The position numbers and the translations under genes were made by a program. DNA of 10,285 bases from Candidatus Hydrothermarchaeota archaeon (GTDB lineage: Archaea > CAYFZR01). Each line of letters opens with the position of its first letter. Position 1 is the stretch's first letter. The stretch is taken from assembly GCA_046760505.1 (NCBI GenBank), contig JBHIEG010000045.1:1-10285 (forward strand). The letters run 5' to 3'. A model generated the notes under the pieces. That model worked only from the letters and a program-made list of their open reading frames with translations, was not told where the DNA came from and did no database searches. Shown one piece after another: positions 1 to 10,285 of the stretch.

Positions 1-33
1 AAAGAAAAGATTATTGAAAAGGAGATGAATTGA
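1..33 (+). CDS. 3' end of an upstream gene (partial, ...KEKIIEKEMN*)
   Basis: Frame open from base 1 to TGA 31-33, which directly abuts the ATG at 34. Confidence 0.35.
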   Translation, partial: KEKIIEKEMN

Positions 34-141
34 ATGTTTTATTGTCAATATTGTAATGAGCCATTTTATGATAGGTCAGAATTAACAAAACATGAATCAG
101 TTTGTAATTATCATAATAGAAAAGAAGTGAATATTAAATGA
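34..141 (+). CDS. 35-aa single zinc finger microprotein (C2H2-fold, C2HC variant)
   Basis: MFYCQYCNEPFYDRSELTKHESVCNYHNRKEVNIK matches F-x-C-x2-C-x3-F-x5-L-x2-H-x3-C; GGAGA SD at 21-25; stop overlaps the next ATG (ATGA 138-141). Below the ORF track cutoff. Confidence 0.8.
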   Translation: MFYCQYCNEPFYDRSELTKHESVCNYHNRKEVNIK

Positions 142-251
142 AAAAACAAGACAAAGAAAAGATTAAGCAATTACTCAAATGCGATTATTGCGATGGGATA
201 GATGTTAAGTGCAGTCTCTATGAGATTGGAAAGTGTATTAAGAATGAATAA
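138..251 (+). CDS. 37-aa four-cysteine microprotein (putative metal binding)
   Basis: MKKQDKEKIKQLLKCDYCDGIDVKCSLYEIGKCIKNE, C-x2-C-x6-C-x7-C; ATGA-coupled to the previous ORF and overlaps the next ATG at 244. Confidence 0.6.
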   Translation: MKKQDKEKIKQLLKCDYCDGIDVKCSLYEIGKCIKNE

Positions 252-395
252 TCTTAAAACTAAACAAAAGATTATTGAAGAATATCTGTGAAGATACCCA
301 AAGGATTTGAAGAAAAGTTCAACCGACTAGAACCAGAGCAGAAAGAGAATTTAAAAATAAAACTGTCATCTGTCATCGCAGAAGAATTAAGATAA
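244..395 (+). pseudogene. Small, possibly ribbon-helix-helix-like gene split by a frameshift (or two tiny ORFs, 244-291 and GTG 288-395)
   Basis: ATG244 gives MNNLKTKQKIIEEYL*; the -1 frame reads RISVKIPKGFEEKFNRLEPEQKENLKIKLSSVIAEELR* to TAA 393-395. One extra A near 278-279 would fuse them. RISVKIP resembles an RHH beta strand. Confidence 0.35.
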
Positions 396-749
396 AAAAC
401 TGATTTTCTTGGGGGGATCTGGAGTATCTACTCTTAACTTCTTTATGACAGCTTTCTTCCCTCTTCCTCTCCTGAAACAGAAAACGAAGAAAGTCGGTAT
501 CCCAAACTTTTTCCATATCTCATACAATCTCTGCCATTGAAACTTGTCTTTTTTTCCGAAATAGAATGTGCTAAACTTCTTATGCCTTGATTTAACTTGT
601 AAGAGTTGGATATCATAGCTATTTCCCTTCGGTTTTATACATACAAGATCAGATTCCCCATAACTTGAACTGGCTCTGAAGACTAACCAATTTTCTTCCT
701 TTAATTGATTCCTGATCTTATCTTCACTATAATATCCTCGTTTAACCAT
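387..749 (-). CDS. hjc: Archaeal-type Holliday junction resolvase (Hjc family, PD-(D/E)xK nuclease)
   Basis: RG..SE.KI...L.EENWLVFRASSS.G.SDLV...LLQVKS follows the Hjc pattern (G-x3-E, FR-x-x-x-S, D-L-V, E/Q-V-K). ATG at 749 (MVKRG) fits family length better than the TTG at 797, which lies inside a structured RNA. Confidence 0.85.
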   Translation of the reverse strand: MVKRGYYSEDKIRNQLKEENWLVFRASSSYGESDLVCIKPKGNSYDIQLLQVKSRHKKFSTFYFGKKDKFQWQRLYEIWKKFGIPTFFVFCFRRGRGKKAVIKKLRVDTPDPPKKISFLS

Positions 750-755
750 ATAAAC

Positions 756-845
756 CAGACTAATGGACCGCAGTATTATGACGGGAAGGTATAGCAAAAC
801 CCGCCACTATCTCACGATAGCAGGATACTGCGTTTATCCAGTCTA
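756..845 (-). ncRNA. Structured RNA with canonical bulge-helix-bulge motif (candidate 71-nt archaeal intron, 833-763)
   Basis: Minus strand: UAGACU/AGUCUG outer helix, GGAU/GUCC 4-bp helix, AAA (835-833) and AUU (764-762) bulges, CGCAGUAU/AUACUGCG inner helix, enclosing CUAUC-GUGA-GAUAG (GNRA loop) and UGGCGGG/CCCGUCA. G-U pairs and the GNRA loop fix the strand. Confidence 0.75.
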
Positions 846-1505
846 ACCATAGAACCCTTTATCTAAAAATTTGTTTAATATATTCTTCATCTTTAGTCTG
901 AACACGTCAAGATCATCCTTCGAGCCAAATTCTTTTATTGCTCTACCCATTGCCAATGTACAGCCGAGCCAAATATTGAAAACCTCGTTAACATCGTTTG
1001 ATTTTAGCATTTCATAAACTTGCCACTTACTTTTTTTCTTTATCGGTATCTGAGCTAGCGGAGTGTCTATCCTCTTAATTTTTTCTATCACCCTGATTGT
1101 CGCCCCTGCTAGCGATAACATAAAATTCATTAACATACCGTTCTTAGCGGATTGTATCAAATCGTGTATCCTGTTTTCTGGTATTTGTAATTCTCTAGCC
1201 CAGTTTTTTAAAATATCTTTTTTCCTTTTCAAACTTGTTCCACAGTTTGGACAATTATCTTGAGTTTCTATGTCTATCTCTCCTTTACAGTTATCACACC
1301 TCGTTAAGAAATTTTTGACCTTGTTTGGGTTTATCTGCCTCCCGATTGAAATACATAATTTTCGGTTATAATGACCAGTCTTAGTTGATTTCTCTGGTAA
1401 TAATGATATGTAAATATAAGGGTCGTATAAAAGTAAAGTTCTATCCGAGCCCAACATAAACCAAATATCTTCCCTAAGTTTTTTGTATTTCGGCATTAAA
1501 ATCAT
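843..1505 (-). CDS. Hypothetical protein with zinc ribbon
   Basis: 220-aa ORF with CDNC...CPNC; ATGA overlap with the upstream gene at 1502-1505. Confidence 0.8.
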   Translation of the reverse strand: MILMPKYKKLREDIWFMLGSDRTLLLYDPYIYISLLPEKSTKTGHYNRKLCISIGRQINPNKVKNFLTRCDNCKGEIDIETQDNCPNCGTSLKRKKDILKNWARELQIPENRIHDLIQSAKNGMLMNFMLSLAGATIRVIEKIKRIDTPLAQIPIKKKSKWQVYEMLKSNDVNEVFNIWLGCTLAMGRAIKEFGSKDDLDVFRLKMKNILNKFLDKGFYG

Positions 1506-1753
1506 AACCTGAAATGTTTTATCCTTCCTTCTTTCAGATCAATTATCTCCATAATTTCATCCACTACTAATCGTTCTCCCCCAATAAAAACCTCTTTAGA
1601 TGAAAGTGATGGACGGCGGTATTCTCCATAAGTAACGAGTATTCTTTCCTCGTTAATCTCGATTAAAAAGGGCTTTTTTGTCTTCCTTACTCTATTCAAT
1701 GCTATGTTCCATAGTTCTTTTTCATGTTTTCTTTCTAATCTCATAGTTTCCAC
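1502..1753 (-). CDS. Hypothetical protein (83 aa)
   Basis: Fills the gap between MCM and the 220-aa gene on the same strand; GTG start 9 nt after the MCM stop (alternative ATG at 1744). Confidence 0.75.
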   Translation of the reverse strand: METMRLERKHEKELWNIALNRVRKTKKPFLIEINEERILVTYGEYRRPSLSSKEVFIGGERLVVDEIMEIIDLKEGRIKHFRL

Positions 1754-1762
1754 AGAACCACT

Positions 1763-3823
1763 CTAGACTTTTTCTAAGAATCCGGGTTTTATCTCGAACA
1801 GTATGCCCTCATTCTTCATCTTTGTTATCAGTTGTTCTATCTTGAAGATGGTAAGATCAGGATACATCTTGTTAACTTCGCTCACTAAATCTTGTTTGGG
1901 AACTGGTTGTTTGTTCATTACATTCTTCAAATCTGTGAATACTTTTCCTATTATTTCCATCTGTGTAAGTTGTGTCTTGCTCAATCTTCCCTCTGTCATA
2001 GGTATTGATATCTCTCCGGTTTCAGGTACAAAACCGAACTGTTTGAGGGAAGTGACTAAAAGCCTCTTGGATTCTTTAAAGTCTTCCATATCCGCATATT
2101 TTTTAAGTCTTAACTTTGCTATCGATTCTGTCAACCTTCTCATCGTCTCCAAGACTCTCGGGGTTATGTTAATTTCTTTCTCTTTGCTCTTCTCCCTTAG
2201 TGCGAGATAGTATCGCCTCATCTCTTCTTTAACATCTTCATTTATGACGGGTTTTTGTTGTCTGGCATAGAGTATGTATTTGAGTAGCAACTCTTTCTTG
2301 ATGGGAGCTTGTGGTTGTTCTGCCCCAAGAAGTAGGTTGGAAATTTTTTCATCCCTCTCCATTTCTATAATGTCTTTGATTGCCCACAGTAGGTCGAATC
2401 TTTGTAGTATAACAGTTTTGTCTGTCTTGTCTGAAAATTTCACTTGGTCGATATAGGGAATATAAGCATCGAAGTATCCATACTGTGGGTTCATAACTGC
2501 TATTAGTGGTGTGTTTATCTTCATCGTCGCCACTATTCCTGCTTTTGCTAGATTAATTTGTTGCTGGCTCAATGCTGTCTTCAAATCTTGTAAATGCTCT
2601 TTCTTAATCGCTTCAAACTCATCAATTATGAGAAGACCCGATGATGCCTGGACTAATGCCCCCCCTTTCAATAAGAATATGCCCAAATCTGGATCCTTTT
2701 CCAACGCAAACCCCAAGCCAACTTTAGTGATATTCCCACTTGTAATGTAAACACATCTTGGAAAAAATTGTTGTAGGTAAAGGTTTATGGTCGATTTCCC
2801 AGTTGCTGGTTCGCCACACCAAAGTTGATGGATTTCTTTTCTCCTGAATACCCCCCCTTCTGTATATTCGTTACCACCAACCAATTGTAGTAACGTGCTC
2901 TCTTTAACATAATTCAAACCAGATATGCCTGGACAGAAAGAATCGACAAGAAGTTCCAGAATATTATCTTTATTCGATAATCTTTTTATTTTCTTTACAT
3001 CATTTTCTGTTATCTCAACGCTTATATCTCCCATCACGTTTATACAAATTGCTTTGACCATAGCCCTGTTTCCTACTTGTGCGACGAAACCAATCACAGT
3101 CACATTCTTACCTGGCAGATATCTCTTCTTCATCGGATCTGTCGTATCCATTAGTTTTCCAAACAGGATAATAGCGACAGATGTCGGAGTGGCCATCGTT
3201 TGCATGGGTTCGACTAACTTTAACAATTGATAAGGCTCACGCTTCTGTTTTTTCTCAATCTCGACAAAGACTCTATGTTTTTCACAGGCCTCACAGTAGA
3301 GCCTTTTTTCTTTGTTTGTTTGGAATATTTCTCGCTTTACAGTTCTTACAAAGTCGCATTTGGGGCATTGATATACACTCTCCTTAACATACGATTGAGG
3401 ATGACTAACATATTGTATTCTCCCTTCGAGTTTTACTAACTTTCCATCATACTTCGGTAGGAAACAGTCCTCTAAATGAACCTCAATATCTTCTGGGAAA
3501 TTATCAAAAACTAGTATTTCTCTCACAAAATCCAACAGAACTGTTTTCTTATCCTCTGTATCTGGCACGACATAACTCTCCAAGAAAAGTTTTAAAGTAT
3601 CATTCTCGATAAAACAATTTATAATGAGATTGTATATTTTTTCAGGTTCTTCTTTAAATTCTTTCCAGAAATCAATGTCTTGTGCCATACAGAAGTTCTG
3701 GAGCGAGGATAAGTCGATAGTTGCTCTCCCTTTTTTTATTTCCTGTCCAATCTTCTTTAGCCGTTCCTTACCATTATCGTAAACCCAGTTTATGAATAGG
3801 TCTTTAATTTCTTGATCTTTCAT
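1763..3823 (-). CDS. mcm: MCM replicative helicase
   Basis: Zn finger CPKC...CEAC, Walker A GEPATGKS, GGALVQA, Walker B IIDEFE, QQQINLAKAGI, MNPQYG, arginine finger QRFDL, sensor-2 ITPRVLE, C-terminal winged helix. Full length, no intein. Confidence 0.97.
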   Translation of the reverse strand: MKDQEIKDLFINWVYDNGKERLKKIGQEIKKGRATIDLSSLQNFCMAQDIDFWKEFKEEPEKIYNLIINCFIENDTLKLFLESYVVPDTEDKKTVLLDFVREILVFDNFPEDIEVHLEDCFLPKYDGKLVKLEGRIQYVSHPQSYVKESVYQCPKCDFVRTVKREIFQTNKEKRLYCEACEKHRVFVEIEKKQKREPYQLLKLVEPMQTMATPTSVAIILFGKLMDTTDPMKKRYLPGKNVTVIGFVAQVGNRAMVKAICINVMGDISVEITENDVKKIKRLSNKDNILELLVDSFCPGISGLNYVKESTLLQLVGGNEYTEGGVFRRKEIHQLWCGEPATGKSTINLYLQQFFPRCVYITSGNITKVGLGFALEKDPDLGIFLLKGGALVQASSGLLIIDEFEAIKKEHLQDLKTALSQQQINLAKAGIVATMKINTPLIAVMNPQYGYFDAYIPYIDQVKFSDKTDKTVILQRFDLLWAIKDIIEMERDEKISNLLLGAEQPQAPIKKELLLKYILYARQQKPVINEDVKEEMRRYYLALREKSKEKEINITPRVLETMRRLTESIAKLRLKKYADMEDFKESKRLLVTSLKQFGFVPETGEISIPMTEGRLSKTQLTQMEIIGKVFTDLKNVMNKQPVPKQDLVSEVNKMYPDLTIFKIEQLITKMKNEGILFEIKPGFLEKV

Positions 3824-4885
3824 CTAAATCCTCAAATTTATGGTTTTTTCTCTGAATGTTTCAGGGTCTAAATCTATACTCACTATTCCTATCTTTTCCA
3901 TCAGAAGAACCCATTTCCTGAGTGTTGAGTACGCCCATTTTTTACCCTTCTTTTTCTTCAAAAAATTGTGAAGAAGGGAGATGCTACTGATGTGCCCTTC
4001 AAACTCATCCCTTATAATCTGATAGAGATACTTTAGGATAACTCTTCTCGATTCGTCTCCTATCTTCTCCCTAAGAACGTTCTCGAAGTAGGTTTTTTTC
4101 AGGGTAAGTGATACGAATTCTCTGTCTAGTTTCTTATTTCTTTTAAGTTCAATTGCCTTCATCAGACAAATATCACACGCTATCAATACATTCCTCGGTA
4201 TGCCGTTTGATATATAGTGTATTTCTTTCAGAGCTTCTTTTGTGAAGGGATAAGTTTCTCCAACCTTGTCATCAGTCCTTGCTTTCTTGAGTCTTTTTTT
4301 GATTAAGAGTGTTGTCTCTTCCAGAGAAAAGGTTTCCAAGTTAAAAGGCATGAACTTACCAAGAACGAGGCTTATATCTTCAAAGATGTTGTAATGTTCG
4401 GTGTTCATCGCCACTATCAGCGAGCATTTTTTGTATCTGAGGGTGTATTCAATGAATTCAGCTACATCCGCCATCTGCGACCTCGTAATCATATCGGGAA
4501 AGTCAAGAAAAAAATAGGGTTTTTTTATTTCAAAAAATTTTTTTAGGTTTGAACTGCTATCATTTGTAATTTTTCCTGTTATGATCTTGTTAAGGTATAT
4601 ATCACCCTCTTTTAGCTTCCTCACCTCGTTTCCGGGAACGTAGAATGTCGATAGGTTGCCTCCATGCTTGTCTATCATTTCTTTACAGAGGAAGAGTGTG
4701 CTTGTTTTCCCGCTACCTCGCTCGCCTTTTATTAGATAATAGAGGGGACTTATAGCCCCAAACGATAGTTCTAGTCCTGTTAGGAGTGTTTTTTGGGTCG
4801 GAAGAACGATGAATGGTTCCGATTTGAAGTCGTTGTAGTCAACGACTGTTTTTCTGAAGAAGGGATTTTCCTTTAAGAGAAACAT
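3824..4885 (-). CDS. AAA+ ATPase with C-terminal winged helix; putative Orc1/Cdc6-like initiator or helicase loader
   Basis: Walker A GERGSGKT, atypical Walker B YFFLDFPD, lid motif SNGIPRNV, C-terminal helix plus wing (YSTLRKWVLLMEKIGIVSI); stop abuts the MCM ATG. The initiator role is inferred from architecture and context. Confidence 0.75.
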   Translation of the reverse strand: MFLLKENPFFRKTVVDYNDFKSEPFIVLPTQKTLLTGLELSFGAISPLYYLIKGERGSGKTSTLFLCKEMIDKHGGNLSTFYVPGNEVRKLKEGDIYLNKIITGKITNDSSSNLKKFFEIKKPYFFLDFPDMITRSQMADVAEFIEYTLRYKKCSLIVAMNTEHYNIFEDISLVLGKFMPFNLETFSLEETTLLIKKRLKKARTDDKVGETYPFTKEALKEIHYISNGIPRNVLIACDICLMKAIELKRNKKLDREFVSLTLKKTYFENVLREKIGDESRRVILKYLYQIIRDEFEGHISSISLLHNFLKKKKGKKWAYSTLRKWVLLMEKIGIVSIDLDPETFREKTINLRI

Positions 4886-4908
4886 AACTAATAATAATTA
4901 TTAACTTA

Positions 4909-4923
4909 TTTATAAAGATTTCG
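4909..4923 (-). promoter_or_regulatory. Archaeal BRE-TATA promoter of the ATPase-MCM-hjc operon (probably leaderless mRNA)
   Basis: Minus strand CGAAATC-TTTATAAA ending 23 nt before ATG 4885, with no SD in between. Confidence 0.6.
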
Positions 4924-5036
4924 ATAATTGAAATATTGAAATAGGTGAAATAAATTGTAAATATGATAATTAAAATGAGGTTATTACTAGGAAAATTTTT
5001 TTGTGAAACAATGATTATTTCAAATATTTCAATTAT
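4924..5036. repeat. 20/21-bp inverted repeat flanking a 72-bp AT-rich spacer; candidate replication origin
   Basis: ATAATTGAAATATTGAAATA (4924-4943) is the reverse complement of TATTTCAAATATTTCAATTAT (5016-5036) apart from one gap; extra TGAAAT unit at 4946-4951; lies just upstream of the ATPase-MCM operon. Confidence 0.6.
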
Positions 5037-5081
5037 TCTTTATTTCTTATATAAAAAATTCTCTTTATATATATACGGGAC

Positions 5082-5118
5082 TTATCGTACTTAAAACTTA
5101 TTTCATTTATCGCACTTA
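5082..5118. repeat. 12-bp direct repeat TTATCGYACTTA
   Basis: TTATCGTACTTA 5082-5093 and TTATCGCACTTA 5107-5118, 11/12 identical, 25 bp apart. Confidence 0.5.
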
Positions 5119-5197
5119 TTTTTTCAGTAAACTTTATAAACTATTGCATCAAAATATTAAGAACCGAGCAAAAGGAATTGAAGATTGATCGAACGGT

Positions 5198-5358
5198 TTA
5201 TAAATCCCTTCTAGAAAGAATTTCTTCAAAACGATCAAGGTCCTCTTTAACTATTTCTTCACAATCCTCTAGCAACCCCCTCAGATTTTACTCTTGATAG
5301 TATTCGATTTAAGGACCGAATGCAACCGTATCAACAGGTCGGACCGTCTAACTTCCAT
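5198..5358 (-). pseudogene. Small helical hypothetical gene (about 53 aa) broken by a one-base frameshift
   Basis: ATG5358 gives MEVRRSDLLIRLHSVLKSNTIKSKI*; the adjacent frame reads NLRGLLEDCEEIVKEDLDRFEEILSRRDL*. One more A in the A4 run (5286-5289) fuses them. TTTAAATA box ends 25 nt upstream of the ATG. Confidence 0.4.
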
Positions 5359-5364
5359 AGTTAC

Positions 5365-5391
5365 TTTATAGATATAAAATATCTATTTAAA
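5365..5391. promoter_or_regulatory. Palindromic operator overlapping two oppositely oriented TATA-like boxes
   Basis: Perfect ATAGATAT-AAA-ATATCTAT at 5368-5386; TTTATA on plus at 5365-5370 and TTTAAATA on minus at 5391-5384. Confidence 0.5.
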
Positions 5392-5456
5392 CTAACGGGG
5401 ACAGTAGGGTTGCGATGAACAATAGAATTTTGGACTTTTAACCCATAAAATAGAGA

Positions 5457-5550
5457 GGAGATGCCCACCACTCATCTGTGGTCATCATGTGAACCTTGGC
5501 TGTATCTCATCGTGCAGTAAGACGAAGAAGAGCAACTAGTCAGCATCTCC
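5457..5550. ncRNA. Candidate 94-nt structured small RNA
   Basis: GC-richer island closed by GGAGATGC/GCATCTCC; internal hairpins ACCAC-TCATCT-GTGGT and GCTGTAT-CTCATC-GTGCAGT. G-U pairs favour plus, but a TATA-like box at 5580-5573 would suit minus. Confidence 0.45.
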
Positions 5551-5591
5551 GTTTTAAGAATTGTATTTGAAATATAAATATTTTTTAACAG

Positions 5592-5608
5592 AAAAAGTAT
5601 AAAAAAAA
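5592..5608 (-). terminator. Oligo-T archaeal terminator
   Basis: TTTTTTTTATACTTTTT on minus, 5 nt after the stop of the 44-aa ORF, ending the long upstream gene run. Confidence 0.55.
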
Positions 5609-5613
5609 TTACT

Positions 5614-5748
5614 TCAGGCTGACTTCTTCTCATAATACTTCTGTTTCTTTCTCCATTTCTTGAGCAGCCTCTGATTCCTCTCAATTATCTCCTCTTTCTG
5701 CTTGACGTGTTTCAGTACTCGTTGGTATCCTGTCATATTTGTTTTCAT
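5614..5748 (-). CDS. 44-aa basic helical microprotein (not in ORF track)
   Basis: MKTNMTGYQRVLKHVKQKEEIIERNQRLLKKWRKKQKYYEKKSA; starts 19 nt after the peptidase stop, purine-rich like neighbouring genes, followed by a T-tract. Confidence 0.7.
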   Translation of the reverse strand: MKTNMTGYQRVLKHVKQKEEIIERNQRLLKKWRKKQKYYEKKSA

Positions 5749-5767
5749 TACTTATTAAATGGTAAAA

Positions 5768-6517
5768 TTAATGTATAGACACAATTTTTCTTCTCTTTAA
5801 TGGCGGAACCAACTTTAGAGACCCATCTCCCTCGAAACGGAAAATGTTCACACAAACAGGATAATCGGCATTTGCTCGGTCCAACGATTCTTTTATGGTC
5901 ATGCCTTGACTCGTGTAATTAAAAAAAGAACCCAGCCATTCACGGCTAACATCCCAACATAATTCTCCTCTTGAGTCGCCAAGACCACATCCCCCAACTA
6001 CAGCCGTGTTTTTGTTAGATCCTTTACGGAACTGATATGATAATGTATTGTTTCCTTGCTCACACATAGAATCACACCCATGTAAAAATGTGAATGGAAT
6101 TTTTGAATAATTTTTCATCCAATCACTGATATTGTAGTACCATATATCCCCATCTTCTGCCTCAAAAACCCTGTAGCTGCCATGGGCTATTACAAACAAG
6201 GATGCTGTGTCATCATGTTGTATTATTGATTTTATTTCTTCATGCGTAAAGTTTACTGAAGTTTCGTTGATATTATATCCCATTTTTTTAAACCAGCTTG
6301 TCACAATTTCAGCTCGCTCATACCAGTTGTCCCCGTCCCCGGTATAGCCCATCGAGATAGAATAAGCGTTTGGTTGAGCAAACAATAATGATACTAAAGA
6401 AGTTTCAATAGCAATCAACATCCCTAAAACAAATAGAAAAATGATGACGAGTATTCCGACCCCCCTTAGCATACAGGTCATAATCCTCATTCTAGTCGCA
6501 AAGTTGTATGGCTTCAT
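5768..6517 (-). CDS. Membrane-anchored/secreted clan CD cysteine peptidase-like protein (gingipain C25/caspase fold)
   Basis: N-terminal hydrophobic helix; LFVIAHG (His) and FTFLHGCDS (Cys) each at the end of a hydrophobic strand; C-terminal FEGD-x-x-L-x-L like the C25 GDP motif; six N-x-S/T sequons. True start may be a later Met (6490 or MLRGVG). Confidence 0.7.
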   Translation of the reverse strand: MKPYNFATRMRIMTCMLRGVGILVIIFLFVLGMLIAIETSLVSLLFAQPNAYSISMGYTGDGDNWYERAEIVTSWFKKMGYNINETSVNFTHEEIKSIIQHDDTASLFVIAHGSYRVFEAEDGDIWYYNISDWMKNYSKIPFTFLHGCDSMCEQGNNTLSYQFRKGSNKNTAVVGGCGLGDSRGELCWDVSREWLGSFFNYTSQGMTIKESLDRANADYPVCVNIFRFEGDGSLKLVPPLKRRKIVSIH

Positions 6518-6540
6518 TTAACCCGCCTACTGCTCTGACT
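6491..6540 (-). ncRNA. Relaxed BHB-like structure (no outer helix)
   Basis: AGUC/GACU 4-bp helix with AGA following on both strands, inner GCA/UGC and GUAGGC/GCC(A)UAC pairing; flanks do not pair. Confidence 0.3.
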
Positions 6541-6558
6541 TCTACTTTTAGGGTTCAT

Positions 6559-8502
6559 TCAATCCTCCCAGCTCCTTATAATTTCTTCTATCTCTTTAAC
6601 AGCAACATTAATATCTTGGGAAGTTGGCTTAAATGCGGACAGCTCATCTGATATTTTATTCTTTATGTTATAGTTGACTCCATGAGTATCTAACTTGACC
6701 AACTTATTCTTGATTAGACGTGAGATATTACCCCTATTAATTTCTTCGCCTAACGCTTGAGAAATTCTTTTAAACGGTTTTCGCCTCGATATTATCAAGA
6801 ATTTCAATACCCTTCTTTCCAGAGGAGTTATTTCGTTCACGATCTTCACTATTTTTTTGATTTTCTTTTCGATAAAACCCTTAGCGATTTTCCTCTTTTC
6901 CTCTGATATCCTTGGTTCTTTAATTCTCTTTATTGAAATTGGTTTCTTTGTTCGAGGTTTTCTGATCCTTCTTGGAGCATCAAAGAGTTTTAAAGGCTCT
7001 CTAACGAAGGTTTGAATGTTTATCTTAAAACCTTTTTCAACCAATCCATGAAGTCTACGTCTATACTTATAAAATTCCTCTTCGGTCATAAGAATATCAT
7101 GAACCCTTACTTTAGACATAGAATGAAGTAATCTTCCACTTCTTTGAACTTCTTGACGGATACTAGAGAAAAGGAAGTCCGCCTCTATAATATGCTCCAA
7201 ATCTTTTAAGCTGATTCCATAATCAGCGACCCTGCTTACAACAATAACATTCTGTTTTCTCAAAACTTCTAGTCTTTTTTTAGTTGCACCATAAATGAAG
7301 GGAGTATTTAATTTTCTTGCTATAGTTTTACCAAAATCTATGCCATCCGAGAATATGAGTGTTTTCTTATCAAAATCAACAAGCTCTTTGACTCTCCTAA
7401 TCTTTTCTGTCTGGTTCTTTAAAACATGTACATTAACTTCATGATAGGTTTTACCTAGAATTTTCATCAAAGAAGACCAGTCCTGTCCTAGCGGAAAGCC
7501 TGTAAGTGCGATCACATAATTTGTTCTCCCATCCATTCTGTGAGGTGTTGCTGTGAGTCCAATCCTATATTTTGTTTTTAAGGTTGATAATCTGGCAAAG
7601 GTATTAGCGGGCAAGAAGACAGATTCATCAAAAACTACACAAGTAAATTCCTTTTCTTTAATCTTTTCCCACGCATGATAAGTACAAATTATCGTTTCAT
7701 CTAACAGTCTAGGAGCGTATTTTTCAAGATACTCTTTCCATTGATCGATCAAAGTTCTCGTCGGCGTGATAATAGCTTTTAAACCATTCAGAGAATCCAA
7801 TGCGTACATCGCAAAAAAACTTTTCCCACTCCCAGTAAACCAGTATATACCAACTGCTCCTGTTTCGAGAAATTTTTTAAAAGCATCCATCTGGAAAGAA
7901 TATTTTCCGCTTAGAGTGAAGTTAACCTGAGGCTCTCTTAAATCCTCTCCTGAAACAGGTTTAGGAACAAAAGGCAAACATCCAGACTCAATTATATTTG
8001 CTATTAAATCGAATTCCTTTCCTGTTTTAATTCTTGCCTTTCCCTTTCCCACAGAAGTCAAATATCCTCCATATCTGCTATGAATTATCTCTTCAAACCC
8101 CTCTGGGAATGAAAGAACACCGTCTGTAACCCTTAAATCTAAGGGTTTTTTGAAACCAAATTCTTCTCTCATCCATTCTGGCATTTCTCCAAACCAGGAT
8201 GTATATCTATTGATGATAGAATAATTGTATGTCTCATCAGAATGGTCAAGCCAACCGGCACTAAATTTTATCCATTTTGGAATTATAAGCCACCATTCAT
8301 TTCTTTTCCTTGTTGGTACTGATGCCCAAGATTTCTTCAAGAATTTCTTGAATTCTTCACTATCCAAGTCAATCTTATGTATTTTTGATAGCTCTTTTAA
8401 TTTCTCTACGTACTCGTTCTTTAACTGAGTAACCTCTTTTTCGAGAGTTTTCATATCTCGTTTGATAGTTTCTAGCAATGATGGGATTTTTTCATCAAGC
8501 AT
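6559..8502 (-). CDS. XPB/Rad25-like superfamily 2 helicase with N-terminal coiled coil and C-terminal winged helix
   Basis: Q motif YSFQ, motif I TGSGKS, Ia ITPTRTLIDQW, II VVFDESV (atypical), III GLTATPHRMDG, VI QRSGRLL. Confidence 0.9.
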   Translation of the reverse strand: MLDEKIPSLLETIKRDMKTLEKEVTQLKNEYVEKLKELSKIHKIDLDSEEFKKFLKKSWASVPTRKRNEWWLIIPKWIKFSAGWLDHSDETYNYSIINRYTSWFGEMPEWMREEFGFKKPLDLRVTDGVLSFPEGFEEIIHSRYGGYLTSVGKGKARIKTGKEFDLIANIIESGCLPFVPKPVSGEDLREPQVNFTLSGKYSFQMDAFKKFLETGAVGIYWFTGSGKSFFAMYALDSLNGLKAIITPTRTLIDQWKEYLEKYAPRLLDETIICTYHAWEKIKEKEFTCVVFDESVFLPANTFARLSTLKTKYRIGLTATPHRMDGRTNYVIALTGFPLGQDWSSLMKILGKTYHEVNVHVLKNQTEKIRRVKELVDFDKKTLIFSDGIDFGKTIARKLNTPFIYGATKKRLEVLRKQNVIVVSRVADYGISLKDLEHIIEADFLFSSIRQEVQRSGRLLHSMSKVRVHDILMTEEEFYKYRRRLHGLVEKGFKINIQTFVREPLKLFDAPRRIRKPRTKKPISIKRIKEPRISEEKRKIAKGFIEKKIKKIVKIVNEITPLERRVLKFLIISRRKPFKRISQALGEEINRGNISRLIKNKLVKLDTHGVNYNIKNKISDELSAFKPTSQDINVAVKEIEEIIRSWED

Positions 8503-8509
8503 TTTTAAA

Positions 8510-9367
8510 TCACTTCCATCTTTCTAGAACTAGAGTTTTTGCCCTTTCTCTTAATTTTTGTCTATACTCCGGTGTTAATTTTTTGGGAACTCCTCTCATG
8601 GCACTAATCATCCTGTTTCTTATTAAGGGATTTCGCCACGCCTGTTCAACAGATTCTGAGATTTTATTTTTATGCTGAACACTCATATAGGGGCTTCTTT
8701 TAAGAGTCGATTCAAGTTTATAATGCATAACATTTGGAACGAATGGTTTTATGAGTTCGATGAACTTTTTTTCGTATCTTTTCGTTATTTTTAAGAGATG
8801 CGAGCTTTTGTCTAATCTTACTCTTATACCGAATTTTTTGAAGAAGAACTCTTTGAGCAAATCCAGATCGTCTAAAGAAAATCCATCAGTATGAAAAACA
8901 ACCTCGTTATAGTGAGAACCGTCATCACAAAGCCATATCGCTAGGCCAAGCCCATTTAAATATCCAAGCTCTGATTCTGGAACTCCTTTTTTATCATTTG
9001 GATACCAAATCTTTTTTAAATAAGTTAAGCTTTGACTTGCATTAGTGAATAAAAATCCTTGGAGGAAAATCTTTTCTGTGCCTCGAGGGAATTTTGATTT
9101 TATGTTATATTGATATATCTTAACTTTTAACCATCTTGACAATATTTTTCCTTTCCATTTGAGATACTCTATATTATCAGCATGCTCTTGATAATAGGCA
9201 TTCTTGTAATCTTTAGGGATATAAATACAACCATCACCAAGCATACACCCCACCATAACCTCTCTGAATTTGTTGTCTGAAAGCAAATCATCATTTGGTA
9301 TCCCTCTTCGTCCCCAAGTTTTAGTTTTATAATTTTGGGGCGTTAATTCAATTATCTTATTCTTCAT
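8510..9367 (-). CDS. Free-standing two-motif LAGLIDADG homing endonuclease with basic NUMOD3-like tail
   Basis: MVGCMLGDGCI and GLAIWLCDDGS motifs, YPNDKK.VP linker; tail HKNKISES...TPEYRQKLRE; own GGTGA SD at 9376-9372; no intein termini. Confidence 0.88.
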   Translation of the reverse strand: MKNKIIELTPQNYKTKTWGRRGIPNDDLLSDNKFREVMVGCMLGDGCIYIPKDYKNAYYQEHADNIEYLKWKGKILSRWLKVKIYQYNIKSKFPRGTEKIFLQGFLFTNASQSLTYLKKIWYPNDKKGVPESELGYLNGLGLAIWLCDDGSHYNEVVFHTDGFSLDDLDLLKEFFFKKFGIRVRLDKSSHLLKITKRYEKKFIELIKPFVPNVMHYKLESTLKRSPYMSVQHKNKISESVEQAWRNPLIRNRMISAMRGVPKKLTPEYRQKLRERAKTLVLERWK

Positions 9368-9387
9368 ATCTTCACCAATAGCCTTTC

Positions 9388-9939
9388 TTAGTTTTTAGAA
9401 CCATCCTTTTTACGTATTACAAGGGAAAATGTTGGTATAAAAGACTCATCGGATAAAAAATCAATCTCTTCTTGAGCTCTCATCGCTTCATTTTTCCAAA
9501 AAGTTTTTAATTTTTCATTAGTAGTTTCTTCAGACATGATTACAGCCATACTGAACCTTTGTTGAGCAGAAATAATCTTTTTACAAGTTTCACAAACCTT
9601 CCACCTGGCTAAACTACCATTCGGGTCGGGAATTAGAACTCTGCCTGAGAATATGCCACAATAAACACACTTTCCATCCTTACCTTCAATGATTTTATTA
9701 GATTCTTTATCCATCTCTTCCCAACGCTTTAATATATCTTCTTTTTTAGTTAGTTTTGGATGTTCGCATCCCTCATGGCATCCCCAACCACAGAATGTGC
9801 AGTAAGGCTTATGTGTAATGTTCAACCAAATAAACTGTTTTATCGGATCTATAAAACTCCACCTAAACCAAAAACTAAATCCATCTTTGAACCCGAACAG
9901 TTCTATGCTATGTTTTAAAATTATCCCTCTCATGCCCAT
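9388..9939 (-). CDS. Hypothetical Cys-rich protein with two putative Zn-binding clusters
   Basis: 183-aa ORF: CTFCGWGCHEGCEH and CVYC...CETC. Confidence 0.8.
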   Translation of the reverse strand: MGMRGIILKHSIELFGFKDGFSFWFRWSFIDPIKQFIWLNITHKPYCTFCGWGCHEGCEHPKLTKKEDILKRWEEMDKESNKIIEGKDGKCVYCGIFSGRVLIPDPNGSLARWKVCETCKKIISAQQRFSMAVIMSEETTNEKLKTFWKNEAMRAQEEIDFLSDESFIPTFSLVIRKKDGSKN

Positions 9940-9943
9940 CTCT

Positions 9944-10010
9944 AGATCTGTGGAAACTAGGAGTTAATCATCACCATTACGGCTGTTGGGCTCCTAATCT
10001 CTTCCACTCT
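9944..10010 (-). ncRNA. Second canonical bulge-helix-bulge element (candidate 54-nt excised RNA, 10001-9948)
   Basis: Minus strand: AGA/UCU outer helix, GUGG/CCAC 4-bp helix, AAG (10003-10001) and AGA (9949-9947) bulges, 10-bp inner helix AGAUUAGGAG/CUCCUAGUUU with two G-U pairs. Confidence 0.65.
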
Positions 10011-10023
10011 TTTAATTATACTA

Positions 10024-10254
10024 TCATCCAATATAAGATGGTCTCCACTCTCTCAATATTCTCTCCCAAGTTTCTATGGCTTTTTCTTTTCCCCCTTCAA
10101 CTGTGATTCCTTTTCTCTCTAGTCCTTCTACAATCTCTCTTGGTGTAACAATTTTGTTCGGATTTTCCAAACAACCACACTCAATCATTACTTCTATTAT
10201 AGCTTGTCTTAATTCTTTATATGTAATCTTTTTGTCATTCTTTTCATTTTTCAT
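10024..10254 (-). CDS. Hypothetical protein, possible (winged) HTH DNA-binding protein
   Basis: 76-aa ORF; LRQAIIEVM...VTPREIVEGLERKG resembles a wHTH pattern; double stop TGA TAG. Confidence 0.7.
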   Translation of the reverse strand: MKNEKNDKKITYKELRQAIIEVMIECGCLENPNKIVTPREIVEGLERKGITVEGGKEKAIETWERILREWRPSYIG

Positions 10255-10285
10255 TCAAACACAACACCAAAATCTTTCTTCGTAA

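Follow-up and report, generated by a model that had tools for sequence, protein, structure and literature searches.

Introns of the BHB type are very rare in archaeal mRNA, and two kinds are named, the intron of cbf5 and one in a 5′ UTR (PMC7714728). The latter, 46 nt long, belongs to the HVO_1309 mRNA of Haloferax volcanii and is cut in vitro by EndA (PMC7714728). It is chromosomal, conserved among haloarchaea and situated in a 192-nt leader, was shown by circRNA-seq together with in vitro cleavage, and is excised by EndA as a circle, its removal being thought to aid expression. In Crenarchaeota, the protein-coding cbf5 pre-mRNA contains a BHB-like intron of 16-44 nt whose removal depends on EndA and is obligatory; it splits a catalytic-residue codon, and it has been gained and lost among relatives (PMC2738675). 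For protein genes of one archaeal virus, putative 12-bp inserts were proposed as introns (Peng et al., cited in PMC2738675), but for these no BHB has been shown, nor has splicing been demonstrated. Among the passages covered by our literature searches, we found no virus or plasmid transcript for which a BHB intron has been demonstrated.

Here we describe an archaeal intercistronic hairpin that, judged from its predicted fold, may be one of these rare mRNA introns, having the exact shape cut by the tRNA-splicing enzyme. It resembles the HVO_1309 intron in being a short BHB-bounded piece upstream of an mRNA start codon that is not needed for the reading frame, and excision by EndA as a circle and a benefit for expression are proposed likewise; it differs in that it is 71 nt long, lies between cistrons in the operon of a mobile element, is flanked by a direct repeat, is single-copy and is predicted from sequence. 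With the cbf5 intron it shares a dependence on EndA that is here predicted, whereas the family-typical frame at our locus is intact without splicing. Like the inserts in the archaeal virus, it is a short insert among the genes of a mobile genome.

The window, which is the whole stretch of DNA analysed, is a complete contig of 10,285 bp (C45; 35% G+C) from an archaeal bin of 2.17 Mb in 142 contigs, and it was found in four DNA runs of a single hydrothermal-vent study; a search for sequencing runs gave 7 in all, none of them recorded as RNA. All of its long frames are carried by the minus strand, and the gene content comprises a LAGLIDADG endonuclease, an XPB-like helicase, an unassigned P-loop protein, MCM, two proteins of 83 and 220 aa, and an Hjc-like protein of 120 aa. 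Judged from this content, the contig resembles a plasmid or virus-like replicon; it would be a mobile element with an MCM gene that was grouped with an archaeal bin, and its true host may differ from that bin. The operon is tightly packed, with junctions of 0 nt (P-loop/MCM), 9 nt (MCM/83-aa) and -4 nt (83-aa/220-aa), and the next junction, from the 220-aa to the Hjc-like gene, is exceptional within it at 93 nt, all of which is occupied by the hairpin. The frames at this junction are as follows.

843 to 1505, minus strand: 220-aa gene, zinc-ribbon-like, upstream of the Hjc-like gene (list of open reading frames); its TAG (845-843) lies within the 5′ arm of the hairpin
387 to 749, minus strand: Hjc-like nuclease gene, 120 aa (sub-threshold PF01870; family profile against 1gef)
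812 to 850, minus strand: short frame from AUG 850 in the unspliced sequence, 12 codons and a stop at 814-812 (translation)

The 220-aa protein gave a weak match to Zn_ribbon_NOB1, under the Pfam cut-off, and also matched phrog_4875, a family of unknown function.

In the minimum-free-energy fold of 865-735 on the minus strand, a strict hBHBh′ motif was observed at 845-756, composed of the following elements.

840 to 845, minus strand: 5′ strand of the outer helix h, pairing with 761-756 and extendable via G-U pairs to 848/753
756 to 761, minus strand: 3′ strand of the outer helix h (fold)
836 to 839, minus strand: 5′ strand GGAU of the 4-bp central helix H, pairing with GUCC at 768-765
833 to 835, minus strand: 5′ bulge AAA, with the predicted cut between 834 and 833 (fold)
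762 to 764, minus strand: 3′ bulge AUU, with the predicted cut between 763 and 762 (fold)
763 to 833, minus strand: candidate 71-nt intron, a three-way junction (fold)
832-825/776-769, minus strand: inner helix P1, 8 bp, part of the candidate intron
821-816/811-806, minus strand: P2 with a GUGA loop, part of the candidate intron
805-800/785-780, minus strand: P3 with a 14-nt loop, part of the candidate intron

The outer helix h has 6 pairs, or 9 when G-U pairs are counted, and the inner helix h′ has 8 Watson-Crick pairs. Both the fold and the scan described below place two 3-nt bulges on opposite strands with a 4-bp helix between them, which is the arrangement of an EndA substrate, and each bulge lies 3′ of its central-helix strand, as in the tRNA-Trp intron of the same genome. 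A BHB is cleaved after the second base of each bulge, and this rule fits the tRNA-Trp intron, which served as the control. When the excised 71 nt were folded alone, the energy was -25.4 kcal/mol (z -3.23) and none of 200 shuffles equalled it, while for the entire 131-nt region z was just -1.90 and 8 of 200 shuffles folded equally well.

A preliminary description of this DNA had already noted the three-way junction with the GUGA loop in the excised part, which our fold of the 71 nt reproduced, and had named an alternative register of 73 nt. That register exists; it is out of frame, giving early stops, and has an A-G mismatch adjoining a bulge, and its energy is -31.6 against -33.8 kcal/mol, i.e. 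2.2 kcal/mol worse. The 71-nt register was the only strict one found by the scan of the window and is also the best-paired.

In the ensemble, the pair U840-A764, which makes a 5-bp central helix, has a probability of 0.48 and exceeds U840-A761 of the canonical 4-bp form (0.33). This division between the two central helices favours a rival explanation that we consider a serious possibility and rank second: a palindromic or regulatory insert that never undergoes splicing, whose resemblance to a BHB arose by chance, with the Hjc-like protein translated from AUG 749. Such an insert could be the remnant of a small mobile repeat, a hairpin for RNA stability or processing, or a protein-binding site. 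On the other hand, the exact 3+3 nt, the 4-bp stagger and the topology of a tRNA intron together are one arrangement among many, and a strong structure in a 93-nt gap that lacks a Shine-Dalgarno-like run would impede translation from AUG 749 if it stayed in the transcript. Rfam 15 gave no match at 730-870 down to E<=10 and ARAGORN found 0 tRNA genes in the window, and a C/D-box, tRNA-like or other Rfam identity of the hairpin was rejected on these results.

How often such a motif occurs was determined by scanning both strands of the 2.17-Mb genome for BHB motifs with introns of 12-250 nt and helices of at least 4 pairs. Matches were scored as capped mini-hairpins, with the mirror topology, not expected to be a substrate of the enzyme, as the control. 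The scan recovered the tRNA-Trp intron at the boundaries given by ARAGORN (2002 to 1957 on contig C39; -14.2 kcal/mol), where Rfam confirmed the identity of the tRNA, and a second tRNA intron at -14.3 kcal/mol. The hairpin of the window shares its hBHBh′ geometry, bulge topology and cut rule with tRNA introns such as that of tRNA-Trp and is the stronger motif (-18.7 vs -14.2 kcal/mol), whereas the outer helix is the anticodon stem in tRNA-Trp and consists here of strands lying in intercistronic and repeat sequence.

With its -18.7 kcal/mol, the candidate tied for second to fourth place among 6471 loci. Four of the 6471 loci, the candidate counted, reached this energy and none of the 6452 mirror controls did so; the best controls had -17.7 kcal/mol (antisense of a true-topology match) and then -17.1. 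The three other loci at or beyond -18.7 kcal/mol are all within long uninterrupted frames or antisense to them and, by this position, are best read as chance. Chance therefore yields about 3 such motifs in 4.35 Mb of strand, a rate of about 0.014 per window, and the rate falls below this figure if a sense-strand intergenic site is demanded. Rarity of the motif by itself does not prove function, many windows having been screened. That equal-energy motifs arise by chance about three times in the genome also speaks for the never-spliced insert; should that explanation be right, the locus would be an ordinary inserted hairpin and a warning that a textbook-perfect BHB of -18.7 kcal/mol arises about three times by chance per 2-Mb genome.

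The hairpin is flanked by an imperfect 24-nt direct repeat, the copies of which are given below.

835 to 857, minus strand: direct repeat copy 1, with AUG 850 and the stop of the 220-aa gene (local alignment; repeat family D1)
733 to 756, minus strand: direct repeat copy 2, with AUG 749 (local alignment; repeat family D1)

The two copies are identical at 19 of 24 positions with 1 gap, and their local alignment score of 21 was reached by 9 of 2000 shuffles. The DNA between them (834 to 757) comprises the 71-nt piece together with a further 1 and 6 nt. AUG 850-848 follows AAAGGG and opens a frame that shares 8 nt with the end of the 220-aa gene, up to its TAG (845-843); merging the copies would, on the aligned sequence, restore an 8-nt stop/start overlap like that of relatives. 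AUG 850 lies inside the duplicated start region, and its presence therefore has a simpler origin than functional need: most simply, it would be a by-product of the insertion, a diverged copy of the real start region. The flanking repeat itself is compatible with any insertion event and to that extent fits the never-spliced element equally.

Comparison with hjc loci lacking the insert had been proposed in the preliminary description. We obtained four related Hjc-like loci from metagenome contigs, three of them with upstream sequence, and in all three of these the distance between the upstream stop and the start codon is 2, 4 or -4 nt, and neither an insert nor a hairpin is present. The best sense-strand BHB-like motif in the related loci had -5.0 kcal/mol (15.7 kb scanned). 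In one related element (L007:2289-6384), a DNA methylase gene with an intein and a LAGLIDADG insert, a RadA/Rad51 gene and a small wHTH gene are followed by the Hjc-like gene; this gene content indicates that the Hjc-like family moves on mobile DNA in the company of recombination genes. Among the contigs of the four DNA runs, which are a possible source of the assembly and are not independent of it, no intron-less DNA form was found at 733-857, and there were no other letters, indel or joint.

The hairpin is single-copy in its own 2.17-Mb genome and was absent from the same-genus genome, which argues against a never-spliced repeat element; no other copy was found in viral contigs (exact pattern of the intron core, 0 matches) or in the related loci. 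It does not qualify as a miniature inverted-repeat mobile element, since a flanking direct repeat is present but only a single copy. The family, class and phylum scopes of the bin comprise 2 genomes each, and the second genome, of the same genus, lacks the Hjc-like protein and the contig. As for the other proteins of the window, the 220-aa protein and MCM gave no match in viral contigs, and viral relatives of MCM are just about 24-27% identical. In the search for relatives of the element, protein P0009 gave no match in the genome contigs. Bypass of the gene-60 type between the repeat copies was considered and rejected, as landing on the second GGU leads to an immediate stop.

The start codon of the Hjc-like gene bears on how the hairpin is to be understood. 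A search with the single protein in genome contigs and viral contigs gave no match, a word-index protein search returned the protein itself only, and tblastn against phage records gave no match; an exhaustive HMMER search gave 34 relatives at E<=0.001. We aligned 23 of the 34, leaving out the long multi-domain and the weakest rows. The PF01870 score of the protein is 19.0 bits, under the Pfam gathering cut-off of 21.1; 18 of the 24 aligned family sequences match PF01870 at E<=0.01, and position 1 of the family profile aligns to residue 1 of the solved Hjc 1gef (E 2.1e-8). We use the name Hjc-like because the match to PF01870 is below the cut-off, yet family members and the profile match to 1gef agree with it. 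From the catalytic set E...D...E-x-K, the protein has E9, D34 and K53, the latter two being invariant in the 24 sequences, while the E of E-x-K is Q51 in this protein and in most relatives.

In most of the 23 aligned relatives, the N-terminus is M-(V/A/K)-K-(R/K)-G-Y and coincides with M749, and the protein predicted by the gene caller itself begins at 749. As most relatives and 1gef begin at this position, no N-terminal extension is needed, and from the alignment AUG 749 is taken as the family start. This start is what the never-spliced insert would use. Several elements of the preliminary description were borne out: AUG 850 follows AAAGGG, overlaps the end of the 220-aa gene and stops inside the structure; deleting 833 to 763 (71 nt) opens a 130-aa frame from AUG 850 in frame with the Hjc-like gene, deletion of 72 or 73 nt leading to early stops; and AUG 749 is preceded by no Shine-Dalgarno-like run. 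Its idea that Hjc needs the upstream AUG was not supported, in view of the starts at 749 in most relatives, the 1gef profile and the gene caller. The arithmetic of the in-frame cut is right, and the 1-in-3 prior of that outcome stands. As a whole, its interpretation found partial support: the strict BHB, the 71-nt register, the frame arithmetic and the presence of EndA and RtcB in the genome agree with it, and the need for the upstream AUG found no support.

In the strong version of that interpretation, which is nested within the explanation by splicing that we prefer, the Hjc-like protein is made mainly from AUG 850 after the 71-nt splice, as 130 aa with a 10-residue extension, so that splicing gates expression. 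AUG 850 keeps the ancestral coupled context, with the 8-nt overlap and AAAGGG before it, and AUG 749 is without a Shine-Dalgarno-like run, which keeps this model alive at low probability. The open frame results from the 71-nt cut only, and reduced EndA lowered HVO_1309 expression (PMC7714728). Against this stand the 1-in-3 prior, the repeat that accounts for AUG 850, the family profile that begins at residue 1 of solved Hjc, and the alignment, where only 2 of the 23 relatives have clearly longer N-termini, neither resembling the AUG 850 extension. We regard mainly upstream initiation as unlikely.

The lack of a Shine-Dalgarno-like run before AUG 749 would also fit a promoter within the insert, where ATAATA at 779-774 gives rise to a leaderless Hjc-like transcript and the hairpin ends the upstream transcript. 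ATAATA is centred about 27 nt before AUG 749, which is the same spacing as that of TTTATAAATA before the first gene of the operon (4885). Nevertheless, the TATA-like run, a putative promoter, is weak and such runs are common in a contig of 35% G+C, and a terminator scan, made by bacterial rules for an archaeal host, gave 0 sites, with no T-rich terminator-like site after the hairpin; the hairpin was on this basis rejected as terminator-like. This explanation, which is compatible with the never-spliced insert, seems the least probable of those considered here.

The explanation that we favour, and hold tentatively, is an inserted cassette that host EndA excises, with RtcB sealing the ends. A former stop/start overlap of the 220-aa and Hjc-like genes would have received a hairpin cassette of about 78-93 nt, an insertion duplicating the start region and giving the two copies of AUG-GUU-A at 850 and 749. 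If the operon is transcribed through the gap, the cassette would fold within the transcript into the strict hBHBh′ motif, host EndA would cut at 834|833 and 763|762, and RtcB would ligate the exons, with the 71-nt piece closed into a circle. Splicing would shorten the spacer between the stop of the 220-aa gene and AUG 749 from 93 to 22 nt and would remove the strong three-way junction. The native N-terminus would be M749, and AUG 850, in frame once spliced, could add 10 residues if it is the AUG chosen.

The enzymes for these steps are present in the genome of the bin. EndA is encoded by one short-form gene (PF01974, 118.5 bits; contig C24) adjoining the TrpRS gene, and RtcB was found with 603 bits on contig C3. 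EndA of the alpha4 and alpha′2 types does not cut non-canonical introns, according to the abstract of PMC5829648, and since these types spare such introns, the short-form enzyme would need a strict motif such as that of the window. A second match to RtcB occurs in two pieces within one 817-aa open frame (G000:C89:827-3040), and its split suggests an intein.

If the hairpin is spliced, mobile elements can exploit the tRNA-splicing machinery of the host, such introns can lie between cistrons and alter the usable start codon, and the flanking direct repeat is a rare trace of BHB intron gain. A more far-reaching proposal is that of a self-contained mobile BHB cassette that carries its own exon-side helix, duplicates its target on insertion into the overlap between the stop and start codons of two genes in an archaeal replicon, makes expression of the resolvase depend on the host tRNA-splicing enzyme and sets free a stable circular RNA of 71 nt that has a separate function; we consider this speculative and improbable.

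Several further motifs were encountered in the genome scan. True-topology motifs outnumber mirror motifs by 66 vs 44 at -12 kcal/mol or below and by 174 vs 119 at -10 kcal/mol or below, an excess larger than a few tRNA introns explain, yet of about two standard deviations only. An intergenic BHB on the minus strand (locus L013, G000:C1:106310-106362) has a perfect outer helix of 13 bp, an excised part of 52 nt and an energy of -15.7 kcal/mol; it gave no Rfam match and, by its predicted structure, could be a genuine non-tRNA EndA substrate of the host. Another motif (G000:C141:249-376, plus strand; -15.3 kcal/mol) lies across the point where two frames meet, and removal of 121 nt would join them in frame; it is probably due to chance, as the second frame has its own start.

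Within the window, a second BHB-like hairpin lies at 10007-9953 on the minus strand, where a gap of 84 nt precedes the 183-aa gene, with a 10-bp inner helix and a loop containing a UGAUGA run. It was rejected as a BHB, its outer helix having 3 pairs only and the fold favouring a single bulge. A free-standing LAGLIDADG_2 endonuclease gene is located at 8510-9367 (minus strand), between the 183-aa gene and the helicase gene. A long BHB around this gene was likewise rejected: the minus strand gave 9 candidates of 250-3000 nt vs 11 mirror controls, and the one long candidate spanning the gene would shift the frame.

The ends of the window and its longest gap showed features of their own. Numerous contigs from the four DNA runs join or break at 133-166, within 130-170 of the window, and 333-396 is matched by a separate 3.9-kb contig with 12 differences; from these sequences, both regions appear to be a repeat or variable end of the element. 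At the other end, one contig of 14,087 nt extends about 3.8 kb past position 10285. The P-loop gene and MCM are preceded by a gap of 880 nt, in which the region 4890-5210 contains dense inverted and direct repeats of TTATTTCA and TGAAATA-like units, which make it a candidate replication origin of the element.

Follow-up and report, generated by a model that had tools for sequence, protein, structure and literature searches.

Does the archaeal tRNA-splicing machinery, whose known substrates so far are tRNA, rRNA and two kinds of cellular mRNA, also process the mRNAs of mobile elements? It would do so if EndA cut two structures, A and C, in the DNA studied here. The window (the whole stretch of 10,285 nucleotides that was analysed) is a small, nearly orphan archaeal DNA of plasmid- or virus-like character, an MCM/helicase replicon of a hydrothermal-vent archaeon. 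Ten genes lie on its minus strand and are separated, from upstream to downstream, by gaps of 84, 20, 7, 41, 882, 0, 9, −4 and 93 nt. This list bears out the statement of the first-pass annotation that most minus-strand junctions span 0–20 nt. The same annotation had described three recurrent BHB motifs in junctions; A and C proved to be canonical, C with a weak outer helix, and the motif proposed for a third spacer, B, was rejected.

Gene layout and motif structure

A and C occupy the two longest gaps within the gene rows (93 and 84 nt), on the coding strand. The genes that border them are:

387–749, minus strand: Hjc-like protein of 120 aa (start codon ATG at 749), downstream of A; Pfam Hjc, 19 bits
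843–1505, minus strand: Zn-ribbon protein of 220 aa, upstream of A; one homologue known, with 58% identity
9388–9939, minus strand: Cys-rich protein of 183 aa, downstream of C; no family match
10024–10254, minus strand: protein of 76 aa, upstream of C

The designation Hjc-like is tentative, given a weak match that falls below the Pfam cut-off of 21.1 bits and a search for a PDB sequence match that found none.

BHB motifs were defined after PMC4090602 by a central helix of exactly 4 bp, one 3-nt bulge on either strand and the flanking helices h and h′. Cuts were placed between the second and third bases of a bulge, a rule validated on the tRNA introns of the host. For A and C, this gave the following features:

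753–848, minus strand: BHB motif A, complete hBHBh′; descriptor score 45
763–833, minus strand: predicted excised RNA A, 71 nt, bounded by the two predicted cuts
9944–10010, minus strand: BHB motif C; descriptor score 39
9948–10001, minus strand: predicted excised RNA C, 54 nt, with a 10-bp stem and a 27-nt loop

In motif A, the outer helix (848–840/761–753) comprises nine pairs, the inner six of which are present in the fold. The central helix (839–836/768–765, GGAU/GUCC) consists of three Watson–Crick pairs and one G–U pair, and the inner helix (832–825/776–769) of eight Watson–Crick pairs. The 3-nt bulges are located at 835–833 (AAA) and 764–762 (AUU). Both flanking helices (outer 6–9 bp, inner 8 bp) belong to the minimum-free-energy structure, and in a context of 176 nt A itself had the lowest free energy of all structures at each of the temperatures 37, 55 and 70 °C, with a central-helix probability of about 0.8. 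Within the MAG, its score of 45 is exceeded only at C57 (47) and equalled at C103. Readings of the central helix with 3 or 5 bp come within two points, as the 3′ bulge can slide, and this counts against an EndA substrate.

Motif C has a central helix of four Watson–Crick pairs (10007–10004/9953–9950, GUGG/CCAC) with a probability of 0.8–0.95, bulges at 10003–10001 (AAG) and 9949–9947 (AGA), and an inner helix of 10 bp, two of them G–U (10000–9991/9963–9954). The probability of the inner helix is mostly 0.8–1.0, with 0.13–0.65 for the two outermost pairs. The outer helix (10010–10008/9946–9944) is made up of only 3 bp at an ensemble probability of 0.17–0.35, a weakness that likewise counts against cleavage by EndA.

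The sequences of A and C are unrelated and adopt the same 3–4–3 geometry on the minus strand, in line with the earlier view that structure, not sequence, recurs on the coding strand. Each bulge of A and C follows its own strand of the central helix on the 3′ side, the polarity validated on host tRNA introns. The predicted 3′ cuts fall where they had been proposed, 13 nt before the AUG at 749 for A and 8 nt before the AUG at 9939 for C. The stop codon of the 220-aa gene (845–843) is inside the outer helix of A, and that of the 76-aa gene (10026–10024) precedes motif C. A fusion of reading frames by splicing was therefore rejected: translation of either upstream gene would end before the 5′ cut is reached, and all frames stay as they are. 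An origin of the motifs as tRNA or att-site fragments was rejected as well, since ARAGORN found no tRNA gene in the window and there was no similarity to any host contig.

Comparison with host introns and with chance

Descriptor and cut rule together recovered three of the four intron-bearing host tRNAs reported by ARAGORN, with introns of 14, 46 and 18 nt. The fourth contains two BHB introns of 32 and 15 nt, the sum of which equals the 47 nt given by ARAGORN. These five host tRNA-intron BHBs score 29–37, so that C (39) and A (45) stand above all of them. When decoy geometries were built from 25 bulge-length pairs around a 4-bp helix, only the 3/3 pair found A and C; the sole other pair with a hit was 4/3, and only at an AU-rich hairpin (5645–5587). 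When 124 MAG hits were ranked by the ensemble probability of the least probable of their three helices, A came first and C sixth, in an uncalibrated order that leaves the host's true tRNA-Trp BHB outside the top 25.

Three further candidates were discarded. Spacer B (6518–6558, minus strand, before the 249-aa gene), previously read as a relaxed BHB, holds a lone helix of 4–5 bp (ACCC/GGGU) with no flanking helices; the descriptor found nothing there even with 2-bp flanks, and its fold z of +0.67 is at chance level. The AU-rich hairpin (5587–5645, minus strand), with a scanner score of 38, is a 3 × 3 internal loop with a central-helix probability of 0.01–0.15; it has a GC content of 27% and is located at the end of a 44-aa ORF in a long non-coding region, followed by U runs. 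Long-range BHBs (151–2500 nt, e.g., around the LAGLIDADG gene) gave three hits of at least 38 versus 0–4 in ten shuffles.

The first-pass annotation had suggested a descriptor search over the whole contig, both strands, against dinucleotide-shuffled controls. In this search A and C exceeded chance: among 441 whole-window shuffles the maximum reached at least 45 in three and a second hit of at least 39 in none, and local shuffles of the spacers never attained the observed score (0/1500 for A and 0/1500 for C). That two hairpins merely happen to satisfy the descriptor is thus a disfavoured and very improbable explanation. In its support, the first 100 shuffles still produced a mean of 0.10 hits of at least 38 per window (three observed), and about 31 hits at this level occur elsewhere in the MAG, the majority within ORFs and presumably without meaning. 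However, the scan of the MAG (2.17 Mb) returned 34 hits of at least 38, three of them in this 10.3-kb contig, and 51 of at least 37, of which eight lie outside ORFs of at least 80 aa (A counted), three of the eight again in this contig. Moreover, A and C both fall within about 180 nt of intra-row coding-strand spacer, out of 20.6 kb scanned. A is a canonical BHB structure on the coding strand, as is C but for its weak outer helix, and both are well beyond chance.

A and C are probably substrates of host EndA, embedded as cassettes in intercistronic spacers that would be cut from a read-through polycistronic mRNA of the minus strand. Alternatively, they could be structured RNAs with another role (protein-binding site, translational operator or transcript stabiliser) whose BHB geometry is coincidental and which EndA leaves uncut, an explanation we consider rather unlikely. 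It fits with the position of the two stable, GC-rich hairpins right before start codons, elements of this kind being common in operon spacers, and with the weak outer helix of C and the sliding 3′ bulge of A. In addition, both downstream genes are without a clear Shine–Dalgarno sequence of the GGUGA or GAGGA type, although several other genes are preceded by one; some special control of initiation is thereby indicated. On the other hand, two unrelated sequences present bulges of exactly 3 nt, 4 bp apart and in the same polarity, none of the 24 other bulge-length pairs (4-bp helix) hit either site, and an Rfam search revealed no family at A or C. It appears still less probable that the motifs never form in vivo owing to internal promoters inside or after the cassettes, the repeats then being DNA-level features or unprocessed relics of mini-introns. 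AT-rich, TATA-like stretches are indeed seen at 779–774 (approximately; inside A, about 25 nt before the AUG) and at 10020–10013 (before and inside C). The latter could as the sequence reads start transcription inside C and yield transcripts that lack its 5′ half. Leaderless or short-leader mRNAs are, moreover, common in archaea. However, TATA-like words are frequent by chance in a contig of 35% GC, the G–U pairs (one in the central helix of A, two in the inner helix of C) favour a fold of the minus-strand RNA rather than of the opposite strand or a cruciform in the DNA, and ten tightly packed genes on the same strand suggest read-through transcripts.

Relatives of the element

Searches for related elements covered several collections. 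The MCM, the helicase and the 183-aa protein had no relative among viral contigs, and blastn and tblastn against the element's own MAG returned only the host MCM (29% identity). The search of order and phylum comprised two genomes, the second of which was without the helicase. Phage and plasmid collections contained only distant helicases, and genome contigs searched with an MCM alignment yielded three MCMs of 25–29% identity. An alignment of the helicase led to 80 metagenome loci that share no other gene with the window; a BHB scan of these loci, which differ in GC content, gave 26 hits of at least 38. The spacers of the four closest loci (L003–L006) contained no BHB, which counts against the assignment of A and C as EndA substrates. 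No copy of cassette sequence A or C was detected in contigs of the genus or in viral contigs. Seven sequencing runs were listed for positions 700–10285 of the window, none of them from RNA. DNA contigs from four runs of one study, possibly all of them source samples, showed neither a cassette-less form nor any variation inside A or C.

Proposed processing by host enzymes

The MAG encodes one EndA, a 172-aa ORF with N- and C-terminal domains, and an RtcB gene is present as well. The link between contig and EndA is one of binning, with a GC content of 35.4% for the contig and about 38% for the MAG. Euryarchaeal α4 and α2 EndA are described as strict for BHB in PMC4090602, which bears on the weak outer helix of C as a point against cleavage.

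We infer cleavage, ligation and circularisation at A and C from the established processing of archaeal tRNA, rRNA and the HVO_1309 mRNA. Transcription would read through from the upstream gene, and each spacer would fold into hBHBh′. An EndA of the homotetramer type could then cut both bulges behind their second base and release an RNA of 71 nt (A) or 54 nt (C), leaving a 5′ exon with a 2′,3′-cyclic phosphate and a 3′ exon with a 5′-OH. The latter exon would begin 13 nt ahead of the start codon of the Hjc-like gene, or 8 nt ahead of that of the 183-aa gene. RtcB might ligate the exons, which would reduce the spacers from 93 to 22 nt (A) and from 84 to 30 nt (C), and might also circularise the excised RNAs. 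The spacer lengths predicted after excision are close to those of the other gaps (−4 to 41 nt). An expression system of this kind, in which A and C would gate translation or give rise to circular RNAs, is a possible outcome of such cuts. The EndA/RtcB interpretation proposed at first sight is partly supported, by two canonical motifs on the mRNA strand, the enzyme genes and the HVO_1309 precedent, with the number of motifs reduced from three to two.

This precedent is the closest one. Schwarz et al. (2020, PMC7714728) describe for the Haloferax volcanii HVO_1309 mRNA a 5′-UTR intron with a BHB that is 46 nt long, found as a circle and cut by EndA in vitro; its removal leaves the protein unchanged, and the single chromosomal gene is conserved in haloarchaea. 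As at A and C, a BHB-bounded segment is situated in untranslated mRNA upstream of a protein gene. HVO_1309 was, however, demonstrated experimentally, whereas A and C are two predicted cassettes (71 and 54 nt) that are intercistronic and belong to an orphan MCM-encoding mobile element. The crenarchaeal cbf5 pre-mRNA, as outlined in PMC2738675 and cited in PMC7714728, resembles A and C as a protein-gene transcript with a BHB for the tRNA-splicing machinery, the processing of A and C being predicted. Its intron interrupts the coding sequence and its removal restores the frame; at A and C, in contrast, the upstream reading frame has already closed before the 5′ cut, so that splicing would link no frames. 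According to PMC12558985, the tRNA-Trp intron is a C/D box sRNA, and the BHB processing stems of pre-rRNA act as punctuation in a polycistronic precursor. There EndA frees a functional, often circular structured RNA, as predicted for A and C; the hosts in these cases are stable RNA genes, whereas C/D boxes are absent from A, and the only such element in C is a heptamer resembling the C box. A full-text literature search retrieved no report of BHB motifs in viral or plasmid transcripts from archaea. If the proposed cleavage takes place, it could give a plasmid or virus a means of producing small circular RNAs, or of timing its gene expression, by way of an enzyme that the host, for which EndA is essential, could not easily withhold.

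The predicted excised RNAs

Box consensus sequences of C/D sRNAs are RUGAUGA (C box) and CUGA (D box), which a terminal stem draws together. The loop of excised RNA C contains the C-box-like GUGAUGA without a D box, RNA A has neither element and no C/D family was matched; an assignment as C/D box sRNA was thus rejected. RNA C gave a fold z of −3.44 (2/200 shuffles as stable) and has a GC content of 46%, the 96.5th percentile of same-length windows in the contig. For RNA A, the fold z was −3.23 (0/200 shuffles as stable) and the GC content 49%, corresponding to the 99.5th percentile. Its interior (824–777) forms two hairpins, one with a GUGA tetraloop, and on its own still reached a z of −2.62. 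This interior, a stable and GC-rich three-way junction, is far larger than a removable spacer needs, and we therefore favour, as a model for A, an excised structured RNA as its purpose rather than control of the downstream gene. A k-mer comparison of the excised RNAs with the host genome gave matches at chance level, with 11 shared twelve-mers for A (an estimated 18 or so expected).

A broader scheme, which we put forward as a doubtful possibility, is that the element carries small structured RNA genes as BHB cassettes, that the host releases them as circles while the mRNA is rejoined or segmented, and that one or more of them target genes of the same element in trans. Duplex energies calculated for the excised RNAs and the start regions of 11 genes gave no outlier. 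The trans role is suggested by the 3′ half of cassette C, in which 16 of 17 positions are complementary to the start region of an 83-aa gene immediately following the MCM.

Two intergenic bulge-helix-bulge motifs

The first-pass annotation had placed bulge-helix-bulge (BHB) structures, the RNA shape cut by the archaeal tRNA-splicing endonuclease EndA, in three spacers of the element. We scanned the window with a descriptor that reads, from 5′ to 3′, outer helix, 4-bp helix, 3-nt bulge, inner helix and interior, and then inner helix, 4-bp helix, 3-nt bulge and outer helix. Each G–C pair scored 3, A–U 2 and G–U, which was permitted, 1; cleavage was set after the second bulge base. Descriptor and cut rule were checked against the host's own intron-bearing tRNAs. 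ARAGORN predicted an intron in 4 of 49 host tRNAs, and the best descriptor match had the ARAGORN intron length in three of them (14, 46 and 18 nt), while the fourth contained two BHB introns of 32 and 15 nt, whose sum equals ARAGORN's 47. These five true motifs scored 29–37. The highest-scoring matches in the window all lay on the minus strand and are listed together with the predicted excised RNAs (cassettes).

Highest-scoring descriptor matches and predicted excised RNAs
848–753, minus strand: motif A, before the Hjc-like gene, score 45
833–763, minus strand: predicted excised RNA A, 71 nt
10010–9944, minus strand: motif C, before the 183-aa gene, score 39
10001–9948, minus strand: predicted excised RNA C, 54 nt
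5645–5587, minus strand: AU-rich hairpin, score 38
4014–3959, minus strand: fourth match, within the 353-aa gene, score 34

The observation is real at two of the three claimed sites, and well beyond chance. Of the BHBs described, those preceding hjc and the 183-aa gene correspond to motifs A and C, and the coordinates agree with the 3′ cuts predicted there, 13 nt (A) and 8 nt (C) ahead of an AUG. The third, relaxed BHB, in the spacer before the 249-aa gene (6518–6558, minus strand), did not hold: it amounts to ACCC/GGGU alone, with UAA following on both strands, and lacks the flanking helices that would turn these bases into bulges. The descriptor gave no match at this site even with 2-bp flanks, and the fold was no better than shuffles (z = +0.67). 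We also rejected the AU-rich hairpin at 5645–5587 (27% GC), where a 44-aa ORF ends and after which U runs follow; the BHB register had an ensemble probability of 0.01–0.15, and the hairpin folds with a 3 × 3 internal loop.

In the scan against dinucleotide shuffles that the first-pass annotation had proposed, A and C exceeded the shuffled controls. A score of at least 45 occurred in 3 of 441 whole-window shuffles and one of at least 39 in 27 of 441 (0.061), and a second match of at least 39 in none of them (0/441). Three matches of at least 38 were observed, versus a mean of 0.10 in the first 100 shuffles. When the spacers only were shuffled, the observed score was reached in 0 of 1500 cases for A and likewise for C (0/1500). 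Across the whole host genome bin (MAG), 34 matches scored at least 38, and three of them fall in the window contig, compared with about 0.16 expected by length. ORFs of 80 aa or more overlapped 43 of the 51 MAG matches of at least 37; of the remaining eight, three lie in the window contig and another is the tRNA-Trp intron. Motif A is counted among these eight, because its only overlaps are with the final bases of the 220-aa gene and with the Hjc-like ORF as extended upstream to a TTG. Altered bulge lengths served as decoy geometries on the real sequence, with all its properties kept. Among 25 bulge-length pairs with a 4-bp central helix, A and C were found by 3/3 only; the sole other pair with a match of at least 38 was 4/3, which finds the AU-rich hairpin. 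A one-base shift of its 3′ bulge also lets motif A be read with a central helix of 3 or 5 bp, and the scores of these readings differ from that of the 4-bp reading by at most 2 points.

Gene organization of the element

The archaeal MAG comprises 2.17 Mb in 142 contigs, and the window is one whole contig (C45; 10,285 bp), the DNA of which is present in hydrothermal-vent metagenomes. The minus strand of the window encodes ten genes.

Gene row of the element, in order
minus strand: 76-aa protein, first in the row, upstream of motif C
minus strand: 183-aa Cys-rich protein, downstream of motif C
8510–9367, minus strand: free-standing LAGLIDADG_2 homing endonuclease (Pfam E 2.8e-24)
minus strand: XPB/Rad25-like helicase
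minus strand: 249-aa protein
non-coding stretch, 882 nt
minus strand: 353-aa P-loop protein
minus strand: MCM helicase
minus strand: 83-aa protein
minus strand: 220-aa Zn-ribbon protein, upstream of motif A
minus strand: Hjc-like protein (weak, 19 bits versus a cut-off of 21.1)

The successive intergenic gaps along the row measure 84, 20, 7, 41, 882, 0, 9, −4 and 93 nt. The label 'peptidase' formerly attached to the 249-aa protein is unsupported, since no family matched. The LAGLIDADG gene separates the 183-aa gene from the helicase, whose start is 7 nt further on; in some homologues of the helicase from elsewhere, LAGLIDADG domains occur within inteins instead. The LAGLIDADG gene lies about 580 nt downstream of motif C, with the 183-aa gene intervening, and the descriptor scan of the window found no long-range BHB bounding it.

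Within the 882-nt non-coding region, a GC-rich peak (5430–5560, minus strand; 52%) contains about 75 nt closed by a 9-bp terminal stem, in which words resembling AUGAUGA and CUGA occur in a permuted order; comparison with Rfam gave only insignificant C/D-box matches (E 7.6), and the fold z was −0.9. Positions 1–400 contain small plus-strand ORFs, Cys/His zinc-finger-like by reading, which are convergent with the Hjc-like gene. Stretches at about 133–166 turn up between different flanks on several further contigs from the runs that contain the element; the left end of the window is thus repeated or variable in the community.

Relatives of the element were found neither in viral_contigs, nor elsewhere in its own MAG, nor in a second genome from its genus or phylum. 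Phage and plasmid collections returned distant helicases only, and GTDB genome contigs only MCMs at 25–29%. The helicase had 417 homologues at E ≤ 1e-5, and the 80 loci retrieved by it had no other gene in common with the window. A single homologue of the 220-aa protein (58% identity) was located on a 934-bp contig, and the window MCM had two, at 43% and 37%. In DNA contigs of four runs of one study, the element was unchanged across A and C; the contig of one run continues about 3.8 kb past position 10285.

Folding and composition of the cassettes

Motif A was present in full in the minimum-free-energy structure of its 176-nt context at 37, 55 and 70 °C, with helix probabilities of about 0.8 (central), about 1.0 (inner) and 0.4–0.6 (inner six pairs of the outer helix). 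For motif C, the central helix reached 0.8–0.95 and the inner helix was mostly solid apart from its two outermost pairs (0.13–0.65); the outer helix, of 3 bp, was weak at only 0.17–0.35. Ranked by lowest helix probability among the 124 MAG matches of at least 35, A came first and C sixth, in a ranking that is uncalibrated because the true tRNA-Trp motif fell outside its top 25.

Both predicted excised RNAs were more stable than shuffles (z = −3.2 for A, −3.4 for C), and their GC contents of 49% (A) and 46% (C), versus 35% for the contig, correspond to the 99.5th and 96.5th percentiles. Within A, the 48-nt interior folds separately into two hairpins (z = −2.6), of which one has a GUGA tetraloop. 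With the cassettes removed, the spacers would shrink to 22 nt (A) and 30 nt (C), in line with the other gaps.

On the minus-strand RNA, nucleotides 9963–9947, which make up the 3′ half of cassette C (inner helix, central helix and bulge), show complementarity at 16 of 17 positions to nucleotides 1756–1740 in the start region of the 83-aa gene, a target that spans the GUG start and an in-frame AUG at 1744. Such 16/17 complementarity anywhere on the contig was reached by none of 300 shuffled cassettes; by duplex energy, the site was no outlier. The start region may be an antisense target of the predicted excised RNA C, or the match may be due to chance.

Host enzymes and putative processing

The endonuclease catalytic domain had a single match in the MAG. 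For the EndA N-terminal domain, one match exceeded the cut-off and a weaker one (16 bits, E 0.017) on a different contig did not. The catalytic and N-terminal domains reside together in one 172-aa ORF on contig C24, adjoining a tryptophanyl-tRNA-synthetase-like gene identified by reading its translation. A single EndA of this size fits the homotetrameric type, and the euryarchaeal α4 and α2 enzymes are described as strict for canonical BHBs (PMC4090602). A full-length RtcB, the ligase, is also encoded. The assignment of the window contig to this host, and with it the link to the EndA of the MAG, rests on binning.

We propose that read-through transcripts would fold into motifs A and C, that host EndA would excise the cassettes, and that RtcB would then rejoin the exons and/or circularise the excised RNAs. 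No protein would be altered by such splicing, since the 220-aa and 76-aa genes both reach their stop codon ahead of the 5′ cut and the joints are not crossed by any reading frame; an effect would therefore come from the excised RNA or from the leader of the downstream gene, or from neither of these if the cassettes are selfish. For A, we favour a functional excised RNA, as a cassette that had only to be removed would need a much simpler interior. Alternatively, transcription could start downstream of the cassettes' 5′ halves, and reading of the sequence places TATA-like AT-rich words near or within both cassettes. The weak outer helix of C also speaks against EndA, as do the spacers of the four closest helicase-related loci, which contain no BHB. 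On the evidence of the motifs themselves, processing of A and C by EndA is the best explanation, and we consider it rather probable.

The closest known case is the 5′-UTR intron of HVO_1309 in Haloferax, a 46-nt BHB intron that was shown to be cut out by the splicing endonuclease and to occur as a circle (PMC7714728), whereas the cbf5 introns interrupt coding sequence (PMC2738675). In the aspect of a released RNA, A and C resemble the tRNA-Trp introns that are C/D sRNAs, and in that of punctuation the processing stems of rRNA (both PMC12558985). A search of openly accessible full texts found no description of BHB motifs in archaeal virus or plasmid transcripts. Judged by sequence, A and C would be mRNA-embedded BHB introns, a known kind; new would be their intercistronic position on a mobile element.

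Three further host loci drew our attention. A second RtcB match, on contig C89 (L089, L090), is divided between two segments of an 817-aa open frame, suggesting an RtcB copy interrupted by an intein or in some other way. An intergenic hairpin on contig C1 (106294–106372; L083 about 395–473, minus strand; z = −7.65, 0/200 shuffles) had a BHB descriptor score of 44, but its minimum-free-energy structure prefers a 4 × 3 internal loop over the BHB register; it had no Rfam or tRNA match and may represent an unknown host ncRNA or an EndA substrate. Finally, the tRNA at C112 2143–2267, called by ARAGORN as tRNA-Phe(aaa) with one 47-nt intron, appears better read with two BHB introns, one of 32 nt near 25/26 and one of 15 nt in the anticodon loop, so that a host whose only EndA is small would have an intron at a non-canonical position.
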